Of a stretch of 64,000 nt of DNA, positions 1 to 64,000 are shown one piece after another. Source of the stretch: an uncultured bacterium (GTDB taxonomy: Bacteria > Krumholzibacteriota > Krumholzibacteriia > Krumholzibacteriales > WJIX01); NCBI GenBank assembly GCA_964554125.1, contig CAZKNG010000004.1:672-64671 (forward strand), in the 5' to 3' direction. The notes beneath the pieces were generated by a model that saw only the letters and a list, made by a program, of their open reading frames with translations, was not told the DNA's origin and did no database searches. Made by a program: the position numbers and the translations under genes. Position 1 is the stretch's first letter. Each line of letters begins with the position of its first letter.

Positions 1-129
1 AGAATGATGTCGCAGATAGGAGGATGATATCTGCCGCCTTTGAAAAATTTCTGAATTTGTCATTATTCGGTAAACGGGAGGCGCGTTCGGTGCCTTTAAA
101 GGCCTGACTTATCAAGAGAGGAAACGGGA

Positions 130-585
130 ATGGATTTTACTCACATTGATTCAGAGGGGAAAGCGAGAATGGTTGATATCTCCGGTAAACCGGTTCAGAA
201 GAGAACCGCTGCTGCTTCAGGAGTTATAATTGCCGGAAGCAAAGTTATCGGCTTCTTAAATTCGGGGTCTTTGAAGAAGGGAGATCCTCTCTCAGCCGCG
301 CGAATCGCGGGAATTACGGCTGCCAAGAAAACCGGTGATTTTATCCCGCTTTGTCATCCTCTGCCTCTTGAAAACGTGGATCTTGATTTTGAGGTCGAAA
401 ATGACAGGGTCGTAATCAGAGCAGCCGCTGTCACAACGGCGAAAACGGGGGTGGAGATGGAGGCGCTGACGGCTGTTACCGCCGCCGCTCTGACGATTTA
501 TGATATGTGTAAGGCTGTAAGTAAGGATATGGTTATAGGCGAAATTAAACTCACAAGTAAAAGGAAGGAAGAGCCGGATGAGTAA
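130..585 (+). CDS. moaC: Cyclic pyranopterin monophosphate synthase MoaC
   Basis: 151 aa. Conserved MoaC blocks (ISGK..., GVEMEALTAV..., TIYDMCKA) in the translation. Confidence 0.85.
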   Translation: MDFTHIDSEGKARMVDISGKPVQKRTAAASGVIIAGSKVIGFLNSGSLKKGDPLSAARIAGITAAKKTGDFIPLCHPLPLENVDLDFEVENDRVVIRAAAVTTAKTGVEMEALTAVTAAALTIYDMCKAVSKDMVIGEIKLTSKRKEEPDE

Positions 586-1018
586 AGGAAGATTCAAGGT
601 TGTATCGGTTAATATTTCCGCCGGCAGGGGGACGGGGAAAAGGCCGGTTGGAAAAATCGTTCTTGAAAGTGAATACGGAATTGCCGGTGATGCTCACGCG
701 GGGAGTCCGCGAAAACAGGTGTCATTTTTAGCGATGGAGGACATTGACAGAAAGAAGGAGAAATTTTCAGGATTGAACCCCGGTGATTTTGCCGAGAATA
801 TTACTACAGAGGGGGTTGACCTTTTATCCTTTCCCGTTGGAACGAGATTTAATGTTGACGAAGTTGAATTTGAGGTAACACAGATAGGAAAACCAGGGAA
901 AGGGCACACCATCAAGGGATTGAGCATTGAGCCTCTTCTTGTAAAGAGAGGATTATTCGCCAGGGTGATTAGAGGGGGTGTTATTACGAATGAAAGTGTT
1001 GGTTCTTACGATATCTGA
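578..1018 (+). CDS. MOSC-domain protein (molybdenum-cofactor associated, small form)
   Basis: 146 aa. Resembles the small MOSC proteins encoded next to moa genes (AENITTEG..., EVTQIGK...). Overlaps moaC by 8 nt, so probably translationally coupled. Confidence 0.6.
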   Translation: MSKGRFKVVSVNISAGRGTGKRPVGKIVLESEYGIAGDAHAGSPRKQVSFLAMEDIDRKKEKFSGLNPGDFAENITTEGVDLLSFPVGTRFNVDEVEFEVTQIGKPGKGHTIKGLSIEPLLVKRGLFARVIRGGVITNESVGSYDI

Positions 1019-1457
1019 CAGGGCTTCAGAGGGTCTCTACAGTGACATCTCCGGTCCCGCCGTGGAAAGGATCCTTGTAAATAAGATATCAGGGGCTGAA
1101 GTAGACAGACAGATAGTACCGGATGAAAAAGCAGAGATCAAAAAAGCCTTGGAAGCTAATCTTGACAAAGATGTAATTATAACTACAGGCGGAACGGGTA
1201 TCGGCCCCCGTGATGTCACGCCCGATGTTACAAACGACTTCTGTGACAGGCTGATCCCCGGTATAGCGGAATATTTAAGAATAAAATCCCTTGAAGAAAC
1301 CTTAAATGCCGTTCTTTCAAGAGGGGTTGCCGGGATCAAAGATAACACGATTATTATCAATCTTCCGGGATCTGTCAAAGGAGCGGGTTTCTGCGCTGAA
1401 CTGATCCCTGATATTTTAAAGCATTCGCTGGCAATGCTGCGTGGTGAGGGGCATTAA
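990..1457 (+). CDS. MogA/MoaB-family molybdopterin adenylyltransferase
   Basis: GGTGIGPRDVTPDV motif. ATG at 990 is preceded by a GGGGG ribosome-binding site. The track's GTG start at 978 is less likely. Confidence 0.8.
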   Translation: MKVLVLTISDRASEGLYSDISGPAVERILVNKISGAEVDRQIVPDEKAEIKKALEANLDKDVIITTGGTGIGPRDVTPDVTNDFCDRLIPGIAEYLRIKSLEETLNAVLSRGVAGIKDNTIIINLPGSVKGAGFCAELIPDILKHSLAMLRGEGH

Positions 1458-1665
1458 ATAAAGAGCAGCTCCTCTTGTAACAATTTAAGCTGATTAAATC
1501 ATCTTAAAAAAATCAAGTTCGAGGGGGCAGATTAATTGACGCTTAGTTTGGTATCGGTTATTCTCTCTGATAGTGCCCGAGGCGGTGACATAAAGTGAAA
1601 GCCGGAGCAGACCTGTTAATTAGTCCTGTTACTTGAATATCTTCAATAGCTTCAGGGGGACGGCG

Positions 1666-3891
1666 ATGAAAAAAATAAACCGCAAATTACTTGTAACTAT
1701 AGCTGCAATCGCGATAGTTGTAATAGCAGCAAGCGTTGTTCTCAGGGTAGTTTTTACTGATGATAAACTGATTTCCATGGTTGTGCCCAGGATCGAAAGA
1801 AAACTCGACGCCCGGGTTGAAGTCGGGGACGTGAAAATTGAATTTCCATTCGGGTTTGGTGTTGAGGTAGAACGGCTGAGGGTTTCAAAGAAACTTGAGA
1901 GCGGTGAAGAAATAGGCTTCTACTCTGAAAGCACGGAGGTAAAGGCTTCTCTTATATCATTAATCAGAAGGAAGCCGAAACTTACCAGAGTCCGGATAAA
2001 CAGAGGGGATATAACGATCAGGAAGGATCGAGGCAGGACGTTTACTGTAAAGGGGATCTCTTCGGCGATCTCTCTTGTCCCGGAAGGTAAATCGTACAAA
2101 ATCGGCATATCTCTGGGTATCGATTCTCTTCTGGTAAGATCGGATGAGACCACGGAGATAAGCGCAGCGGCCAACCTGAATTATAAAGGTGTGATAGAGA
2201 CAGATTTTCCCATTAGGAAAACCGGCAAAGAACTTTTCCCCCGCGCGACCATAAGAGGCGTATTTGAAACCGGTAAGCTCGTGCTTTCCGGGCAAAAATT
2301 ACCTGTTGGATTTGAAGGGGAGGGTTCTGTAAATCTGTCCGGTAACGCTGTTGCCACGGATGACCTGGCGGTTAAATCAGGAAAATCTTCATCTGATGTC
2401 AGTTTCGAAATCGTTTTTGATAAAGACAGAAAACCTGAGGACCTGAACTTTACGCAGAGTATCAGAATAGATTTGTCTGATCTGAAACCATTTTTCAGGG
2501 AATCTTCTATAGCTCCGGAAGGTACAGTAGCATTGGATTTAAAGGGAGATGGTAAGGTAAAGCCTTTAATAAGAGGGTTGAAGGATATTTCTAAGGCAGC
2601 CGGTGAAGGTGAAACAGATCAGATATTCGAAGATTTCAAGCTGGAGGGGAGCTTGAATATCAATCTTTCTTCGATTGGGCCCGCGGCTCTTCCCGTGAAT
2701 ATTTCAGATATAAATATAGATGCCGGTATTAACAGAGGAAGCATAAGAGGACTTAACGGCAATTTCAAGCTGAACGGGAGACCTTTTTCTCTTAAAGGTT
2801 CATTTATAAATCTTCTTCCCGCCGCGCTTGAAGTTGTTTCTTTATTCAGCGGTGAAAGCGCTCCGGATCTTTCCCCTGCCGAATTTGGCGCGATATTCAG
2901 CGGGATGCGTTCAGATTCTGATAATTCAATAGAAATCACAGGTTCCTATATTGACCTGGAGGAATTCTCAGGCGATGATTCAGGGCCGGATTCTGAGGAA
3001 ACAGAAGATTCAGATAGTGAGAATATGCCCCAAGCCATGATTATTAAAAACCCTGTAACATTAGTTTTTCTTAAAAGTTTAGATTTTACAGCACGCGTTG
3101 ATTCGGTAGTTTCATCCCGCGCCGTTATAACTTCACTGGATATGGCCTGTAAAATAAGAAATGGCAAGATAACTCTCGATCCGCTTAAGGGAAAGTTCGC
3201 GGAAGGCAGCTTTGAATCGTCGGGAATGATAACGTTAAGGAATCCTGATCAGATAAGAACCTCCTTGAATCTGAAAGCAAGAGGCATCAAAGCGGGGCAG
3301 ATTCTTTCCCGCTTTTCAAGCTCGGGCAGTCTGGTAAAAGGGCAATTTGATATAAATAGTACGGGAAGGATAGATTATTCGCGCCATGCTGATCCGTTAA
3401 AATCGCTCCACGTTCGCGGTTCAATTTATTCAAGTGACGGATATGTGGATTTCTCAGATATTTTTTCTCCTGTCACCGCCGCTGTGCCTTTGGATTTCTC
3501 AAAATATGAGAAATACCACTATGAAACCTGGGAGGGAAATCTGATTATTACAGGTGGAAGGGTGATCATCAAGGACTGGAAGCTCAGATCGGGAGACGGC
3601 GATATCTTCCCCGGGGGTTCGATAGGCCTCGACGGCACTCTAAGTTGTACAGCAAAGCTGGTTATTCCGCCCGGCGCGCAGAAGAGAATGAAAGATTTGA
3701 GGAAATACGGTGATCTTGTGGATCTTTTCAAAGATGACAAGGGGAATCTTGTTTTTGTTTTTAATATAGGCGGCACTGTTAAATCTCCGGCTGTTAAGCT
3801 GGATCAGACTGAAGCCGGAGATAAAGCGAAAAGGAAAGTCGTCGATGAATTAAAGAAAAAAGCTGTTGATAAACTTAAAGGTCTGTTCTAG
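1666..3891 (+). CDS. AsmA-family outer-membrane biogenesis protein (N-terminal membrane anchor)
   Basis: About 740 aa with one N-terminal TM helix and a long beta-rich periplasmic body with an acidic linker. Start taken at MKKINRK, which has a GGGGGA ribosome-binding site. Confidence 0.55.
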   Translation: MKKINRKLLVTIAAIAIVVIAASVVLRVVFTDDKLISMVVPRIERKLDARVEVGDVKIEFPFGFGVEVERLRVSKKLESGEEIGFYSESTEVKASLISLIRRKPKLTRVRINRGDITIRKDRGRTFTVKGISSAISLVPEGKSYKIGISLGIDSLLVRSDETTEISAAANLNYKGVIETDFPIRKTGKELFPRATIRGVFETGKLVLSGQKLPVGFEGEGSVNLSGNAVATDDLAVKSGKSSSDVSFEIVFDKDRKPEDLNFTQSIRIDLSDLKPFFRESSIAPEGTVALDLKGDGKVKPLIRGLKDISKAAGEGETDQIFEDFKLEGSLNINLSSIGPAALPVNISDINIDAGINRGSIRGLNGNFKLNGRPFSLKGSFINLLPAALEVVSLFSGESAPDLSPAEFGAIFSGMRSDSDNSIEITGSYIDLEEFSGDDSGPDSEETEDSDSENMPQAMIIKNPVTLVFLKSLDFTARVDSVVSSRAVITSLDMACKIRNGKITLDPLKGKFAEGSFESSGMITLRNPDQIRTSLNLKARGIKAGQILSRFSSSGSLVKGQFDINSTGRIDYSRHADPLKSLHVRGSIYSSDGYVDFSDIFSPVTAAVPLDFSKYEKYHYETWEGNLIITGGRVIIKDWKLRSGDGDIFPGGSIGLDGTLSCTAKLVIPPGAQKRMKDLRKYGDLVDLFKDDKGNLVFVFNIGGTVKSPAVKLDQTEAGDKAKRKVVDELKKKAVDKLKGLF

Positions 3892-3895
3892 AAAA

Positions 3896-3937
3896 AACCC
3901 CGGGAAAGTGAAGTCTCTTCACATTTCCCGGGGGTAG
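3896..3937. terminator. Bidirectional rho-independent terminator hairpin
   Basis: aaaaCCCCGGGAAAgtgaag-tctc-cttcacaTTTCCCGGGGg perfect inverted repeat. It sits between convergent genes: the AsmA-like gene on + and the lipoprotein gene on -. Confidence 0.75.
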
Positions 3938-3966
3938 TTTGCTTAACGTTTGTTTGAACTCATCTT

Positions 3967-4788
3967 CTAGTAATTAACAGCCGATTTACGTCCTGGTACC
4001 GTGGCTTCTACATGATCCTTATCCACTATCTTCGGATTTCCATTATCTCCCGGGTCTGTCGGGTTGGCTACGATGTCAAAGGCAAGTTCGTCAAGATCTT
4101 CAGTAAGCATCAGGCCGAAAGAACAAAGCAATATTCCGCCATCGGGATACACAGCTCTATTAAATGCGATCGCGATACCGTTTGAGATGTCTCCAATTTT
4201 AAGCGCATATTCTGGAATGCTTGTATATGTGTACACAAAACCCGATTCAAGGGGTGAACCTTCGGAATCCACGAGATTGACCTTAAATGTTGCGCCCCTC
4301 ATGGACTCGTTTTCATCCAGCATAATGTACGCGTAACAGTCAAGTACGGATGGATATGTAACGTCGCCACTGCATACTGAAGCTTCTTCATCAAAGAAGA
4401 TAGCTATTGAAGGGTTATTAGGTACGTCTACCTCAAATGAAAAACAAACTACATCTGTAGCGCCTTCATCGTCTGTACAAACTACATTGAAATTATAACT
4501 TCCCGCCGATTCGGTCACGCCTGTAATTGTACCGTCTGAAGAAAGTTCCATTCCGGCGGGCAGGTGTGAAACAGAATCAAGTGACCAGGTATATGGTTCA
4601 GTTCCATTCTCTGCTTCCATCTGCACACTGTAAGGGGAACAGGTATATCCTGTTTCAAGTGTGGCATCAGTTGTGATTGCCAACTCTTCCGGCTCCGGTG
4701 TCGGAGTGACGGTGTCCTCATCCTCTGAGCACGAGATAAACATGCCGCTCAAAGAGAGAACTAAAAGAACTAAAAAAACCTTTCTCAT
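3967..4788 (-). CDS. Secreted lipoprotein with putative Ig-like (He_PIG-type) domain
   Basis: Signal peptide plus lipobox (LSGMFISC). Thr/Pro-rich linker followed by a beta-rich body. Confidence 0.5.
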   Translation of the reverse strand: MRKVFLVLLVLSLSGMFISCSEDEDTVTPTPEPEELAITTDATLETGYTCSPYSVQMEAENGTEPYTWSLDSVSHLPAGMELSSDGTITGVTESAGSYNFNVVCTDDEGATDVVCFSFEVDVPNNPSIAIFFDEEASVCSGDVTYPSVLDCYAYIMLDENESMRGATFKVNLVDSEGSPLESGFVYTYTSIPEYALKIGDISNGIAIAFNRAVYPDGGILLCSFGLMLTEDLDELAFDIVANPTDPGDNGNPKIVDKDHVEATVPGRKSAVNY

Positions 4789-5314
4789 TTTGAGACCTCC
4801 TTTTGTCTCTTAAAGTCCGGTTGTACCCTTTGGCCTTGTCCATTGCAATCTGTGTGCCACATATGTTATCTATGAAATCAGATTCTGTAACTCCTTGTCA
4901 CGCATATAGATAAATTCTATCGTCCGGAGGTTTTGCCTGTATTTTGAAGTAATATCAGACTCTCATTATGCCAAATTATGTTTTACAGTGGCTATTAGTT
5001 CTTCAGCGTTTACAATAGTTGCTGCCTGTGGCGGCTGCTTTCCGATAGATCTGAAAGGGTCTTTGAAAAGCGCTTAGCGTACTTTAAGAAACCTTTTTAA
5101 GGGGAAGTATAAAGGTGTCTTTAAATTATCCCGGCAGATAATTTGTTTTTCAGAGTGTAAAGCGTTTTATATTATCGCGTTAATATTCCCTATACCCTGA
5201 TTGAAGTTCCAGGATAGAGTAATTCCCGGCGCGGCAGTAATTCAGTATAAATTGTACGGCAGACTATAACGCCGTTATTAATCTGTATTGAGTCAGCGCG
5301 GGTATAAAGGTATT

Positions 5315-6280
5315 TCAGTCTATCAGCAGCTTACCCTTTTCCATTATCATTTTGCCGTCAAACTCTACGGTGGGCTTCATTACAATCCCGTCGAGGTGGA
5401 TCGGAACATTCACGGTTCCTCCCATCGACATATTGTTTCCGAGAGCTATATGGATTGTTCCCATAACTTTCTCGTCTTCGAGTATCTTGCCTGTTATTTT
5501 CGCCGCATCGTTTGTTCCGATGCCCAGTTCGGCTGTGTTGAATGCCATTGGCCCGACAGCTTCCAGTTTTTCTTTCAGCAGATCCGCCTCGGGGCCGCCT
5601 GTAATTTCCACGGCAAAGCCGTCTTTAACGGTAATTGTTATAGGAGTCTTCCCGGTAAGGTCACCGATTCCGGCCATAGATCCATCGACTATAAATACTC
5701 CGTTGGAACTGTTTTCAACCGGCATTAGATAGGCTTCGCCCGAGGGAAGATTTCCGAATCCACCCTTTTCATGTATAAGTCCGGTTGAGGCTATACCCTC
5801 TATACCATCTACAGGTATTATTATATCTGTACCCGACTCTGTTGTTACATGAGCGGATTTTGCATCTGTCAGCATCTTAGTTATTTTTTTTGTTCTGTCA
5901 GCTATAGCGTAGTAATCGGCTTTAAGGCAGCGAACCATTGTATCCTTTGTAATTCCGGGCATTGTAGCTACTCTGGCTCCGGCCGAGCAAGCCTCTCTTC
6001 TTGCCGTCGTGTGAGTAAGTGATTTTGATGTCGGGATTATAACAGCTTCGCTGGCTGCCATCGCGCGCGAGACAGATTCGGGAGGTTCCTCGCCGTTTCT
6101 ACTCAAAGGCATTATCTCCATTATGACAGATTCTGCTCCGAGTGAGCGGCCGGCTTCGAATAGAGCTTGGCCTATTGTTTTAAGTTCAGAGTCTGTTACT
6201 ACGAGAAATGATTCATCTTTTTTTACTTTCAGGCAGTCTTTTACGGCTGTTACCGCTGATTCATAAAGTTCTTTATCCAT
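5315..6280 (-). CDS. Aminopeptidase, M29/PepS-like family
   Basis: 321 aa. Resembles the short thermophilic-type aminopeptidases (GGTVNVPIHLDG..., HIALGNN...). Confidence 0.45.
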   Translation of the reverse strand: MDKELYESAVTAVKDCLKVKKDESFLVVTDSELKTIGQALFEAGRSLGAESVIMEIMPLSRNGEEPPESVSRAMAASEAVIIPTSKSLTHTTARREACSAGARVATMPGITKDTMVRCLKADYYAIADRTKKITKMLTDAKSAHVTTESGTDIIIPVDGIEGIASTGLIHEKGGFGNLPSGEAYLMPVENSSNGVFIVDGSMAGIGDLTGKTPITITVKDGFAVEITGGPEADLLKEKLEAVGPMAFNTAELGIGTNDAAKITGKILEDEKVMGTIHIALGNNMSMGGTVNVPIHLDGIVMKPTVEFDGKMIMEKGKLLID

Positions 6281-6544
6281 GAGATTCCTCCCTTTTGCCT
6301 CAACTGTTATTGGCTTAATCAGTTATATACTCCGTCTATTCTGCTTTATTCAATAATAAAGGGTATAGAGGATTATCTTCCAGCTGATAAGATATTAACA
6401 TGAACCGGGCGGGGTATTTCAATTCATTTTATCAAAAAATGAAATTTATCTGATCAGAGAGCTAAGGAAGGCGGGAAAGGCTCTTCAACCTCGGCGGGTT
6501 TACTTTCAGGAAATAGATTTGCGTGCCTGAAGCCCTGAAAATTC

Positions 6545-6573
6545 TTGCGGAATTAAAACTAAAAGGGTACAAT
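6545..6573 (+). promoter_or_regulatory. Putative sigma70 promoter for the PurF-like gene
   Basis: TTGCGG-17nt-TACAAT. A second TATAAT lies at 6597-6602. GGAGGT ribosome-binding site at 6614-6619. Confidence 0.35.
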
Positions 6574-6626
6574 GCTTTTTTTCGCGAGTGGTGATATATA
6601 ATTTGATTCGCCTCGGAGGTTAAGAA

Positions 6627-8018
6627 ATGAGTGGTCTTTTCGGTGTAGTTTCCAGCGATAGTTGTTCTGAATATCTGCTTTATGGAACGGATTATCATTC
6701 TCATCTCGGCAATGAATTCGGAGGAGCGGCGGTTTTAGGGGAAACTTTTCACCGGCAAATCCACGATATAAGTGACAGCCAGTTCAAATCGAAATTCGAT
6801 AAGGATATTATGGAAATGAGGGGGAAGATGGGAATAGGGGTCGTGAGCGCTGTTGATGAGCAACCTGTATATATGAATTCCAGGTTTGGTCCTTTCTGTC
6901 TCATAATGGATGGAATTATCAATAATTCCCGGGAGCTTGCCTCGGCGCTTCTTGACCGTGGAATCAGTTTCAGTGAAGTAGGGAAGGGTTATGTGAATCT
7001 CGCGGAGCTTACTGCTAAATTGATAACGCAGGGTGACAGCATTGTCAGCGGTATCGAAAAGATGTTCGATCAGATAAACGGTTCCTGTTCACTTCTCCTG
7101 CTGCATAGAGACGGAATCTATGCCGCCAGAGACAGGCACGGGCATTCCTCCCTGGCCGTTGGGAGAAACGGCGATTCTTGGGCGCTGGCTTCTGAAACAT
7201 CCTCCTTTCCCAACCTCAATTTTGAAGGTGAGAAGTTCTTAAGGCCCGGTGAGATCGTTTTGATAAATGAAAAAGGGCTTACGCGGAAAAAGAAGGGTTC
7301 CGACAAAAACCAGATTTGCGCCTTCTTGTGGGTATATACGGGGTTTCCGACTAGCAGGTATGAAGGTATAAATGTTGAGACAGTCAGAGAAAAATGCGGC
7401 AGATTTCTGGCAAAGAGGGATCGTGATATCGATGTGGATGTTGTCGCGGGTGTTCCTGATTCGGGGATTGGCCACGCGGTAGGATACGCTATTGAATCGA
7501 ATAAGCCCTACAGAAGGCCTCTGGTAAAATATACTCCCGGATACGGGCGGAGTTATATTCCCAGTTCACAGAATATGCGGGATCATATCGCCAGAATGAA
7601 ATTGATTCCCAATGAATCTATAATTAGAGGAAACAGAATTGTTATTTGTGAAGATTCGATAGTGAGAGGAACTCAGCTGAAAAATTATACTATCAGGAAG
7701 CTGTGGTCCGCCGGAGCTGAGGAGATCCACGTCAGAGTTGCCTGTCCTCCTCTTATCTTTCCGTGTAAATTCAATTTTTCAACCCGGAGTATCGGCGAAC
7801 TCGCGGCCCGAAGGGCTATAAGAGCAATTGAAGGAGCTGATGTCGGGGATGTCTCAGAATATGTGGATCACACAACAGAGAAGTACGCGGAGATGATAGA
7901 ATGGATAAGAAAGGATCTGAAAGTGACGACTCTGAGATATCAGACGATCGATGATATGATAGAATCGACAGGTATGCCGAGGGGAAAATTGTGTCTGAAC
8001 TGCTGGAACGGTGAATGA
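6627..8018 (+). CDS. PurF-like class-II amidotransferase / PRTase paralog lacking the N-terminal catalytic Cys (Ser2)
   Basis: N-terminus MSGLFGV compared with canonical MCGI. PRTase motif (VICEDSIVRGTQL) and a PurF-like C-terminal region (CPPLIFPCKF). The canonical purF is at 49147. Confidence 0.6.
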   Translation: MSGLFGVVSSDSCSEYLLYGTDYHSHLGNEFGGAAVLGETFHRQIHDISDSQFKSKFDKDIMEMRGKMGIGVVSAVDEQPVYMNSRFGPFCLIMDGIINNSRELASALLDRGISFSEVGKGYVNLAELTAKLITQGDSIVSGIEKMFDQINGSCSLLLLHRDGIYAARDRHGHSSLAVGRNGDSWALASETSSFPNLNFEGEKFLRPGEIVLINEKGLTRKKKGSDKNQICAFLWVYTGFPTSRYEGINVETVREKCGRFLAKRDRDIDVDVVAGVPDSGIGHAVGYAIESNKPYRRPLVKYTPGYGRSYIPSSQNMRDHIARMKLIPNESIIRGNRIVICEDSIVRGTQLKNYTIRKLWSAGAEEIHVRVACPPLIFPCKFNFSTRSIGELAARRAIRAIEGADVGDVSEYVDHTTEKYAEMIEWIRKDLKVTTLRYQTIDDMIESTGMPRGKLCLNCWNGE

Positions 8019-8078
8019 TCGGGCCGCGGCGGATAGCATATAAAAATCACAGGATTTAAGTTAGATCGCACCCGGAGA

Positions 8079-8864
8079 TTAAACTTCTTCATCATACTCG
8101 GTGAGTATCCCGGCAACGGCATTTGCCTGATCATCCGCCCCGGCGACAAGTATTATCCTTTTTATCGATTCAGTTTCCTGAGATTTTATCGTTTCAAGCA
8201 ATGCTATCACCGCTCGGTGATTATTTGTTTCTTCTAAATTCTTCCATATGACCGGAATCGTTACGGTAGCAGAATCGAGTTTGTCAGCAAGTTCGAGAAC
8301 CTTCGAAAAAGCCGATTTAATCGATTCATCAGAATGATAACCGGCAGAGTCTTCAGGTAGGACTGCATGGATTATGTAGCGGCATGTCAAATTTCCGGAG
8401 GTTGTAGAGATCGGCTTTTCAATCGTTATCGGAGATTTTGAAGCTGCTTCTTTTTCTATATCATTTCCGCCTTTATTTTTAATGGCGGCCCCCGGGCCTT
8501 CAGACATAGTTCCGTCCGGTGAGGCTGGATTTATAATGGCGTCTGAGAAGAAATCTGTAATTTCTCCCACCCGCACGGAAACGTCGATCTTTCCTATACT
8601 GGACATATAGACATTTTTCTCCATGGCTATTCCGGCCAGTATTACATCCGGCTTTTTTCTGAAATCGCCGATGAGCCTCTTGCCTTCTCCGGCTACAAAA
8701 CCCGCCGTATTGAAAACTTCTTCAGGATCGGCCCTGCCATCCTGAAAGAGATCGAGTTTTTTCCGCAGAGGATTTATCAACTCACCGCATTTGGATATTT
8801 TCAGGTTTCTGATAAACTCTTTTTTGCGAATTTCCCGTTCATCATCGGTGTCATCAAATAACAT
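8079..8864 (-). CDS. Macro-domain (ADP-ribose / Appr-1''-p processing) protein with ~90 aa N-terminal extension
   Basis: Macro-domain Gly-rich block (DAIINPASPDG...GPGAAIKNKGG). Confidence 0.5.
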   Translation of the reverse strand: MLFDDTDDEREIRKKEFIRNLKISKCGELINPLRKKLDLFQDGRADPEEVFNTAGFVAGEGKRLIGDFRKKPDVILAGIAMEKNVYMSSIGKIDVSVRVGEITDFFSDAIINPASPDGTMSEGPGAAIKNKGGNDIEKEAASKSPITIEKPISTTSGNLTCRYIIHAVLPEDSAGYHSDESIKSAFSKVLELADKLDSATVTIPVIWKNLEETNNHRAVIALLETIKSQETESIKRIILVAGADDQANAVAGILTEYDEEV

Positions 8865-8981
8865 TGTTTCTCCCTTCTCCAGTTAAGGTATAAGGCAGAA
8901 GCCGATTATTTTCCAGCAGAAAACAGCTGAAAATTATATATATTTTAAATTCTGCCTTTGATAACAGCGGCTTCGCGGATT

Positions 8982-9758
8982 TTATTGCCCGGGATTTATC
9001 TCTCCGGAGTCTTCTTTCTTTTTCGTAAGTCTGCTGAAAATAATGTACGAAGGCACTGAAAGAATAATCCCCAGAGTAATTCCAGCCGCCACGTCAAGAG
9101 GCCAGTGTACTCCAACATAGATTCTCGAGAAGGAAACTGTTGCCGCGATCAGAAGGAGAGGGGCGAGAAGTTTTCTGTAGACGAGACCGAGAAACAGCAT
9201 GGAAGTTGTTATATTAGCCGCGTGTCCGGACGGAAATGAGAAGGATGATTTATATCCTCTGACCGCTTCAAAAGATGTGGTAATCCATCCTGAGCTCCCG
9301 CTCCAGAAACGCGCGCCGCCCAGCACTTCGCAGGGACGCGATCTTTGAAAGAGGGGTTTCATAATTCCACTGGATATCTGATCAGATGCTACCAGAAGGG
9401 GTATGAGCGCGAGAGCAGCCCATTTCCCTTTCGGCCCTCCGAATATTACAAGAGCTGACCATGAAAGTAGAATAATAATCTTAGACCTGTCAAAATCGGT
9501 AATAACAGGCATAACGGTATCAAATGCACGGTTGGCGAGGCGCGTATTAATAAACCGGAAGATCCTAGTGTCGTAAGATGATTCGTTCTGGAATTTATGC
9601 CAGGCTGCCCCCGAAAGAGAATCTGTATCTGCCGCGCGGGGAGTCGGCGCGCTGGAGGAAGCTGCCGGCAGCATAGCCAGGACGATGAATATCAGGAATG
9701 TCTGCCGGATTCTTTCTTTTGCCATAGCGGTACGGTTTTTCCTAAGATAATAATTCAA
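8982..9758 (-). CDS. PAP2-family phosphatase (undecaprenyl-diphosphatase-like), signal peptide
   Basis: PAP2 motifs KPLFQRSRP, SFPSGH and RIYVGVHWPLDV. Start may instead be the ATG at 9725 (MAKERIRQ). Confidence 0.7.
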   Translation of the reverse strand: MNYYLRKNRTAMAKERIRQTFLIFIVLAMLPAASSSAPTPRAADTDSLSGAAWHKFQNESSYDTRIFRFINTRLANRAFDTVMPVITDFDRSKIIILLSWSALVIFGGPKGKWAALALIPLLVASDQISSGIMKPLFQRSRPCEVLGGARFWSGSSGWITTSFEAVRGYKSSFSFPSGHAANITTSMLFLGLVYRKLLAPLLLIAATVSFSRIYVGVHWPLDVAAGITLGIILSVPSYIIFSRLTKKKEDSGEINPGQ

Positions 9759-9898
9759 AAGGAAGTGTTCTGATCCTGCCGCCCGGAAAGTGCAATAGAC
9801 AGAATCAGAACTCCTCTGAAATCAGTTTACAATTCCTATCAGCAGGTGGTTTCGTCTATGCTTCTATGCCGCTGATACTTTTTCGCTTATGCCTGTTA

Positions 9899-10432
9899 CT
9901 AAAATGAGAAACCGCCGGAAATAGTGAAATATTTAGTTGTGCCGTCATCAAATATTATATTAAGGGCTGGTTTGATCTCCCATATTCTTGATTCAGACTG
10001 ATCGATTATTATTCCGCCGCCTAATCTCATCCCAAGATTCATTTCCGAATCATCATCAAAAGCGAAGCGGTAAAAGCCGATCCCCGCCTGTCCGAAATAT
10101 TTATTTGTGCTGCCTGTCGAATCACTTTGTGAAAAGAGATATCTCGCCTGGGGAATAAATTCCATTATCGAAGCTGAACCGTTGCCTTCATCGACTCCCC
10201 ACCTGTTGTAGGCGATCCTTCCTCCCAGGAGTATATTGTCCGTATGTGGGATAAAACCGTCCAGGCCGAAGCATATTCCGGTATTTAAATAATCGCCCGC
10301 ATCGCCGAAAGGTATTGATAGTCCTGCATTGGCGTTAAATTCGATTTGTTCCATAATGCTGTCCGCAGCCAGAGTTGACGCAGGCAGAATAATAATAACG
10401 GCGATCATCAGCAACGCACTTTTATGAATCAT
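9899..10432 (-). CDS. Outer-membrane beta-barrel protein (OmpW/OmpA-like small barrel)
   Basis: Signal peptide. Alternating hydrophobic beta-strand pattern. C-terminal aromatic residue (..GGFSF). Confidence 0.5.
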   Translation of the reverse strand: MIHKSALLMIAVIIILPASTLAADSIMEQIEFNANAGLSIPFGDAGDYLNTGICFGLDGFIPHTDNILLGGRIAYNRWGVDEGNGSASIMEFIPQARYLFSQSDSTGSTNKYFGQAGIGFYRFAFDDDSEMNLGMRLGGGIIIDQSESRIWEIKPALNIIFDDGTTKYFTISGGFSF

Positions 10433-10797
10433 CTTTTTCCCTCCCTTTTGCTCGCACTCTTGTCCGGATAAGAAGTTTCCCCAAGCTTCCTCAAATTAAG
10501 TTGTAGTACAGGGTGCCACGGATTAAAGGAAAAAACAAGTATTCTTTTTTCCTTTCAATCTTACCCCGGACAGGCCCTCAGGGCGGTGAGAAGTTGACCC
10601 TATAAAAGCTTCTGTTTAGCTTGTCTAATGAGAAAAAATCAAATTCAAGCTTCCGGCGCGAACATAAAAAGTGAGAACTCAGAGATATAGTTACAGTGAA
10701 TGTGAAGAATCCGGTTGGAGAACGGTGTAATATTAATTAGAATATATCCTGTAGGTTCTTTAGAACGTAATTAAACAGCCGGGCAGGGAAGTTAAAT

Positions 10798-12519
10798 ATG
10801 TTACCTCCTCTTTTACCTTCGGTAGTGAGACATTTTGTTTACCCTTTTTATAGAGGGTATAGAAAAGACAGGGTCCTTTCTATTCTGAGCGATTTGGAGG
10901 ATAATCAGTGGCTCGGAAAAGAACAGATAGAAGAGATACAATGGAGGAAGCTCAAGAAGCTGTTGAGTTACGTTTCCATCCATGTTCCCTATTACAGGGA
11001 TCTCTTCAGTAACAGGGGAATAGAACCCGATGAGATAGAAAGCCCCGCTGATTTTAAGAATATACCGTATCTGACAAGAAATGTTATTACAAAGAGCAGC
11101 CGTGATCTTATTACAGGAGATCCGCTGATGAAGGGATATGCTTCGAGTACCGGCGGGTCTAACGGTGACCCTCTCTATTTCTACTGTGATCTTGCGGCCG
11201 GTCCCGTCCGCCGTGCCAACACAATCAGGCAGTTCCGCTATGCCGGTATTGATATTGGCGACAGGCAGCTGCGGCTTATGGGAGATCAGCTGGATAGAAC
11301 ATGGAAGGAAAACGCCGCGGCGAAGGTAAAAGATTACTTCAATAATATTAAATTCCTGTCATCGTTTGATATGTCAGACGAAGCGATGAAAGAGTATATC
11401 TATGTTGAACACTTTTTTAAACCCTCTGTTATTGTAGCCTACCCTTCAGCTCTTGCTCTTCTGGCTCATTTTTGTAAGAGGAGGGCTTTGAAGGTTTTTA
11501 AACCGAAAGCCGTTGTTACAAGCGGGGAAATGCTGTACCCGGAGCAGAGGAAGATAATCGAAGAGGTCTTTTCCGCCCCTGTTTTCAACAGATACGGAAC
11601 CAGTCAGTTTTCCAATGTAGCCAGCGAATGTAAACAGCATAAGGGGTTGCATGTAGCGAGTGATCTCTTCTTCGTCGAAGTAATTAACAATAGCGGGAAA
11701 CCGGCTGAAGCGGGCGAAAAGGGGGAGCTGGTCATTACAGACCTGTCTAACTTTTACATGCCCTTTATAAGATATAGAACCGGAGATTATGCGGTTCCGG
11801 CAGGAAGAATTTGTGACTGCGGAATAGGTCTGCCTCTCCTTGAAAGGATTGAAGGACGCAGCTTAAATACTATCAGAACTGCTGAAGGCAAATCTGTCGG
11901 GGGTGCTTTCTGGACTAGACTTTCGAGAACAGTGCCGGGGATAAAGAGATTTCAAATTGAGCAGAAGGGTCTAAACAGCATCAATTACAGAATTGTTACC
12001 GGTCCCGGGTGGAAAGTTGAATTTAAAGATATCCTTGATAGAAAGATCAAGTCATACTGCGGAGATAATTTAAACATTACCTTTCTTGAAGTTGATGACA
12101 TTCCTCTTACACCCTCGGGGAAATCCAGGTTTATTATTCCTGATACCGAAGAAAAACTTGTCATTAAATCCAAGATACACAAGGCAAATATCACCTCGGC
12201 AGAACCTGATATGAATGACTGTCTGTGTATAGACGAAAAACTCATGGAGCTTGCCGATATTTCCGAATATGAAAAGATCCTCATCGTTGATGCCACAAAT
12301 GGAGTCCGTCTCGAAACATTCGCCGTGAAGGCCCCCAGAGATAAAGGTGATATTAAAGCCTGCGGAGCGGTCGCGGGAAAAGTTAACCCGGGGGATGAAA
12401 TAGGTGTAATGGCGTTTACATGGGCGAAGGAAAACGAGGTTGATTTCAGTAATATTCTCGTTGATAAGAGGAACAGGTTCTTACGTTATCTTACAGAATT
12501 TCCAGGGCATAAAATATGA
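10798..12519 (+). CDS. PaaK/CapK-type adenylate-forming ligase fused to a C-terminal degenerate PanD-like (aspartate decarboxylase fold) domain
   Basis: ANL/PaaK motifs SSTGGSNGDP, GELVITDL and YRTGD. The C-terminal ~115 aa align along their whole length with the PanD ORF downstream: KSKIHKA, ILIVDATNGVRLETF, GAVAG, GVMAFTW. Confidence 0.65.
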   Translation: MLPPLLPSVVRHFVYPFYRGYRKDRVLSILSDLEDNQWLGKEQIEEIQWRKLKKLLSYVSIHVPYYRDLFSNRGIEPDEIESPADFKNIPYLTRNVITKSSRDLITGDPLMKGYASSTGGSNGDPLYFYCDLAAGPVRRANTIRQFRYAGIDIGDRQLRLMGDQLDRTWKENAAAKVKDYFNNIKFLSSFDMSDEAMKEYIYVEHFFKPSVIVAYPSALALLAHFCKRRALKVFKPKAVVTSGEMLYPEQRKIIEEVFSAPVFNRYGTSQFSNVASECKQHKGLHVASDLFFVEVINNSGKPAEAGEKGELVITDLSNFYMPFIRYRTGDYAVPAGRICDCGIGLPLLERIEGRSLNTIRTAEGKSVGGAFWTRLSRTVPGIKRFQIEQKGLNSINYRIVTGPGWKVEFKDILDRKIKSYCGDNLNITFLEVDDIPLTPSGKSRFIIPDTEEKLVIKSKIHKANITSAEPDMNDCLCIDEKLMELADISEYEKILIVDATNGVRLETFAVKAPRDKGDIKACGAVAGKVNPGDEIGVMAFTWAKENEVDFSNILVDKRNRFLRYLTEFPGHKI

Positions 12520-12686
12520 TATATCTGTCCGGCGCTTTTAAAGATGCCGGAGATAAACTTTTTCCTCCGGCTTAATAATCAATAGTCTGTCCGGCATTAT
12601 TAATCCTTACTTTCCCTTTGATTTTATGGATAATTTGATATATTTATATCTGTACGCGATCGAAACCGCAAAGATGTGAGTATGTC

Positions 12687-13046
12687 ATGAAACGTATGTT
12701 TTTAAAATCTATGATTCTGAAAGCGAAGGTCACTCAAGCCGATCTTCGTTATGTGGGAAGCATTACGATCGATGAAGATCTTGTTGAGAAAGCGAATCTG
12801 AGTGAAAATGAGAATGTATTGATCGTTGACAAAACAAATGGAAACAGACTCCAGACCTATATAATAATCGGTGAGAGAGGCTCTGGAGTAATTTGCATCA
12901 ACGGTGCCGCGGCTCACCTTGTAGATGAAGGTGACATTGTTGATATCATGGCATTTTCCTGGACCACGGGTGAAGCTCAATCACTCTTTATAAAATTGGA
13001 TGAGAATAATCATTTTTCCAGGTATGTCAAAACGGGTGAGCGCTGA
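12687..13046 (+). CDS. panD: Aspartate 1-decarboxylase proenzyme PanD
   Basis: Canonical PanD: Lys9, His11, the Gly-Ser self-cleavage site (YVGSITID), Arg54, Thr57, Tyr58 (RLQTY), and GAAAHL. Confidence 0.85.
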
Positions 13047-13077
13047 CCCTTCCTACGGTTTCTCAGAAAGGGAATGA

Positions 13078-14214
13078 ATGTTCAAAAGAAGCCTGCGCCT
13101 CTTTGAGCTATGGGGCATCCCGGTGGAAATTCATATCAGCTGGATTCTTATCTTCATACTTGTAACATGGAGCTTTGCCACCGGTGTTTATCCCGAGTCC
13201 TACGGCGGGACTTTCTCTTCCACTCAGTTATGGATCATCTCTTTTCTGACAGCTGTTCTTTTATTCCTGTCGATACTTCTTCATGAGTTCAGTCATTCTG
13301 TTGTTGCTATCCGAAATGGTCTTCCCATCGGGAAAATTACATTATTTATGTTCGGAGGCGTAGCTCAGATGCGCCGTGAGGTTGAAAGTCCTTCCGTGGA
13401 ACTCAAGATGGCCTCGGCGGGACCCGCGATGACCCTTGTGCTTATAGGTGTTTATTACCTTCTGGGCGTAATTTTCAGATCATTCGACACCCTTTTCGTG
13501 TTGTTCAATTCACTCGCGTTTATAAACGGAGCGATTCTTGTTTTCAATATGATTCCGGGATTTCCACTTGACGGCGGAAGAATACTGAGGGCGGTTATCT
13601 GGCGTAAGACAGGCAATCTTCTCAGAGCAACAAAAACAGCCAGCCGGATTGGAAAGGGTTTCGCCTTTTTCCTGATAGGTATGGGCATTATCAGTTTTCT
13701 GGTTAAGGGTAATCTTATAGACGGCATCTGGCTGATGATAATCGGCACTTTTCTGAGACAAGCCGCCGAAAGAAGCTACAAAGCCGTTATTTACCGGGAG
13801 GTCATGGAGAGATTCAAGGTTTCGGATATAGTAAGATATGATGTCGTGACAGTCGGATTGTCAGTTGATCTGCGGACACTTGTCGAGGATTATTTCAAAA
13901 AGCACCCCTTTCAATCTTTTCCCGTAGTGGAGGATGGGGTTCTGGTGGGAATAATCAGACTCGATGATGTTAAGAAGGTCGAGAGAGGAAAGTGGCCTGA
14001 AATAAAGACGGCGGATTTAGTAAACAGGAATATTTCAGATTACGCGATCCGGGCTTTTGATAATGCCGGAAAACTTCTCCGTCTTATACAAGAAAAAAAG
14101 TACGATTCTTTTCCGGTAATCGATGATTATGGAAGATTTACCGGCATTGTAACGAGGAGCGATTTCGAAGAAGCGGTAAGAGTTATGACTTCCATTAGAA
14201 ATTTGCCGGATTAG
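13078..14214 (+). CDS. Site-2 protease family (M50) zinc metalloprotease with C-terminal CBS pair
   Basis: HEFSH zinc motif in TM helix 2. Multiple TM helices. LDG motif (FPLDGGRIL). C-terminal tandem CBS domains. Confidence 0.75.
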   Translation: MFKRSLRLFELWGIPVEIHISWILIFILVTWSFATGVYPESYGGTFSSTQLWIISFLTAVLLFLSILLHEFSHSVVAIRNGLPIGKITLFMFGGVAQMRREVESPSVELKMASAGPAMTLVLIGVYYLLGVIFRSFDTLFVLFNSLAFINGAILVFNMIPGFPLDGGRILRAVIWRKTGNLLRATKTASRIGKGFAFFLIGMGIISFLVKGNLIDGIWLMIIGTFLRQAAERSYKAVIYREVMERFKVSDIVRYDVVTVGLSVDLRTLVEDYFKKHPFQSFPVVEDGVLVGIIRLDDVKKVERGKWPEIKTADLVNRNISDYAIRAFDNAGKLLRLIQEKKYDSFPVIDDYGRFTGIVTRSDFEEAVRVMTSIRNLPD

Positions 14215-14225
14215 TTTAGATAAAG

Positions 14226-16064
14226 CTATATCATCCCTGAATCGGTGTAGTTTTCTATTGAGCTTGAAGAGCTGCTCAGGTCTTCGATGATCGATGTGAG
14301 TGTAAACAGGTGATCAAAGCCGAACTTGCCCAGTTTCCCGGTGTTTTCTGAAATTCCGCCGAGCGACAGATATTCGCCGATTGAATGGCAGTTTTGAATC
14401 TGGCGGTTGAAGCATTCTACTATCTTTGAATTCTTCCCATACGGTCCTATTACATCGTTGGTCTGTTTTACCTTATTTCTTAACAACTTTTTCAGAGACG
14501 CGGGGAGGATGTAATACAATTCTCTCGCGTAAAGATATAACAGATATTTTTTAGAAGATATATCGAACCCCCAGTTGGCGTTACGGACAGCGGATGCTTC
14601 AGGTGAAAGTTTGAGCAGGAACTCCCGGTAGAGTTTGTATTTTGCTTTATGCTTATCCGGGCAATTCATGACAAAGTTAAAGAAGTGTATGGAATTAAAA
14701 GGCGAGACAGTCCAGAAGTAGAATCTGTTGCGGTCTTCTCCCTCAGATGTCCACTTCAGATTACGCTGATTGATTATAAAATGAACGTATTTTCCGTCCA
14801 TCCCTCTCTCGGGATACGCCGCGAGTTCTTCTCTTATTTCAGCTATAATATCATTTTCCCTGATCCCCGTGACAGCGGCTGTAATATCAAGTGGAACGAC
14901 ATGGTTCGTCTTGATAATAAACCGGGTCAATTCGTGTGTGTCTTTGAGTTTCTTAAAAGGTCTGGAATCGGGGATTATTAATCCCCCGCCCTCTCCGGTG
15001 AAATATGTAATTCTGTCTCCCCATTCGGTCCGTATCGCGTTGAAATAGGGTATGGAAAAACTCATTCCCAGGAAATTCATTCCATTCTTCATTCTGAGAA
15101 GTTTTAGAACCTCCTCTCCCGTAGCCTGTCCGATTTCAAAGAGTTTCCAGTCGAAATTCAGGACTTCGGATAATTCCCTCGCGATATCAATATCCTTCGC
15201 CGCTGTTTTATAGTAGTCGAGGAAGGTGGCGCCCGAGAAATCGATATCGATCCCTGTAAGGGCGGAGGCGACTGCTCTGGAATCCAGCCCGCCGCTCTGG
15301 GTGATTATATTCTTATCTACGGGGTCAGCCATTTTACCGCACATATCTGAGAAGATGGCAACCATCCGGTCAGCGGATTCACCTACACTGAGCCCGCGAT
15401 TGTTTTTCGAATCGTAATTGAAATTATAAAGTGTTTCTATTGAAACTCTATCCGATTTTCCATCTGATCTGATCACAGAAGCGGGCGGGAGGCGGAAGGT
15501 GTTTTTTAGCAGCGTTCTTCTTCCAAGGGGGAATCCCAGAAGCAGAAATTGAGAGGATCCGGTTCTATCGAAACCTGTTCCACCGGAGAAATGATGGATG
15601 AATCTGAGTTCTCTTGAGACTGTTAGTGTTCCCGCGTCTTCATTCCAGTATAGCGGAAGGCGTCCCAGAGCGTCATTTAGTATCCACAAAGAAGATGATT
15701 TCCGATGAAGTATGAATATTATAAAATCTCCATTTGTATCCATAAGCCACCGAGTGATCTTTTCTCTTGAGCTGCCGGAATTTTCTATAAACAGTTTGAC
15801 GAGTTTTCTGATCTCAGAAGAGATCTCCGAATGAGTTTTCCCGTATATCTTTCCCTCAAGGCAGATAAAGTATTCGCCATTCTCTATGACCGTCACCGGA
15901 TATTTCGCGTGACTCGTGCAGCATAGGAAATATCTGTCATCTTCGAGCAGTATATTCCGTTCGATCCATTTTTCGTGTATAACCGAATCCAGAGCTTTCA
16001 AGCTCTGCGCCTTTCTTTTTTTCAGCCCTCCGACGGGCTTATAGATAAAACTTATTCCAGGCAT
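14226..16064 (-). CDS. Asparagine-synthetase-like amidotransferase lacking catalytic Cys (Pro2); PP-loop intact
   Basis: N-terminus MPGISFIY compared with canonical MCGI. PP-loop SGGLDS present. 612 aa with an AsnB-type two-domain layout. Confidence 0.65.
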   Translation of the reverse strand: MPGISFIYKPVGGLKKRKAQSLKALDSVIHEKWIERNILLEDDRYFLCCTSHAKYPVTVIENGEYFICLEGKIYGKTHSEISSEIRKLVKLFIENSGSSREKITRWLMDTNGDFIIFILHRKSSSLWILNDALGRLPLYWNEDAGTLTVSRELRFIHHFSGGTGFDRTGSSQFLLLGFPLGRRTLLKNTFRLPPASVIRSDGKSDRVSIETLYNFNYDSKNNRGLSVGESADRMVAIFSDMCGKMADPVDKNIITQSGGLDSRAVASALTGIDIDFSGATFLDYYKTAAKDIDIARELSEVLNFDWKLFEIGQATGEEVLKLLRMKNGMNFLGMSFSIPYFNAIRTEWGDRITYFTGEGGGLIIPDSRPFKKLKDTHELTRFIIKTNHVVPLDITAAVTGIRENDIIAEIREELAAYPERGMDGKYVHFIINQRNLKWTSEGEDRNRFYFWTVSPFNSIHFFNFVMNCPDKHKAKYKLYREFLLKLSPEASAVRNANWGFDISSKKYLLYLYARELYYILPASLKKLLRNKVKQTNDVIGPYGKNSKIVECFNRQIQNCHSIGEYLSLGGISENTGKLGKFGFDHLFTLTSIIEDLSSSSSSIENYTDSGMI

Positions 16065-16282
16065 GGTAATTTCTCCGTGATAATCCTGCTGAGATTACAT
16101 GTCGATTAAGGAGACGCTCTAAGCGAATTTTACAGGTCCCGGGAGATATTGCAATAGTATTCTGCCGGTGAATGATGTGGAAACTATCGCTTGGCACGAG
16201 TTTGAAGAACCCGGGGGCGCGGCCGATCTGCCAGCAAGGCATCTCTAAGCTGTAAAGCATCTGACTCTACTGAAGGGTATGA

Positions 16283-16912
16283 TCATTTCTGTTCTCTGAG
16301 TCTATCTATTTCACTTATCTGTTGGCCTGTGAGTCTGTCAGCGCCTCCAAGAAGCTCTGTGAAAAGGGTCGTTCGCGCCGCCGCCTCGAGCACTTCGATT
16401 TTGCTGAAGGCCTCTTCAAGAGTCAGCCCAAGACAGACAGGTCCGTGATTCCTCATCATTATTACATCACTGCCTGCCGCGGCTTCGGAGACAGCGGAGG
16501 CAAGTTTTTCTGACCCCATAAGAGCATAAGGAACATTGGCTATCTGTCCCAGTATAAATCGTGATTCACCTGTGAAATCTGTCTTTATCTCTATGTTGGA
16601 TGCCGACAGGATGGTTGCCCACGGGGGATGAGCGTGAACAACGGCTCTGATATCATCGCGGCGATTATAGATTTTAAGGTGAAGGGAGGTTTCCATGCTG
16701 GGTGTAAGGTCACCTGAAAGATTTTTACCGTCTGTTGAAACTTCACAAATATTTTCGGCCGTGAGTCTTCCCTTGTCGAGCCCCGATGGAGTAACGAGGA
16801 TCGAGTTCGCGCCGTTTCTCAGGCTGATATTGCCTCCGCGCGCCGTTGTAAGTTCTCGCGCGTAGAGACGGTTTACAAAGTAGGCTATCTCTTCTTTTTT
16901 TCCTGATTCCAT
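16283..16912 (-). CDS. Class II aldolase/adducin-family protein (fuculose-P aldolase / MtnB-like)
   Basis: NISLR, VTPSG and HAHPPWATILS metal-binding His motifs. Confidence 0.7.
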   Translation of the reverse strand: MESGKKEEIAYFVNRLYARELTTARGGNISLRNGANSILVTPSGLDKGRLTAENICEVSTDGKNLSGDLTPSMETSLHLKIYNRRDDIRAVVHAHPPWATILSASNIEIKTDFTGESRFILGQIANVPYALMGSEKLASAVSEAAAGSDVIMMRNHGPVCLGLTLEEAFSKIEVLEAAARTTLFTELLGGADRLTGQQISEIDRLREQK

Positions 16913-17040
16913 GGTGTTTGCAGGTTTAAAATAGTCATTCTATCTGTTATGCTTCATTACTATCATATAAATTAACAGAATAAAAGGAAATATAAAACAA
17001 TTCCGAGTGATTTAATCTTACCTCTGGGAGGGGGATTGAT

Positions 17041-18186
17041 ATGAAATATCTGGTGATTACAACATCGCTCTTAATGTTGATGATATCAACATCTGTTTCT
17101 TCACCCGGCAGGGAGCAGTCAACAGGAAAGACAAGGGAGCCCGTAGATACTGTCGGATACGCTGTTACCCCTTCGCAGACCGCAGCGGTTATGAATTTAT
17201 GTGATTCAATTGAAAAGGCCCGGTGTTTGAAGAATGAGAGGGCACATCCTGTAATGTCCGGAGGGGAGTTGATCGCGGCGATCTGCCCGCATGACGATTA
17301 TCTGTATGCCGCTCCCGTTTATTTTCACGTGATGAGAGAAATTACGGCCCCTGTGATTTTAATGATCGGCGTTTCCCATCATGCCAGACATAAGGGGATA
17401 GAGGGAAGATTGATTTTTGATGATTTTAAAAGCTGGAAAGGTCCCTATGGGAAGGTGAGGGTTTCCAGTCTCAGGGATGATATTATTGAGGCCCTTCCTG
17501 AGGAGATTGTTATGGTTGACGGCGATATTCACGCGAAGGAACATTCTCTCGAGGCTTTTCTGCCCTTTCTGCAGCATTCGGAGTTCTCTGATAGAAATAA
17601 AGCCCTGGAGAGGAGAGATTATTCTTTTCCGAGGATTATTCCCATTCTTGTTACCAGATTTAAGGGGGAGTCGCAGGGGGAAGCAGCCGGCCGGCTTGCC
17701 TCCGTTCTGAGAAAAGAGATGAAAGAGAGGGATTGGATTCTGGGAAAAGACCTTCAGGTTCTTATTTCAGCCGATTGCGTGCACTATGGAGATAAAAAAT
17801 GGGGCGGGCGCAATTACGCGCCTTTCGGGACGGATGCCAAAGGGTATGAGAAGGCCTTGAAACAGGAAATGAAGATAATAGATTCATCCTTAACAGGTGT
17901 AATAGATGACGGGAAAATAGATCGATTCAGATCTCTGGTTGAGAGAGATGACCCGGAGTGGCCCTATAAAATACCGTGGTGCGGGGTTTATTCGATCCCT
18001 TTCGGTTTGAGTGCCGCCAGAAGATTATGTGAACTTGCCGGCCGCGAAGCCCCGGAGGGATTTTTGTTAAAATATCAGACCAGCCTGGAGCCTGGGAAGA
18101 TCAGCCCTGAAGCGGAGGGACTTGGAGTAACAAACATTAATACCCTTCATCATTGGGTTGGATACGCGGCTGTCGGTTACTGGTAA
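17041..18186 (+). CDS. MEMO1-family protein with N-terminal signal peptide / extension
   Basis: Memo-like motifs (ICPHDDYLYAAPVYFHV, GVSHH). The hydrophobic N-terminus suggests export. Confidence 0.55.
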   Translation: MKYLVITTSLLMLMISTSVSSPGREQSTGKTREPVDTVGYAVTPSQTAAVMNLCDSIEKARCLKNERAHPVMSGGELIAAICPHDDYLYAAPVYFHVMREITAPVILMIGVSHHARHKGIEGRLIFDDFKSWKGPYGKVRVSSLRDDIIEALPEEIVMVDGDIHAKEHSLEAFLPFLQHSEFSDRNKALERRDYSFPRIIPILVTRFKGESQGEAAGRLASVLRKEMKERDWILGKDLQVLISADCVHYGDKKWGGRNYAPFGTDAKGYEKALKQEMKIIDSSLTGVIDDGKIDRFRSLVERDDPEWPYKIPWCGVYSIPFGLSAARRLCELAGREAPEGFLLKYQTSLEPGKISPEAEGLGVTNINTLHHWVGYAAVGYW

Positions 18187-18192
18187 GGTATG

Positions 18193-18540
18193 TCAGCCTG
18201 GGAATAATTCTATCAGATCACCCTGATTAGAATGGGTTTCGGACAGTGTGTCCGGAGGAAGCTCAATCGCGCCGATAGCACCGTCGGCTGATTCAGTGAA
18301 ACAGCCGGGGGGGAAGTTTCTCAATATCCTTATTATTCTTCTGTTTTTATCGATAAAAATTATATCTACCGGGTTTTTCATTCCTACGGTATAGATACCG
18401 CTGCATCGATGCAGCCACAACGCGCACCCTTTTGGTATTCCGTAATTATTTATTCGCTTGAGTGTTTTATTGAAATTTGAAGCCAGTGTAAGGAGAGTGT
18501 CTCCAAGTATGGTGTTCTGTGTTAGATTCAGGACGGACAT
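18193..18540 (-). CDS. DUF192-family protein (COG1430)
   Basis: 115 aa. Length and conserved pattern (ALWLHRCSGIYTVGM...IDIIFIDKN...IGAIELP) are typical of DUF192. Confidence 0.55.
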   Translation of the reverse strand: MSVLNLTQNTILGDTLLTLASNFNKTLKRINNYGIPKGCALWLHRCSGIYTVGMKNPVDIIFIDKNRRIIRILRNFPPGCFTESADGAIGAIELPPDTLSETHSNQGDLIELFPG

Positions 18541-18550
18541 TTATTCTCCT

Positions 18551-19207
18551 CTATATAAAAACTCCTATTATCACTACGGCGAGAGTTGACATCGCGAGTA
18601 TTGTTTTCCAGGGGGCTATGCGAATATTGTTTGGCGTTTTTTCTTCGTCCTCATACTTATATTCTATTTCGCCGGTCTGTCCGCTTTCATTATCCATTCT
18701 GGACGCTTCTATTCGGGCAAGCTGAGATGTAAGAGTTTCTTGTGATGGAATAGCGGATTGAGGGTAGAATGCAAGGTTATGAAGATTAGAGAGGACCATA
18801 AACTGCCGCGATTTAAAAAGCTTTGCAATGGCGAGGAAGGTAAAGATAATAATAAAAACAAGTATTGAACCGAGGGGGCCTGTAATGGCTCCGGCAGCGG
18901 CTGAATAAACAAATACCGATTTTGACGTTTTTTCATAGAACTGAATCGGTGTTGTAAGTAAAAGTGATATAAAAATACCGGAAGCCGAGAAATAAACACC
19001 ACCTATTCCGTCTCTGAACGCGTGAAAAGCCAGCGACATTGCCGCCGTGAATATTATAGCCGTAAGAACGCTCTTTTTCGGACTGCTCGTTATAATTATC
19101 ATAATGAAGGCAACAGCCAGAATTTTAAGAATCAAAGTCTGAAAATGATATGTTCCCATCGTCACCATTCCTTTTTGCTTAATACCATTTCTCCTTTTAT
19201 TGCACAA
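18551..19207 (-). CDS. Integral membrane protein, unknown function (start uncertain)
   Basis: Four to five predicted TM helices and an acidic C-terminal region. A likely true start is the ATG with an AAGGAA ribosome-binding site at about 19159. Confidence 0.35.
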   Translation of the reverse strand: MCNKRRNGIKQKGMVTMGTYHFQTLILKILAVAFIMIIITSSPKKSVLTAIIFTAAMSLAFHAFRDGIGGVYFSASGIFISLLLTTPIQFYEKTSKSVFVYSAAAGAITGPLGSILVFIIIFTFLAIAKLFKSRQFMVLSNLHNLAFYPQSAIPSQETLTSQLARIEASRMDNESGQTGEIEYKYEDEEKTPNNIRIAPWKTILAMSTLAVVIIGVFI

Positions 19208-19477
19208 ACAAGAAATATTCCTTAAACAATTGTGTAATCATCCGGGGAATGAGAGGGGTTCTGTAATCTGGTTTAAATTATGTAATTATCTTTTTCGCAG
19301 CAAGTTACAGGGTTCAATAAAAACGGACTATTATTATAAATGCGAATTTTAATAACTATACTGAAGTTTGGAATCAAATATTGTGGGGAAATTCCACCAT
19401 CTAATTCAGGTAGTATGGAGAGTATTGGTGATTGTTACTACTTTTTTGACACTTGTGTTGAAAGGGTTTCCCTCGAT

Positions 19478-20821
19478 TCAGTGCTGTTCCTTAATGTCTG
19501 TCGTAGTGTCTTGTAATTTCTCCTTCAGAATCTCTTCTCCGGTTTCTTTTAAGTACTTAAATACCGTTTTCTCCTTAAAAAGGATGAACGGGAGTATAGC
19601 GCCGATTATGGCGGGCACGGTATAGGAATGTCCGAATATCGCCGCTGAAATAAGAATTGAAGCTATGGGAATATTTAATCCCGAAGCGAGTATCCCTGAT
19701 ATACAGGAGACGATAACCGCGTAATACGCGCTTGATCCCGGCTCGATACCTGATATGCTGCAGAGAAAAGCTCCGCATCCCGCTCCTGTAATAAGTATGG
19801 GAGCTGTAAGGCCTCCGCTCATTCCGCTTCCCACCGTCAGTGAAGTTACCGTAATCTTTAATATCACGAAACTGATGATGATAAGCGGTATGCCTCCGAA
19901 ATTAATAGTTAGTAAAGAGAGGTCCTCCAGACTGCCGCCGGCAAAAATTCGAAAAAGGAGCATTGATGTTCCAAGCACCTCTTTTGCTCCGGATAGCCAT
20001 AGGGCTGATACGGCTAAACACGAAATAAGTACCGGGAAAGGCTGTCTCGCGGATATATTTTGAAATAGATTTGAGCTCTTATCAAATATTGTTATAAACA
20101 ATAATCCTGTCGCGCTGCTTAATATTCCCGCGAGCGGCAGCAGCATTAAGATATAGAGATCGTTTGTGAATGAAATGGTGTGTACCCTGAAGACCGGTTC
20201 CATTCCGAGCGAATAAGAAGTGATTACGGCTATAGCACCCGCCAGGATCGAAGGGAAAAGGTTTGAATACTTAAGGGATCTTTTACTTAGTATCTCTACA
20301 GCAAAAAAAGCGCCGCCTATGGGAGAGAAAAATATCGCGCTGATAATACCGCTCATGCCGCATATTGCAGCCACGCGAAGCGTATCTTCGTACCTTATCT
20401 TTAGCACTGCCAGGACTTTTGAGTAGACCAGAGAGCTGATGCCGGCGCCAATTCTTGATAGCGGACCAACTATTCCTCCGCTTCCGCATAACCCCAGGGT
20501 CAGAAGAGTCGCGGGTATCTTAAGAAATGTGGCAGGTGCGTTGAATTTGCCCCCCTTTTGATTTATGGCTTTTATATAAGACGGGATTCCGTCATATCCG
20601 GCATCAGAGTTGTATTTCAGTATAAAAGCCCCTAAAATAAACGCTCCCGCTATGGGAAGCAAGAAACCCCGGAGGTTGTCCGCCCGGCCTGTATATCTTA
20701 CCGCAAATTCCAGGGTAAATGTAAAGATTCCAACGATTAAAGCTGAGCTGATTCCAGACAGGACTGACAGAATTATCATCCCGGAGAATTTGCCAATTTT
20801 GTTAAAGGAGGTTTTATTCAT
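19478..20821 (-). CDS. ClC-family voltage-gated chloride channel / H+-Cl- antiporter
   Basis: About 10-12 TM helices. ClC-like selectivity-filter blocks (GSGGIVGP, GGLTAP). Confidence 0.55.
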   Translation of the reverse strand: MNKTSFNKIGKFSGMIILSVLSGISSALIVGIFTFTLEFAVRYTGRADNLRGFLLPIAGAFILGAFILKYNSDAGYDGIPSYIKAINQKGGKFNAPATFLKIPATLLTLGLCGSGGIVGPLSRIGAGISSLVYSKVLAVLKIRYEDTLRVAAICGMSGIISAIFFSPIGGAFFAVEILSKRSLKYSNLFPSILAGAIAVITSYSLGMEPVFRVHTISFTNDLYILMLLPLAGILSSATGLLFITIFDKSSNLFQNISARQPFPVLISCLAVSALWLSGAKEVLGTSMLLFRIFAGGSLEDLSLLTINFGGIPLIIISFVILKITVTSLTVGSGMSGGLTAPILITGAGCGAFLCSISGIEPGSSAYYAVIVSCISGILASGLNIPIASILISAAIFGHSYTVPAIIGAILPFILFKEKTVFKYLKETGEEILKEKLQDTTTDIKEQH

Positions 20822-20843
20822 AGCTTGATAGTTCTTGGACTAT

Positions 20844-21941
20844 TTAAAACTTAAACGGTCGCCGGCGTTTTGTTTCCTCGATCAATCTTAACATCTCCTC
20901 CTCCACGCGTTTCATATTTACCTCCCACAGGCCGCGTTCTTTGATTCTGCTTATATTTATTTTACGCGCTTTCCGAGTAAAATTTCTATCTTTAACCGTT
21001 TTGACTACAGATTCCGCGAGTATGCGGGGGGAGCCGGCAGGTACTATCATTCCGTTTTCCCCATCCTCGATCCATTCCCTGTTTCCTTCAAGGTCGGTTA
21101 CGATAGGGGTCAAACCGCTAGCCATCGCTTCGAGCAGGGAAACGGAAGTGGAATCGGAAAGGGATGTTGATATATATATATCGCTTTTTCTAAGCTCCTC
21201 TGAGAGTTTTTCAGGGCTGAGTCTTCCCTTAAAGGTGAATTTTCCGCCTACCCCGAGGCTATCAACTTTTTTCTCGAGATTTTCACGTTCAGGTCCGTCC
21301 CCGCATATAATAAAGTAAGCGTTTATCTCTTTTAAAATTTTGGGGGAGGCTTCTATTAAGAGGTCTATATTGTATATACTATAAAGATTACGAGTGCTTA
21401 TTATCAATGTTTTACCGTTACCGGCTGATGGTTCGGTGTTTTCATCGGATGGATAGAAGAGATTCTTATCTATACCGAAGTATATTTTGAGGATATTTTT
21501 CTTCATAGCGCCTGCCTCAGCGGCAATTCTTGAAAGATCCTCAGAGTCAGCCGTGATTAAATCGGCTTTTCCAATCGAGTAATTGATCTGCAGTTTATGG
21601 ATGAAATGTTTTCTGTAATCCACGAGAAGGTCGGAACCGAGAGCTGATAAAACGAGGGGTCTGTAGCCGCATAAGGCCCCGATCAATCCGTATCCGGTTA
21701 TATAGAGTGAGTTGACAATATCGGGCCGGAACGCTCTGAGTCTTTTCTTTACTGCCCCAAGTGATGAGAGGTATCCGAGAAGATCTGTGGGCAGGTGTTT
21801 CCTCAGATCTATTACAGGCACGGGGGAATTTACTGTTTCTTCGAAGGATAGCAGAAGAACTTCGTGGCCCTGTCTCTGGAAGAACCCTCCCCAGCGTTTT
21901 ATATGATTAAGTGAGCCGTCTCCTAGAATAGCTAGCCGCAT
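20844..21941 (-). CDS. Glycosyltransferase family 4 (GT-B, group 1)
   Basis: C-terminal EAMASGLTPIVTD...GENG block typical of GT4. Confidence 0.7.
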   Translation of the reverse strand: MRLAILGDGSLNHIKRWGGFFQRQGHEVLLLSFEETVNSPVPVIDLRKHLPTDLLGYLSSLGAVKKRLRAFRPDIVNSLYITGYGLIGALCGYRPLVLSALGSDLLVDYRKHFIHKLQINYSIGKADLITADSEDLSRIAAEAGAMKKNILKIYFGIDKNLFYPSDENTEPSAGNGKTLIISTRNLYSIYNIDLLIEASPKILKEINAYFIICGDGPERENLEKKVDSLGVGGKFTFKGRLSPEKLSEELRKSDIYISTSLSDSTSVSLLEAMASGLTPIVTDLEGNREWIEDGENGMIVPAGSPRILAESVVKTVKDRNFTRKARKINISRIKERGLWEVNMKRVEEEMLRLIEETKRRRPFKF

Positions 21942-22123
21942 TTACTTTCCTTTCATCAGATATTATTAATATTTTACTGAAGGTTATAATTTATCAGGAT
22001 AAATGTATATATTTTTCCATTTTTTCTTTATATCCTGTTTCAGAGAAGATCAAAGATGTCAATTGTCATGAACGTCGGATATAGGTTAATTTTTAAGTAA
22101 AGGGACGCATCGCTTTAAATTGA

Positions 22124-22816
22124 ATGAACAGGGAAAACAATATGGAGAAACCCTTAAGGCTTATCGATATTTTCAACCTTCTTGATGACCGGTACGGCCC
22201 GAGAAACTGGTGGCCGGTTACCCCTCCGGGGAAGAGATGCCCCGAATACACGGGCGGCCCCGAGAACCCCGAACAGATATTCGAAGTTGCCGTCGGGGCT
22301 GTTCTTACGCAGAACACATCGTGGAAGAACGCCGCCCGCGCTGTTTGTAACCTTAACGAATCGGGCATTCTAAACCCTGAAGCTATTGTAAAGATGGATG
22401 AGAAGCGGCTCGGAAGAATCATTCGTCCCTCAGGCTATTACAATATGAAGGCGAAGAAACTCAAGGTGCTTGCCGGATACTTCATTCAGAATAATAATAT
22501 CAACCGTCAATCTCTTCTCGAGCTTTACGGAATAGGACCGGAAACAGCTGATTCCATTATGCTTTACGCTCTAAAAAAACCTTATTTTGTCGTCGACGCT
22601 TATACAAGAAGGTTGTTTGGAAGGATTGGTATTATAGAAGGAAACGGTTCCTATGAAGCTGTAAGGGGATATTTTGAAACGAATCTCCCCGATGACAGCC
22701 GGCTGTTCAATCAATTTCACGCTCTTATAGTAGAACATGCTAAATCCTTTTGCAGAAAAATCCCTCTTTGTTCGGATTGCCCCTTGAGGTCTTACTGCCG
22801 GCATCCTGAACAATAG
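22124..22816 (+). CDS. Endonuclease III-related HhH-GPD base-excision DNA glycosylase with [4Fe-4S] cluster
   Basis: HhH motif LYGIGPETAD. C-terminal Cys ligands (CSDCPLRSYC). Alternative start at 22142. Confidence 0.7.
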   Translation: MNRENNMEKPLRLIDIFNLLDDRYGPRNWWPVTPPGKRCPEYTGGPENPEQIFEVAVGAVLTQNTSWKNAARAVCNLNESGILNPEAIVKMDEKRLGRIIRPSGYYNMKAKKLKVLAGYFIQNNNINRQSLLELYGIGPETADSIMLYALKKPYFVVDAYTRRLFGRIGIIEGNGSYEAVRGYFETNLPDDSRLFNQFHALIVEHAKSFCRKIPLCSDCPLRSYCRHPEQ

Positions 22817-23260
22817 AGTTTGATTCAGATTAATAACCAGCTTGAAAATATTACCGGGGCACTGGAAATGAAATTGTCCTGGTTCCGCGTGTAAAATGCC
22901 TGTGAAGGTAGAGTTAAGCGTGGATGTAATTCTATCACCCACCCTGCGCGGACCCCTTCAATTCCGCAATATAACCCGATCAGCGGCCTGAATATATCCT
23001 GCTCATCCGCAGTGTGAACAATTCTTGCCCTGTAATTTATGTGTATAAATTATGACCGCGTATCAGAGAAACGCTGTTATATTATTATATAAAAGGGAGT
23101 TACCTGAATATTGTAAATACAGGCAAGGAGAAAGAAAGATCTCTAACTGCCCTTCGGCCTTAGCGTTACAGCTATATATAGCTTTCAGTTATCTTCTGTA
23201 AAGGATGACCGAAATTCTGGCAAATGGACAGAAATTTATCACCCGGAAGAGGTTTTCACG

Positions 23261-23578
23261 ATGAGCGATTTTCAAATCAAAGTAAGAGAGAAAGATAAGG
23301 GCAAGAGCTGCCTGGTAGTGCCGTCGGGCCGGCTCGATAGCCTAAGCGCGTTGGATATGGAAGATGAATTGACGAAGCTGATGAGAAGGAAATCAATAGA
23401 TCTGAAAATAGATATGAAGGATCTTTCGTTTATTTCCGAAGAGGGTATGGGATTGTTGCTGGGCATTCAGTCTTCACTGCGCAGCGAAGGCCGGTCTGTT
23501 GTTTTTATGAACGTTCCGGGTAAGATTGACGCGAAGATCAAGATGATCGGAGCCGGCAGCTATTTTGTGTGCGCGTGA
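23261..23578 (+). CDS. STAS-domain anti-sigma-factor antagonist-like protein
   Basis: 105 aa. SpoIIAA-like DLSFISEEGMG block with the phosphorylatable Ser position conserved. Confidence 0.65.
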   Translation: MSDFQIKVREKDKGKSCLVVPSGRLDSLSALDMEDELTKLMRRKSIDLKIDMKDLSFISEEGMGLLLGIQSSLRSEGRSVVFMNVPGKIDAKIKMIGAGSYFVCA

Positions 23579-23659
23579 GATGGCGCTCGGGAAGAGCAAT
23601 ACCTGTCAGAGAAAATTTTAAAGCAGGATGTATGACAGCGGTTTGAAAAAGGATTTCTG

Positions 23660-25093
23660 ATGAGTAAAGAAACGGAAGATAGAGGTTATAAAAACGCGGA
23701 TGCTCTTAACGAGCTCCGCGAGGAGCTCCGCGAATCTGATTATATGTTGAAAAGTGTTCTGGAATTGTCCGAAAAGCTTATTTCAACCCTTGATATAAAA
23801 AGGTTGGCGAGGCTTTTTGCGATGTCTATAGCGGGGAACCTGGGGGTTAACAGAGTTTCAGTTTTTGTTGCTTCTGCCGTCGGCGGGAGCCTCAGATCGA
23901 TCTATTCATTGGGAACGGGGTCAGATTTCGACCTCAAGTCAATAAATGTAAACAATCTTTTCATAAAATGGCTGAGAGAGGAGACCCCGCCCGTTCATAT
24001 TGACACTATCTATACGGGCAAATCTTCCGGGTTACTTGTAAAAGGAAAGTGGTTTGAGAAGATCGTAAAAAGCGGATTTGCCTATCTTTTTCCCCTGCAG
24101 TTCGATGGTAACCTGAAAGGATTGATATTTTTCAGTGGAAAGGTCAACGGAAAAGGCTTCGATAAAAATGACGGTGAACTTTTAAAGATTCTTATGAGGA
24201 TCGGTGCGGCCGCGGTTAAGAACGCGCTTGATTTTGAGTTACTTTCAAAATCCAGTGTTAAGAGGAATAGTTTCTCGGAAGTAAAGTCGGAATTGACAAG
24301 CCGCCGTTCATTCGAGCTGAACACACCTCTGACAGTACTGAAAAGCACATTGTGCTCGGTTGAGTCGGATGCGGTCAGTGAATCCCTTATGCTGGATATG
24401 GCCAGAGACGCGGTAAAACATCTTGAAAGCGGCATAAATGAACTGGCCAACATCGCGGAAATTGAATTTGATGGAACGGGTCTACAGTTTAGAATGACAG
24501 ACATTTCTACTATTGTGGAAGAATGTCTGAGGAATATCCTGCCGGAGATAGAAGAAAAGAGGATTTCGGTTACATTCGATGAAAAGGTGTTTCGTGAGGT
24601 AAGGGCAGATCGGTCCAAAATCAAAATCGCGGTGGAAGAGATAATCGGCAGCGCGGTTAAGTTTATGGCGGGCGGGGGAGATCTGAAAATCGCCTTATCT
24701 ATCTATCAGACAGGTCCGAATGAAATGGAGGGGATAGAATTAAGATATTACGACAGCGGTGATGCAGACGCTCTGCCGTTTGAAAAGGATATCGGCAGTA
24801 AAAATAAAACGGACGGTATAAGCGGTTTTCTTGAGAAGCAGTTGAGAGATATTACGGCCGGGGAGTGGATAGTTCTAAGGGTGAAGAACAGCGGAGGCGG
24901 AACTGAAGAGGAGAAAGTTGATGAGACGGTTAAACTTTCACCGAAGAGATCAAATTCCAGCGAGAGGAGAGTGGAGAGAATGGGCGCGGGGCTTTTTATT
25001 TCTCAAAAGATTATAGCGGAGCATGACGGAAAACTCTATTGCCGAGGCACCGAAGATGGAGGAACAGAATTTTCCGTCTGGCTGCCCGCTTAA
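23660..25093 (+). CDS. GAF - DHp-like - HATPase_c sensor kinase-like protein with phospho-acceptor His replaced (SFELNTPL)
   Basis: H-box reads RSFELNTPL, against the consensus SHELRTPL. C-terminal GHKL ATPase G-boxes (NSGGG, GAGLFIS) are present. Confidence 0.55.
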   Translation: MSKETEDRGYKNADALNELREELRESDYMLKSVLELSEKLISTLDIKRLARLFAMSIAGNLGVNRVSVFVASAVGGSLRSIYSLGTGSDFDLKSINVNNLFIKWLREETPPVHIDTIYTGKSSGLLVKGKWFEKIVKSGFAYLFPLQFDGNLKGLIFFSGKVNGKGFDKNDGELLKILMRIGAAAVKNALDFELLSKSSVKRNSFSEVKSELTSRRSFELNTPLTVLKSTLCSVESDAVSESLMLDMARDAVKHLESGINELANIAEIEFDGTGLQFRMTDISTIVEECLRNILPEIEEKRISVTFDEKVFREVRADRSKIKIAVEEIIGSAVKFMAGGGDLKIALSIYQTGPNEMEGIELRYYDSGDADALPFEKDIGSKNKTDGISGFLEKQLRDITAGEWIVLRVKNSGGGTEEEKVDETVKLSPKRSNSSERRVERMGAGLFISQKIIAEHDGKLYCRGTEDGGTEFSVWLPA

Positions 25094-25120
25094 ATCCTGT
25101 GTTTCTTTAAAGTTTTCAAG

Positions 25121-25771
25121 TTATTTCTTTTCTTCTTTTTTACCTTCTTCTTCTTTTTTACCTTCTTTTTCTTTTGAATCTATTCTACGCATCGATTTGA
25201 TAATAACCGGCTTAACGGGTACGTGCATTACACCCTTTTTCTTGGTTTCTACATATCTTATTTTTTTGATAACATCTTTCCCGTCTATAACTTTTCCAAA
25301 CACGGCGTATCCGAATTCATTTGGATTGTCGCTTCTGTGGTCGAGACTGGCAGTGTTATCCTTGAGATTAATAAAAAACTGACTCGTCGCGCTGTTCACA
25401 GCCCTCGTTCTTGCCATAGAGAGAGTATATTTGAGATTTTTAAGCCCGTTGTCAGCTTCGTTCTTTATCGGATCTCTTGTATATTTCTTTTTGTTATCTA
25501 TGCTATAGCCGCCTCCCTGGATAACAAAATCCTTTTCGACTCTGTGTATAAGGGTTTGGTCGTAGAATCCACTATCCACATAGGTTAAAAAGTTCTCGAC
25601 AGTTATAGGCGCCTTGTCGGGGTAAAGCATGATAGTAAATGATCCCTTATTGGTTTTCACGAGTACTCTCGGGTTGTCTTTCTTCCCCGCGGCCGCGTTG
25701 CCGGCAAAGAAAACACATGAAAAGAGGATAAGGCTAATTGACAGTAAGGCTGTAATCCCTCTTGAATTCAT
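25121..25771 (-). CDS. Cyclophilin-type peptidyl-prolyl isomerase, secreted, with Lys/Glu-rich C-terminal tail
   Basis: Signal peptide. Cyclophilin core (FHRV..., GGGYS). KEKEGKKEEEGKKEEKK tail. Confidence 0.75.
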   Translation of the reverse strand: MNSRGITALLSISLILFSCVFFAGNAAAGKKDNPRVLVKTNKGSFTIMLYPDKAPITVENFLTYVDSGFYDQTLIHRVEKDFVIQGGGYSIDNKKKYTRDPIKNEADNGLKNLKYTLSMARTRAVNSATSQFFINLKDNTASLDHRSDNPNEFGYAVFGKVIDGKDVIKKIRYVETKKKGVMHVPVKPVIIKSMRRIDSKEKEGKKEEEGKKEEKK

Positions 25772-26045
25772 ATTCAGATACCTCCCTTTAGTCTGTTAGA
25801 GCGGTTTACATTTCTCCATATAGTAATTTATCATTTTAAAAGAATAAAATCAAACAGGGGTACGATTTTATTGATTCCGCCCAAAGGAATATTTTTCCTT
25901 TTAACATTAAGGGCGGGTCTGATAATATGTGAATATTAAGAGGATCGCGCCGAATTGTATTTATCATATGATTACGGGGATTAAAGGCTGTTGATTATAG
26001 ACCTGCATTACTGGTGATAATATATTTTTTCAAAGGATCTTTTAG

Positions 26046-26930
26046 ATGAGTAGAAAGCTGTCTTTTGAACATGTTGACGTTTTTTCAAAAAAACCCTTCC
26101 GGGGCAACCAACTGGCTGTTTTCCGAAATCCCGGCAGACTTTCCCCGCAGAGGATGCTGTCGATCGCGAGGGAGATAAATTTCTCTGAAACTGTCTTTAT
26201 CTTTCCCTCGAAACTGGAAGATGCTGACGCGAAAGTGCGCATATTTACCCCCTCTGAGGAACTGCCGTTTGCCGGGCATCCGGTTCTCGGCGCCGCTGAT
26301 GTAATTCTAAGGCACAGGAAGGGAAGAAAGCCGTCAGAGCTTGTGCTTGAACTCCGCTCAGGGATGATAAAGGTCGATATTATTAAGAAGGGAAATTCGA
26401 AGCTCTTTTCCATGAATCAGCCGGTTCCGGAATTCGGAACAGCTGTTCAGAACAGAGGACAGGTTGCCAGAGGTCTCGGATTGAAGAGGTATGAGATCCT
26501 GGGGGGCGGGGTTGTTTCAAACGGCCTTTCTTTCCTGATGATAGAAGTGGAAGGGGAGGAAATTGTAAGCAGAGCGAAACTGAATCTCGAACAGGCTTCC
26601 AATGTGATTTCCAGGCACGGGGTATGCGGAATTTATCTGTTCGCGAGGATTAATGAAGGGGGAGAAAATATTCGCGCCCGTTTTTTCGCTCCGGGCTTAT
26701 CGGTGTGGGAAGACCCCGCGACCGGTTCTGCTGCCGGCGCCATGGGCGGATATCTGGCCAGACTCCTTAAGTTTCCCAATAAATTGTCCTTAAAGGTGCG
26801 GCAGGGGATTGAAATGGGCCGTCCCAGCGAGATCAAGGTTTTTGTCCGCTGCGAGAGGGGGATGGTTAAAAGTGTAAGTGTTACCGGGTCTGTTGTACTT
26901 GTTGGAAAAGGAACTCTTCAGGTTCCGTAG
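26046..26930 (+). CDS. PhzF-family isomerase
   Basis: DVFS..GNQLAV N-terminus. DAP-epimerase-like two-domain size. ETVF and ATGSAAGA motifs. Confidence 0.7.
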   Translation: MSRKLSFEHVDVFSKKPFRGNQLAVFRNPGRLSPQRMLSIAREINFSETVFIFPSKLEDADAKVRIFTPSEELPFAGHPVLGAADVILRHRKGRKPSELVLELRSGMIKVDIIKKGNSKLFSMNQPVPEFGTAVQNRGQVARGLGLKRYEILGGGVVSNGLSFLMIEVEGEEIVSRAKLNLEQASNVISRHGVCGIYLFARINEGGENIRARFFAPGLSVWEDPATGSAAGAMGGYLARLLKFPNKLSLKVRQGIEMGRPSEIKVFVRCERGMVKSVSVTGSVVLVGKGTLQVP

Positions 26931-27213
26931 ATTATCGCGGATTAATCGACAATTCACCCTTTTAAAATATTATATAAATTAAACTTGAAAATTTCTTCCG
27001 TTTAGTATACTATAGAAAGAAGTCGGGTTCAAATTAGAAATTACCGGGGAAGGTACTGAGAAGGCGGCCCGTGTGACCCTTTCATTGGTTCTCTTTTCCG
27101 GTATTTTATATCTTCCCTTAAAAGGCAAGCCCCCTGTAAAAACCCCTGGTAAAGATGCCGTCAGCCCCCAGCTGCCTTTTTGCGGGCGGAGTTTCCAACC
27201 ATCTGCCGGACTT

Positions 27214-29262
27214 TTACATTTTTAAGTATTCAGCGAACCATTTGTGTATCGTATTCCACCACAGCTCTGCGTTCAGAGGTTTCTGAACGAAGTGATCTTC
27301 GTCGGGGTAGAAGAGAAGTTTCGATTCCACACCCTGGCGCTGGAGAGCGGTGAAGAATTCAAGCCCCTGGGTGTATGGTACCCTGAAATCGTTTTCACCG
27401 TGAATAACAAGGCAGGGAGTCTTGAAATTCTCCGCGTATGTACTCGGTGAAAATTTTCTGTACATTTCGGGGTTTGTCCATGGAGTTCCTTTAAACTCCC
27501 ATTCGGGGAACCACAGCTCTTCGGTAGCTCCGTACATACTTGTCTGGTTGTAAACTCCGTCATGCGAGACCAGGCATTCAAATCTGTCGGTATGCCCCTC
27601 TATCCAGTTTATCATAAATCCGCCGTAGGAAGCGCCCGCGGCACCCACTCTGTTTGTGTCTATACAGGTGTAATTATTCAGCACGTAATCCGTGCCTTTC
27701 ATTATATCGACATATGGACGGCCGCCCCAGTCTCCGCTTATAGCACTGGTAAATTCCTGCCCGTAGCCGGTGCTTCCGGTGAAATTGAACATGGTTACAA
27801 TGTATCCCGGGGAGGCGAACATCTGAACATTCCATCTGTAATGGAATTCATCACCGAAAGCTCCCTGAGGCCCTCCGTGGATGAGAACTACCAGCGGATA
27901 TTTCTTTTCCTTGTCAAAGAAGGGCGGTTTTACAAGAAGGCCGTGTATCTCTTTTGATTCGGCCCCTTCAAACCAGAATTCTTCGGCCGGATTCATCTTC
28001 AGGTTACTTAGTAATTCTCCGTTTATATCGGTAAGCTGGGTTATTTCATCACCTTCTGTTGTCGCTCTATATAATTCGGTAGGGTGTGAAATATCCTGTC
28101 TTGAAATTATAATCTCTTTGCCGCCGGGAGTTATCCGCAGATTCGTATTGAATTTATCCGTGAGAATAAATTCCGCGTCGCCGCCGCCGGCGGAAACCCT
28201 GCCGATACAGATCCGGCCGTGTTTTTCGCTGTTGAAATATATATTTCTGCTATCCGGGGCCCATGTGAAATTTCCTATGCTGTAGTCGAAGTCTTCCGTC
28301 AGATTGCGGGCTTTACCGGTTTTCCTGTCATAGAGCATAAGCCTGTATCTGTCGGCTTCGAATCCCGGAGTAAACTGGGCGCGGTAAGCTATAAATTTTC
28401 CGTTCGGAGAGTAGCGCGGGTTATTGTCATTAGAGAGGTTTTCCTCTGTAATCGATTCGGGGGCGCCGCCCGGCAGGCTCATTATGTAAAGATCATTATT
28501 AGTCGAGGTGGCGATAACGGAATCCGGGTTCATAGTAAAACATATTTCTTTTCCATCGGGAGAAAAGGAATAATCTCTTTCGCCGCCCAGGGAGATAGGA
28601 GGCACATCAGTTTCCCCTTTATTTATTTCGGTAATCGCTGAACCTTCAGTGTCGGTTAGAAAGAGGTGGCTCCACCGCCCGTCTCTCCAGCTATTCCAGT
28701 GGCGGTACATAAGGCGGTCTATAACTCTCGCCTTTACCTTACCCTCTTTGGATTCCTCAAGTTTTTCCCTGTTGCATTCCATATCCGGGCATTCCGGGTA
28801 TACATTTGACGTAAAAGCAAGTGTGGCCCCGTCAGGCGACCACAGGGGCGCGGATACCCCTGTCGGGATATCGGTTACGCGGCGGACTTCACCTTCCTCT
28901 ATGGATAGAATCCATATTTGAGGTGTTTCTTCCCTGTCGGAGATGAAAGCTATTTTCTTTCCGTCGGGGGACCAGCAGGGCGCGTAGTCGTTGCTTTCGC
29001 TCCCGACAATTTTTTTCGGGAGGCCCCCGGCTACGGGAACACTGTAGATATCTTTACGGGACGAATTATCTTCCTTGTCGAACCAGGTCACGGTGAAGAT
29101 AACCGTTTCTCCATCGGGCGAGATCTCAAAATCTCCGATCCTTCCGAATGAAATGAGGTCATCGAAAGTTATAGCTCTTTTTTCCTTCCCGCTCAGCTGA
29201 GGGGATTGAACAAGTAGAAGACAGATAACCAGGCAAGCGGTGAATATAATACCCTGTTTCAT
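27214..29262 (-). CDS. S9-family serine peptidase with N-terminal TolB-like beta-propeller, secreted
   Basis: Repeated WSPDG propeller blades. Catalytic GASYGG. C-terminal HG..D triad. Start at MKQGII, which has an AGGGAGG ribosome-binding site. Confidence 0.75.
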   Translation of the reverse strand: MKQGIIFTACLVICLLLVQSPQLSGKEKRAITFDDLISFGRIGDFEISPDGETVIFTVTWFDKEDNSSRKDIYSVPVAGGLPKKIVGSESNDYAPCWSPDGKKIAFISDREETPQIWILSIEEGEVRRVTDIPTGVSAPLWSPDGATLAFTSNVYPECPDMECNREKLEESKEGKVKARVIDRLMYRHWNSWRDGRWSHLFLTDTEGSAITEINKGETDVPPISLGGERDYSFSPDGKEICFTMNPDSVIATSTNNDLYIMSLPGGAPESITEENLSNDNNPRYSPNGKFIAYRAQFTPGFEADRYRLMLYDRKTGKARNLTEDFDYSIGNFTWAPDSRNIYFNSEKHGRICIGRVSAGGGDAEFILTDKFNTNLRITPGGKEIIISRQDISHPTELYRATTEGDEITQLTDINGELLSNLKMNPAEEFWFEGAESKEIHGLLVKPPFFDKEKKYPLVVLIHGGPQGAFGDEFHYRWNVQMFASPGYIVTMFNFTGSTGYGQEFTSAISGDWGGRPYVDIMKGTDYVLNNYTCIDTNRVGAAGASYGGFMINWIEGHTDRFECLVSHDGVYNQTSMYGATEELWFPEWEFKGTPWTNPEMYRKFSPSTYAENFKTPCLVIHGENDFRVPYTQGLEFFTALQRQGVESKLLFYPDEDHFVQKPLNAELWWNTIHKWFAEYLKM

Positions 29263-29365
29263 TTTTAATCCTCCCTTTAGGTCAGTATTTTTAAATATCA
29301 GGTATAGAATATTGGCAGGTGAGATACCTGTCAAGATCTTTGCGGATTTTACTCCGGCCGCTTGA

Positions 29366-30046
29366 TTACTTCTTTTTCAGTATGATCCTCGCGTCAGCTA
29401 TCACACAATCCGGCCCCCGGCATATAACGGGGTTTAGATCTATAGATTCAATCTTTTCTTTAAGTTCCATAACCAATTCGGAGAATTTAACCAGCGTTGA
29501 GGATAATTTATCCGTATTTACAGGCCGGCTTCCCCTGAAACCTTCTATTAATTTTTTTGCTTTGAGATCACCTGTCATCGATTTAACATCCGTTTTACTG
29601 ACCGGGGCCATTCTTATGGAGGTATCGCCGTACAATTCCACTCCAACTCCTCCTATCCCCATTAGCACTACAGGTCCGAACTGCTCGTCTATCTTCGCCC
29701 CTATAATCAATTCGGTGCCCGATACCATCTTTTCCACAAAGAGACCCGCAAACCCATCCATCTTGCTGAAGCGGTTAAAGACAGTTTTTAATCTTTTATC
29801 ATTATCGATATTAACCTCAACACCTCCCACGTCTGATTTATGGATTATTTCAGGGGATACTACCTTTGCTACCACGGGATATCCCGTTTTATTCGCGAAA
29901 CGGGCCGCTTCCTCAGCGCTCGAGGCAAGTGTGTGCTCGGGTAAGTCAAAGCCTGATATTCTTAATATTCTCTTAGCATCCGGCTCGAGTACCCAGCCGT
30001 TCTTTTTGGAATTTTTCAGAATATCGAGGATTTCTCCGTTTACCAT
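29366..30046 (-). CDS. Acetate--CoA ligase [ADP-forming] / NDP-forming acyl-CoA synthetase, ATP-grasp beta part
   Basis: ATP-grasp_5-like sequence (DVGGVEVNI..., ESIDLNPV). Overlaps the alpha-subunit gene. Confidence 0.65.
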   Translation of the reverse strand: MVNGEILDILKNSKKNGWVLEPDAKRILRISGFDLPEHTLASSAEEAARFANKTGYPVVAKVVSPEIIHKSDVGGVEVNIDNDKRLKTVFNRFSKMDGFAGLFVEKMVSGTELIIGAKIDEQFGPVVLMGIGGVGVELYGDTSIRMAPVSKTDVKSMTGDLKAKKLIEGFRGSRPVNTDKLSSTLVKFSELVMELKEKIESIDLNPVICRGPDCVIADARIILKKK

Positions 30047-31407
30047 GGGTTATACCTCTTCATAGCTTCTACCATTAGAATTGCTCCGTCAATTGAGCGG
30101 GCCACGGGGACATTGTTAAGCTGGAATCCTTCGATGATCATTCGGTATCTCTCGACATGAGGGACATAGGCGACGATCGGTTTGCTGATTTCCTGATAAA
30201 GCTGGCTGAGCCGGGCTCCCACATCGGTTGTAACTTCCGGAAGATACGGCAGGAGGAGCACAAGAATGCAGTCAATCTCCTTAAGCTTGCCTAATTCTGA
30301 AGCCGCGGTCACAAAATCATCGTCACGGGCGCTCCCTGTCAGGTCGAGGGGATTCCCCAGTGAAGCAATGGGCTGAATGCTGGAAGAAAGTTTCTTCCTG
30401 ATATGATTCTGGGTTTTTTCAGGTAAGGGCGGTACCTCCAGTCCTGATATATCACATCTGTCCACGGCTACAGCGCCGTGACCGCCGCTGGCGGTGACAA
30501 TACCCACTTTTCCCGATATCGATTCCGGGTAGCAGCTCAATGACTCACAGAAGGAGATCATTTCATATTCATCTCTTGCTTCCACCATCCCGAACTGCTT
30601 CGTAACAGAGGAGAATACATTGTAATCCCCCGCGATTGAAGCTGTGTGGCTCGAGACTGCTCTGCTTCCCGCCGCGCTCTGTCCGCCCTTCATTATTATT
30701 ACAGGTTTTGGAAACCTGCTGGCTGTCTGCACAAACTCGCGGCCTTCACCCGGGCCGAACCCTTCTATATAGAATGCAATAACATCGGTCATGTCATCTC
30801 TGGCAAAGAAGGTAAGCAGGTCCAGCTCATTCACAACAGCTTTGTTTCCAATACTTACGGCTCGTGAAAGCCCTACCCCCTGTCCTGCGAATTTAACCAT
30901 CTGATCGACGAGAATACCGCCGCTCTGACTGACCAGCGCTACATTACCCGATTCCGGTTTTACCATTCTTTCGCTGGGTAGGAAGAAGGAGTCAACAGAA
31001 CCCGGCGAATATATTCCGAGACAGTTGGGGCCTATTATTGGAAAGTCAGCTTCTTCGACAGCTTCAAGGAGTTTCTTTTTCAAATCTCCGCGGCCGGCTT
31101 CGGCAAAACCGCCTGAGATAACAGCCGCGCTGCCGACCCAGCGCTCGATGCAGTCGCTCAAAACAGCCGGTACGTACTCAGCCCGGATTGCTATGATCAC
31201 CAGGTCGATTTTCTCGGGGATATCCTTTATGCTCTTATAAATTTTTTCCTTGTAATATACTCCGCCTTTGGGGTTTACGGCATAGACCTTCACGGGATAG
31301 CGGAAGTAGTTTTTATTGTAGATCACATTCGCCGGGTGGCGGTCGTTTGTCAGGGAAACCCCGACCACCGCTATTGTTTTGGGTTCAAACAGTCTCAGGA
31401 AATCCAA
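30040..31407 (-). CDS. Acetate--CoA ligase [ADP-forming] alpha part (CoA-binding + succinyl-CoA synthetase-like flavodoxin domain)
   Basis: N-terminal CoA-binding block (PKTIAVVGVS...). Conserved GGHGAV His-phosphorylation loop. Confidence 0.7.
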   Translation of the reverse strand: MDFLRLFEPKTIAVVGVSLTNDRHPANVIYNKNYFRYPVKVYAVNPKGGVYYKEKIYKSIKDIPEKIDLVIIAIRAEYVPAVLSDCIERWVGSAAVISGGFAEAGRGDLKKKLLEAVEEADFPIIGPNCLGIYSPGSVDSFFLPSERMVKPESGNVALVSQSGGILVDQMVKFAGQGVGLSRAVSIGNKAVVNELDLLTFFARDDMTDVIAFYIEGFGPGEGREFVQTASRFPKPVIIMKGGQSAAGSRAVSSHTASIAGDYNVFSSVTKQFGMVEARDEYEMISFCESLSCYPESISGKVGIVTASGGHGAVAVDRCDISGLEVPPLPEKTQNHIRKKLSSSIQPIASLGNPLDLTGSARDDDFVTAASELGKLKEIDCILVLLLPYLPEVTTDVGARLSQLYQEISKPIVAYVPHVERYRMIIEGFQLNNVPVARSIDGAILMVEAMKRYNPW

Positions 31408-31999
31408 TTGCTCTCCTATGGATAAAAGATATTTATTATTTTACATCCTGATATATACAACATCTTCTGTCAAGCGGATACCGTTTTTAAGATTATTATC
31501 AAAATTTATTCATTGAATTCAACACAAATTTTTTGAAGTAAATTTATAATTACTTCAGGCGGGAATAAATACGAAATAGTATCTACACTTTTTCTTTTCC
31601 TTTTTTAAGGCTCGGAGTTCCAGGCGGAGAAAGCTGTATATATTATTGAAGCAGGGGCCAATATAAGTTTATTCCGGAAGATAGCCGCTTGTGGCATCTT
31701 CCGGATGCTTATAAGCGAAATGGGAAGCAAATAACACGGCGGTGATAGATATTATTGTATTTATTGTCTTGTTAGAGTTGGCATTTAACATTAGCATGGA
31801 GAAACCGGGGATAGATGCCGGCAATAAGCGCTATATCCGGACGGATATAGCCCGGCAACACACTATATCCAGCTGTTTCTGTTTTCCGCTTTCGGAATAC
31901 CGTTTTCCGGTGTATCGGCGGGGAGCAGGAAGCCCGGTTCTTTCAATGCCGGTTCTGAGAGATGAACCCTGTGGGTTGTTAATGAAAAGGAGTTGAATC

Positions 32000-33664
32000 A
32001 TGTTTACCAGACGGATTGCTTGTTACGCGGTAATAGCGGTTGTTGCTGCTGTTCTTCTCTGCGCTTTATCCTGCGGGAGGGAAGATCAGGGGGAAATCGA
32101 AAGGGCCGATGTGGAAAGGGCGGGGAAGTTAACAGGACTTGAATTTACGGTTTCTGAGATAGATTCCATGCTGGAGGATTTAACCGCCAATCTCCATTCC
32201 TATCGTAAGTTCAGAGAGGCGCGGATATCAAACGCGGTCCCGCCCGCGCTGCTCTTTAACCCTGTTCCGGCAGGAGCGGAGTTTGAAGGGAAGGAAAGCG
32301 GCTTGAAATTCAGCCCCGCCGAAGATGTAGAGGTCCCGGAGGATCTCGAAAAACTCTCCTTCTGCTCAGTGCGCCAGCTGGCCGGATTGATACGAGAGCG
32401 CAGGATAACTTCAACAGAGCTTACCAGGATGTATATATCGAGATTGAAGCGGTACGGCCCGGAGCTTAAATGTGTTATCACACTGACAGAAGAGCTGGCT
32501 TTAAAGCAGGCCGGGCGGGCTGACCGCGAGATAGCGGAAGGCAATTACCGGGGGGTTCTTCACGGTATTCCTTACGGAGTCAAAGATCTTTTTTCTGTGA
32601 AGGGGTATAAAACTACCTGGGGAGCTATGCCCTACAGGGATCAGGTGATAGATGAGAATGCCGCAGTTATAGATAAGCTTAATAAAGCGGGAGCTGTCCT
32701 GGTCGCGAAACTTACCCTGGGCGCCCTCGCCTGGGGAGATGTGTGGTACGGCGGGAAGACGCTTAATCCCTGGAATCTGGAGGAAGGATCGAGCGGATCT
32801 TCCGCGGGCCCGGCTTCGGCCGCGGCCGCAGGACTTGTCGCGTTTTCAATAGGAACGGAGACGTGGGGGTCTATAGTATCACCCTCGACGCGATGCGGTG
32901 TAACAGGGCTGCGCCCCACATTCGGAAGGGTCAGCCGCTCCGGGGCGATGGCGCTGAGCTGGTCGATGGATAAGATAGGCCCGATATGCAGATATGTCGA
33001 AGACTGCGCTGTCGTTTTCGACGCCATTCGCGGCCCGGCCGGAAATGACGCTGCGGCGGTCGATCTTCCCTTCAATTACAATTATGATATCGATCTTGAG
33101 GATATGAGGATAGGATATCTTAAAGGGCTCTTCGAAAGTGATTACCGGCAGAAGGAAACAGATGCCGCCGCATTGAGAAAGATGCGTGAGCTCGGCGCCG
33201 AATTGATACCGGTGGAACTGCCGGATTTTCCGGTAGAGAGCATGTCTTTTATTCTGAATGCCGAAGCCGCCGCCGCTTTCGACCGGCTTACCCGCTCCGG
33301 AGAGGACGACATGATGGTAAGACAGGGCAGAAACGCGTGGCCCAATGTGTTCAGAGCCTCGCGGCTGATCCCCGCGGTTGAATATATCCGGGCGAACCGC
33401 GTGCGGTATAAGCTCATTCAGGAGATGGAAGATATGGATGTGGATCTGTATCTCGCGCCTTCTTTCGGCGGGAATAACCTTCTTCTCACTAATCTGACCG
33501 GGCATCCGTGCGTGGTGGTCCCTAACGGCTTTGACAGCGGTGGAGATCCGGTCAGCATAAGTTTTATAGGCAAACTCTTCGAAGAGGGTAAACTTATGGC
33601 AGTGGCAAAGAAGTATCAGGACGCGGCGGGGTTCAAAGATAAGCATCCTCCTCTCTTTCGCTGA
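32000..33664 (+). CDS. Amidase-signature family amidase, lipoprotein signal
   Basis: Lipobox LSC. Amidase-signature Gly/Ser-rich block (GGSSGSSAGPASAAAAG...GTETWGSI). Confidence 0.75.
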   Translation: MFTRRIACYAVIAVVAAVLLCALSCGREDQGEIERADVERAGKLTGLEFTVSEIDSMLEDLTANLHSYRKFREARISNAVPPALLFNPVPAGAEFEGKESGLKFSPAEDVEVPEDLEKLSFCSVRQLAGLIRERRITSTELTRMYISRLKRYGPELKCVITLTEELALKQAGRADREIAEGNYRGVLHGIPYGVKDLFSVKGYKTTWGAMPYRDQVIDENAAVIDKLNKAGAVLVAKLTLGALAWGDVWYGGKTLNPWNLEEGSSGSSAGPASAAAAGLVAFSIGTETWGSIVSPSTRCGVTGLRPTFGRVSRSGAMALSWSMDKIGPICRYVEDCAVVFDAIRGPAGNDAAAVDLPFNYNYDIDLEDMRIGYLKGLFESDYRQKETDAAALRKMRELGAELIPVELPDFPVESMSFILNAEAAAAFDRLTRSGEDDMMVRQGRNAWPNVFRASRLIPAVEYIRANRVRYKLIQEMEDMDVDLYLAPSFGGNNLLLTNLTGHPCVVVPNGFDSGGDPVSISFIGKLFEEGKLMAVAKKYQDAAGFKDKHPPLFR

Positions 33665-33788
33665 GGCTTTTTTGCAAAACACGGCGGAAAAGCGATTAAT
33701 ACTTTTAAAAGCAGGCGTAAAATCTTATTATTTCATAGTTGACTTATAAGACCTTTTGCCGCGGCGGGTTTTCCCGGCCGGAGAAGCT

Positions 33789-34130
33789 ATGAGAATACTT
33801 AGAAAGCCTGTAAAGATAGATGAATTGAAAAAAATCGCCGCGGATACATTCGGTGATATGGTCAAGGCTGTCGTCGATGTACGTCTGGGGCTTATCGTGA
33901 TTGACGCCGAACTGCATTCTGATCAGGAAGCGTTGCTGATAGCAAACGGTTCCGGTCAGAAAGATCTGTGGGGTATAAATTTCTACCCTTACCTGGAAGG
34001 CGATGATTTTGTCGAATTCGATTCTATGATCAACATGCGTCCTTCCGGGGGGAACATGAGCCGAGGAGTGGATGATCCTTCGGTACGAAAAGCGATTCTC
34101 AAAATAGTAGACAGATGGGTAAAGAGATGA
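33789..34130 (+). CDS. Small conserved hypothetical protein (DUF-type, ~113 aa)
   Basis: No motif recognised. Its 3' end overlaps the next ORF by 4-16 nt. Confidence 0.4.
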   Translation: MRILRKPVKIDELKKIAADTFGDMVKAVVDVRLGLIVIDAELHSDQEALLIANGSGQKDLWGINFYPYLEGDDFVEFDSMINMRPSGGNMSRGVDDPSVRKAILKIVDRWVKR

Positions 34131-34453
34131 ATTACCGGCATAAAGACCTTGCTTCGGGAAGATGGCGGGAATTATCTCTTTCTACGCAGTTGGCCAATAT
34201 CGGCAGTGAAGTCAGCCGCGCGCTCAACTGGCGGAAGAAGGAGAATGGGGAATACTCCAGGCGGGCCGCCGCGAGAGCCCTTGAACTGCTTGATTTGAGT
34301 CTCGGTTCCACCAGGTCGTTTCCGAGGCTCAAGGAGCTGGCCCGTCTGCGCGAAGCCGTAGTTGATTACTTCTACGGGACCAACCAGTTCTCATCCTCTG
34401 AAGAGTTGTGGAGGAAATACTTTGACCATTTTAATTTCGCCGCGCGGAAATAA
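34127..34453 (+). CDS. Small hypothetical protein (~108 aa), Arg-rich, helical
   Basis: Translationally coupled to the upstream small ORF. Sits directly upstream of umuD. Confidence 0.35.
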   Translation: MNYRHKDLASGRWRELSLSTQLANIGSEVSRALNWRKKENGEYSRRAAARALELLDLSLGSTRSFPRLKELARLREAVVDYFYGTNQFSSSEELWRKYFDHFNFAARK

Positions 34454-34495
34454 AACGGACACGCAATCGGTCAATACCGGGATCGGAGACACACT

Positions 34496-34948
34496 GTGAT
34501 AAAGATGAAGAGAATAAAGACGACGCCGAAGATAGATTTTTACACGGCTGATATATCTTCCGAGATGCAGCTTCCTTATGTCGACAGCGGTATAGCCGCG
34601 GGATTTCCGTCTCCCGCTGAAGATTATATCGATCTGGCCCTCGATCTCAACAAAGAACTCGTAAGTAATCCAAGTTCCACATTTTACGGCCGGGTAAAAG
34701 GTTCCTCGATGAAAGACGCCGGCATTCATAACGGCGATATTCTCGTTATCGACAAATCCCTCGAGCCGGTAAACGGAAGAGTGGCCGTCTGTTTTATAGA
34801 CGGCGAATTTACCCTTAAGAGAATAAAATTCATCGGGGAAAGGCTTTTTCTCGTTCCCGATAATGAAGATTATGACCCGGTTGAGGTGACGCCGGAAAAC
34901 GATTTTATTGTCTGGGGTATAGTTACCTATATTATCAAGAAGATGTAG
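34496..34948 (+). CDS. umuD: Translesion polymerase V accessory subunit UmuD (LexA-like S24 peptidase)
   Basis: GFPSPAEDY cleavage region. S24 Ser/Lys dyad context (GSSM...LKRI). Confidence 0.8.
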   Translation: MIKMKRIKTTPKIDFYTADISSEMQLPYVDSGIAAGFPSPAEDYIDLALDLNKELVSNPSSTFYGRVKGSSMKDAGIHNGDILVIDKSLEPVNGRVAVCFIDGEFTLKRIKFIGERLFLVPDNEDYDPVEVTPENDFIVWGIVTYIIKKM

Positions 34949-34950
34949 CC

Positions 34951-36213
34951 ATGTTCGCCTTGGTTGACTGCAATAATTTCTACGCCTCCTGTGAGCGCGT
35001 CTTCAGGCCCGACTTGCGCGGCAGGCCGGTTGTGGTACTTTCCAATAATGACGGGTGTATTATCGCGCGTTCAAATGAGGCAAAGGCCCTCGGGATTGAG
35101 ATGGGACAGCCCTTTTTCGAGTCCGAGCATTTTCTCAGGGAAAAAGAGGTCGAGGTTTTTTCCTCCAACTACGCCCTCTACGGCGATATGTCCCGGCGGG
35201 TGATGAATATACTCGGCAGGTTTACCCCGCGGCTGGAAATCTACTCCATCGATGAAGCGTTTCTGGATCTCAGCGGATTTTCCCGCCGCGCTCTGTCCGC
35301 TTACGCGGATAGAATCCGCCGCGAGGTGGTAAAGAGTACGGGTATCCCGGTCAGTGTCGGCATCGGCGCGACCAAGACGCTGGCCAAAGCCGCGAGCCAT
35401 TTCGCCAAGAGAAACGCGGACTGCCGCGGAACACTGGTAATAGAGGGGCCGGAGGAAAGAGAGTTTTATCTCGGAAAACTTCCCGTGGGTGATATCTGGG
35501 GGATAGGCAGGCAGTACGGCAGAAAACTGCGCCGGTATAATGTCAGAAACGCCGGCGACTTCGCCCGGCTTCCCGGCGGTTGGGTAAAACGGGAAATGAC
35601 AGTTACGGGGCTGCGCGTACAAAGGGAACTGCGGGGAGAGCCGTGCATTCAGCTGGAAGAAGTTCCGGGTGCTAAGAAAGCTATATGCACCTCCCGTTCT
35701 TTCGGCACCATGCAGACCCGGCTGCAGAATATCGAGGAAGCGGTGGCGACATTCGCCCACAATTGCGCCGCCAAGCTCAGAAGTCAGCACTCGCGCGCGG
35801 ACACAGTCATTGTTTTTATTCATACTAACGCCTTCAGAGAGAGGGATCCGCAGTACGCCCGCAACCGGGTGCTTAAGCTTCCGGTGCCGTCAAACAGCAG
35901 TATGGAAATAGTAAGTTACGCTCTTGCCGGGCTCAGGAGCATATACAGAGAGGGTTACCGATACAAGAAAGCGGGTGTTATCACGGCCGGCATTGTTCCT
36001 GAAGGACAGACGCAGAGATCCCTGTTCGACAATGTTGACAGGGAGAAGCACAGTAAGGTCATGGATGCTTTTGACAGTGTCAATGACCGCTACGGGAGAG
36101 AGACGATAAAAATAGGCGCACAGGGAAGCGGCGGTGAATGGAAGCTTCGGCAGGAGAGACTTTCTCCCCGCTATACAACAAGCTGGCGTGATATTATAAC
36201 GGTAAAGGTCTGA
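34951..36213 (+). CDS. umuC: Y-family DNA polymerase UmuC
   Basis: MFALVDCNNFYASCE N-terminus. SIDEAFLD catalytic motif. Confidence 0.85.
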   Translation: MFALVDCNNFYASCERVFRPDLRGRPVVVLSNNDGCIIARSNEAKALGIEMGQPFFESEHFLREKEVEVFSSNYALYGDMSRRVMNILGRFTPRLEIYSIDEAFLDLSGFSRRALSAYADRIRREVVKSTGIPVSVGIGATKTLAKAASHFAKRNADCRGTLVIEGPEEREFYLGKLPVGDIWGIGRQYGRKLRRYNVRNAGDFARLPGGWVKREMTVTGLRVQRELRGEPCIQLEEVPGAKKAICTSRSFGTMQTRLQNIEEAVATFAHNCAAKLRSQHSRADTVIVFIHTNAFRERDPQYARNRVLKLPVPSNSSMEIVSYALAGLRSIYREGYRYKKAGVITAGIVPEGQTQRSLFDNVDREKHSKVMDAFDSVNDRYGRETIKIGAQGSGGEWKLRQERLSPRYTTSWRDIITVKV

Positions 36214-36217
36214 TTAT

Positions 36218-36952
36218 ATGTGTTTTAATTACGCTCTGAGTGTTGACGCACAGAAATTGAGGAACAGGTTTCAGGCCGATTTTGCCCCGGCTCGGGAGGC
36301 TGAATCGTTCGCGGGGGTTTATCACGCTAATGGATTTACCTTTCCCCGGATGCCGGTCGTTACAGGCGGAGATATCCACAGGATCCGGCTTATGAATTGG
36401 GGGCTGGTCCCTTACTGGGTAAAATCGGATGAAGACGCGCTGAAGCTGAGAAGGATGACTCTCAACGCGCGGAGTGAAACCGTCTTCGAGAAACCCTCTT
36501 TCCGCGGCAGCATAAGAGAAAAGCGGTGTCTCGTTCCCGCGGACGGATTCTTCGAATGGATGAGCGTCCGGGGGAAAAAGTATCCCCATTTTATCTATCT
36601 TGAAAGTGGTGATATTTTCTCGATGGCGGGTATCTGGTCTGAGTGGCGGGGCGGTGAAACAGGAGGGTTGTTACGCACCTACTCTATCCTTACAACCGCG
36701 GCAAACCCGTTTGTTGAAAAGATTCATAATATAAGGAAACGTATGCCTGTTATTCTGAGCAGGGATAAAGAGGGTGCCTGGCTTGACGGGGATCTGGGAG
36801 AGAAAGAGTTAAGAGAACTTATGGTGCCGTTTGAGGCCTCTCCTCTCGGGGCTCATCCGGTAAGCAAGCTGATAAATTCACGCCGCGGGGGGTCCGATAC
36901 TGAGCGCGTACAGAAGCCGTTCTACTATCCGGAACTGGACACCCTCTTTTAA
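36218..36952 (+). CDS. SOS-response-associated peptidase (SRAP / YedK, abasic-site crosslinking)
   Basis: Catalytic Cys2 (MCFNY). ARSET motif. Confidence 0.8.
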   Translation: MCFNYALSVDAQKLRNRFQADFAPAREAESFAGVYHANGFTFPRMPVVTGGDIHRIRLMNWGLVPYWVKSDEDALKLRRMTLNARSETVFEKPSFRGSIREKRCLVPADGFFEWMSVRGKKYPHFIYLESGDIFSMAGIWSEWRGGETGGLLRTYSILTTAANPFVEKIHNIRKRMPVILSRDKEGAWLDGDLGEKELRELMVPFEASPLGAHPVSKLINSRRGGSDTERVQKPFYYPELDTLF

Positions 36953-37093
36953 ACCCGAATCTGTTTTTCTGTTATTATCCTCGATGGAAAGATTTTTTTG
37001 TTTTATACCGCGGGAGTATTCCTTTACATTTCATAAGGAAGAAATTGTACTGATAGTATTCCGGCAACAAGGGATTAAGAAGCAGGGTATATT

Positions 37094-37849
37094 ATGGCTG
37101 TTTTAAAACTGAGATACGTAGGCGGTGATTCGTTTATACACCTTATGAACCCGGCCGCGAAGCTTTTGATCCTTTTCCTTGTCGTGCTGTCCGTTTTTAT
37201 GTACGGCCCGGCCGTAAATGCCGCGCTGGCCGCGCTTATTTTTCTTCTATACGCGGCAGGCGGAATCGGGATCAAGAGATACTTCTCCGGTTTAAAGCTC
37301 CTTCCGTTTTTTGTTGTTTTAATCGTAGCGGCTAATGTCATTTTCTTAAGGGACGGGCAATCCTTTTTAAGCCATGCCGCCGGGGGGCTTCTGCAGGGGC
37401 TTAAGGTTCTGGTTCTTATCACTTCAGCCGGGTTCTTCCTAGCGGTAACAGATCCGGTGGACCTTTCAGATTCGATTGTGTCCGTTCTGAAACCTCTCGA
37501 GAGTATCGGGCTGAGAAGAGAGGATATTTCACTCTTTCTTATGATTGTTTTCAGCTTCCTCCCTCACATCACAGAGGAGGCGGAAAGAATCAAAACCGCG
37601 CGCTTGGTGAGGTGCGGGCGCGGAAGCTGGCTGTCCGGAAAGAGAGGCGGAGTCGTTCCCTTTCTCGCGCCCCTTATAGCATCTCTTCTGAGGAGGGCCG
37701 GCGAGCTTGAACTGGCTCTCAGAGCCAGGCAGTACGGAACGGGAAGCGGGAGGATCCTCAATCAGAAACAGAGAATGTCGGCGGGGGATATATCGGTTAT
37801 TATTATAGCGGTTCTGTTGTTTTCGGCGGGGTTGTATGCGAAATATTAA
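37094..37849 (+). CDS. ecfT: ECF transporter transmembrane (T) component EcfT/CbiQ
   Basis: Five to six TM helices. CbiQ-like size and Arg-rich coupling helices. Confidence 0.55.
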   Translation: MAVLKLRYVGGDSFIHLMNPAAKLLILFLVVLSVFMYGPAVNAALAALIFLLYAAGGIGIKRYFSGLKLLPFFVVLIVAANVIFLRDGQSFLSHAAGGLLQGLKVLVLITSAGFFLAVTDPVDLSDSIVSVLKPLESIGLRREDISLFLMIVFSFLPHITEEAERIKTARLVRCGRGSWLSGKRGGVVPFLAPLIASLLRRAGELELALRARQYGTGSGRILNQKQRMSAGDISVIIIAVLLFSAGLYAKY

Positions 37850-38567
37850 ATTGACAATAGAGTATGACGGAAGCGCTTTCTCCGGCTGGCAGATTCAACC
37901 TTCTGCGAGGACGGTGCAGGGTGAGATTGAGCGCGCGGTCACAAAACTTACCGGAAGCGCGGTAAGGGTTACAGGCGCGGGCAGAACAGACGCGGGGGTG
38001 CACGCTGCCGGGCAGGCGGCGAATTTTCATACTGAATCTGATCATTCCGCGGCAACGATAAAGAGGGCTCTGAACAACATCCTCCCCTCCGATATTTTAA
38101 TAAGAGATACACGGGAGGTGCCTCTGTCGTTTCATTCCCGCTATGACGCTAAGTATAAAACCTATAATTATATATTTATTACGAAAAAAACCGCCCTGTG
38201 GAGAAGGTCTTATCTGCAGGTAAGAGAGGGTCTTGATATAGATGCTATGAGCCGCGCTCTGTCGCGTATAAAGGGAAAAAAAGATTTTGCTTCATTCGCC
38301 TCATCATCCGGCGTAAAAACAACAGAATGCCGGATAATCTCAGCGGAACTCAAACGGAGAGATCCGCTTCTTATAATTTCATTAACGGCGGACAGGTTTC
38401 TGTACAATATGGTGCGTACTATAGCGGGGACAGTTCTCGAGGCGGGAAGGGGGAAGGATTATGATATCGACGGGATTATTGCCGCCCGCGACAGGTCCCG
38501 CGCTGGGCCTAACCTGCCTCCTTACGCTCTGTACCTGATCGAGGTCGGGTATGACCTTCCGGGCTGA
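37836..38567 (+). CDS. truA: tRNA pseudouridine(38-40) synthase TruA
   Basis: IEYDGSAFSGWQ N-terminus. Catalytic Asp context (GAGRTDAGVHA). Confidence 0.85.
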   Translation: MRNIKLTIEYDGSAFSGWQIQPSARTVQGEIERAVTKLTGSAVRVTGAGRTDAGVHAAGQAANFHTESDHSAATIKRALNNILPSDILIRDTREVPLSFHSRYDAKYKTYNYIFITKKTALWRRSYLQVREGLDIDAMSRALSRIKGKKDFASFASSSGVKTTECRIISAELKRRDPLLIISLTADRFLYNMVRTIAGTVLEAGRGKDYDIDGIIAARDRSRAGPNLPPYALYLIEVGYDLPG

Positions 38568-38714
38568 TGACCGCGGGCGGGAAGGGGTAATTCTTTTATC
38601 GTTATACGCTCTGTCGCCAACACCAGGATTTGAGTGGTTCATACCATTCCTGTTCATCAAACGTTTGGTTAGCCATCTGACCAGAGAAGAACCGTATGTG
38701 AAGGAGGTAACGTA

Positions 38715-38903
38715 TTGATGAAAGCTATAGTTACCAATCACTATGGGGGGGTTGAAGTTTTGCAGCCTCAAAAGGTAGAAAGACCTGTTATCAAAGATAA
38801 CGAGATATTGGTACAGATTCACGCCTGCTCGGTAAATCCCATTGATTGGAAAGTTAGAAAAGGGGATTTTTGGGTCTCTATACGTCCAGCAATTCCGTTG
38901 TGA
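38715..38903 (+). pseudogene. N-terminal remnant of a zinc-type alcohol dehydrogenase / quinone oxidoreductase
   Basis: 62 aa. Matches only the GroES-like N-terminus of MDR-family dehydrogenases (MKAIVTNHYGG..LQ.....P.I.DNEILV.I.A.SVNPIDWK). It is truncated and overlaps the convergent AKR gene. Confidence 0.5.
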
Positions 38904-40149
38904 TCTTATCGAACCGGCTCAATATATCAATGTGTTGTGTACAGACTTCTTCACATTTACCACATTGAATACATTTGGCGATCTCAGTTTTGAAATCGAT
39001 ACCCTCAGTGCCTTTGTACCAGCGAGCCCATGCCTGAAACCGTTTCTTACCCTGCATGATGTAGGAGTTGTAAGCCCTCATTATGGCATCGATAGCGATA
39101 TTTTCAGGACATTTATTGGTGCAATACTGACAGGTGGTACAGATGCCTTCCAGACCTTTCAGATATTGTTTTTTCAGACCACTCAGTTGTTCCGGTTTGA
39201 ATATTTTCAGGTAATTAATGGTTTTGATATTTTCCACAATATATTCTTCTTTTTCCATGCCGGACAGGGCCACTGTAATTTCCGGTTGTCCCATAACAAA
39301 GGCCAGCGCGGTTTGCACCAGGGACATATCCGTGTTTGATTTTTGCAGACGTTGTTTAAAATAGTCTTTATTCCTGGGGATCAGACCGCCGGCCAGAGGA
39401 TTCATCACGAGAACGCCCATATTTTTTTCTGCCGCCCGTTTGATCGCCTTTTCCTGGCGGGGAAAGTTAGTAATATTGTAGCCGATTAGCACACCTTCAA
39501 AAACATCGTCATTTATGATCTGAATATTTTCGTCACCGGAAGCATGGGTTGAGTAGATAATGTGGTCGATGAGTCCTTCTTTTTTGGCCTGCAAAGCGCC
39601 TTCGTAAGGACCGCCCTTTTTCATGACTTCCTTGTAATGATCCATATTCATAATGGCCCACATGTGATAGAGGGGAACACTTTCCTTATCCATGCGTTTC
39701 AAAGAGGTGTCTATTCTGCGCCGTACATCATCGGCAGTTTTATCATCAAGGTAAAGGCCACTTTTGGTGCCCCAGTAATAGGGGAGGGGGTTTTTCACAC
39801 CTTTATTTTTCCGGTCTATTTCTTTGAGGGCCAGTCCCAGGAACTCCTCACTTTTGTCCTTCACGTATTCCGGTCCTGTTTCAAAATAGTTAATGCCATA
39901 ATCGTAAGCTTTTGTAATCAACTTGACCGCTTCTTCGGGATCGCCTTCATTGTATGGATAGCGGGAGCCACCCATGGAAAGAATTGACAGGTTCATATTG
40001 GTTTTTCCAAACCGGCGGTAAATCATTTCCGGCACAGTCTGATTGATTTCTCCTGCCACCAGTTCCAAGGGCTCCAGAATGGTATCCAGCCACAAGGCTA
40101 CAGATGAAGCAACACCCAGTTTTAAAAAATCACGACGATTTAATGACAT
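38878..40149 (-). CDS. Aldo/keto reductase fused to C-terminal 2x[4Fe-4S] ferredoxin domain, with twin-arginine (Tat) signal
   Basis: N-terminus SLNRRDFLKLG. AKR core. C-terminal CxxCxxC..CP and CIQCGKCEEVC clusters. Confidence 0.65.
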   Translation of the reverse strand: MSLNRRDFLKLGVASSVALWLDTILEPLELVAGEINQTVPEMIYRRFGKTNMNLSILSMGGSRYPYNEGDPEEAVKLITKAYDYGINYFETGPEYVKDKSEEFLGLALKEIDRKNKGVKNPLPYYWGTKSGLYLDDKTADDVRRRIDTSLKRMDKESVPLYHMWAIMNMDHYKEVMKKGGPYEGALQAKKEGLIDHIIYSTHASGDENIQIINDDVFEGVLIGYNITNFPRQEKAIKRAAEKNMGVLVMNPLAGGLIPRNKDYFKQRLQKSNTDMSLVQTALAFVMGQPEITVALSGMEKEEYIVENIKTINYLKIFKPEQLSGLKKQYLKGLEGICTTCQYCTNKCPENIAIDAIMRAYNSYIMQGKKRFQAWARWYKGTEGIDFKTEIAKCIQCGKCEEVCTQHIDILSRFDKITTELLDV

Positions 40150-40355
40150 GAAAACTCCCTATATTTTTTAGGATTATAAGAAATTAGGTTTTTTCTGTCA
40201 ACGAGGGAATTGCTGACAAAGGGGTTTTGCGCCCCATTTATGCTGTGCTTTGTCGCCGTTATCCTGATTTCAGGCCCAAAGAGGGTTCCTTCAGCCATGT
40301 TCCGGGCTCTTAAAGCAGGATTTGCTGTAGTGCGGGGGGGGAGGGGCAAATCAGA

Positions 40356-40634
40356 TTACACCTCACCTGACTCCCCCCGCGAGGTAACACAATTTACGCT
40401 GAATCCGCCCCGCTTCAGGTAAGCGGTGAGCTGCAGAGCCGGGGTGGAGGATGATAGTGGGGAGGAGATGGTGGATCGCAGTAATTCCAGCCTATGCGTA
40501 AGCAGGATCTTATCAATTACCACCTGATCGGTGATAAAGGATATTATTCTCATTTTCCCCCCGCATTTGCTGCAGAGAAGGGTGTCCTCTTTCCAGACTT
40601 TAGCTATCCAGTTAGCAGGGCGTATTTCTTTCAA
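40356..40634 (-). mobile_element. Transposase C-terminal fragment (IS91-family-like), decayed
   Basis: 92 aa ending in a CSKCGGKMRIISFITDQVVIDKILLTHRLEL motif followed by a Pro/Ser-rich tail. There is no upstream catalytic region, so this is a remnant. Confidence 0.4.
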
Positions 40635-40694
40635 TATAACTGTATAACATTAAAATTATCAGCGAAGTTTTTGCCGGTGAATTCAATTTTGCAA

Positions 40695-41084
40695 CTAAAT
40701 TATGTCTAGGCCTATGTGTTTTGCCATCAAATCGAAATCTGAATCATTGTGCACGATTTGAAAACCATGCTCGGAACAGAATGTTCCGATTAGTACATCA
40801 ATGGTTTTTCGAACAGTGATACCCTTCGATCTTAGAAGTCGGTAGTTCGCCGCGGACTTATCTGCTATGCTAAAACCAACCATATCAAACTTAGGCAGAG
40901 CGAGGAGAAGAGAAGAGACCTGACTCCGTTCGCGTGTAGAGTGAATACCTTGCATTATTTCGCAATATATAAGGTCACCAATGGCGACAAGATCCTGCTC
41001 CAGACATTGGTCGACTTTGGCAACAACGCGGGAACGACTTCCATTCAGGTATTCAATCCAAGCCGATGTGTCGACTATAACCAT
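40695..41084 (-). CDS. vapC: PIN-domain toxin VapC
   Basis: MVIVDTSAWIEYL N-terminus. Conserved acidic residues of the PIN fold. Confidence 0.8.
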   Translation of the reverse strand: MVIVDTSAWIEYLNGSRSRVVAKVDQCLEQDLVAIGDLIYCEIMQGIHSTRERSQVSSLLLALPKFDMVGFSIADKSAANYRLLRSKGITVRKTIDVLIGTFCSEHGFQIVHNDSDFDLMAKHIGLDII

Positions 41085-41085
41085 T

Positions 41086-41277
41086 TCAATCTCTTCTCAT
41101 TTCGTCCAAGTCGCCGTGCCAACTAATTTTACCCTTAAGTTTGCGAAGTTTTTTCTGACTGTTGACTTGGACAAGTAGCCGCAACCCAGACTCAATTGCA
41201 GACCGCTTTGTCTTGCATCCGCTGAAACGCAGCGCTTGAGACATCAGTTCGTCATCTATTACAACATTCGTTCTCAT
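41086..41277 (-). CDS. vapB: VapB-family antitoxin
   Basis: 63 aa. MRTNVVIDDEL N-terminus. Stops 1 nt before vapC. Confidence 0.7.
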   Translation of the reverse strand: MRTNVVIDDELMSQALRFSGCKTKRSAIESGLRLLVQVNSQKKLRKLKGKISWHGDLDEMRRD

Positions 41278-41301
41278 AATACACCTCCATCATGTGTATT
41301 T

Positions 41302-41330
41302 ATTATACACATCGGGACAGTTTCTGTCAA
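41302..41330 (-). promoter_or_regulatory. Consensus sigma70 promoter of vapBC (TTGACA-17-TATAAT) with overlapping operator palindrome
   Basis: Minus strand reads cTTGACAgaaactgtcccgatgtgTATAATaaatacacat, then GGAGGTG, then ATG. The palindrome ATGTGTAT-N5-ATACACAT (41292-41312) overlaps the -10 element. Confidence 0.6.
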
Positions 41331-41780
41331 GACCCAAAGGCGCCTCAAATAACCTTCAAAAAAATATTTCAGTATTTTTTGCAAACATCAATTCCATTTT
41401 TATCCCTTAAATACTTAACTTTTTTATATATGGTCGCACGGTCAGTATAAGATTCAGTTACAACGCCAATGACTTCGCAGCAAGGTTACTTGTCCCCCGC
41501 AAAATTTTAGTTGAAAAAGTCAAAAAAACAATCAGACGTATTAAAAATGAGAATTTGACCAGCGCCTATAATATGAATCCAGATCAAATGTTAAGTGCAG
41601 TAAGCCCATCTATTTCCAAAACCTTTGGAGTATCTGACCACGTAAAAAAAAATACGCATTGAGCGGGAAAAACTGTGGCCAGATGAAATCTGTTAGCAAA
41701 GAAGATTTTAATATTAACAAAGACCATGTATCCGAACTTGCAATTTATGGCAAAGCCCCGCCTTAAGTTTGTAAAATTGG

Positions 41781-41809
41781 TTGTCAACTCAGGCGGAACT
41801 TTGTATACT
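41781..41809 (+). promoter_or_regulatory. Putative sigma70 promoter for tal (TTGTCA-17-TATACT)
   Basis: Spacing is exactly 17 nt. A GGGAGG ribosome-binding site and the ATG at 41859 follow. Confidence 0.45.
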
Positions 41810-41858
41810 GAACTCTCACTTTTTGAATTGTGGAAATCAGGTTCATAGGGAGGCAGAA

Positions 41859-42503
41859 ATGAAATTCTTTATCGACACGGCAAATGTTCAGCAGATACGC
41901 GAAGCGGCGGAACTTGGAGTTCTTGACGGTGTTACAACTAACCCGACTCTTCTTTCAAGAGAGGAGGGGGGTTTTAAGGATATACTCAAGGAGATCTGTT
42001 CGATAGTTCCCGGGCCTGTCAGTGCCGAGGTTGTCTCTCTCGAGGCGGACGGCATGGTAAAAGAGGGAAAAGAGTTATGCAAGATAGCGGATAATATTAT
42101 TATAAAGGTTCCCTGCATACGCGAAGGGATCAAGGCGATTGGAAAATTCAAAGCTGAGGGGATAAAGACCAACGCCACCCTCTGTTTCTCAGCCAACCAG
42201 GGTCTTCTGGTCGCGAAAGCGGGAGCGACATACGTCAGCCCTTTTGTGGGAAGAATAGATGATGTAGGGTCTCCCGGGCTTGATCTGGTTTCTGACCTTG
42301 TCATGATATTCAACAATTATTCATTTACGTCCCAGATTATTGTTTCAAGTATCCGCAGCGTTCAGCATGTGTACGAAGCAGCTCTAATGGGAGCCGATGT
42401 AGCAACGATTCCTTTGAAAGTAATAGAACAGCTGATAAAGCATCCCCTTACCGATGTAGGGATAGAGAAGTTTCTTGCTGACTGGGAAAAGGTCGAAAAG
42501 TAG
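41859..42503 (+). CDS. tal: Transaldolase, short form (TalC/FSA family)
   Basis: MKFFIDTANV N-terminus. Schiff-base Lys context (IIKVPCI). About 215 aa. Confidence 0.8.
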   Translation: MKFFIDTANVQQIREAAELGVLDGVTTNPTLLSREEGGFKDILKEICSIVPGPVSAEVVSLEADGMVKEGKELCKIADNIIIKVPCIREGIKAIGKFKAEGIKTNATLCFSANQGLLVAKAGATYVSPFVGRIDDVGSPGLDLVSDLVMIFNNYSFTSQIIVSSIRSVQHVYEAALMGADVATIPLKVIEQLIKHPLTDVGIEKFLADWEKVEK

Positions 42504-42519
42504 TTTCGGGTGATCTACT

Positions 42520-43716
42520 GTGAAAAATTTCAATACCTGGTGGTCTAAAGCATTCCCCTATGTTATGGGGACGATCTTCGGTCTCTCCGTTGCCCTTCTT
42601 GTTATATCGATTGTGATGTTTCAAAAGGTCAGCAGCAGCAGACCCTTTCTGCCCGCCCCGCTCGAAGAGCTGGACACGGAAGATATCCCCGACCTTAGCG
42701 GATCGGCGATGGTCTCCGCCAGAAAGCTGGTAAGCCCCGCGGTAGTTACAATTACCGCTTATAAGACGAAAATGGTTTATGACAGGCCGCGTTCGAGCTA
42801 TGAGTGGTTCATGCAGTTTTCCGGAAGAATGCCCAGGCGCCGGAAGGAAAAATACCCGAATTTCGGTTCCGGTATCATAGTTAATCCCGACGGATATATC
42901 CTCACCAATGAACATGTTATAAGAAACGCCGACGAGATATATATAACACTTCCCGACAGCACGGAGAAGAAAGCTGCCGTGGCGGGTAAAACGGTGAGTT
43001 TTGATATAGCCCTGCTTAAGATAGACGGGGAGGGATACTCCTACGCTCCGCTGGGTAATTCAGACAACCTCGAAATCGGAGAACCTGTTATAGCTATAGG
43101 GAGCCCTTTTACATATCTTTTCAATGATACGCAGCCTACCGTAACTTCGGGAGTCGTAAGCGCGCTTAGAAGAGATGTCCGCCAGGGTGAGGGCGCGGAC
43201 CACATATTTAATAACATGATACAGACAGACGCGGCGATAAATCCCGGAAACAGCGGCGGGCCCCTTGTATCAAGCAGTGGAAAAGTAATTGGAATCAACA
43301 CTTTTATCCTTTCCGGGAATAATAAGAATAACAGTATCGGGATGGGGTTTGCCATTCCGGTCAATACAGCCAGAATGGTAATGGAGGAAATAATCACTTA
43401 CGGCCGTTTCAGACAGGTTTGGACCGGCCTGGGAGTTGTAGAACTTGACGGAGAAATGGTCGAGAGGCTCTCGCTCCCCTTTAATAACGGACTCTTTATT
43501 CAGCAGATTGAAAAGGGCGGTCCGGCGGACGCGGCGGATTTGAAGGTTGGAGACGTGATCATAAGGGTTGACGGTAAAGAGGTTGACAGTTTTATACAGG
43601 CGAACAGGCTTATTTTCGGGAAACGTGTCGGAGATATTCTGAGGATTACCGTCTGGCGAGACGGGGAGATTCTGAAAGTTGAGTTAAAACTCGCTGAATC
43701 CCTTGACAGGGCGTGA
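42520..43716 (+). CDS. HtrA/DegP-family serine protease with one PDZ domain, N-terminal TM anchor
   Basis: Catalytic triad blocks (TNEHV, D..LLKI, GNSGGPL). C-terminal PDZ domain. Confidence 0.8.
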   Translation: MKNFNTWWSKAFPYVMGTIFGLSVALLVISIVMFQKVSSSRPFLPAPLEELDTEDIPDLSGSAMVSARKLVSPAVVTITAYKTKMVYDRPRSSYEWFMQFSGRMPRRRKEKYPNFGSGIIVNPDGYILTNEHVIRNADEIYITLPDSTEKKAAVAGKTVSFDIALLKIDGEGYSYAPLGNSDNLEIGEPVIAIGSPFTYLFNDTQPTVTSGVVSALRRDVRQGEGADHIFNNMIQTDAAINPGNSGGPLVSSSGKVIGINTFILSGNNKNNSIGMGFAIPVNTARMVMEEIITYGRFRQVWTGLGVVELDGEMVERLSLPFNNGLFIQQIEKGGPADAADLKVGDVIIRVDGKEVDSFIQANRLIFGKRVGDILRITVWRDGEILKVELKLAESLDRA

Positions 43717-43820
43717 CGGAATTGCGCCGATACCTGCTCGCAGTGGTTGCTTAAAGAAATGGAATATATAGAGAATATCCGTTTTTGCGGGCAATACCCG
43801 GATTAGAAAGGAAGGTCGTT

Positions 43821-45116
43821 TTGATATCCAGATATTCTATTCCCGCTATCGCGGAGATTTGGTCTGATAATAACAAGTATGATTTATGGCGGGAGGTCGA
43901 AGTCCTCTACTGTGAAGGGCTCGCAAAGTACGGGTACATTCCGAAAAAAGCCGCAAGAGAGATAAGATCGAAAGCGGATTTTAAGATCAGGAGGATCGAA
44001 AAGATAGAGAAGAAAACCCGGCATGATGTAATAGCGTTCCTTACCAATATGGCTGAGAATATCGGACCTGCGGGGAAATACCTTCATATGGGGATGACTA
44101 GTTCGGATCTTTTAGATACCGTGCTTGCCTGCCAGCTCCGCTCAGCCGGAAAGGAAAATCTCAGGAGACTCAGGAAACTCCGCACAGTTCTTAAAAATCA
44201 GGCGGTAAGGTACAAGAACCTTCCTATGGTGGGAAGAACCCACGGAGTACACGCCGAGCCGACCACTTTCGGTCTTAAACTGCTGGTCTGGTTCAGTGAA
44301 ACGGAAAGAAATATAGAGCGGTTGCGGGAAGCGATTGACGGTATCTCAGTCGGCCAGCTTACGGGAGCGGTAGGAACGATGTCTCATACCGACCCTAAGG
44401 TCGAAAGTTTTGTAATGAAGAAACTGGGGCTGACCCCCGCGCGGGTGACAACTCAGATAATTCAGCGCGACAGGCACGCGCGCTATATGTCCACGATAGC
44501 TCTAATCGGAGCTTCACTCGAAAAAATGGCAATAGAGATAAGAGCTCTTCAGAGAACCGAGGTTGCCGAAGCCGAAGAACCCTTTACCTCCGGGCAGAAG
44601 GGGTCGAGCGCGATGCCCCATAAGAGAAATCCGATTCTTACCGAGAGGATAAGCGGAATGGCCAGAATTCTGCGATCAAACTCACTTGTAGCTTTCGAAA
44701 ACATAGCTCTCTGGCACGAGAGAGATATAAGTCATTCATCGGTAGAGAGAATGATTTTCCCCGATTCAACCGGTATACTGGCCTATATGCTTGAGAAGTT
44801 TACCTGGGCTGTAAAAAATCTGAGGGTCAACAAGAAAGCGATGAGGAGAAATCTCGAGCTTACGGGCGGGCATATCTTCTCGCAGCATGTTCTGCTTCTT
44901 CTGGTGAAAAAGGGGCTTTCCAGAGAGGAAGCCTATTCTATAGTGCAGAGAGCAGCTATGAAGAGCATGGAATCGGATACCGGCTTTAAAGAGTGCCTGG
45001 CCCGCGACGAAAAGTTCACAAAGCTTTGTTCCGAAGAGGAGCTCGACAGGGCCTTCGACCTGGATAATCATTATAGAAACATAGATTATATTTTCAGGAG
45101 AGTACTGAAAAAATAG
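43821..45116 (+). CDS. purB: Adenylosuccinate lyase PurB
   Basis: SRYSIPAIAEIWSD N-terminus. SSAMPHKRNP signature. Start is probably the TTG at 43821; the track ORF begins upstream at 43785. Confidence 0.8.
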   Translation: MISRYSIPAIAEIWSDNNKYDLWREVEVLYCEGLAKYGYIPKKAAREIRSKADFKIRRIEKIEKKTRHDVIAFLTNMAENIGPAGKYLHMGMTSSDLLDTVLACQLRSAGKENLRRLRKLRTVLKNQAVRYKNLPMVGRTHGVHAEPTTFGLKLLVWFSETERNIERLREAIDGISVGQLTGAVGTMSHTDPKVESFVMKKLGLTPARVTTQIIQRDRHARYMSTIALIGASLEKMAIEIRALQRTEVAEAEEPFTSGQKGSSAMPHKRNPILTERISGMARILRSNSLVAFENIALWHERDISHSSVERMIFPDSTGILAYMLEKFTWAVKNLRVNKKAMRRNLELTGGHIFSQHVLLLLVKKGLSREEAYSIVQRAAMKSMESDTGFKECLARDEKFTKLCSEEELDRAFDLDNHYRNIDYIFRRVLKK

Positions 45117-45254
45117 AGAGACGAAACAGCATATTTACGATTTTTCAATTTGTATTTTTGTCATCTCTCCTTTTGACAATTATTCCGGATTAATATAGAT
45201 TGGAAGTTTGTCTGTATATCAGTATTTAGAAAGTAGGAGAAAGGGTAAAACGGG

Positions 45255-47636
45255 GTGGTTAAAGGAACTGTATCTGTAAAAGGGAAAACAGATTCTGAAG
45301 TCAGAGAATCTTTGTCGGAAAACGGTTTTAATATCACAGTTGAAGAAGCGCGGAAAGTTGTGGAGCTCGTCGGCAGAGACCCCACTCATGTGGAGCTTAC
45401 TATATTCAATACTATGTGGAGCGAGCACTGCAGCTATAAAAGCAGCAGCAAAGTGCTTTCGGAATTTCTTCCCACAGAGGCCTCCAATGTCGTAATGGGG
45501 CCCGGTGAAGACGCCGGCGTAATCAGATTTGCTCCCGCGGGCGAAGACGATTCATACTGTCTTGTGATAGCTCACGAAAGTCACAATCATCCTTCTCAGG
45601 TTCTGCCCGTTGAAGGAGCCGCGACCGGCATAGGCGGAATTGTAAGAGATGTATACTGCATGGGAGCGGATGTCGTGGGTGTACTCGACCCCCTTCGTTT
45701 CGGTGATCCGGAAGGGGAGAGGGGGAGGGAATCAGCGGCTATAGCCGGCGGAGTAGTTGACGGTATAGCTCAATACGGAAACGCTCTCGGCGTGCCGAAT
45801 CTAGGCGGCGATCTTCTTTTTGACAGCGGCTATGACGATAATTGCCTCGTAAATGTTGTGGCCGTCGGCCTTGTAAAGGAATCGAGGCTTATAAGGAGCA
45901 GGGTGCCGGAGGAGGCGGCAAAGACCCCCTACAAGTTTATTCTCGTCGGAAAGCCGACTGATGACTCGGGGTTCGGCGGCGCGGCGTTTGCCTCTGAAGA
46001 CCTTGCCGATGAGGAGGAAGCGGACAGGGGGGCGGTTCAGGTCCCCGACCCCTTTCTTAAACGCGTACTTACGGTAGCCAATAGAAAAGTTCTCGATCTT
46101 GCGCATAAGAAAGGGATCAATATAGGTTTTAAAGACCTTGGAGCCGGAGGGATAGCATGCGTGACATCTGAAATGGCAGACGCGGGCGGATTCGGAGCCC
46201 GTCTGAATCTTGACAGTGTTAATCTCGCCGTGGGGAATTACCCTCCGTCTGTAATCTCGTGTTCCGAGACCCAGGAACGCTACTGTCTTGCTGTTCCTGA
46301 GAATTTTGTCGATGAGGTTCTTGGGATTTACAATGAAGATTATGAGCTTCCCCATATTTATCACGGGGCGGGGGCTTTTGTAATAGGAGATGTTATAGAT
46401 GAAAAGATCTACAGGATAGAAACCTCAGGAGAGATTGTATGTGAGACCCCTGTGGATGTTATTACAACGGGAATATCTTATGACAGGGTTAAAGAGACGG
46501 GAAAGAGAATCTTCGAAGAACCCAAGCTCGATCCCGGAAGGTCGATAGAAAAAGATTTTATGAGAATAATCTCTTCCGTGAACATTGCTTCGAAGGAGTA
46601 TGCTTTCAGACATTATGATTCTGAAGTCGGAGGAAGAGCGGTTATAAGACCCGGGGAAGCGGACGCGGGGGTTATTGCTCCTATACCGGGCAACAGGACC
46701 GGCCTTGCTTTTTCAGTTGACGGGAATCCCTACTATGGAATGGTTGATCCCTATCAGGGGGGCGCGCTCGCGGTTTGTGAAGCGGCCAGAAACGTTGCCG
46801 CCGTTGGGGCGGTCCCGTCAACAATAACAGATTGCCTTAACTACGGAAATCCCGAATACCCGGAAGTCTTCTGGGAATTCTACGAGGGTGTGAGAGGGAT
46901 TGGCGATGCCTGCAGGGGGATCGGTTTGATAGGCAGCGAGGGGGATCCCCTGCCGGTTGTATCCGGGAATGTCAGTTTCTATAACCAGGGCAAAAAAGAG
47001 AAAGCCATACCGCCTTCCCCCATTATCGCGTGCGCCGGAGTTGTGGAAGATTATTCCAGGTCACGTTCTATCTTTTTCAAGGAAGAGGGAGACGCGGTGT
47101 TTCTGATAGGTGAACCGCTTGATGAGCTTGGAGGCAGCGAGTATTACAGGCTGATTTATAATACGAGCGGAGCGAATATTCCAGAGGCCGATTTTATCCG
47201 TGAAAGAAATCAAATTAAAACGATAATAGAGATGCACAGACTGGGGTGGATAAGGGCTTGTCACGATGTAAGCCAGGGAGGGCTTATTACAGCCCTCGCC
47301 GAGATGGCCATGGGCTCTGATTACGATCTGGGACTTACGGTTAATCTCGATGAATTCGGTAAAAACGCTCTCGAACCGGAAAAACTCCTCTTCTCCGAAA
47401 CTGGGGCCTTCCTGGTAGAACTTCCCGAAGGTCTGGATAGAGATGTGCTCGCTCTGTGCGCCAGGAACCGCGTTAAACTGTTCAAGCTTGGGAATATCAA
47501 CTCCAGGCCGAAGCTTAATATATCAGCCGGAAACGAGAGGTTGGCGGGCTGGGATATAGCCGCATTGCGCGGGGTTTATTTCAGCGCCTGCAGAGCTGTA
47601 TTCGGAAAGCGGAAAAGGAGAACAAGTGCCGGATAG
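45255..47636 (+). CDS. purL: Phosphoribosylformylglycinamidine synthase subunit PurL
   Basis: MWSEHCSYKSS block. Duplicated AIRS-like domains. GTG start with an AGGAGA ribosome-binding site. Confidence 0.85.
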   Translation: MVKGTVSVKGKTDSEVRESLSENGFNITVEEARKVVELVGRDPTHVELTIFNTMWSEHCSYKSSSKVLSEFLPTEASNVVMGPGEDAGVIRFAPAGEDDSYCLVIAHESHNHPSQVLPVEGAATGIGGIVRDVYCMGADVVGVLDPLRFGDPEGERGRESAAIAGGVVDGIAQYGNALGVPNLGGDLLFDSGYDDNCLVNVVAVGLVKESRLIRSRVPEEAAKTPYKFILVGKPTDDSGFGGAAFASEDLADEEEADRGAVQVPDPFLKRVLTVANRKVLDLAHKKGINIGFKDLGAGGIACVTSEMADAGGFGARLNLDSVNLAVGNYPPSVISCSETQERYCLAVPENFVDEVLGIYNEDYELPHIYHGAGAFVIGDVIDEKIYRIETSGEIVCETPVDVITTGISYDRVKETGKRIFEEPKLDPGRSIEKDFMRIISSVNIASKEYAFRHYDSEVGGRAVIRPGEADAGVIAPIPGNRTGLAFSVDGNPYYGMVDPYQGGALAVCEAARNVAAVGAVPSTITDCLNYGNPEYPEVFWEFYEGVRGIGDACRGIGLIGSEGDPLPVVSGNVSFYNQGKKEKAIPPSPIIACAGVVEDYSRSRSIFFKEEGDAVFLIGEPLDELGGSEYYRLIYNTSGANIPEADFIRERNQIKTIIEMHRLGWIRACHDVSQGGLITALAEMAMGSDYDLGLTVNLDEFGKNALEPEKLLFSETGAFLVELPEGLDRDVLALCARNRVKLFKLGNINSRPKLNISAGNERLAGWDIAALRGVYFSACRAVFGKRKRRTSAG

Positions 47637-48453
47637 TTTTAGTGGAAAAGTGGCTGTTATCCAGTTCCCGGGTGTAAACTGTGAACCTGAAACCGTAAGG
47701 GCAGCTCGGGCCGCCGGGTTGGAAGCGGAAATATTCCGCTGGAATATGTCCCCCCGGCTTCTAAACGAAGCTGCTGCTGTTATCCTGCCGGGCGGGTTTT
47801 CATACCAGGACAGGGTTAGAGCGGGAGCGGTTGCCGCTAAGGACAGGATTATGGACAAATTAAGTGACCTCGCAGGAAAGGGCAAACCGGTACTCGGTAT
47901 CTGCAACGGGGCCCAGGTCCTGGTCGAAGCCGGTTTTATTCCGGGTCTTCACTGGGAAAAGATAGATCTCGCGCTTGCCCCCAATGTTATGAGTGACAGG
48001 GAAGGGTATTACTGCAACTGGATCTATCTGAGGGTCGAGGAGAATAATTGTGTGTGGACGGGTGAATATCAAGAAGGAGAGATCGCTCCCATGCCGATTG
48101 CCCACGCTGAGGGACGCTTTATAACAAGGGATGAAAATATTATAGATGATATGCACAGGAACAATCAGATTGTACTTCGCTACTGCAGTGAAGCGGGCCG
48201 GCTGGACTCTTCTTTCCCGGTAAACCCGAACGGTTCTATAGAAAACGCGGCCGGGATATGCAACCCGGAAGGAAATGTGCTGGCCATGATGCCTCATCCC
48301 GAAAGAGCCTCGTGGCTGAGACAGGTGCCTGAAGATATTTCCGGAAAATGGAGAGCGAAACGCAGGGGTTCATGCTTCAGGCCGGAGAAGATGGAAGATG
48401 AAGGGCCCGGGCTCGGCTTTTTCGCCTCGATCATTAAAGAAATATCGGGCTGA
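47626..48453 (+). CDS. purQ: Phosphoribosylformylglycinamidine synthase glutaminase subunit PurQ
   Basis: VAVIQFPGVNCE N-terminus. Catalytic Cys (GICNGAQ). HPE motif. Confidence 0.85.
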   Translation: MPDSFSGKVAVIQFPGVNCEPETVRAARAAGLEAEIFRWNMSPRLLNEAAAVILPGGFSYQDRVRAGAVAAKDRIMDKLSDLAGKGKPVLGICNGAQVLVEAGFIPGLHWEKIDLALAPNVMSDREGYYCNWIYLRVEENNCVWTGEYQEGEIAPMPIAHAEGRFITRDENIIDDMHRNNQIVLRYCSEAGRLDSSFPVNPNGSIENAAGICNPEGNVLAMMPHPERASWLRQVPEDISGKWRAKRRGSCFRPEKMEDEGPGLGFFASIIKEISG

Positions 48454-48514
48454 GCCGGTGTTTATATCTTTCTGATGAGTCTGAAATCAAGAATATCTGA
48501 TAAGGAGGAAGGAT

Positions 48515-49150
48515 TTGAAAGCCCGCGCTGAGTTATGGGTGAAATTGAAAGTTACAGATCTGGTGGTTGAGACGGCATGGTTAACCCTGACCGAAAAACT
48601 GGATTTTGATTATCTCAGGGGTTTGACGAAATACTCCTGCTGGTTTATGAAGTGTGAGGGTAATAGCCTCGAGGAGACAGCTGATCAATTGAACAGGGTG
48701 ATAACTCTTGACAGTACATTCACGAACCAGAATAAACATAAATATTCATTGATAATTGAAGGGGAAGAAAATAAAACGGGTGAGGGCAAGAGTTCTTCTA
48801 TAGCGAAGAGGGGTGACCTTAATATCGACGAGGATTTTACCCTGCGCTCAGAAGCGTCTTCCGGGAAGCTCTACGCCTGTGACTGTTTCGTAACTGAATT
48901 GGAATCTGATAAAAATATGAATTATACCGACCGAATCAGCGGCAGGCCCGGTGACATATCTATTTCAGAAATGAGAGCGGGGCTTGTCTGGAGATTGATC
49001 ATTGAAGCCGACAGCAGAAATGACGCTGAGAAAAAAGCTGAAGAGATCTCGGTTACGCGTTCGCGCCGCGGAGGGCTTCTTCTGAATCCTCATTATCAGG
49101 ATTTTGAAATCATTTCCACAGTAAGCCTTTCAGAAAGAGGTGCTAATTGA
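48515..49150 (+). CDS. purS: PurS-like protein, tandem (two PurS-like halves)
   Basis: Both halves end in a PurS-like block (LLNPHYQDFEI at the C-terminus). Position between purQ and purF supports the call. Confidence 0.45.
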   Translation: MKARAELWVKLKVTDLVVETAWLTLTEKLDFDYLRGLTKYSCWFMKCEGNSLEETADQLNRVITLDSTFTNQNKHKYSLIIEGEENKTGEGKSSSIAKRGDLNIDEDFTLRSEASSGKLYACDCFVTELESDKNMNYTDRISGRPGDISISEMRAGLVWRLIIEADSRNDAEKKAEEISVTRSRRGGLLLNPHYQDFEIISTVSLSERGAN

Positions 49151-50514
49151 AAGAAGAATGCGCGGTGTTTGGAATATTCAGAAACGATGAGGCCGCGAAA
49201 CTGACCTACCTGGGACTTTATTCACTCCAGCACAGGGGACAGGAAAGTACCGGAATTATTACTTCAGACGGCAGAGAAATGTTCGAACACAAATCGATGG
49301 GGCTTGTCTCTAAAGCTTTCACCGGTGAAATATTAGACGGCTTAAAAGGAAATCTCGCCATAGGTCATAACAGGTATTCGACCGCTGGCGGGACAACCCT
49401 GGCTAACGCTCAGCCCTTTATGGTTAATTACAAGGGGGGACGGATAGCGATAGCTCACAACGGGAATATAGTTAACGCGGCAAAGCTGAGAAAGGAAATG
49501 GAAAATAACGGCTCTATATTCAGAAGCACTATGGACAGCGAGATAATTTTGCACCTGATCGCGAAAAGCAAAAAAAGGACTATGGATAAAATACTGCCCG
49601 ATGCCTTCAGGCACGTCGAGGGTGCTTATTCAATAGTTTTTCTCCTCAAGGATAGGATAATCGCGGTTAGAGATCCGCACGGGTTCAGACCTCTTTGCCT
49701 GGGAAAGCTCGGCAACTCCTATATTTTTGCTTCCGAAAGCTGTGCTTTCGATCTGATCGGGGCGGAATATATTCGTGAAATAGCCCCGGGTGAAATGTGC
49801 GTCGCGAGTGAAGACGGGATCAAGTCTGTTAATTTCGCAGAACCACCTCCCACGCTCTCTAAATGCATCTTTGAATTTATTTATTTCTCAAGACCCGACA
49901 GCAAAGTCTTCGGTGAAAATGTCGACAAGGTCAGGAGGAAACTTGGACGCAAGTTGAGTGAGGAGGCGCCGGTCGACGCCGATATAGTAATTTCCGTTCC
50001 CGATTCGAGTAATACGATAGCTCTCGGCTACGCTAATGGATCAGGTATTCCTTACGAGATAGGGTTGATCCGCAATCACTATGTGGGACGTACGTTTATT
50101 CAGCCGGAACAGAGTTCGAGGGATTGGGACGTGCGAATCAAGTTCAACCCGGTCAGCGGTGTTCTGAAGGATAAAAGGGTTATTGTAGTGGATGATTCTA
50201 TCGTTCGAGGATCTACAATGAAGAAGCTCGTAAATATGCTGCGCCAGGCCGGAGCGGGCGAAATTCACTTGAGGGTTGGCTCTCCCATGATAAACAATTC
50301 GTGCTATTTTGGTATCGATACACCAACGAGAAAAGAGCTGATTGCTTCTTCCTATTCGTCAGAGCAGATCAGGTCATTTCTCGACGCTGACAGCCTTGAA
50401 TATATTTCCCTTGAAGGATTGAAGAGTTGTGTAAAAAATCCGGAGGATTACTGCGTGGCCTGTTTCAATGGTGATTATCCAATTGACTGTGGTGATTGTC
50501 TCGAGGGTGCTTAA
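49147..50514 (+). CDS. purF: Amidophosphoribosyltransferase PurF (canonical, with propeptide and catalytic Cys)
   Basis: MKEECAVFGIF with Cys following the propeptide. HRGQES motif. PRTase motif VVDDSIVRG. Confidence 0.85.
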   Translation: MKEECAVFGIFRNDEAAKLTYLGLYSLQHRGQESTGIITSDGREMFEHKSMGLVSKAFTGEILDGLKGNLAIGHNRYSTAGGTTLANAQPFMVNYKGGRIAIAHNGNIVNAAKLRKEMENNGSIFRSTMDSEIILHLIAKSKKRTMDKILPDAFRHVEGAYSIVFLLKDRIIAVRDPHGFRPLCLGKLGNSYIFASESCAFDLIGAEYIREIAPGEMCVASEDGIKSVNFAEPPPTLSKCIFEFIYFSRPDSKVFGENVDKVRRKLGRKLSEEAPVDADIVISVPDSSNTIALGYANGSGIPYEIGLIRNHYVGRTFIQPEQSSRDWDVRIKFNPVSGVLKDKRVIVVDDSIVRGSTMKKLVNMLRQAGAGEIHLRVGSPMINNSCYFGIDTPTRKELIASSYSSEQIRSFLDADSLEYISLEGLKSCVKNPEDYCVACFNGDYPIDCGDCLEGA

Positions 50515-50570
50515 GAAACTGCTGATGGCGGAATTGTCCGGCTCGTTGGTAAGAAGGGACTGGAAATAAT

Positions 50571-51965
50571 ATGAATGTGTCTCCCCCCGAGAGTGAAATA
50601 AATGACGTATTGGAATTTGCGACTTCAAACGGCGCTGAATTTGCCGAACTCTTTTTTGAAAACAGACAGACGGGGTCTATACTCCTCGAAGACCGAAGAG
50701 CGGAAAAAATATTAAGCGGCAGGGATGCCGGCTTCGGTCTCAGGATTGTAAACTCAGGCAGTACCGCGTATGGTTATTCCAATGTTATATCCGCTGAAGA
50801 GATGATGCGGTTATGCCGGGATGTCTTGGAAGAGGTGAATGGCGGCAAAGGTGATTTTGTTCTTCACGGAAAGATGAAAAAGGGGCGGGCCGGCAAAATA
50901 GCAGTACCAGCTGAAAAAGTCCCTCTTGAAGATAAGGTTGATATTGCTTTTGAGGCTGACAGAATTGCAAGGGGAAGATCTGAAGAGATTGCGCAGGTAA
51001 GTGTAAGATACGGCGAAAGTCTTCAGCAGGTTGAGATATTCAACAGTGAAGGTGTATCTGTCGGGGATGAACGCCGCCAGTTACTGTTTAACATAACCGT
51101 CGTTGCTTCAGACGGTTCAGATCTGCAGTCCGCGTACAGGAGTGTCGGCGGGAGGAAAGGGTATGAGTTTCTTTCAGCCGAACTGATCGAGAAACTTGCC
51201 CGTGAGGCCTCAGCAGGAGCCGTGAGGATACTTAAAGCTCCCCGCGTAAGCGGCGGGATTATGAAAGTTGTTCTGGGCAGTGAAGCGGGCGGCACAATGG
51301 TTCACGAGGCAATAGGGCACGGGCTCGAAGGTGATTCAGTCGCAAAGGAACAATCGGTTTACACGGGCAGAATGGGGGAGATGGTGGCTTCAGAGCTGGT
51401 AAGCGTTGTCGATGATGCTACTCTCGAAGGGAAAAGGGGGTCGTATATATTTGACGACGAAGGACAGCCGGCGCTCAGGACACTTCTTGTCGATAAAGGC
51501 GTATTGAAGGGGTATATGCACAGCAGTCAGTCAGCTGAAAAACTCGGAACATCTTCGACGGGAAACGCCAGAAGACAATCTTTCAGATACAGGCCGATTG
51601 TAAGGATGAGTAACACGATGATCGTTCCCGGAGAGGATGATGCCGATTCTATAATATCAAGTGTTGAAGACGGTTTATACGTTGCCCGTATGGGCGGCGG
51701 GCAGGTTGATACTTCAACCGGCGATTTTGTTTTCAAGGTTAATGAAGGATATATGATCAAAAAGGGGAAACTCGGCAACCCCGTGAGAGGAGCGACTCTT
51801 ATAGGAAATGGACCTAAGATACTGACTCAGATCGATATGGTAGGAGATGACCCAGGATTCGATATAGGTTCGTGCGGTAAAGACGGACAGGTTGTGCCCG
51901 TTTCAGACGCCCAGCCGACTCTGAGAATTCCATCTATTACGGTTGGGGGAGAGGCACAGGTGTGA
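50571..51965 (+). CDS. tldD: TldD-family metalloprotease
   Basis: HEAIGHGLEGD zinc motif. C-terminal GxC motif. Confidence 0.75.
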   Translation: MNVSPPESEINDVLEFATSNGAEFAELFFENRQTGSILLEDRRAEKILSGRDAGFGLRIVNSGSTAYGYSNVISAEEMMRLCRDVLEEVNGGKGDFVLHGKMKKGRAGKIAVPAEKVPLEDKVDIAFEADRIARGRSEEIAQVSVRYGESLQQVEIFNSEGVSVGDERRQLLFNITVVASDGSDLQSAYRSVGGRKGYEFLSAELIEKLAREASAGAVRILKAPRVSGGIMKVVLGSEAGGTMVHEAIGHGLEGDSVAKEQSVYTGRMGEMVASELVSVVDDATLEGKRGSYIFDDEGQPALRTLLVDKGVLKGYMHSSQSAEKLGTSSTGNARRQSFRYRPIVRMSNTMIVPGEDDADSIISSVEDGLYVARMGGGQVDTSTGDFVFKVNEGYMIKKGKLGNPVRGATLIGNGPKILTQIDMVGDDPGFDIGSCGKDGQVVPVSDAQPTLRIPSITVGGEAQV

Positions 51966-51971
51966 TGATTT

Positions 51972-54707
51972 ATGAACGGCAAATCTCCTGATCCCTATTT
52001 CGATGGAATTCTTCCTACAGTTGAAAAACCGTCAAGGTATATCGGCAATGAGCTGAACTTTCTCTCTGAGGGATTTACAGAAGGAAGATTCAACATCCTG
52101 CTTGCCTTTCCCGACGTTTATGAGATAGGAATGTCATATCAGGGTATCCACACCCTTTACAGGAGAATTCTTCAGAGGCGGCTGGCGGAAGTTGAGTTTG
52201 TTTTCGCGCCGTGGCCCGATATGGAGAAGAGGCTCTCAGACTGTAATGAACAATTAAGGTCGCTGCAGACGGGAACGCCGGCGGACAGATTCGATCTTGT
52301 CGGATTCTCACTGACGTATGAACTTCACTACACCAATCTTATAATGATGCTGCGCCTTTCCGGCATACCCCTGGAAGCGTCTGAGAGGACCGGCAGAGAT
52401 CCGCTTGTTGTTGCCGGCGGAGCATGCTGCATGAATCCTCTTCCGTTTATAAAGTCAATGGACGCCGTGTTTCTCGGCGACGGTGAAGAGTCTCTATCGG
52501 AAGCGGTTGAACTGCTGAAGGAGCTGAAAAGTTCTAACGCGGTGAGAGAAGAGATGAAAGAGGCGCTGTCAGGGATTGACGGGGTTTATGTTGAAGGCTA
52601 TTCGTCAGATGCCGGATCGAGGATCTATTCTTTACACTCCGGTGATGACAGGAAGTTTGATCCTCCTTATAAACTTCCCGATATTGTCCCTTCCTGGAAA
52701 CCCCTTGTGCCTTCGTCCAAGATAGTGCACGGGAGACTCGTGATCGAGGTTCAGAGAGGATGTACCAGAGGTTGCCGTTTCTGCCAGGCGGGAATGCTCT
52801 ACAGGCCTTGCCGTGAAAGGGGTGTTGATGGGATCGTCCGTGCTGTAATTGACGGGCTGGACTCAAGCGGTTGGGAGGAAGTTTCGCTTCTCTCTCTTTC
52901 TACTTCCGATTATTCCAAACTCGGCGAGCTCGTTGAAAAGCTGACTCCGGAGCTGCGTCGCAGAAATGTCTCACTTGCTCTCCCCAGCCTGCGGCCGGAA
53001 ACAATAACGGACAGGATCGTAGAAGCCCTTTCGCTGGGTAAGAAATCGGGGTTTACAATTGCTCCCGAAGCGGGAACCCGGCGGCTTAGAAGAGTTATAA
53101 ACCGAGATATGAGTAATGAGGATATTATCGGCAGTTGCAGGAGGATAATCGAAGGAGGCTGGCGGACTATCAAGTTGTATTTTATGATAGGCCTTCCGAC
53201 TGAGACTAAAGCGGATCTTGACGGAATTATTGATTTGATAAATGAGATACTTAGTTTGAAGAGAAAGGGAAAATTCAGATTAAACGTAACAGTTTCACCT
53301 TTTGTTCCTAAAGCACACACTCCGTTTCAAAGAGAAAAGCAATGCGGCGTACTTGAAATCGCCGAGAAGGAGGAATACCTTTCCAGGCGTTTGAAAGACC
53401 GCCGTTTAAACCTGCGCCTTAGAAATCCCGAGGTCAGTGTGCTGGAAGGAGTACTCGCGAGAGGAGATTCTTCCCTGTGGCCGGTCCTTCTCCGCGTAGT
53501 TGAAAGAGGAGGACGTTTTGAAGGGTGGAGCGATTACTTCAACTTCGATATATGGAAAGAGGAGCTCGAAGAGAAGGGGATGGACCTGCGCAAACTTCTT
53601 TCCGGAATACCTGCCGGAGATCCTCTCCCGTGGGAAAAATTCAGACCCGCTGTAAGCAGAGAGTTTCTTCTCGCGGAGAAAGAAAGAGGGTATAATGGGA
53701 TATTGACGCCTGATTGCAGGGATGGATTTTGTACTGATTGTGGCGTGTGTGATCATATTGCCCCGGAAGATGCTGTCTATGGAAAGAAGAGGGAGGACTC
53801 GAATGATAAAGAGAAAGGCGTTGAAGATTCAAAAGCGGCAGAAGATTATTCGAGTCTCAAGCATGGAAGAGAAGTTGAGAAAACAGATATTAATTCTGAT
53901 CCGGGGAAAAACCAGAAGGCTGTTTTCCGCTATAGATTTATTTTCTCAAAAACCGGGAAGGCAAGATTTATATCACACCGGGAGATTGTCGATATCATCC
54001 GGAGAGCCGTCAGGCGGACGGGACTTCCGGTCAATTTAAGCAAAGGGTTTCATCCTCAGGTAAAACTTTCTATTGCTCCGCCTCTCTCTGTGGGAATGGA
54101 AGGCGAAAACGAGTTTTTCGATATCGAGCTGAAAGATAGAATCGATATATCTCCCGCGGTTTTTCATCAGCTTCTACCTCCCGGAATTGAAGTTAAACGG
54201 TGCACCGGAGCTTTTACGAAAAAGAGGGGGAAGTTGCCGGTTAAATCGTTGTTCCATTATCATCTCGATTTCGAGGCTCTTCGTTTTCTTATAAAGGATT
54301 ACAGAAAAGACAGTAAATATTTGCGTCAGGGGTTCAAAATATGGTATTTGTTAAAAGAGAGTTTGAACTTTCAGAGTGAGGAAATCGTTGTTGACGGTTA
54401 TCTTGCTGATAATCCGGCAGAATGCCTGTTGGAGCGGTTCGAAGAGCTTTTTGGAAGGGATGAAGATATTATAAATAGAAGGGGAAAAACGCGATCTGTA
54501 GAGGGTTGCCGGGCGGAATTCGTCAGAGATGATGTTATCGGGTTGAAATTACCGGCTGAAGGAGGAGCCGGGATCACTCCGCGGGATCTATTGAGCGTTT
54601 ATCTGCCTGATAAGTTTGCTGATTTAGTAAGAATTACCAGAAAGGGACTATACTATATAGAAGGGGGTAAATATTATGACCCCGCCGAGCTTATAGAAAA
54701 AAGGTAA
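51972..54707 (+). CDS. B12-binding-domain radical SAM protein (TIGR03960-like) fused to DUF2344 (TIGR03936-like)
   Basis: CTRGCRFCQAG radical-SAM cluster motif. Low-complexity linker (KREDSNDKEKGVEDSK...). C-terminal DUF2344-like domain. Sits immediately upstream of the RNase G gene. Confidence 0.65.
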   Translation: MNGKSPDPYFDGILPTVEKPSRYIGNELNFLSEGFTEGRFNILLAFPDVYEIGMSYQGIHTLYRRILQRRLAEVEFVFAPWPDMEKRLSDCNEQLRSLQTGTPADRFDLVGFSLTYELHYTNLIMMLRLSGIPLEASERTGRDPLVVAGGACCMNPLPFIKSMDAVFLGDGEESLSEAVELLKELKSSNAVREEMKEALSGIDGVYVEGYSSDAGSRIYSLHSGDDRKFDPPYKLPDIVPSWKPLVPSSKIVHGRLVIEVQRGCTRGCRFCQAGMLYRPCRERGVDGIVRAVIDGLDSSGWEEVSLLSLSTSDYSKLGELVEKLTPELRRRNVSLALPSLRPETITDRIVEALSLGKKSGFTIAPEAGTRRLRRVINRDMSNEDIIGSCRRIIEGGWRTIKLYFMIGLPTETKADLDGIIDLINEILSLKRKGKFRLNVTVSPFVPKAHTPFQREKQCGVLEIAEKEEYLSRRLKDRRLNLRLRNPEVSVLEGVLARGDSSLWPVLLRVVERGGRFEGWSDYFNFDIWKEELEEKGMDLRKLLSGIPAGDPLPWEKFRPAVSREFLLAEKERGYNGILTPDCRDGFCTDCGVCDHIAPEDAVYGKKREDSNDKEKGVEDSKAAEDYSSLKHGREVEKTDINSDPGKNQKAVFRYRFIFSKTGKARFISHREIVDIIRRAVRRTGLPVNLSKGFHPQVKLSIAPPLSVGMEGENEFFDIELKDRIDISPAVFHQLLPPGIEVKRCTGAFTKKRGKLPVKSLFHYHLDFEALRFLIKDYRKDSKYLRQGFKIWYLLKESLNFQSEEIVVDGYLADNPAECLLERFEELFGRDEDIINRRGKTRSVEGCRAEFVRDDVIGLKLPAEGGAGITPRDLLSVYLPDKFADLVRITRKGLYYIEGGKYYDPAELIEKR

Positions 54708-54709
54708 AT

Positions 54710-56248
54710 ATGGGAAAAAAGATAAAAAAAGAAATAGTAATAAACTATACAAAGAGAGAAGTTCGTATAGCTATACTCGAAGATGAAGAGCTTGTTGAAT
54801 TTCTTATCGAACGGGAGGATAACCGCAGAACTGTAGGCGCGATCTTTCTCGGAAAGGTCAGCGCTGTTATTCCCGGAATTCAGGCGGCATTCGTTAATAT
54901 CGGAAGGGAGAAAGCCGCCTTTCTTCACGCGAGTGATGTCGGTACGGGATCTGTGGATCCTGATCTGATCGAGGATGAGGAAGCTGATTTCAACGAAAGC
55001 AGGAGCCAGAAAGAGACACCCCCTATTCAGAGTCTATTGAAGAAGGGTGATGAAATAATTGTGCAGATACGCAAAGAAGCGATAGGGACTAAAGGTCCCC
55101 GGATATCTTCCCAGCTTTCACTGCCCGGACGTTACGCGGTACTCATGCCCAATCTCAATCATGTGGGAATAAGTAAAAAGACCAGGGATCGCCGGGAAAG
55201 ACACAGGCTCAGACAGATAGCCAGGAAATACCGTCCCAAGGGGTGCGCTGTTATAGTAAGAACCGTCGGAAAAGGTGTGAGCGAAAATCAACTCAGAGAT
55301 GACATTAAACAACTGGAAAAGAAATGGAAGAAGATTCAGAAGAATATCCAGAAAGCCAAGGCGCCTTCTTTGATACATGAGGATGTTGATATTACCGTGT
55401 TTGCCATCAGAGATCAGGTGTCGAATGATGTTGACAGAATCACTATAGATAACAGGGATGAATACAGCAGGTTGATCGCCTATCTTAAGAGTTCAGCGCC
55501 TAAACTGGCTTCAAAGGTGAAGCTGTATAAAAAGGATATACCTGTTTTCGATTACTTCGAAATCGAAAGGGAAATCAAGAAGACTCTCGAGAGAAAGATA
55601 TGGTTTCGCAAGGGTGGATATCTGGTTATAGAACATACAGAAGCGCTTGTCTCGATAGATGTTAATACCGGCCGCTTTACTGGAAAGAAGAATCAGGAAG
55701 AGACGATTTTTGAAACAAATATGATTGCGGCAAAAGAGATAGCAAGACAGCTGAGGCTTCGTGATATAGGCGGAATCATAGTTGTAGATTTTATCGATAT
55801 GGAAAGGGAGCAGAACCGCAGGAAAGTTTATCAGGAGTTCAAGCGTATGCTCAAGAGAGGCAAGTCTTACGCGAGGGTTTCTAAGATAAGCGATCTGGGG
55901 TTGATTGAAGTGAGCAGAAAAAGAGTTCGCCCGAGCCTTCTTCACTACTATAGTGATGAATGTCCATACTGCAACGGGAGCGGAAAAATCCTGAGCATAG
56001 AATCGATGGCTATGAAGATCGAACACTGGATAAGACGCTGTGGAGCAAAGAAGATAAAAGGGGTGCAGTTTCGCGTAAATTCTATGCTTGGATTATTCCT
56101 CCGTGAAAAGAAAGGCGAATATATCAATCAACTCGCGGATAAATACAATATAGAGATTGAAATTATTGATGATCCCAGAATGCAGAGGGAGGACTTCAGG
56201 GTCCTTTCAAGAGACGGCAAAAGAGATCTTAAGGCAGAACTTGTATAG
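54710..56248 (+). CDS. rng: Ribonuclease G/E family (Rng/CafA)
   Basis: S1 domain N-terminus. DNase-I-like catalytic core (VIDFIDM). Zn-link CPxCxGxG. Confidence 0.8.
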   Translation: MGKKIKKEIVINYTKREVRIAILEDEELVEFLIEREDNRRTVGAIFLGKVSAVIPGIQAAFVNIGREKAAFLHASDVGTGSVDPDLIEDEEADFNESRSQKETPPIQSLLKKGDEIIVQIRKEAIGTKGPRISSQLSLPGRYAVLMPNLNHVGISKKTRDRRERHRLRQIARKYRPKGCAVIVRTVGKGVSENQLRDDIKQLEKKWKKIQKNIQKAKAPSLIHEDVDITVFAIRDQVSNDVDRITIDNRDEYSRLIAYLKSSAPKLASKVKLYKKDIPVFDYFEIEREIKKTLERKIWFRKGGYLVIEHTEALVSIDVNTGRFTGKKNQEETIFETNMIAAKEIARQLRLRDIGGIIVVDFIDMEREQNRRKVYQEFKRMLKRGKSYARVSKISDLGLIEVSRKRVRPSLLHYYSDECPYCNGSGKILSIESMAMKIEHWIRRCGAKKIKGVQFRVNSMLGLFLREKKGEYINQLADKYNIEIEIIDDPRMQREDFRVLSRDGKRDLKAELV

Positions 56249-56471
56249 ATTTGCCGTATACCGTGGTGTCTGTATCGGGATCCTTCTATTCTCTGACACG
56301 GCAATGAATTGTCCGTGCTGAAAACGGAGGGCAACTAGGTTTCTCTTTGAAGGGCTTATCTGTTGAGCCGGGATTCAGAAAATCCCTCCAAGCTGCAAGT
56401 TCACGCTTGACTTGCGGCGGTTTGTTTGTTATTTATAAATTCGCTTAATTATTTCAAGGAGGTTGCGTAGA

Positions 56472-56783
56472 GTGTACGCGGTTGTAAATATAGCAGGAAA
56501 GCAGATAAAGGTTGAGAAGGAAAGTAATGTCCACGTTCCTCTTATAGATATGGAAGTGGGCAGTACTGTCACTTGCGATGACGTATTGTTCTATTCAGAT
56601 GATGACGATATAAGAGTCGGCAAACCTTATCTGGACGGTATTAAAGTGACCGCGGAGATTCTGGAACATGGCAGGGATGAGAAAATCGTCGTGTTCAAGA
56701 TGAAACGCAGAAAGAAGTACCGCAGGAAAAGAGGGCATCATCAGAAATATACTCTCCTTAGAATAAAGGATATATCAGCATAA
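56472..56783 (+). CDS. rplU: 50S ribosomal protein L21
   Basis: GTG start giving [11 protein letters not shown], 10 nt after an AAGGAGG ribosome-binding site. Confidence 0.85.
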
Positions 56784-56805
56784 GTATAATCAGGGAGAAA
56801 CTGTA

Positions 56806-57060
56806 ATGGCGCATAAAAAAGGTGTTGGAAGTTCAAAAAACGGTAGAGACAGTAACGCGAAATCTTTTGGGGTAAAGAGATTCGCGGGCCAGGAAGTTAA
56901 CGCGGGTACGATACTTGTACGTCAGAGGGGGACAAGAATTCACCCCGGCAAGAATGTGGGCAAGGGAAGGGACAATACCCTTTACGCTTTAATCGACGGC
57001 AGAGTAGAATACGAAAGATTGAGTAAGAAAAGAAAAAAAGTGAGTATATACGTAAATTAA
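56806..57060 (+). CDS. rpmA: 50S ribosomal protein L27
   Basis: [17 protein letters not shown]-terminus. Confidence 0.9.
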
Positions 57061-57093
57061 ACTCTTCATATGAAATAAGAACGGCAATTTAAC

Positions 57094-57137
57094 GGGAACC
57101 CGAAGCAATTTAAGAAGCTGAGGGTTCTTTTTTTTTG
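57094..57137 (+). terminator. Rho-independent terminator after rpmA
   Basis: GGGAACCC...GGGTTC stem followed by T9. Confidence 0.6.
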
Positions 57138-57245
57138 AGCAGTTCGGAAATTTATGTTAGTCTTAAAAAAATATAGTTGGTTTTTTAGTTAGGATAGTTG
57201 ACAGGTAATGCAGGACCGCTTTATTTGAAATCCCGGAGGTGTATT

Positions 57246-57902
57246 GTGAGACTCAAATTTCTTGGTCACGCCTGCTTTGAACTCATTTCTGATGACGGAA
57301 TTAAGATGGTATTTGATCCCTATGAATCCGGTTCATATGACGGAGCGCTTTCGTACGGGCCGGTTGAGGGCGATTATGATATTGCCGTGATAAGTCATGA
57401 TCATGCCGACCACAGAGACGAGGAGATAATATCGGGGATAAAAAATGTTGTCGAGAGCAAAGGTGATTTTTCATTCTCCGGTATTAAGATAAAGACTTTT
57501 CCAACCTTTCATGATAAATCAGAAGGCAGCGAGCGGGGCAATAATTTGATTTCGATAGTAGATACAGGCCGGATTCGTCTAGCGCACCTCGGTGATCTCG
57601 GCCACATTATCACGGTGGCAGAAATACCGGAGCTTGAGAATGTAGATATAATGATGATCCCGGTTGGAGGATATTTTACGATCGATGCCGCCGAGGCTCA
57701 TAGGATAGTAGAGGAATTCAGCCCGAAGATTGTTATACCAATGCATTTTAAGACTGAAAAGGTGGACTTTCCAATCGAACCGGTTGACAAATTTCTCGAA
57801 CTTGAGAATAATGTTGAAAAAACGGGCGGCAGTGAGCTTGATATCCAGGAGAAGATCTTTGGAGATGAACGAAGAACTGTAATGCTTAAGCCCGCGCTAT
57901 AA
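57246..57902 (+). CDS. MBL-fold metallo-hydrolase
   Basis: HDHADH metal motif. GTG start after a GGAGG ribosome-binding site. Confidence 0.7.
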   Translation: MRLKFLGHACFELISDDGIKMVFDPYESGSYDGALSYGPVEGDYDIAVISHDHADHRDEEIISGIKNVVESKGDFSFSGIKIKTFPTFHDKSEGSERGNNLISIVDTGRIRLAHLGDLGHIITVAEIPELENVDIMMIPVGGYFTIDAAEAHRIVEEFSPKIVIPMHFKTEKVDFPIEPVDKFLELENNVEKTGGSELDIQEKIFGDERRTVMLKPAL

Positions 57903-58023
57903 CTTTATGAATTTGTGATTCAGCGCGGCTTTTGCCCCGGCTTTTGATTTAAACTATGAACGCGGCGGGCGGAGTTTTTGATCCTAATAAGTGATTAATT
58001 ATTATATTCAGCGGGAGGGAAGG

Positions 58024-58866
58024 ATGAGAAAAATTGAAGCCAGCAGAATAACCGAAGTGGTGGCAAAGCTCTGTATGGAAGCTAATTTCAAACTTGAAGA
58101 AGATGTTCAGATGAGTCTGGAAAAGGCGTATGAAACAGAGAAGTCTCCTGTCGGGAAAGAGGTCCTGAAGCAGATTCTCGATAACTCCGATATTGCTTCA
58201 ACAGAGAGGGTCCCGATATGTCAGGATACCGGTATGACAGTAATCTTTGCTGAGCTGGGACAGGACGCGCGTATTGTGGGAGGTGGATTTGAAGACGCCA
58301 TCAATGAAGGTGTCAGAAAGGGTTACACCGAAGGGTACTTGAGAAAGTCGATTGTCTCCGATCCCGTAAGGGGAGGAAATACAGGTGATAACACCCCGGC
58401 TGTCATTCACCTTTCTCTTGTTCCAGGTGACAGATTGAGGATCTATGTCGTGCCGAAGGGGGGGGGAAGTGAAAATATGAGCAGGATTGCTATGATGAAA
58501 CCCGCCGACGGCGTAGAGGGGATAAAAAAATTCGTTGTAGACGGAGTAAGGGAGGCTTCCGGGAACCCCTGCCCGCCTATTACGGTAGGGGTTGGAATAG
58601 GGGGCAGTTTTGAAAGATGCGCTCAGATTTCAAAGAAGGCGCTCTTAAGGAAGGTAGGAAGCAGTAACGAGGATCCTTTCTATGACAAGCTGGAGAAGGA
58701 GATCCTTCAACTTGTTAATAAAACGGGTGTCGGCCCGGCAGGACTCGGAGGTACGACAACTGCCCTCGCTGTTCCTATTGAAACCGCGCAGCGCCATATT
58801 GCTTCATTCCCGGTGGCGATGAATATCAATTGCCACGCCGCGCGGCACAAATTTATCGAGTTGTAA
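58024..58866 (+). CDS. Fe-S hydro-lyase alpha subunit (class I fumarate hydratase / tartrate dehydratase alpha)
   Basis: Fe-S ligand Cys block (ICQDTGM). Confidence 0.75.
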   Translation: MRKIEASRITEVVAKLCMEANFKLEEDVQMSLEKAYETEKSPVGKEVLKQILDNSDIASTERVPICQDTGMTVIFAELGQDARIVGGGFEDAINEGVRKGYTEGYLRKSIVSDPVRGGNTGDNTPAVIHLSLVPGDRLRIYVVPKGGGSENMSRIAMMKPADGVEGIKKFVVDGVREASGNPCPPITVGVGIGGSFERCAQISKKALLRKVGSSNEDPFYDKLEKEILQLVNKTGVGPAGLGGTTTALAVPIETAQRHIASFPVAMNINCHAARHKFIEL

Positions 58867-58939
58867 AACTCATCTCTTGGTTTGAAGGAATGAAATATTA
58901 GAAGTAATTTAATAAAAGTTTGCAGACAGGCGGTGTATA

Positions 58940-59491
58940 ATGGCTGAATATTCATTAGAGATTCCACTTGAAAATGAGGATGTAAAAAAATTGAAGGCGG
59001 GCGACAAAGTCTCCCTTTCAGGGATAATCTATACGGCGAGAGACAGCGCTCACGAGCGTCTTGTGAAATTGATAGAAGCGGGAGATGAGCTTCCGATACC
59101 CCTTGAGGGTCAGATTATATATTATGTCGGTCCGGCGCCCACTCCGCCCGGCAAGGCTATAGGGTCCGCGGGACCGACGACAAGCTACAGAATGGATCCC
59201 TATGCCCCTGTTCTTATAGAGAATGGGCTTAAAGGTATGATTGGAAAAGGGGGCCGCACGGAGCCTGTAGTAGAAGCCATGAAAAAAGGGACGGCGGTAT
59301 ATTTCGCGGCGACGGGAGGAGCCGCGGCGCTGATTGCCAGAAGCATCATTTCTTCGGAGGTTGTGGCCTACGAGGATCTCGGGGCTGAAGCGATAAGAAA
59401 ACTTGAAGTTAAGGATTTTCCCGTAATTGTTGCTCAGGATTGTCACGGAGGCAATGTTTACGTTGAGGGCCAGGCAGAGTATGCTGAATAA
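58940..59491 (+). CDS. Fe-S hydro-lyase beta subunit (class I fumarate hydratase beta)
   Basis: LSGIIYTARD block. Swivel-domain GGAAAL motif. Confidence 0.75.
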   Translation: MAEYSLEIPLENEDVKKLKAGDKVSLSGIIYTARDSAHERLVKLIEAGDELPIPLEGQIIYYVGPAPTPPGKAIGSAGPTTSYRMDPYAPVLIENGLKGMIGKGGRTEPVVEAMKKGTAVYFAATGGAAALIARSIISSEVVAYEDLGAEAIRKLEVKDFPVIVAQDCHGGNVYVEGQAEYAE

Positions 59492-59562
59492 GCGGCGGCA
59501 CGTACCCTAATTTAGTCGGTCCCGGGGCATAGATAAGACCCGGCGTTATTTTTTACCGGAGG

Positions 59563-60291
59563 ATGAATTTGTCTTTACAGAAAGATACCGCTGTTATACC
59601 GGCGCGCTACGGTTCAAAGAGGTTTCCCGGGAAACCTCTTGCTTTGATAAACGGAACTCCCATGATAGTTCATGTTCTTAGAAGAGCGGGAAGTATCAAG
59701 GGTGTCGACAGCGTTCTGGTAGCTACTGATGACAGAAGGATTGCCGATGCCGTAACCGCTGCCGCCGGCCGCGCGGTTATCACCTCCGAATACCACGACA
59801 CCGGCACTTCAAGGGTACGTGAAGTTGTCTTTGATAACGACTCCGATATTGTCTTGAATATCCAGGGCGATGAGCCTCTGCTCCCGGTAAAAGGGGTAGA
59901 AAAACTGATAGAGGTCATGAAAACCGACCGGTCTGTAAAGATGGGGACCCTGGCCTCTTTTTCAGATTCAGAGACTGAGATGAACAGCCGTGATGTTGTA
60001 AAGGTTGTTTTTGATCTCTCCGGCAACGCTCTCTATTTTTCCCGTCTGCCGGTTGGAGTTTCAGGCGGGGGATTCCACCGGCATATAGGAATCTACATTT
60101 ACAGGAGATCTTTTTTGCTCGAATATGAAAACCTTCCCAGAGGCCCCCTGGAAAAAATAGAATCTCTCGAACAGCTCAGGGCGCTTGAGAATGGTATTGA
60201 TATCAGAGTTATAACCTGCCGCGCGGTTTCCGGAGGGGTTGACAGACCCGAAGATATAAAAAGGGTTGAATCTTTTTTTGATAATTTGTAG
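59563..60291 (+). CDS. kdsB: 3-deoxy-manno-octulosonate cytidylyltransferase
   Basis: AVIPARYGSKRFPGKPL N-terminus. Confidence 0.85.
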   Translation: MNLSLQKDTAVIPARYGSKRFPGKPLALINGTPMIVHVLRRAGSIKGVDSVLVATDDRRIADAVTAAAGRAVITSEYHDTGTSRVREVVFDNDSDIVLNIQGDEPLLPVKGVEKLIEVMKTDRSVKMGTLASFSDSETEMNSRDVVKVVFDLSGNALYFSRLPVGVSGGGFHRHIGIYIYRRSFLLEYENLPRGPLEKIESLEQLRALENGIDIRVITCRAVSGGVDRPEDIKRVESFFDNL

Positions 60292-60342
60292 AGTGTTTTT
60301 AAGTAACCGCAGCTTTTTTAAGAGATAAAGATCGGTAGAAGA

Positions 60343-61995
60343 GTGAACGGAAAGGTAAAATATATTTTTATTACGGGTGGTGTGGTATCTTCTCTCGGAA
60401 AGGGAATAGCGGCGTCCTCACTCGGACTGCTGCTTAAGCAGCGGGGTTTGAATGTTGTCCTCCAGAAATTTGATCCCTATCTGAACGTTGATCCCGGGAC
60501 GATGAGTCCCTTCCAGCATGGTGAGGTTTTTGTGACAGACGACGGGGCTGAAACCGATCTAGACCTGGGTCATTATGAACGTTTCACAGATAAGAATCTG
60601 AGTCAGAAATCGAATGTTACAACAGGCCAGGTATACGAAGCTGTTATAAACCGAGAACGTGAGGGAGCATACCTGGGGGGGACGGTTCAGGTTATTCCGC
60701 ATATTACAGATGAAATAAAGAAGAGAATAATGAGAGCGGCGGGTGAAGATGACGATGTTGATATTGTAATCACGGAGATTGGCGGAACAACGGGAGATAT
60801 CGAAGGTTTGCCTTTTCTTGAAGCGATAAGGCAGCTTCGTTTTGAACTTGGAAAAGAGAATGTTTTATATGTTCATCTTACCCTCGTGCCATATATTAAA
60901 GCCGCTCATGAGATTAAGACGAAACCTACTCAGCACAGCGTCAAGGGGTTGAGGGAGATCGGGATACAACCTGATATTCTGCTCTGCAGATCTGAAAGGC
61001 CGCTTGAAGACGGGATAAGAGATAAGATATCCCTCTTCTGCAATGTTGATAAAGAGGCTGTTATTGAAGCCCTTGATGCTGATTCAATATATGAAGTTCC
61101 TCTGGGGCTGAGCAGCAAAGGACTTGATGATATTGTAATAAGAAAACTTGCCATAAAAAGCTCAGAGCCCGATCTTACCCTATGGAAAGAAATGATAACC
61201 AAAATCAAATCTCCCGGAGAGAATGTACAGATCGCCGTATGCGGTAAGTACATCCATCTTGTCGACGCCTACAAGAGTATTATAGAATCTTTCACTCACG
61301 CGGGAGCAGCTAACGATGTCAGGGTTAATATTAAATGGGTAAACGCGGAGAGAGTTGAGGAAGACGGGCCTGAGGGGTGTTTTGAAGATGTAGACGGGGT
61401 TTTGATCCCGGGCGGTTTTGGCGAAAGAGGGATAGAAGGTAAGATAAACGCGGTTAAATACGCCAGAGAAAATGGTATTCCCCTGCTCGGTATCTGTCTC
61501 GGTCTTCAATGCGCCGTTATCGAGTTTGCCCGCAATGTCTGCGGACTTGAAGCGGGAAGTTCCGAATTTGACCCCGATGTGAAAGATCCGGTCATTGATC
61601 TTATGCTTGAACAGCGCAGTAAATCGAAGATGGGCGGTACTATGCGGCTTGGTTCCTATCCATGTAATATAAAAGAGGGTTCTCTTGCCGAGCAGCTTTA
61701 CGGTTCCCTTCAGATCAATGAAAGGCACCGTCACCGCTGGGAGGTTAACAATGAATACCGCCGGGTGCTTGGCGAGAACGGTCTCGTGTTTTCAGGGCTT
61801 TCTCCGGATGGCAACCTTGTCGAAATAGTTGAACTCCCCTCACATCCTTTCTTTATTGCCGCTCAGTTTCATCCGGAGTTTAAATCCCGTCCACAGAAAG
61901 CCCATCCGCTTTTCAAGGGATTGGTCAAGGCGGCCGCGGAATATTCTGTTTCGGCATCTGAGGGATCGAATAATAAAGTAAAGCAGGATGGATGA
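60343..61995 (+). CDS. pyrG: CTP synthase
   Basis: [17 protein letters not shown]-terminus. Glutamine amidotransferase Cys (GICLGLQ). Confidence 0.9.
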
Positions 61996-62825
61996 TTGAT
62001 ATGGATCCTCTTGTAATTGGAGAGCATAGGCTCTCCCTCCGGGAAAAACCGATACTTATAGCCGGCCCCTGTGCGTTGGAAGATGAAGAAGACGCGGTAA
62101 GAATTGCCGGCAAATGTGCCGAGATGGCTGAAGAAAACGGATTTTTCTATATTTTCAAATCAAGTTACCTTAAGGACAACAGATCTTCCCTGGATTCATA
62201 TGTGGGCCCCGGGCTTGAAGATGGGCTTAGAATCTTAGATAGAGTGCGCAGTGAAGTCGGCGTCCCTGTATTGACAGATATTCATTGCCGGGAGGAAATT
62301 CCCAGTGTTGCCGATGTGTGCGATGTTGTGCAGATCCCCGCCTTTCTTGCGAGGCAGACGAGGCTCATTGTATCCGCGGCGAAAACGGGAAAGGTTCTGA
62401 ATCTTAAGAAAGCTCAGTTTCTTTCACCGGAAGAAATGGAACTGGCGGTTGACAAAGCGCGAAGAAGCGGGGCTGCTTCAGTGATGGTCACTGAGAGAGG
62501 GACCCTTTTCGGCTATAATAATCTTGTTGTCGATATGACATCATTTCCGAGGATGAGACACTTCGGGGTGCCTTTGATAATGGATGTAACCCATTCCCTG
62601 CAGCTTCCGGGAGGTTCGGGAACACAAAGCGGGGGGCGTCCTGAATTCGCCGGCATTATAGCCCGGTCCGCCGCAGCAGCAGGATGCGACGGGTTCTTTA
62701 TAGAAACTCATTTTGACCCCTCTTCCTGTAAATCTGACGCGGAGTCAATGCTTCAGATAGATAAGATGCCGGATATCTTAAGGGAAGTATCAGAGATTTT
62801 TGACCTTGTAAATTCCTTTGATTAA
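61992..62825 (+). CDS. kdsA: 3-deoxy-8-phosphooctulonate synthase
   Basis: [20 protein letters not shown] and [11 protein letters not shown] blocks. Overlaps the pyrG stop. Confidence 0.85.
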
Positions 62826-62954
62826 AGTGATATTGATTGACAGATTATTTAGAGCGGAAATATTATTTTATCCGTTGATCTATTAATATATTGGCCTGAT
62901 ATTAATCTCAAGGGCTTTAGGATATAGATACTCAGCTGGGAGGAAATTACTGAT

Positions 62955-63998
62955 ATGGGGAAAAAGGGTTCTTCTGAAATTAAAGGATCCGGAGAGCAGC
63001 GTTTTTCCGGAGAGAGTAACGGTCAGAGGAAGATATCGGATGTAGGACGTGAAGTTGTCTTAAAAGAGATTGAAGGGCTCAAGGGGTTATATGACGGGAT
63101 CGGGGAGGAATTCGAAGAGGCGGTAAAGATCCTTCTCGACTGCCGCGGGAAAGTTATCGTCTGCGGGATCGGCAAATCGGGTATTATTGCGAGGAAGATA
63201 GCCGCCACGCTGAGCAGTACCGGCACCCCCGCTGTTTATCTGCACTCCGTGGAAGCCGGGCACGGTGATATGGGAATGGTAACCGGGGATGATGTTTTTC
63301 TGGCTGTAAGCAAGAGCGGGGGCAACGAGGAAGTAACGAGGCTTATCCCATATCTTAAGGCTATCAGAGTAAAAATGATTTCCATTACGGCAAACGCGGA
63401 TTCCAGACTTGCCCAAGAGAGCGATGTGGTGCTGCTGATAGATTCTAAAGAAGAAGCGGGTTCAATGGGAGTAGTTCCGACTACGACTACAACGGTTTCT
63501 CTGGTTTTAGGCGACGCTCTGGCAGTAGCCGTATTGACGAAGAAGAATTTCAGCCGTGAGGACTTCGCGATACTTCATCCGGGGGGCGTTCTGGGGAGAA
63601 AGCTCTACCTTAAGGTTTCAGGATTGATGCATGTTGAAGATGAGCTGCCCCTTGTCAGTATGGATACCTCTCTTAAGGAAGCCCTGATTGAGATAATCGA
63701 CAAGAAGCTGGGTTGTACCGGTGTTACCGACCCGGGCGGCAGGCTGGCAGGAATTATCACAGACGGCGACTTAAAGAGGATTCTCACGGAAAATCCTTCC
63801 GCTCTGGGCACTTCCGTATCTAAGCTCATGACTGAATCACCGATGACAGTAAGCCCGGATCTGCTTGTCGTCCAAGCCCTCAAGCAGATGGAAATGAATC
63901 CGAAGGGTCAGATTACTCAGCTCTTTGTTCTCGATGATGACGGCTATCCGGTAGGGGTAATTCATATCCACGATATTATCCGGGCGGGGTTGAAATAA
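62955..63998 (+). CDS. kdsD: Arabinose-5-phosphate isomerase KdsD/GutQ (SIS + tandem CBS) with ~35 aa N-terminal extension
   Basis: SIS block (GIGKSGII). C-terminal CBS pair. Confidence 0.8.
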   Translation: MGKKGSSEIKGSGEQRFSGESNGQRKISDVGREVVLKEIEGLKGLYDGIGEEFEEAVKILLDCRGKVIVCGIGKSGIIARKIAATLSSTGTPAVYLHSVEAGHGDMGMVTGDDVFLAVSKSGGNEEVTRLIPYLKAIRVKMISITANADSRLAQESDVVLLIDSKEEAGSMGVVPTTTTTVSLVLGDALAVAVLTKKNFSREDFAILHPGGVLGRKLYLKVSGLMHVEDELPLVSMDTSLKEALIEIIDKKLGCTGVTDPGGRLAGIITDGDLKRILTENPSALGTSVSKLMTESPMTVSPDLLVVQALKQMEMNPKGQITQLFVLDDDGYPVGVIHIHDIIRAGLK

Positions 63999-64000
63999 CT

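Follow-up and report, generated by a model that had tools for sequence, protein, structure and literature searches.

Gene, start and domains of the window protein

The window, meaning the whole stretch of 64,000 nucleotides that was analysed, contains on its reverse strand a gene for a 612-aa protein of the asparagine synthetase (AsnB) superfamily. Its neighbours encode an M50/CBS protease, PanD, a class II aldolase, Memo and a DUF192 protein, and the nearest GT4 gene is 4.8 kb away. The features referred to below, with the evidence for each in brackets, are as follows.

10798..12519: PaaK/CapK-type adenylate-forming ligase fused to a PanD-like domain, 573 aa
14226..16064, reverse strand: Cys-less AsnB-superfamily protein of the 'MPG' clade, complete open reading frame (ORF) of 612 aa plus stop (ORF list, translation, homologues, AF2)
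14226..14624, reverse strand: helical C-terminal extension, aa 481-612, family-specific, less conserved (AF2 secondary structure, conservation)
14625..15419, reverse strand: PP-loop ATP-pyrophosphatase (synthetase) domain, aa 216-480 (fold match; profile alignment with the PP-loop regions of ASNS, NAD synthetase and QueC)
14646..14648, reverse strand: K473, invariant Lys of the synthetase domain, 60/60 (alignment)
14724..14744, reverse strand: E441-G-E-D-R-N-R447, family signature EGEDRNRFYFW, with D444 and R447 invariant (60-sequence alignment)
14982..14999, reverse strand: T356-G-E-G-G-G361, aligned with AsnB S346-G-E-G-S-D351 (hhalign, column statistics)
15279..15296, reverse strand: PP-loop S257-G-G-L-D-S262, then R263 (translation, alignment)
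15420..16064, reverse strand: Ntn-amidotransferase-like domain, aa 1-215, predicted to be non-hydrolytic (Pfam GATase_7, fold match, column statistics)
15843..15857, reverse strand: E70-G71-K72-I73-Y74, aligned with AsnB N74-G75-E76-I-Y (hmmsearch to human ASNS; hhalign to E. coli AsnB)
16059..16061, reverse strand: codon 2, CCT for Pro, where class II amidotransferases have the Ntn Cys (sequence, alignment)
16073..16076, reverse strand: Shine-Dalgarno-like GGAG, 8 nt upstream of the ATG (read from sequence)
16095..16097, reverse strand: in-frame TAA stop, 11 codons upstream of the start (read from sequence; ORF listing)
16127..16154, reverse strand: promoter-like site TTGCAA-16-TAAAAT in the 218-nt gap behind the aldolase gene (consensus match only)

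The translation of the ORF has the N-terminus MPGISFIYKPVGG and begins MPGISFIY. The in-frame codons 5' of the ATG were read directly from the DNA as TAA-TCT-CAG-CAG-GAT-TAT-CAC-GGA-GAA-ATT-ACC, and no alternative ATG, GTG or TTG start was found in frame between the TAA and the ATG; the ORF listing, which takes the first start after a stop, places the start at 16064. Because two base changes separate CCT from the Cys codons TGT and TGC, a single sequencing error cannot account for codon 2. A sequencing error or a wrongly called start was ruled out by this two-base distance together with the stop codon upstream, the ribosome-binding site and orthologues that start alike. The MPG start was found in 105 of the 120 best homologues, the remainder being truncated or having MPG just inside a mis-called start, and residue 2 was Pro in all 60 aligned relatives. 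The observation of the preliminary description that the usual Met-Cys is replaced by Met-Pro was therefore borne out, both for the window protein and for its orthologues. A 100% identical protein from a Candidatus Krumholzibacteriaceae MAG is present in the database (P0001). The promoter-like site is a consensus match only and constitutes weak evidence for a promoter; 12 such sites were found in the scanned region versus 5.3 expected.

Fold, active-site residues and comparison with known enzymes

The AF2 model of the window protein (pLDDT 94.2, pTM 0.93) has the two-domain AsnB fold, with an Ntn-amidotransferase-like domain followed by a PP-loop domain. The top Foldseek matches over both domains were TsnB9, beta-lactam synthetase (beta-LS), AsnB, CarA and human ASNS, with E values of 1e-17 to 1e-14 (1e-17 to 1e-15 for the first four) and approximately 13% identity, and a search with the family profile matched human ASNS; the superfamily assignment made from the sequence was thus confirmed. 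A direct PDB sequence search with the single protein returned nothing meaningful, and only the family profile and the structure model linked it to AsnB, beta-LS and TsnB9.

In the synthetase domain the PP-loop SGGLDS was intact, as first described. S257, G258, G259, D261 and S262 are invariant in the 60-sequence alignment, and the longer motif SGGLDSR was counted as invariant, with R263 kept in 59 of the 60 relatives. The segment TGEGGG aligns with AsnB SGEGSD; the family consensus is TGDGGDK, and the clade of the window protein has TGEGGGL, with Gly in place of the Asp found in the consensus and at AsnB D351. E419, D444, R447 and K473 are invariant, together with the PP-loop, across about 35-60% identity. 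K473 may be the counterpart of AsnB K449 or beta-LS K443, the hhalign alignment to E. coli AsnB ending at residue 379, short of this Lys; in beta-LS the catalytic Lys is accompanied by a Tyr348-Glu382 dyad. Mean conservation is 0.45 in the C-terminal extension versus 0.55-0.60 in the two domains. The window copy departs from near-invariant family residues at D111N, R245M and L256Q, and the first two of these, together with D361G in its clade, would fit a non-catalytic relic, pseudoenzyme or scaffold in glycan assembly complexes. Such a reading is regarded as highly improbable, given that the ORF is intact and that the invariance of the PP-loop, E419, D444, R447 and K473 is of a kind typical of an active site.

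The N-terminal domain is matched by Pfam GATase_7 at 28 bits. Its conserved residues are P2, G3, S5, Y52, Y55, P56, E70, G71, Y74, W106, D111, G112, N130, D131, R135, Y139, R151 and F155, of which the conserved Asp at position 111 is Asn in the window protein. The oxyanion-hole Asn (AsnB N74) has become a near-invariant Glu in the family (residue 70 is Glu in 58 and Asp in 2 of the 60 relatives), AsnB G75 is kept as G71 (60/60), and AsnB E76 corresponds to the variable K72. No conserved Arg or Asp was found in the regions of the family aligned with AsnB R49 and D98 (hmmsearch and hhalign alignments, 60-sequence columns). Judged from these residues, the window protein would be unable to hydrolyse glutamine. 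The earlier argument from loss of the Cys and retention of the PP-loop stood in both its parts, although the loss of glutaminase residues goes beyond the Cys to the equivalents of N74, E76, R49 and D98. With the Ntn Cys and these other residues gone and the PP-loop and SGEGSDE-like motif kept, glutamine-independent adenylation and amide formation is a reasonable expectation. A degenerate N-domain, on the other hand, did not fit the data, since the Pro is family-wide and anchored at the start and the domain is strongly constrained. Columns at least 90% conserved number 32 of 215 in the N-domain versus 46 of 265 in the ATP domain, and from the alignment the former, conserved as strongly as the latter, looks remodelled, not decayed.

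With AsnB and ASNS the window protein shares the two-domain fold (Foldseek E 1e-16 to 1e-14), SGGLDS, the SGEGSDE-like motif, an 'xDxxGxxPLYY' strand and a chain that starts at the Ntn residue position. It differs in having Pro for Cys1 and Glu for Asn74, in having no conserved equivalents of the Gln-binding residues R49, E76 and D98, in an extra helical tail of ~130 aa and in the location of its family in glycan clusters. Pfam Asn_synthase gave no match to the protein at E<1. A housekeeping role, as an asparagine synthetase that uses ammonia or as some other enzyme amidating amino acids, is suggested by the best NCBIfam match, TIGR01536 (asn_synth_AEB), and by one Krumholzibacteriota paralogue at a conserved non-glycan position beside an sdh operon. 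This function is nevertheless considered very unlikely: the match scored 36.9 bits against a cut-off of 267.1, the protein shares about 13% identity with AsnB structures, glycan clusters account for the majority of the family, several genomes hold two paralogues, and the cluster at locus L012 also contains a canonical AsnB-like gene, whose coexistence with the MPG-type gene suggests that the two differ in role.

AsnB homologues that lack the Cys are known to be specialised in forming amides or lactams, and the same pattern as in beta-LS and the lasso-peptide cyclases had initially been seen in the window protein. An intramolecular cyclase of a natural-product pathway, of the beta-LS/carbapenam synthetase or lasso-peptide type, would account for the shared Cys-less two-domain fold, for the position of beta-LS and CarA (PDB 1jgt, 1q15) among the top structural matches, and for the DUF1933 label that NCBI gives to one orthologue; carboxylate adenylation and glutamine-free amide formation would likewise be common to these enzymes and the window protein. 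However, beta-LS was matched in sequence over only 52 residues around the PP-loop (1jgt, E 4e-3) and CarA at E 0.9, and Pfam DUF1933 gave no match to the window protein at E<1. Beta-LS and CarA cyclise a small molecule intramolecularly and have decayed N-termini that are not conserved, unlike the strongly conserved N-terminus and N-domain pocket of the MPG family. Lasso-peptide cyclases (McjC type, NF033535) are AsnB-like, glutamine-independent isopeptide formers, but the window protein scored 22.9 bits with that model against a cut-off of 525. No lasso precursor or B-protein/RRE genes, and no clavam or carbapenem genes, were found near the window gene or its relatives. The likeness to these cyclases was accordingly not sustained, and a cyclase is deemed extremely unlikely.

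The best structural match was the hydroxyamidotransferase TsnB9 (PDB 7ylz; TM 0.66-0.70, E 1.5e-17), which also gave a weak profile match (E 2e-4). It differs from the MPG family in its 13% identity and genomic context, being a protein of the Streptomyces trichostatin pathway, and presumably keeps a glutaminase-type N-terminal nucleophile. WbpS, WbtH and the XrtA/PEP-CTERM amidotransferase TIGR03108 resemble the family in lying in polysaccharide clusters and in their presumed amidation of a glycan carboxylate; we take them to be canonical Cys-type, glutamine-dependent enzymes, and TIGR03108 matched the window protein weakly (24 bits versus a cut-off of 817). PseA/WbpG-type amidotransferases of acetamidino-sugar pathways are single-domain PP-loop proteins of about 370-380 aa, in contrast to the 612 aa, two domains and tail of the window protein, and no NCBIfam model of this type matched it at E<1. 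M. maripaludis AglU, presumably responsible for threonine attachment to mannuronic acid, may be a relative of the family.

The MPG family and its genomic context

A database search with the window protein returned 408 homologues, the best of which have 36-60% identity over 100% of the length. At E<=1e-30 the family comprises 1,005 representative clusters (50% identity clusters) from many bacterial phyla, Nitrososphaeraceae, Bathyarchaeota, Methanoculleus and haloarchaea. Members have about 600-630 aa and share the start M-P-G-[ILM]-[SHN]-[FL], E-G-x-I-Y, SGGLDSR, TGDGGDK, EGEDRNRFYFW and K473; all of these are present in the window protein, with the clade departures TGEGGGL for TGDGGDK and D111N. 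The proteins are annotated only as 'hypothetical' or 'asparagine synthase-related', and nothing relevant to the family or to Pro-type Ntn domains emerged from the literature searches. The MPG family is a large, entirely uncharacterised and unnamed clade of divergent AsnB relatives.

Every member starts M-X-G, about 93% of the full-length members start Met-Pro-Gly, and none has Cys. Pro was found at residue 2 in about 111 of about 119 further full-length representatives, and an internal MPG was always present where the called N-terminus was longer. Leu, Ile, Val, Ala or Thr occurs instead in eight representatives and in the Natrinema and Methanoculleus branches.

Pro1 is catalytic in tautomerase-superfamily enzymes or Fpg. 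By analogy, the N-domain might be catalytic in a new way, the secondary amine of Pro1, Glu70 and Tyr55/Tyr74 serving as base or nucleophile, either to act on a different nitrogen donor or to activate the amine destined for the acyl-adenylate. This unlikely reading draws on the near-universal Pro start, on the near-invariant carboxylate at the oxyanion position and on an N-domain as constrained as the ATP domain, set beside the decayed N-terminus of the other Cys-less relatives. Against it, the residue-2 variants keep E70, Y55, Y74 and all other conserved residues, so that no co-variation of Pro2 with the pocket was seen, and, given the specificity of MetAP, an initiator Met followed by Leu or Ile should be retained. 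Taken together, the variants and this specificity imply that the family can do without Pro, and without a free amine, at precisely this position, and a catalytic role for Pro1 is possible but weakened. It is quite unlikely that an Ntn-fold domain exchanged its Cys nucleophile for an N-terminal Pro whose secondary amine, paired with the Glu at the oxyanion position, is catalytic and supplies a PP-loop amide synthetase with nitrogen, or activates that nitrogen, by a novel mechanism. If true, this could be how bacteria and archaea join amino acids or amines to the acidic sugars of their surface glycans, a route that has long been sought.

The signature EGEDRNRFYFW was used as a search pattern and identified 47 genomic loci. 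Among the 256 genes within four positions of the gene at the 41 loci outside Krumholzibacteriota were 29 for GT1/GT4 glycosyltransferases, 12 for Wzx flippases, 8 for Wzy_C and 5 for MurJ-like proteins, as well as genes for methyltransferases, DegT aminotransferases and polysaccharide deacetylases. Codirectional clusters were clear in Scalindua and other metagenomic contigs, and the closest relative (60% identity) is encoded directly behind SxtJ-DUF5989-carbamoyltransferase-SGNH genes. As judged from its neighbours, the MPG-clade gene is mostly located in bacterial and archaeal cell-surface glycan clusters of the Wzx/Wzy type, among GT4, flippase and polymerase genes. In the window and in Krumholzibacteriota generally the gene lies outside such clusters; the order sdh, gene, DEAD/MZB helicase in this phylum, which involves a different paralogue from the window copy, looks like inherited gene order.

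The account of the gene's surroundings given earlier was correct in placing the class II aldolase gene next to it. The window gene is, however, convergent with the M50/CBS protease gene and not with the ligase-PanD genes, and aldolase and PanD genes do not recur beside its relatives. A conserved operon with the window neighbours was ruled out by comparison with 50+ loci. Another possibility, close to the tailoring enzyme envisaged earlier, is that the protein cooperates with the CapK/PaaK-like ligase-PanD fusion encoded nearby, and with the stand-alone PanD, in beta-alanine tailoring of a small molecule or polymer. The 573-aa fusion protein is indeed encoded in the window, and homologues of its ligase part (25-28% identity, E 1e-37 to 1e-41) adjoin family members at L004/L005 and L012. 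Such a partnership is improbable all the same: the genes are convergent, with the PanD and M50/CBS protease genes between them, the ligase turns up again at only some 3 of about 45 independent loci, capsule clusters often contain CapK-like ligases in any case, and no such gene adjoins those of the closest relatives (L053, L001, L054, L058).

Proposed function

The reading that we favour, with slightly better than even confidence, is that the product of the window gene is a cytoplasmic amide synthetase of the AsnB superfamily that needs ATP but not glutamine and acts on a glycan-associated carboxylate. The PP-loop domain, with its invariant motifs, would bind ATP/Mg2+ and adenylate the carboxylate with release of PPi, and an amine (free ammonia, an amino compound or an amino acid) would then attack the acyl-adenylate to give the amide and AMP. 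The N-domain would keep the Ntn-amidotransferase fold, with the chain starting where the catalytic Cys would be, and would not hydrolyse glutamine. Its pocket, apparently rebuilt (Pro1 once Met is removed, Glu70 replacing the oxyanion Asn, and Tyr55, Tyr74, Asn130 and Asp131), would most probably serve to bind or deliver part of the substrate or the nucleophile that provides the nitrogen. Because the relatives are located in glycan clusters, the expected substrate is a carboxyl group carried by a precursor of cell-surface glycans in nucleotide-sugar-linked or polyprenyl-linked form, and we infer that the orphan Krumholzibacteriota copy in the window does the same job.

If glycan carboxylates are amidated in this manner, a 'mystery' gene that is common in O-antigen, EPS and archaeal N-glycan loci would gain a function, and amide or amino-acid decorations whose enzymes are unidentified could be explained. 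The near-universal Met-Pro start and the rebuilt, conserved pocket also raise the evolutionary question of what purpose a former Ntn active site now serves. Experimental testing is feasible, since orthologues are present in cultured haloarchaea (Natronorubrum, Natrialba, Halomarina and Natrinema); the one from Natronorubrum aibiense, WP_161991535.1, begins MPGVSIQY.

A link to uronic acids through neighbouring UDP-sugar 6-dehydrogenases was rejected: no such enzyme stood out among the commonest neighbour families, and a uronate substrate therefore gains no specific support from them. Archaeal N-glycans do contain amidated uronic acids, one example being a C-6 amide in Methanoculleus marisnigri (PMC11407970). 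A distant MPG-family member is encoded beside a flippase and a GT4 gene in a Methanoculleus genome.

Reading frame and N-terminal residue

The only long open reading frame in the ORF listing for this locus was the MPG gene (14226-16064, minus strand), whose translation is a 612-aa protein with the N-terminus MPGISFIYKPVGG. The signals within and ahead of it are as follows.

15279-15296, minus strand: PP-loop SGGLDS, residues 257-262 of the MPG protein
16073-16076, minus strand: GGAG, 8 nt ahead of the ATG, read from the sequence
16095-16097, minus strand: in-frame stop codon TAA upstream of the ATG

The preliminary description had reported an AsnB-like protein with Pro in place of the N-terminal Cys and an intact PP-loop. 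None of its three proposed refutations (an upstream Met-Cys start, an error in the sequencing or a lost PP-loop) was borne out, so the observation holds. Moving upstream from the ATG, the in-frame codons were ACC ATT GAA GGA CAC TAT GAT CAG CAG TCT and then TAA, with no alternative ATG, GTG or TTG start in this interval. Codon 2 is CCT, two substitutions away from a Cys codon, which rules out a single sequencing error, and SGGLDS is present. A deposited protein of a Candidatus Krumholzibacteriaceae MAG is identical, and its contig shares the gene order of the window.

A search of 5.8 billion proteins with the MPG protein returned 408 matches, of which the best 120 were about 600 aa long and 36-60% identical to it across their full length. 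The MPG start was found in 105 of these 120, the others being truncated at the N-terminus or having a mis-called start with MPG a few residues further in. A profile of the MPG family (the uncharacterised AsnB-like relatives, mostly starting Met-Pro-Gly) was then searched against 1.84 billion cluster representatives, which yielded 1,005 proteins at E<=1e-30. Among 134 new representatives, 96 started with MPG, nine had an internal MPG, six started with V/LPG (a GTG or TTG start codon), about 15 were fragments, in eight residue 2 was Leu, Ile, Ala, Val, Thr or Arg, and none had Cys there. The near-universal Met-Pro start is a notable trait of the family and no accident of one protein.

Hosts were Krumholzibacteriota, WOR-3, Cloacimonadota, Nitrospinota, Planctomycetota (Scalindua), Zixibacteria, Anaerolineae, Bacteroidota, Fibrobacterota and Desulfobacterota, together with the archaeal Nitrososphaeraceae, Bathyarchaeota, Methanoculleus and cultured haloarchaea. 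The Natronorubrum aibiense protein WP_161991535.1, which starts MPGVSIQY, is annotated as a 'hypothetical protein'. The family is large, unannotated and experimentally accessible, and literature searches found no publication on the clade.

Fold and active site

Database models recognized the MPG protein poorly. The sole Pfam match was GATase_7 (28 bits), with no match to Asn_synthase at E<1; the NCBIfam models asn_synth_AEB and lasso cyclase scored 36.9 bits (cut-off 267) and 22.9 bits (cut-off 525), and a single-sequence search of PDB sequences found no match. The family profile matched human ASNS across both domains (E 2e-8), TsnB9 (E 2e-4) and beta-lactam synthetase (beta-LS; E 4e-3, PP-loop only), and also reached the PP-loops of NAD synthetase/QueC. 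An AlphaFold2 model built on A1, an alignment of 60 family members, was confident (pLDDT 94.2, pTM 0.93). Its top Foldseek match in the PDB was TsnB9 (E 1.5e-17, TM 0.66-0.70), followed by beta-LS, E. coli AsnB, CarA and human ASNS, all at 12-16% identity; PurF-type amidotransferases covered the N-domain only and other PP-loop enzymes the C-domain only. On the basis of the profile and model matches, the protein is a two-domain member of the AsnB superfamily with an extra helical tail of about 130 aa.

Active sites were aligned using hmmsearch against ASNS and hhalign against E. coli AsnB (AsnB sequence probably correct, 85%). The segments L-E70-G71-K72-I-Y74, SGGLDS and T356-G-E-G-G-G361 aligned with V-N74-G75-E76-I-Y, SGGLDS and S346-G-E-G-S-D351 of AsnB, respectively. 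At the oxyanion-hole Asn position, A1 has Glu in 58 and Asp in 2 of 60 sequences; the position of AsnB Glu76, the ligand of the Gln alpha-amino group, holds a variable basic residue, and no conserved Arg or Asp was found in the A1 columns of the R49 and D98 regions. As far as sequence tells, glutamine hydrolysis is excluded by these losses and the replacement of Cys1 by Pro.

Conservation is spread over both domains, with 32 of 215 N-domain columns against 46 of 265 PP-loop-domain columns at least 90% conserved. Invariant in A1 are P2, Y55, G71, G112, L136, Y139, R151 and F155 of the N-domain part, and S257, G258, G259, D261, S262, G357, E419, D444, R447, P455 and K473. Polar residues abound in the conserved N-domain set: S5, Y52, Y55, E70, Y74, D111, D113, N130, D131, R135, R151 and D166. 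The N-domain is conserved and remodelled, and does not appear to be decaying. The synthetase domain retains the PP-loop, D/E358 (aligned with AsnB E348) and K473, and carries the family-specific motif EGEDRNRFYFW. The window protein departs from the family consensus at D111N, R245M and L256Q, and its Krumholzibacteriota clade has TGEGGGL in place of TGDGGDK and therefore lacks the Asp aligned with AsnB D351.

Could Pro1 itself be catalytic? The chain always begins M-X-G, precisely at the Ntn residue position of canonical enzymes, and since methionine aminopeptidase permits Met removal before Pro-Gly, most members would expose a free secondary amine beside Glu70. However, the eight representatives with other residues at position 2 retain every other conserved residue of both domains, as do the MVG-starting Natrinema and Methanoculleus branches and the MGIS-starting Polluticaenibacter protein, and variants with Leu or Ile would keep the initiator Met. 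A catalytic Pro1 is thus quite improbable. Pro is strongly preferred at residue 2, yet aliphatic residues can replace it, so that a packing or terminus-defining role fits better than an indispensable catalytic one. The MVG starts occur at six Natrinema loci (L023, L024, L027, L030, L041, L042) and one Methanoculleus locus (L043); the Polluticaenibacter protein (L045) has a variant PP-loop, SAGQDS, and EGxxY, NDxLxRLP and EGEDRNR are kept in these distant branches.

Glycan context and proposed function

Context was surveyed at 47 genomic loci plus contigs of single homologues, for which ORFs were called and neighbours clustered and annotated. The MPG family is associated with glycan clusters. 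The 256 genes within four positions at 41 non-Krumholzibacteriota loci included 29 GT1/GT4 glycosyltransferases, 12 Wzx-type flippases, 8 Wzy_C, 5 MurJ-like proteins and 7 methyltransferases, along with GT2, DegT aminotransferases, polysaccharide deacetylases and pyruvyl transferases; no UDP-sugar 6-dehydrogenase stood out among the neighbours surveyed. The gene directly downstream was often GT4. Long codirectional clusters surrounded the family gene in Scalindua and several metagenomic contigs, and on a cultured haloarchaeal megaplasmid its neighbours were a polysaccharide deacetylase, a glycosyltransferase and a GNAT protein. Two Pfam-less protein clusters (~580-735 aa and ~590-670 aa) recur beside the gene in haloarchaea and Methanoculleus (L023-L042, L034), with DUF7344 proteins alongside. 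A deltaproteobacterial polysaccharide cluster (L012; entries at 39-1823, 8689-10521 and 19053-20213) holds an MPG-type gene, a canonical-looking AsnB-like gene with the glutaminase motif RLAILD, a third, shorter AsnB-like ORF and two CapK-like ligases.

The protein combines an AsnB fold and intact ATP/PP-loop motifs with absence of the glutaminase residues, and its biochemical class is the expected one. The enzyme would adenylate a carboxylate, probably the carboxyl of a glycan precursor, and join it independently of glutamine to an amine or to ammonia; its N-domain pocket would bind the nucleophile or substrate. C-6 amides have been documented in archaeal N-glycans, as have threonine amides of uronic acids (PMC11407970), and amide-forming chemistry on glycans is therefore needed in lineages with the MPG family, a match at the level of lineage and not an enzyme assignment. 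Like the Cys-less beta-LS, CarA and lasso cyclases, the protein would be glutamine-independent, but it falls outside each of these by sequence membership tests, and its family differs in its conserved N-terminus and N-domain and its glycan context. The most fitting description is that of an uncharacterised AsnB-superfamily clade.

Window neighbourhood and Krumholzibacteriota paralogues

Genes around the MPG gene in the window are as follows.

6627-8018, plus strand: PurF-like protein, 463 aa, GATase_7 (48 bits) and PRTase-like C-terminal half
8982-9758: PAP2 phosphatase
10798-12519, plus strand: CapK/PaaK-like adenylate-forming ligase with C-terminal PanD-like domain, 573 aa
12687-13046, plus strand: stand-alone PanD, 40% identical to the PanD-like domain of the ligase fusion
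13078-14214, plus strand: M50 (site-2-protease-like) peptidase with two CBS domains
14226-16064, minus strand: MPG gene
16283-16912, minus strand: class II aldolase, on the MPG gene's strand and 218 nt upstream of it
17041-18186, plus strand: homologue of Memo-like/AmmeMemoRadiSam system protein B (69 bits)
beyond 18186: DUF192 and ClC channel
20844-21941: GT4 glycosyltransferase

The M50/CBS and MPG genes are convergent, with 11 nt and no terminator-like hairpin found between their ends, and the 218-nt gap to the aldolase contains a promoter-like site. No AMMECR1 or radical-SAM partner of the Memo-like protein was present among the nearby genes scanned. Except for the CapK-like ligase, no window neighbour recurs beside relatives of the MPG gene; such ligases (25-28% identity to the 573-aa protein) adjoin family members at two further independent loci. 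The homologues in L004/L005 and L012 have no PanD domain, which in the window forms an unusual fusion (aspartate decarboxylase-like, aa 455-560). The PurF-like protein starts MSGLFGV, with Ser at the class II amidotransferase N-terminal Cys position, and is a second Cys-less protein of Ntn-amidotransferase fold, 6 kb from the MPG gene.

Krumholzibacteriota have two MPG-family paralogues, which occur together in one MAG (JAFGPI01). One is consistently flanked by the sdh operon and a DEAD/MZB helicase. It is ~41-49% identical to the window protein (L001, L007, L008, L010, L011, L054, L058), is divergent from the succinate dehydrogenase operon and also adjoins an RNase_H_2-like gene, an M23 peptidase and QueH. 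The other is the window type, whose closest relative (60% identity, L053) lies behind genes for SxtJ, DUF5989, a carbamoyltransferase and a GDSL/SGNH hydrolase. This cassette (L053 6329-9852), codirectional with the relative and directly upstream of it, may be a glycan O-carbamoylation/acylation module.
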